From positions 1 to 10,637 of the forward strand of contig NZ_JAEDAM010000071.1 in NCBI RefSeq assembly GCF_018420025.1: a DNA stretch of 10,637 nucleotides, written 5' to 3'. A model generated the notes under the pieces. The model saw only the letters and a list, made by a program, of their open reading frames with translations. It ran no database searches and was not told where the DNA came from. This DNA comes from Candidatus Vampirococcus lugosii. GTDB lineage: Bacteria > Patescibacteriota > Gracilibacteria > Absconditabacterales > Absconditicoccaceae. The position numbers and the translations under genes were made by a program. This document shows, piece by piece, positions 1 to 10,637 of the stretch. Within the stretch, counting starts at the first letter, position 1. Each line of letters starts with the position of its first letter.

Positions 1-55
1 AAAATTCTTGGATAATGGTGATAGTGTTTTTATGATAGAACATGATAAAAATCTT
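1..55. repeat. Left arm of an inverted repeat. Exact over 55 nt, cut by the window edge, with degenerate similarity continuing to ~68.
   Basis: Position x pairs with 10571-x. All of 1-55 are exact complements of 10570-10516. In 56-68, 9 of 13 positions still match. Confidence 0.9.
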
Positions 56-61
56 CTGTAA
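1..61 (+). CDS. 3' end of an ABC-type (UvrA-like) ATPase gene copy that enters from the left of the window. It is a truncated or diverged duplicate of the gene at 10465..10637.
   Basis: Frame starting at nt 2 reads KFLDNGDSVFMIEHDKNLL, then TAA at 59-61. The nucleotides are identical (as reverse complement) to 10516..10570, where the same peptide is embedded in an unmistakable ABC Walker-B/H-loop context. After nt 55 the similarity decays: AAA in the right copy is TAA here, so this copy lacks the last 15 codons. Confidence 0.45.
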   Translation, partial: KFLDNGDSVFMIEHDKNLL

Positions 62-549
62 TATTCTGCCTTTTCTTTATTATTCAAATGAGTTAATACC
101 GTTTTATCATATTCATCTATCAATATTACTACTTGTTTTCCTGTTTTTTCATATATTTTTTTTGCAAGTGTACCTATATTAAAACTTTTTGTAAAATCTT
201 CTAAATTATATATTTTTCAATCATAAAATATTTCAAGCTTTTCATTTATAAATTCATTTACATCTTCAAATTCGTTATAACTTGCAAAACTCATATATAC
301 TACTGGATTTGTTTCTTCAAAATTTCGTTTATCATAAATATATGTATTTTTGAATAATTCTTTTTCTCACATATACAAATATTTTATCATTGATAATGTC
401 AATGATTTCCCAAATCTTCTCGGTCTAGACAAAAAATAATAATTATTACTTATCAATAAATTATATATTATTTTAGTTTTGTCTATATAATAATAATTAT
501 CTGTTATTAATTTCTTAAAATCTTGTATTCATATCGCTATTTTTTTCAT
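1..549 (-). CDS. PF09820-type 'AAA-ATPase-like' protein, N-terminal part. Probably a truncated gene remnant whose open frame runs on into the antisense of the ABC-ATPase repeat.
   Basis: ATG at 549-547. Table-25 translation: MKKIAIGIQDFKKLITDNYYYIDKTKIIYNLLISNNYYFLSRPRRFGKSLTLSMIKYLYMGEKELF...GKQVVILIDEYDKTVLTHL. The FLSRPRRFGKS (P-loop-like) and ILIDEYDK motifs are the hallmark of the predicted AAA-ATPase family, which usually has a C-terminal PD-(D/E)XK domain. Family members are typically ~500 aa, but recognisable sequence stops near nt ~70. Three in-frame TGA codons. The frame stays open to nt 1. Confidence 0.65.
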
Positions 550-584
550 CTATTTAATTTTTTTAATATTACTAAATCCTTTTC

Positions 585-612
585 ATTATAATTTTTTGTT
601 TCACAAAATCAA
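585..612 (-). promoter_or_regulatory. Candidate sigma70-type promoter for the PF09820-like gene (TTGATT-N16-TATAAT on the minus strand).
   Basis: Minus-strand TTGATT is the reverse complement of 607-612. TATAAT is the reverse complement of 585-590. The spacer is 16 nt and the -10 lies ~36 nt upstream of the ATG at 549. In DNA this AT-rich, hexamer matches have low specificity. Confidence 0.3.
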
Positions 613-635
613 TATTTTGTTTTCACACAAAATAT
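594..635. promoter_or_regulatory. Two adjacent related palindromes (TTTTGT-ttc-ACAAAA and ATATTTTGT-tttcac-ACAAAATAT). Candidate operator or AT-rich terminator.
   Basis: 594-599 pairs with 603-608 (6-bp arms). 612-620 pairs with 627-635 (9-bp arms, 6-nt spacer). Both share the core TTTTGTTT(T)CACA(C)AAAAT. They overlap the candidate -35 and spacer of the promoter above and lie 30-70 nt downstream of the ileS stop. Confidence 0.25.
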
Positions 636-664
636 ATAAACTCAAAATTTAATTATTCAATTAA

Positions 665-3600
665 TTATTTTTTTAATCTTACAACTCATTTCACTCAATC
701 CAAATCAAACTCTTTTTCAATATCAAAATCTAATAACTCCTCTACTATTTCAGATAAAGTTTCATTTTGTATATATTCACCAAAATTATCAATTATTTTT
801 TCTCAATTATCAATTTTTAATTGTATTTTTATTCTATCAGCCACATTATAATCTATTTCTTTTCTTGCTTCTTGAATAATTCTTACAATATCTCTTGCAT
901 ATCATTCATTTTTTAATTCTTTAGTTATATTTAAATCCATAGCTATTACTGTTCCAAAACCTCAATGAACAGATAAATCGGATCATTTAGTTTGATAAGA
1001 AATTTCAAATTCATTTTTTTCCAAAACATAGTCCCCTACTTTTATTTTTCAATCTTGTAATTCCTCAAAATTAGCTTCTTTAGCATTTTTAATAATTTCT
1101 TGTACTGCTTTTCAATATTTTGGTCATATAAGTTTTGCATTTGGCATAGCTATTTTTTTTGCAATTTGAGATATATCATAATTAGTAATTACTTTTTTTA
1201 CATTTAATTCATCTTTAATTATATCTATATAATAATCAGATAAATTTTCTCAAATACTAATACTTGCAAGAGCTTGTCTCACTCTCAAACTATTTTTTGA
1301 TCTAAGTCAAAGTCATAAACTTATAATATTTTGAACTAAATTCATTTCTTCATTAAGATCATAATCAATTAATTTTTCATCAAAAAGTGGAAAATTTTCC
1401 AAATGAACAGATTCTTTATCATTAAGTATTTTATAAATTTTTTCAGCTATAAAAGGACAAAATGGAGCCAATACTTTACTAAATTGAATTAATACATAAT
1501 ATAATGTATCATATGCTTGCATTTTATCATCATCATTTTCTGATTTCCAAAATCTTCTTCTAGATCTACGAATATACCAATTTGTAAGATTTTGTACAAA
1601 ATTAGAAATAGAATTAGTAGATTTTTGTAAATCATAATTTAACATACTTTCATCTACTTCTTTTATTAATTGATTTAATTCAGAAATTATCCATTTATCT
1701 AGTTTATTATAATTTAATTTATGAAAATTAGAATTTGAAATTTCATTTAATATTTCATCAAATTGCCCTTCATAATTATCAATATTTGCATAAGTAGTAA
1801 AGAAATACAAAGTATTCCAAATCGGCAAAAGTAATTTTTTTACAACATCCAAAACTCATTCATCCATAAAATTAATATCTCATCATTTTACTAATGGCGA
1901 ATTCATTACATAAAATCTAATAGCATCTCAACCATATTTCAAAAGCAATTCTTTAGGATCAGTAAAATTACCAAAAGATTTGGACATTTTCCTACCATCA
2001 TTACCAGCTATTATACCAGTAGTAATAACATTTTGATAAGCATTTTGATCAAAAAGTGCTACTCCTACAACATGCATAACATAAAACCAAGCTCTAATTT
2101 GTCATACATATTCTACTATAAAATCAGCAGGATAAGCTTTTTCAAAATATTCTTTATTTTCAAAAGGATAATGAAATTGTGATAAACTCATACTACCACT
2201 TTCCAACCAAACATCAAGAACTTCTGACACTCTTGTCAAAGTATTTCAAGTTTTATGAGATTTCAAATATATTTTATCAAGATTATGTTTATGTAAATCT
2301 AATATTTTATTTGTTTGATCAAAAACATAATCAACAGCAAACATTTTATTTATTCAATATTTTGGATTATTTTCCAAATATAAACCAGAATTATATTTTT
2401 CTGTATCATAATCTATATTGTTTCTAAGAAACATTCTAGACAAAAATACTATATCACCATGAGCACATACAAGAATAGTTTTTCATTTATTGTTTTCTAA
2501 TATTTTTTTCATAAAATTAGAAACTCTTTCATAAACTTCTTTTATTTTTTCTCATCATCAATATCAATTTTCCCATTTATAATTTTTACAAGAAAAAACT
2601 TGATCTTGTAAATTAGGAGAATTAACTTCTATTAATTCATCTATTTTATTTATTTTTAATCAATTAATCTCTGCCAAATCTTGAATAGTATTTACACATC
2701 TATCAAGTGGAGAACTATAACAAGCATCTATATTTATATTTTTAAACTTTTCAAATACTTGTTTTGCTTGTTCTTTTCCAATATCGTTTAAACTTGCTTT
2801 ATTTTTGTAATCCATCAATCATTTTTCATTGTAATCAGTTCTTCAATGTCTTACAAAAATTATTTTTGTTACTTGTCCAAAATCTTTATTTTTTTCATAA
2901 ATTTCTTCCAAACTTCAAATTACAAGTTTTTCATCTTCGTTTTCATCAGTCCACATAGGCATAGGAGTTGCCCAATATCTTTTCCTAGATAAACACCAAT
3001 CAGGTGCAAATTCAATATTTTTTGCAAATCTTCAATTTTTTAAATATTCTGGAAACCAATTAATATTTTGATTTTGTTCCAATAATTTATCTTTCATTCA
3101 TTGAATATCAAAAAACCAAGTATCTTGAGTTCTATAAACTAATGGAACTTGAGTTCTAGGACACACTGCTATTCTATGAGTAATATTTTCTTTTTTGAAT
3201 AATTTTCATTCTTCTTTTAATCTTTGTATAATATCTTGTTGACAATCTTTAATAAATCTACATTGATAATCAGGAATTTGATAAGAATAATTACATTCAT
3301 CATCTATACTTTCTGTTTGATAAAGTCAATTATCTTTTCATAATTGAAAATCTACTTCTCCAAATTCTGGAGCTTGATGACCTATACCAGTTCAATCTGT
3401 ATCTGTAATAAAATTAGCATTATATATTTTGAAATTTTTTTCATCAACTTTTCAAACATAAAAATTGAATAATGGCTGATAACTCAATCATACAAGTTTA
3501 TCTCATTTAAATTCTTGTATAATTTCATATTCTCATTTTCATTTCATCACTTCTTCTACTCTATTTTTGGCAAGTATATACTTTTCGCCTTTCAATTTTC

Positions 3601-4384
3601 AAGTTTCATCTTTCAACTCAATAATAACATAATCACAATCTTCATTTACTGCCAAAGCAAGATTTGCTGGTAAAGTCCAAGGTGTAGTAGTCCAAGCAAG
3701 AACATAAACTCATTCCCATTCTTTTCAATTAATTCAAAGATCAAATTTTACTGTAATAGCTGGATCATTCACTGATTCATAACTATCATCCATAGCTACT
3801 TCAAAATTTGATATAGGAGTTCACAATTTCACACTATATTGAGAAATTCTTTTTCATTTGTAAATAAATCATTTATCATAAAATTGTTTAAAAGTCCACA
3901 TAACAGATTCCATATAATTTTGATTCATAGTTTTGTAAGCATTATCCATATCTACCCATCTACCAATATGGTCAATATACCAATTCCATTCACTACTTAC
4001 TTGTTTAGTATAATTATAACATTCTTCAATAAAATTTTCTATTCAATTTTTTTCTATTTCAGAATTTGAATTAATACCAAGTTTTTTCATTACTTTTTCT
4101 TCAACAGCTATTCAATGACAATCCCAACCCCAAATTCTTTCGCATCTTTTTCATTTCATAGTCCAGTATCTAGGAACTGCATCCTTGATTGCAGAAACTA
4201 ATAAATGTCAATAATGAGGAGTTCCAGTAATAAAAGGAGGTCAATCATAAAATCTATAAGGATTATTTTTTGATCTATTTTCAATTGATTTTTCAAAAAT
4301 ATTATTTTCTTTCCAAAAATTTATAATTTCTTCTTCAAGTTTTGGGAAACTTTGTTTTGGATTTAATTCAGGAAACATTTTCAT
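665..4384 (-). CDS. ileS: Isoleucyl-tRNA synthetase, type 2 (eukaryote-like), 1239 aa, with a nested histidine-phosphatase domain.
   Basis: One frame was checked triplet by triplet from 4384 to 668 and contains no TAA or TAG. The stop TAA is the reverse complement of 665-667. Motifs:
- [17 protein letters not shown] (HIGH region, 4199-4252).
- [17 protein letters not shown] (2949-2999).
- [11 protein letters not shown].
- KMSKS (1976-1990).
- The C-terminal [17 protein letters not shown] block.
The ORF-track entry 1313..1852 is an internal piece. By hand count there are about 51 in-frame TGA codons, several at invariant Gly positions. Trp is encoded by TGG. Confidence 0.95.
2303..2866 (-). 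other. Histidine phosphatase (phosphoglycerate-mutase-like, His_Phos_1-type) domain inserted inside IleRS, approximately residues 507-694.
   Basis: In-frame segment: KIIFVRHGRTDYNEKG...[14 protein letters not shown]...ELIEVN...[41 protein letters not shown]. It carries the family motifs RHGxT (His ~513), SSPLxR, GGE and xHG (His ~642). It is flanked by normal IleRS sequence: ...[13 protein letters not shown] upstream and [12 protein letters not shown]...[14 protein letters not shown] downstream. Confidence 0.8.
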
Positions 4385-4760
4385 GATTTTATTATTTTTT
4401 ATATAATTAAATTTATATTATTCTTTAATATTGAAAAAAACTTAATTTTCAAGTAATAAATATTTATTTAAATTCTTGAAATTTATCTTTGTAAACAAAA
4501 AATACTCGCAAATATAATTAAAAAAGAATAACTAGATGATTTAAAAATTTAGAGTATTTCAAAATTATTATTTATATTAAATTATGAAAATTAAATTTAT
4601 CTTATTTGAATCCACTTTTACAATTACCCACTCAAATAATTAAAGAGCATTACTTAAATTGAAAATTTTTCCGAAATACACATCAGAGAAACAGACTACA
4701 GAATAAACAAAATTCACTTTTATCTCTAATTTAGGGACGGGAAATTAGTAATTATTTGTA

Positions 4761-4790
4761 TTGACATTATTAATATAATGTTTATATAGT
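4761..4790 (+). promoter_or_regulatory. Candidate promoter for the beta-CASP operon (TTGACA-N18-TATAGT).
   Basis: TTGACA at 4761-4766 and TATAGT at 4785-4790, 27 nt upstream of the ATG at 4818. This is the only perfect -35 hexamer I noted in the intergenic region. Specificity is low in AT-rich sequence. Confidence 0.35.
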
Positions 4791-4817
4791 ATTTAATTTA
4801 TTTTTTAATTTGTAATT

Positions 4818-6527
4818 ATGGAAAATTCAGGTGATTTAGTTGAACAATCAAGTTGACAAGAACAAGAAGTTTTATGAAAATTAAAGTCTGTAATTGTACA
4901 AACATTATGATGAGTTTGAGATGATGAATGAAATAATTTAACATGATCTAGTACTAGAGTAAGAATAAAAAGAATTTGACAAAAAGATTTGGATATATTG
5001 ATAGATTTGGGAATGTATCAATGATGAAACGAAGAAAAAGTTATTCAGTCCAACAAAGAATTACCTGTAAATCCTAATAAAATTGATGCAGTAATTTTAA
5101 CTCATGCCCATCTTGATCATATATGAAGAATACCTATGCTTGTAAATAATTTACAAAGTATATTTAAATGACCTATATATGCTACCAAAGTAACTTCTAT
5201 GTTGACATTGATATCATTACAAGATAGTGCCAAAATTATGAAAGAAAATTTGGAAACAACAGAATCTAGAGCTAGTAGACTTAAATCTTTTTTGAACACT
5301 CAATTATGAGAATTAAATTCTTTTCTTTCTGCTCAAAATAATAGATCAACTAGAAATAGATCAAATTATAGTAAAATTAAAGAAATAAGACAAAAATTTA
5401 CAAAAGAAGAATTGGAACAAAAAATAGAAGAAATAAGAGATTTACTAAAAGAATATTGAGTAGAAAAAAATTCTGATATTGCTAATGTTTATAGATGAAA
5501 ATTAGATAATGCAAAAGATAAACTTTTATACAATGAAGAAGATGTATTAAAAGCTTATTCTCTTATTAAACAAACTGAATTTTATCAAAAAGTGGAAATT
5601 TTACCTTGAGTTAAATTAATGTTTTTTAATGCTTGACATATAATGTGAGCTTGACAAGTTTTTCTTGAAATTGATAAATGAAATTGACAAACATTTAATA
5701 TGTGATTTAGTTGAGATGTTTGAAGATTTTTTGATGAAACTTATATATGAAAACCTGATGTTCCAGACAAAAATTTTGATTTTTATCAAATAGAATCTAC
5801 TTATTGAAATAGAGAACATAGTGATAAACAAATGGAAGATCAAAAAATGATTGATGAAATAAATAAAATAAAAAAAAGATGATGAAAGATTTTGATCCCC
5901 TGTTTTATGATACAGAGAATACAAGATATATCTATCAAATTACTAGAATTAATGGATAAATGAAAAATTCCAAAAATGCAAATATATTATGATTGATTAT
6001 ATACTGAAAAAATAAATAATATATATCGTTTATCTGATAATCCAAATTACAAAAATTTATGAAATAATTTATTAGTACCTATAAATAATGATGAAGTTCC
6101 TAATGAATTTGTAAAAACTAAAAAAACTTGTATTATGCTTGCTCCTTCTGGTATGATGCATTGAGGAAGTATTCAAAAATATATAAAACCTATTCTTGCA
6201 GATAAAAAAAATTCTTTATTTTTTGTTTGATATCAAGCTGAATGAACTAATTGAAGAAAAATTCTTGATTGACTTAGAAGTTTTGATCTTCCTTGAGTTT
6301 GATATGTTGATATAAAATCAGAAATACAAGTTTTTCGTAGTTTTTCTTGACATGGCGACAAAAATGATCTTAGATATTTAATGTTGGAACTTTGATTGAA
6401 GAGAAATTCAAAAGTTTTGGTAAATCATGGTGATCAAGTTGCACAAGAAAAATTAGTAGAAACATTAAAATGAGATTGATTTGATGTTCAATGAGCAAAT
6501 GTTTGAGATATTTATAAACTTTATTAA
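4818..6527 (+). CDS. beta-CASP family metallo-beta-lactamase-fold nuclease/ribonuclease (TTHA0252 / CPSF73-like / RNase J-related), 569 aa.
   Basis: The frame was verified line by line with no TAA or TAG. ATG at 4818 and TAA at 6525-6527. Motifs in order:
- LIDLGMYQG.
- AVILTHAHLDHIGRIP (HxHxDH; the following Gly is TGA at 5124-5126).
- FFNAGHIMGAGQV.
- IESTYGNREH.
- GKILIPCF.
- FSGHGDKNDL.
- VLVNHGD.
By hand count there are about 44 in-frame TGA codons. Confidence 0.9.
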
Positions 6528-6528
6528 T

Positions 6529-6667
6529 ATGGTGGAAACTAATAATTATAATTTAGAAAAATGAGAAACATATCTTGGAAATAATTTTATTGATTTATAC
6601 AAAAGACAAGTTTTATCTTCTTTGTCAGAATGACAATTAGATGATATTATTAAAAATAAAACTATAA
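6529..6667 (+). other. Frame-disrupted 5' region of the downstream hypothetical gene.
   Basis: ATG GTG GAA ACT at 6529-6540 (frame 1) runs straight into TAA at 6541-6543. A protein-like frame-2 stretch at 6542-6661 (NNYNLEKGETYLGNNFIDLYKRQVLSSLSEGQLDDIIKNK) ends at TAA 6665-6667. It would join the long frame-1 ORF if one extra A were present in the run 6653-6661. Confidence 0.4.
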
Positions 6668-6693
6668 TTATAGATTTATATATTAGAAAATAT

Positions 6694-7866
6694 TTGTATT
6701 CATGAAATTGGAAAACTGAAATAAGTTTTTCTCCTATTCAATGACTTCCAGAATGATTAAAAATACAAAATCCTGATGTACTTATACAATTTTGTAAAAT
6801 ACATTGATTTTTTCCTATTATTCAAAATATTTATTTGGATAAAATAGATATTAGCAAAATTAAAGAAATACCTCAATTATTAAATTTATTTATTTGGATG
6901 ATAAAAAATTGAGATATACATTATGCACTTTATTCTGAAATTAGTAAAATAATAGATATACTTGAATGAAATTGACTTAATAATTATGATATTGCTGATT
7001 TTTATTATATTATGTCTGTTTTTGACAATATTAGAACTGTTGGTACTAGAGATATACCACAATCTTTTTGAAGTTGATTACAAAAAAATAGAAATCAATG
7101 AACTTTCTCTGAAAATATTTTTTGTGAAATTGCTTTTAGATTGGAAAATGAACTTAGAAAAGCTCTAGGAATATATTCAACATATTTGAAACTTGCAAGT
7201 ATGAGAGAAGATAATGAAAGAAAAACTGATATGAATATTACAGTAAATAAATGAGAAAACGATTTAGATTCTTACAAAACATACCCTGTACAATTTACTA
7301 TTTCAAATATTGAAGAAAATAAAAAATTAAATAGACAATATAATGTCAATAAAAAAATATTATGAATAGAAAAATGGCTTTTTACAGAAATGTTTAAAAC
7401 TAAAACTAAAATAACACCATTTATAGTTTTATCTGTAAATTGAGATTTTGCAAAAAAATTATCAAAAGGTGAATTTCAAGAACAATATGATAAACGAATT
7501 TCAAATAAAGAATTTAGAGAAAGTCAATCTGATTCCAAATTCCCATTTTTTATAAATATTTTGAAACAAGAAGATTTAGTATGAGCAAAAGTTTGATATG
7601 TAGTTTTGAATATATTTATTTCAAAAATTGATCTTGAAGATCAAAATCTTATGTCTGAAGATATTGAACATAAAATAAAAGAAATATTGGAAAATATGGA
7701 ATGAAAAAAAATATGATGGATATTTTTGGATAAAATTTCTATTAAAATTTCAGAAAAAAAAACAATAAAATCTCCAAATCCTAAACAAAAAATAAATCTT
7801 ACATTTTATGATATAGAATATTCTTACAAAGAAAAAAAATATTGAAATATGAAAATATATATATAA
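6694..7866 (+). CDS. Hypothetical protein with no recognisable family. This is a conservative call from the first canonical start (TTG) in the long open frame. The frame is open from 6661.
   Basis: Frame 1 has no TAA or TAG from 6661 to the TAA at 7864-7866 (402 codons, checked line by line), which is not expected by chance at this AT content. TTG at 6694; the first ATG is at 6898. It contains many in-frame TGA codons. The gene begins one nt after the beta-CASP stop if the disrupted 5' part is included. Sample sequence: ...IHGFFPIIQNIYLDK...VGTRDIPQSFGSGLQKNRNQGTFSENIFCEIAFRLENELRKALG... Confidence 0.6.
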
Positions 7867-7890
7867 TTTTTATTTTAAATATTTTAAGAT

Positions 7891-9195
7891 TTAGTATATT
7901 TTAACTTTTTTGTATTCATCATATAAATATCAATACAATATTCAATAAGTTATGAAAAAAATATAATTTATAATACTATCTTCAAATACATGCAAAAATA
8001 GTCATTCTATCAATAATCAATAAAATCATATAGACAATAATAATAAATATTTTTGTAATTTTTTAGTTTCTTTATTTTTTGAAAATATTCATATTTTTCT
8101 AATTCATAAAAATATAAAAAATATTATTCATATCCAAATAATAAATCATATTGCTCATGAATCAATAAATACTTGCAAATACATATTTTCAGGTAATATT
8201 TCTCATCTGTGATGAATTGCAGGTCATGAAGATCCAAATCAAAGTCCCATACTATTGTTTATTGCAAAAATAATTGCATTTAGTGTCTCAGATATATGTA
8301 ATTTTGTAGATTCAAATTTAACAAAACTTAAAATAGATATTAAAAATAATAAGAGAAATATTCAAATTCATATTATTTTTTTATTTTTCTTTAATTTATA
8401 AGGCAAGAAATACCAAAATTGTATTATTCAAGCAAGTATAAAACCTCTTGAAAATGTAGCAAGTCATCATAATATATATAAACTAGAATATGCAATTGAT
8501 TTTATTGAATTTTTAGTTTTATTTTGTTTTTGTTTCATAAATTCAAAACTTTTACTTACAAAAAAAGATAAAAATAAAACAAGTAAAAATCAATAATTAT
8601 TTGGTCAAGCAAATATTCAATTAAATCTTGCTAGTCAATCAGGTCAAGTACGATAATAAATAGGTGGTTTTTCTCAAAATTTCCAGTCTCAAACAGGTCC
8701 GTATCATAAATATTTTATAAATTCTTCTTTGAATCAAAATTTCATTAACTGCCAAAATATTCAAATAATTAAACTTATAATCAATGAATAAAATATAAAA
8801 TTAATAAATTTTATTATATCTTTTTTATTAACTTTATCTATAAGCACTGTTCATACAAATGTAGAACTTAAAAATATTATCACAAAAAATATATTATATT
8901 TTATTCAAATAAATATATCATATAATCATTTTTGATTAATAAGTGATATTAATATTCACCAAAAAATATAAAACAATAGAAGTATTATAAAATATTTGTA
9001 ATCTATTAAATATTTTTTGAATTTATCAAAGTTAAATATTATTAATAATAATACAAAAAAGAACCAAATAATTTCTTTTAATAAAGAAAAAATTAATTGA
9101 AATTGTCAATCAAAAATTCAATATACAAAAAAAGTATTTAATATATAATAAGAAAAAATAAATATGACAAATAATTTAACAAAATTTATAATCAT
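7891..9195 (-). CDS. O-antigen ligase / O-antigen polymerase family (Wzy_C-like) polytopic membrane protein, 434 aa.
   Basis: ATG is the reverse complement of 9193-9195 and the stop TAA is the reverse complement of 7891-7893. The frame was verified with no TAA or TAG. The protein is highly hydrophobic with many predicted TM segments. Family-typical motifs: LARFNGIFAGPNNYGF, ATFSRGFILAGII, and GLGFGSSGPAIHHRGEILPENMYLQVFIDSGAIGFIIW (compare GxGxG...aHNxyLqxlxexGixG). Confidence 0.75.
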
Positions 9196-9345
9196 TTTTT
9201 AAAATTCATTATAGATTTATACTATTGATATGATAGTTTAAAATCATTACAAAATAAAAATTAATTTCTTAATTAATTAATAGTTTAAAATACTGTTTAT
9301 TTATGATTTTTCAAGAGAATTTAGTTTATTTATAAATAATTAAAT

Positions 9346-9379
9346 AAAAAAACACCAACTATTTTAATAATAGCTGATG
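9346..9379 (-). terminator. Rho-independent terminator downstream of the DsbA-like gene.
   Basis: The minus-strand RNA CAUCAGCUAUU-AUUAA-AAUAGUUGGUG forms an 11-bp stem (9 Watson-Crick pairs plus 2 G-U pairs, from 9353-9363 and 9369-9379). It is followed by U7 (the A-run 9346-9352 on the + strand) and starts 20 nt after the stop at 9399. On the + strand the same stem has two mismatches but is also followed by T6. Confidence 0.6.
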
Positions 9380-9398
9380 ATTTTTTATAAATTAAATT

Positions 9399-10358
9399 TT
9401 AATTCAACATACCTTCCAAAAGACTAACAAACTGACTTGATGGATAAGCTCAAGGAACTAAAACCCAATCTCAAGTAGTTGTATCTAGAAGAACATTTCA
9501 TGGAGTTCAAGAAACTCAAAATATTCTTCATTCTGATAAATTATCTTCTATAACTCAAGATACTTCAGCATTATCTATACAAGAATTAAATGCATCAACA
9601 TCAACACCATAAGAAGATACTAAATCATCCCAAGCATCTCTATCATTTTTATTTGATAAAGCAAAAAAGTCTTTTTTGTAATTATAATAAACATCATTAT
9701 CTCATAATTCACCTGCACATTGAAATGCATATGCTCATGGCATAGATTGTTCTCAAAATATAGGAAATGGTCTAAATTTGTAAGACACTTCATTATCTTC
9801 AAACTGAGAAATACTATTTATTACAGTTCAATCATTTGTATGTCTAGCACAATAAACACAATTAGGATCAGTATATTCTAGCCAAACAATTTTTGCATTT
9901 TCATCTCAATATGTAAATCATCTTGAAAGTATATTATCAATTTGATCTTTTGATATAGTTCATCTATCAAATCAATCATCACCAGTAGTAGATTCTGACA
10001 CTTCAGTATCATTATTATCAGTAGTATCAGCAGTATCAGTATTACCTGCAGAACCTCAAAATTGACTTACAAATTGTTCCAATTGTTCTTTTTGTTGTTT
10101 AGCAAATTCTTCAGATGTAAAAGCTTGTTTAGCTATTTCATAATTTTCCATTCAACCAAACTCCAATGCAGCTATTTCTTGCATTTCTTTCTTTATCTCT
10201 TCAGTATTTACAGAACCACTTATATTTTCCAATTTTGTATCTAAAATATAATAATTAGCAGTAACAGTCAAAACTCAAACTATAAATATAGTAACAATAA
10301 TATTCATTACATTAGATAAATTATTTTCGGGTGTATTATTTCCAGATTTGTTAGACAT
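9399..10358 (-). CDS. DsbA-family thiol:disulfide oxidoreductase (thioredoxin fold) with an N-terminal membrane anchor, 319 aa.
   Basis: ATG is the reverse complement of 10356-10358 and the stop TAA is the reverse complement of 9399-9401. The frame was verified. Order of elements:
- N-terminal TM segment VMNIIVTIFIVGVLTVTANYYIL.
- Acidic Thr/Asp-rich linker.
- VWLEYTDPNCVYCARH (CxxC active site).
- IFGVSGTPGNVLLD (cis-Pro loop region typical of DsbA / Thioredoxin_4 proteins). Confidence 0.8.
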
Positions 10359-10464
10359 GTATATTCATATTATATAATAAAATATAAAAAACACTTATAT
10401 TAATTTTTTTAAATTAATCAATATATTTTATCATTTTTAAATTGACAAAATAAAAAAAATACAT

Positions 10465-10637
10465 TTATACAATTTTTCAATTTTCAAGTTTAATAACATT
10501 ATCAGCAAATTTCAAAAGATTTTTATCATGTTCTATCATAAAAACACTATCACCATTATCCAAGAATTTTTTCAAAACATTTAATAATTTTTCAATATCT
10601 TGTGGATGTAATCCTACAGTTGGTTCATCAAGAAAAT
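10465..10637 (-). CDS. ABC-type ATPase, UvrA-like. C-terminal 57 codons only; the 5' end lies beyond the window.
   Basis: The minus strand reads FLDEPTVGLHPQDIEKLLNVLKKFLDNGDSVFMIEHDKNLLKFADNVIKLENGKIV, then TAA (reverse complement of 10465-10467). It has Walker B (LDEP), a D-loop and an H-loop (IEHD). The 'GLH' after Walker B is characteristic of UvrA-type modules, but the tail is shorter than in canonical UvrA. Confidence 0.75.
10516..10570. repeat. Right arm of the inverted repeat, inside the ABC-ATPase coding sequence.
   Basis: Reverse complement of 1-55. The 67 nt to its right (10571-10637) would correspond to sequence left of the window start, so the true repeat length is unknown. Confidence 0.9.

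Follow-up and report, generated by a model that had tools for sequence, protein, structure and literature searches.

A predicted histidine phosphatase nested in the CP3 subdomain of isoleucyl-tRNA synthetase from Candidatus Vampirococcus lugosii and other candidate phyla radiation bacteria

Few enzymes are as conserved or as thoroughly studied as the aminoacyl-tRNA synthetases (aaRS), in which new internal catalytic domains are rare. The isoleucyl-tRNA synthetase (IleRS) gene of Candidatus Vampirococcus lugosii, a tiny predatory bacterium, poses the question of whether a second complete enzyme can reside within such a protein and, if so, what it does there. The window analysed here (10,637 bp) is one whole contig of this organism. 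Its ileS gene occupies positions 665..4384 on the minus strand and encodes, in genetic code 25, 1239 codons followed by a TAA stop, with a product identical to WP_213349761.1 / MBS8122320.1. The unbroken frame of 1239 codons reported in a preliminary description of this DNA was borne out, with 51 in-frame TGA codons representing all internal stops and the sole TAA being terminal. These TGA codons sit at canonical glycine positions, including those of HYGH, WDCHG and the G of the RHG motif described below, so code 25 is correct.

The host protein has the full complement of IleRS features. It matched the NCBIfam ileS model TIGR00392 at 837 bits (cut-off 621.4) in two stretches on either side of the insert, and its Pfam order is tRNA-synt_1 (two stretches with His_Phos_1 between them), Anticodon_1 and DUF5915; the split of tRNA-synt_1 by His_Phos_1 that had been anticipated was thus recovered, at aa 508-646 (window 2447-2863, minus strand; E=1e-29). 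HYGH (aa 57-60; 4205-4216, minus strand) marks the first Rossmann half within the N-terminal part (aa 1-504; 2873..4384, minus strand), which also holds the CP1 editing domain with WTTTPWTLP (aa 231-239), CP2, the CP2-3 linker (aa 462-478) and the leading half of CP3. In the C-terminal part (aa 686-1239; 668..2329, minus strand), the CP3 hairpin is completed by its return strand and is followed by the second Rossmann half, which bears KMSKS (aa 799-803; 1976-1990, minus strand), by Anticodon_1 (aa 896-1038) and by DUF5915 (aa 1054-1236). Because all IleRS signature elements are kept, namely both class I motifs, the CP1 editing motif and the anticodon-binding domain, the protein should still charge tRNA-Ile. 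Its closest solved relatives by sequence are the human, yeast and Candida IleRS (E=1e-77 to 1e-80, versus 1e-27 for type-1 enzymes), and the fold ranking of a homologue model placed 8WND, 8C9D, 7D5C and 1ILE above the type-1 structures 8C9F and 1QU2, identifying the window IleRS, on this evidence, as type-2 or eukaryote-like.

Where does the additional domain enter this scaffold? An HMM of the IleRS core, derived from 29 relatives without the insert, left aa 499-691 uncovered, and comparison of the junctions with insert-less relatives placed the nested domain at aa ~505-685 (2330..2872, minus strand; ~181 aa, edges +/- 3 aa), in agreement to within a few residues with the earlier placement at 2303-2866 (aa 507-694). 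The domain takes the place of the turn, EEKTVDG in insert-less relatives, at the tip of a beta-hairpin in the CP3 subdomain, at a point equivalent to yeast IleRS residues ~491-497 (CP3 being residues 459-526). CP3 lies at the surface and is in its turn an insertion in the Rossmann fold; the preliminary description was therefore right about nesting, but the host element is CP3 and not the Rossmann core proper. This position, which we call site B, lies ~30 residues past the ARDWxxSRxRYWG CP2-3 linker, which lines the tRNA-CCA pocket. A linker of ~20-40 aa had been considered usual here, which holds for insert-less Gracilibacteria (~20-30 aa) but not for solved eukaryote-like IleRS (~7-10 aa). 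Zinc-knuckle cysteines are missing from the flanks, as had been noted.

Could the insert have arisen through chimeric assembly or contamination, or might it be an intein-like or otherwise selfish mobile element that is lost as the protein matures? The genome is metagenome-derived and the window a short contig of it, and one relative (P0097) does carry an IS200-type transposase domain nested in its IleRS. Against this, independent Logan assemblies of runs SRR13241708 and SRR13241709 gave nucleotide-identical genes, both junctions included, which settles the earlier concern about a chimeric junction: no artefact was found. The protein P0017 is nominally 96% identical to the window product, yet its DNA (L035, L036) is 100% identical to the window and provides this independent-assembly check; the 4% difference arises only because TGA was translated as Trp. 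TGA encodes glycine at the same rate in the insert (9/13 Gly codons) as in the remaining gene (42/62), the RHG motif included, and GC content is similar, at 0.22 in the insert versus 0.25 in the rest of the gene. The same junctions recur in a related locus (L010, 64-67% identity) and in many other taxa. We rejected a self-excising insertion because no intein (Hint) domain was among the Pfam matches and the junctions, GQ/VTK and FAV/DY, lack the Cys/Ser/Thr and His-Asn residues of splicing. Taken as a whole, an artefactual or excised insert appears extremely improbable.

By sequence, the insert is a complete branch-1 histidine phosphatase of the small PhoE/PspA/CobC-like type and not a true phosphoglycerate mutase. 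It belongs to PF00300 (His_Phos_1), with 104-108.5 bits against a gathering cut-off of 21.7 (E=1e-29 to 4e-31). All five motifs that had been read from the sequence, in order, are present and hold the family-conserved residues R512, H513, R562, E586, E612, R620 and H642. The RHG motif (R512, H513, G514; 2843..2851, minus strand) contains the predicted phospho-accepting nucleophile, H513, and a glycine encoded by TGA. It is followed on the minus strand by R562 in SSPLDRC (2699..2701), the second phosphate-binding arginine (192/197 aligned domains), E586 in ELIEVN (2627..2629), the predicted proton donor (180/197), and H642 in VCAHGD (2459..2461), the second catalytic histidine (191/197). Each of the RHG, second Arg, second His and acidic donor columns is 90-97% conserved among the 197 related domains. 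When counted by location, R512, H513, N519, R562, E586, E612, R620 and H642 were found in 117-122 of 125 domains of the site-B region, 44-54 of 55 at site E and all 13 free-standing proteins.

A fold model is available for a fused homologue (P0116) that is 40% identical to the window in the phosphatase domain. AlphaFold predicted this protein with pLDDT 86.8 and pTM 0.85; its IleRS scaffold superposes on solved type-2 IleRS (target-normalised TM up to 0.84), and the nested domain has pLDDT 88-97 and a beta/alpha pattern. The intact catalytic residues and working-enzyme appearance noted in the preliminary description are supported by this model, by the Pfam match and by conservation across ~180 nested copies.

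Such conservation bears on whether the domain might instead be a catalytically dead module, offering a new RNA- or protein-binding surface, or the decaying remnant of an accidental insertion. Close relatives without the insert indicate that the domain is dispensable for IleRS, and the Pfam profile is covered at positions 1-151 of 194 only, both of which would fit such a module or remnant. Yet all catalytic residues are kept here and in >90% of the ~180 nested phosphatase copies, the fold of the homologue is predicted with confidence, and between the window and L010 conservation is higher in the domain than in the host. The C-terminal third of the insert (YDTEKY...YLENNP...), although unmatched by Pfam, is a subfamily-specific segment conserved both in the subfamily and in free-standing proteins. 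A dead or decaying module is accordingly highly improbable.

Identification of the insert as the organism's phosphoglycerate mutase, catalysing the 3-PG to 2-PG step of a truncated glycolysis, deserves consideration given that the Vampirococcus genome paper describes glycolysis beginning at 3-phosphoglycerate. The domain falls within the PGAM superfamily, and one fused protein (P0079) bears the JGI name 'isoleucyl-tRNA synthetase/bisphosphoglycerate-dependent phosphoglycerate mutase'. The dPGM models (TIGR01258, NF0107xx), however, matched only the N-terminal ~65 residues at 22-37 bits, versus cut-offs of 82-421, and the archaeal small dPGM model NF038349 scored 53-57 bits against 225. dPGMs are roughly 230-250 aa, compared with 181 aa for the domain. 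The best solved sequence relatives are phosphatases, PspA 4IJ5 (E=2e-13) and PhoE 1H2E (3e-5), and the fusion also occurs in many CPR (candidate phyla radiation) lineages of differing carbon metabolism. We rejected the mutase assignment on the basis of the dPGM cut-offs and regard it as very unlikely. The best-scoring named families, CobC (TIGR03162; 68-73 bits, cut-off 162.9) and PspA (NF045917; 67-73 bits, cut-off 350), are themselves far under threshold, as are all the specific NCBIfam models (CobC, PspA, dPGM and PhoE-like), and no substrate-specific signature was found among them.

The fusion is widespread and modular across the CPR. The domain is found at an equivalent position in the IleRS of Gracilibacteria, Saccharibacteria, Peregrinibacteria, Magasanikbacteria, Nomurabacteria and Dojkabacteria, which bears on the earlier question of whether the insertion is lineage-conserved, and in many Gracilibacteria it also occurs at a second site, in the anticodon-binding domain. 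It accounts for 113/115 CP3 inserts and 56/57 anticodon-binding-domain inserts, counts that are not prevalence estimates as the IleRS sets were retrieved with domain-containing queries. A scan of GTDB returned 25 loci, nine of them informative CPR loci, the small number reflecting back-translated patterns that miss TGA-encoded glycine. Phosphatase domains also occur in tandem, with up to four copies in one protein (L013); together with the use of at least two unrelated sites, this implies that a fixed active-site geometry is not required. Still other IleRS sites host nested NUDIX, Ser-hydrolase and GNAT domains. The closest IleRS relatives of the window (62-68% core identity) have no insert, and IleRS therefore works without the domain. 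In agreement with the preliminary description, our literature searches found no account of an aaRS with an internal PGAM-type phosphatase or of any aaRS-histidine phosphatase fusion, and neither the Vampirococcus genome paper nor the AARS Online catalogue mentions one.

Free-standing relatives of the domain occur in Gracilibacteria (P0001, P0003-P0012). These proteins of 184-190 aa, annotated as 'histidine phosphatase family protein' (JGI: 'broad specificity phosphatase PhoE'), are co-linear over their whole length with the insert at 47-62% identity and share its conserved residues and C-terminal motif, YDTEKY...YLENNP; unlike the insert, each is encoded by a gene of its own, complete with start and stop codons. 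A second fusion (L002) retains an MTK start. A single clade, supported by 96% of bootstraps, unites the window domain, its counterpart in L010 and all free-standing genes. Window and L010 share 66.7% identity in the domain versus 46-54% in the host, an outlier among 5313 pairs, and the correlation between domain and host divergence is r=0.26 at site B versus r=0.77 at site E. At the window's site, the domain thus behaves like a cassette that would have switched between a gene beside ileS and a domain within IleRS; bootstrap values for the direction of the switch are 50% versus 43%.

Gene neighbourhoods offer a parallel. In 4/4 informative contigs, an insert-less ileS is preceded, 4.2-5.3 kb upstream and on its own strand, by a free-standing phosphatase gene, although these four arrays are effectively one lineage-level observation because the genomes are related. 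The free-standing genes belong to arrays that also contain NUDIX, MazG, Ser-hydrolase or GNAT genes. In one array (L001), the NUDIX and Ser-hydrolase genes are BLASTP homologues of domains nested at other IleRS sites, whereas the array GNAT is linked to the nested GNAT by family assignment only. No phosphatase is present within 9 kb of three insert-less ileS genes from another Gracilibacteria clade, and we rejected universal linkage to ileS on this basis. The arrays were also considered as debris of duplicated ileS genes, a reading that was rejected: they contain no IleRS-like fragments, and their order (HP-NUDIX-...) mismatches the nested order (NUDIX-HP-...).

The insert is, in our view, probably an active phosphomonoesterase, autonomous although tethered to IleRS. 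The nested domain would fold by itself and act through standard two-histidine chemistry, with H513 accepting the phosphoryl group, R512, R562 and H642 holding the phosphate, and E586 donating a proton. Our best guess for the substrate is a small phosphorylated metabolite or nucleotide. On balance, we also favour the interpretation that the fused domain does the job of the free-standing phosphatase encoded upstream of insert-less ileS in related Gracilibacteria, the fusion providing co-expression and co-localisation but no exact geometry for delivery to the aminoacylation or editing site. CPR IleRS would be a platform whose surface loops take exchangeable small-hydrolase cassettes (His_Phos, NUDIX, Ser-hydrolase and GNAT).

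A closer relationship has been weighed, in which the phosphatase is functionally coupled to IleRS chemistry, acting on a nucleotide (AMP, Ap3A/Ap4A-derived products, pAp or alarmones) or on a phosphorylated tRNA end, with tethering raising the local substrate concentration. The association is recurrent and IleRS-specific, involves both CP3 and the anticodon-binding domain, and has been kept in Saccharibacteria, Parcubacteria-group lineages, Peregrinibacteria and Gracilibacteria. Partners in the fusions and ileS-proximal arrays are nucleotide hydrolases (NUDIX, MazG, CYTH), Ap4A is a side product of aminoacyl-tRNA synthetases, and site B follows closely on the linker lining the tRNA-CCA pocket. 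The use of at least two structurally unrelated positions and of one to four copies, however, argues against any mechanism with defined geometry; closely related IleRS lack the domain entirely, some genomes encode it as a separate gene, and the NCBIfam models gave no substrate-specific signature. The nearest documented protein combining NUDIX and an RHG phosphatase, MutT1, is also of limited help, the activity of its phosphatase domain being called unknown in its own paper. We judge such coupling to be a minority possibility, unlikely on present evidence. An indifferent passenger is nevertheless hard to square with a repeated and apparently exclusive association with IleRS, and the use of at least two insertion sites, the operon-like proximity and the retention across CPR diversity at the phylum level leave room for real functional coupling. 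A bolder proposal, which we consider unlikely, would make CPR IleRS the scaffold of a multi-enzyme machine whose exchangeable hydrolase or transferase cassettes act on the synthetase's own products or substrates, the window phosphatase being one working part and no unrelated passenger; possible roles would be to clear Ap(n)A or adenylate-derived nucleotides, to inactivate toxins that mimic aminoacyl-adenylate or to heal phosphorylated tRNA ends.

A protein substrate was evaluated separately, the domain acting for example as a SixA-like phosphohistidine phosphatase that regulates IleRS or a partner. Members of the superfamily dephosphorylate phospho-His proteins: SixA is reported to act on Ndk (PMC12934123), and MutT1 to dephosphorylate sensor histidine kinases (PMC12407098). 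Intact catalytic residues would suit this role, but the best sequence relatives, PspA 4IJ5 and PhoE 1H2E, are small-molecule phosphatases, no kinase or phospho-relay partner was seen in the window or related arrays, and no evidence points to IleRS phosphorylation. A regulatory protein phosphatase is hence very unlikely.

Among known systems, ileS_w_GNAT (NF040702; for example, P0124 of candidate division SR1 bacterium Aalborg_AAW-1) is from the same host lineage, the type-2 IleRS of code-25 Gracilibacteria/Absconditabacteria, and follows the same principle as the window protein, in that an otherwise intact IleRS hosts an entire small enzyme domain in one of its surface loops. Its guest is a GNAT rather than a histidine phosphatase, positioned at core position ~220 in the CP1 region rather than in CP3. 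The window protein scored 296 bits against this model's cut-off of 1999, and so is not a member; it also has no acetyltransferase Pfam match. Hydrogenobacter thermophilus PspA (a metal-independent phosphoserine phosphatase, 4IJ5) and Geobacillus PhoE (1H2E/1EBB) share the ~200 aa size class and the RHG...R...E...H set, but are stand-alone enzymes only ~25-30% identical to the window domain, and substrate specificity is not transferable given the low score against the PspA model. Mycobacterial MutT1, which acts on 8-oxo-(d)GTP and diadenosine polyphosphates, is the only documented NUDIX and His_Phos protein that we found. It combines an N-terminal NUDIX with a C-terminal RHG histidine phosphatase, two guest families that occur together in many Gracilibacteria IleRS; MutT1, however, is not an aaRS, its domains are tandem instead of nested, and the window protein has no NUDIX. 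The CP1 editing domain of IleRS, ValRS and LeuRS is family-universal and acts on its own enzyme's mis-acylated product with a defined geometry to the tRNA 3' end, whereas the nested phosphatase is lineage-specific, dispensable and movable between sites.

Over a broad, little-understood section of the bacterial tree, IleRS thus contains a second and apparently active enzyme, a natural experiment in how domains enter essential enzymes that ties IleRS, by gene fusion and neighbourhood, to the small hydrolases of minimal, host-dependent bacteria. Saccharibacteria carry the fusion, so the question may be testable in cultivable strains; among the proteins retrieved in a search for cultured Saccharibacteria, most were short fragments and none came from a named cultured strain. 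The fusion also presents an annotation problem, as such proteins are labelled plain IleRS and, in code-25 organisms, are often fragmented or mistranslated. Fused proteins have been public since 2015, with IleRS or 'class I tRNA ligase family protein' as their only label.

The window ileS gene (665-4384, minus strand) is continuous over 1239 codons, with 51 in-frame TGA codons and one terminal TAA, and is read with code 25 (UGA = Gly) because TGA falls at invariant class I synthetase glycines (HYGH, WDCHG). The preliminary description placed a histidine phosphatase inside this isoleucyl-tRNA synthetase (IleRS) frame, and the profile searches bear this out: the Pfam tRNA-synt_1 match is split into two pieces by His_Phos_1 at residues 508-646 (E=1e-29; 104 bits, cut-off 21.7), Anticodon_1 and then DUF5915 follow C-terminally, and the NCBIfam ileS equivalog is matched in two stretches (837 bits versus a cut-off of 621). 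An IleRS core HMM of 29 relatives lacking a nested phosphatase (hereafter insert-less) leaves residues 499-691 unmatched, so the proposed extent of 2303-2866 (residues 507-694) is accurate. An exact-sequence look-up returned the protein as WP_213349761.1 / MBS8122320.1, annotated 'class I tRNA ligase family protein'.

An assembly artefact or intein is a very unlikely explanation of the insert. A nucleotide-identical gene with both junctions occurs in Logan assemblies of two separate sequencing runs (SRR13241708 and SRR13241709), which argues against a chimera. TGA accounts for 9 of 13 glycine codons within the insert and for 42 of 62 in the rest of the gene, the RHG-motif glycine is itself a TGA, and GC content is similar (0.22 versus 0.25 for the remaining ileS), which marks the insert as native to a code-25 genome. 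One apparent '96% identical homologue' (P0017, from Logan) proved to be the V. lugosii gene itself, its TGA codons read as Trp. In public collections this ileS appears in three forms: read with TGA as Gly, read with TGA as Trp, and as a pair of short RefSeq fragments (WP_275052406.1, P0298, 153 aa; WP_275052408.1, P0299, 487 aa), so code-25 genes can pose as separate homologues or look truncated.

Aligned with solved IleRS, the window protein has its insertion point between yeast residues ~491 and ~497, within CP3, which spans residues 459-526 of the yeast structure (PMC7955072); the neighbouring CP2-3 linker of that enzyme, 453ARDWNVSRNRYWG465, lines the tRNA-CCA/reveromycin pocket (PMC7955072). 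CP3 is a surface subdomain, itself an insertion in the Rossmann fold, and the host element is thus not the catalytic core proper, where the domain had originally been located. Insert-less Gracilibacteria IleRS read ...YEHNKEYGQI-EEKTVDGV-VKYFYTNTNDEVDIHKH across the junction, and the window protein carries the insert TKIIFVRHG...FAV at the same place; the phosphatase domain therefore sits where those proteins have the turn of a short hairpin. The insert spans residues ~505-685 (window 2330-2872) and is as long as an entire free-standing phosphatase (184 aa), and a second fusion at 47% GC (L002) still has an MTK start.

The five motifs first noticed in the domain contain the family-conserved R512, H513, R562, E586, E612, R620 and H642. 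Together with N519, these residues are conserved in 117-122 of 125 domains from the region of the CP3 site (core position ~497), in 44-54 of 55 domains from the anticodon-binding site (~680) and in 13/13 free-standing proteins, in agreement with the initial view that the catalytic residues are intact. The window domain looks active on this basis, and a pseudo-enzyme is less likely. By analogy with the family, H513 would form a phospho-His intermediate, R512, R562 and H642 would bind phosphate, and E586 would be the general acid. The sequence comparisons show an intact IleRS with a complete histidine phosphatase, bearing a conserved catalytic set, in CP3. A confident predicted fold was obtained for a homologue of the window fusion, P0116 (976 aa), the closest under the AlphaFold2 size limit: with a 46-sequence alignment, mean pLDDT was 86.8 and pTM 0.85, the nested domain scored 88-97 with a beta/alpha pattern, and the scaffold superposed on type-2/eukaryote-like IleRS (target-normalised TM up to 0.84). 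The closest solved relatives of the nested domain are the small phosphatases PspA (4IJ5, E=2e-13) and PhoE (1H2E). A phosphoglycerate mutase is less likely, as true cofactor-dependent mutases match only the first ~65 residues of the domain; a protein phosphatase is likewise a less likely reading. All substrate-specific NCBIfam models scored far below their cut-offs against the window domain. Such comparisons allow the chemistry of the nested domain to be inferred, and not its substrate.

The fusion is modular and widespread, and many IleRS with a nested His_Phos domain were recovered from protein sets of 5.8 and 1.8 billion entries. Pfam-confirmed fusions include those of Peregrinibacteria (KKP39778.1), Magasanikbacteria (KKU27225.1) and the Parcubacteria group (MBI2050921.1). 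Further lineages are represented by GTDB loci (Saccharibacteria, Nomurabacteria, Dojkabacteria) and by fragments (Niyogibacteria, Nealsonbacteria, Paceibacterota). Segments of at least 60 aa uncovered by the core model were mapped in about 230 IleRS and cluster at five hot-spots, with counts that describe pattern, not prevalence, because the IleRS sets came from domain-containing queries. Core ~220 holds NUDIX, or GNAT in the SR1 protein underlying NCBIfam 'ileS_w_GNAT'; core ~497, the site of the window domain, holds His_Phos in 113/115 inserts, at times in tandem; core ~515 holds Ser_hydrolase-like domains; core ~550 holds GNAT, His_Phos and one IS200-type transposase domain; and core ~680, the first loop of the anticodon-binding domain, holds His_Phos in 56/57 inserts. 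A 2165-aa IleRS from Ca. Gracilibacteria (L013, GTDB JANPGO010000063.1, 7643-14137) carries four histidine-phosphatase domains, of which two lie in tandem in CP3, a third close to core ~590 and the fourth in the anticodon-binding domain. Its near-equivalent P0035 (2143 aa) also has a GNAT domain, and in these giants of about 2150 aa the additions more than double the size of the enzyme.

In P0097 / P0300 (1677 aa, from a 1.49-Mb contig), the insert at residues 772-990 carries an IS200-type Y1 transposase domain (PF01797, E=1.5e-8), in frame at core ~550 and additional to a phosphatase domain; this could hint at how cassettes enter ileS, or represent a domesticated transposase. Inserts of ~170-190 aa at site ~220/260 (P0269, residues 257-438; P0173, residues 263-423) have no Pfam match and look CYTH-like by eye (…KYEFTVKYY…AEIDIY…IVEVEF…); if so, a fifth ileS-proximal hydrolase family would also be nested in IleRS. 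Core ~515 inserts in four IleRS of 1249-1271 aa (P0041, P0043, P0065 and P0081) gave no precomputed or direct Pfam match and are homologous to a free-standing Ser_hydrolase-like gene (L001 8882-9460; BLASTP E=1e-20 to 1e-25), and are therefore divergent alpha/beta-hydrolases missed by annotation.

The window domain behaves like a cassette, with relatives other than those of its host. By IleRS core identity, the nearest relatives of the window (62-68%) are all insert-less, and the nearest relatives of its domain are free-standing 184-190-aa Gracilibacteria genes (47-62% identity), which are real separate genes. The phosphatase domain is 66.7% identical to that nested in L010, versus only 46-54% for the host IleRS. 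Across 5313 pairs of CP3-site fusions, conservation is normally lower in the domain than in the host, and at 50-60% host identity domain identity averages 33%, with a maximum of 61%. The correlation between domain and host divergence is weak at the CP3 site (r=0.26) and strong at the anticodon-binding site (r=0.77), where the domains are a separate, vertically inherited lineage. Bootstrapped neighbour-joining unites the window domain, L010 and all free-standing genes in one clade (96% support) and pairs window with L010 (88%), placing this nested pair inside the free-standing genes in 50% of replicates versus beside them in 43%. The window subfamily has undergone at least one transition between a gene near ileS and a domain inside IleRS, in one direction or the other.

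All four contigs that extend far enough downstream (L001, L005/L006, L011 and L012) have an insert-less ileS 4.2-5.3 kb beyond the free-standing gene and in the same orientation, and the free-standing gene belongs to a tightly packed co-directional array. The order in L001 is His_Phos, unknown, NUDIX, MazG, unknown, MazG, Ser_hydrolase, two membrane ORFs and ileS, and in L005 His_Phos, NUDIX, MazG and, further along, GNAT and ileS; CYTH and HAD genes sit just upstream. In L001 the free NUDIX and Ser_hydrolase genes have homologues among the domains nested at ~220 and ~515 in other IleRS (BLASTP E=1e-5 to 1e-33), and no decayed IleRS fragments were found in the arrays. The wider region upstream of ileS (L001 2754-10718; L005 3597-14868), a conserved gene neighbourhood in Gracilibacteria, is rich in small phosphohydrolases, running HAD, 1-2 CYTH, msrA/msrB (opposite strand), His_Phos, NUDIX, 1-2 MazG, then Ser_hydrolase or GNAT, with several short uncharacterised ORFs in between, one of them a conserved 76-aa ORF that follows CYTH. 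The four linkage contigs are from related genomes, and no phosphatase lies within 9 kb of three insert-less ileS genes from another Gracilibacteria clade, so the linkage is clade-level, not universal. Upstream of ileS in the other clade are an IlvA-like threonine dehydratase with RidA (L037 4127-5721) or RidA alone (L039 6565-6939); in L038 a house-cleaning NTPase of ITP/XTP type (PF01931, 7457-7999) precedes ileS, and a conserved ~200-aa ORF of unknown function directly follows ileS in L037, L038 and L039.

We consider the domain to be probably an autonomous phosphomonoesterase doing the same job as its free-standing orthologue, with fusion providing co-expression and co-localisation. The chief reason is that the domain occurs as a separate gene, at CP3, in the anticodon-binding domain and in tandem, in 1-4 copies, and is missing from close relatives, a spread to which any fixed-geometry mechanism is unsuited. 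The chief point against this view is the repeated, apparently IleRS-specific association with nucleotide-hydrolase partners, which leaves functional coupling of the phosphatase to IleRS as an unlikely but live alternative.

Synthetases with nested or appended domains are known, the CP1 editing domain being an example. A domain within IleRS is already recognised in the GNAT-bearing NCBIfam model, whereas the guest here is a histidine phosphatase, a new variant among nested-domain synthetases. As the preliminary description had supposed, no published account of an aminoacyl-tRNA synthetase with a histidine phosphatase was found in 7.7 million PMC papers and bioRxiv, and the fusion goes unmentioned in the Vampirococcus genome paper and the AARS Online catalogue. 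Fusion sequences have stood in public databases since 2015 under the bare label IleRS; the window protein alone is one member of an unrecognised family, and its interest stems from the family-level pattern.

Elsewhere in the window, an AAA-ATPase_like gene (PF09820, 1-549, minus strand) runs off the contig end, and a beta-CASP metallo-beta-lactamase RNase (4818-6527, plus strand) is divergent from ileS. It is followed by a 460-aa ORF (~6484-7866, plus strand) and a 434-aa ORF (7891-9195, minus strand), both without Pfam match, the latter resembling a multi-pass membrane protein by eye, and by a DsbA-like thioredoxin-fold protein (9399-10358, minus strand). No other window gene is a phosphohydrolase, so the ileS-linked array of other Gracilibacteria is absent here, and the window has no tRNA or Rfam matches. 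Its GC minimum (12.8% at 8751-9250) covers the 5' end of the membrane-protein gene and the intergenic region to ~9398.
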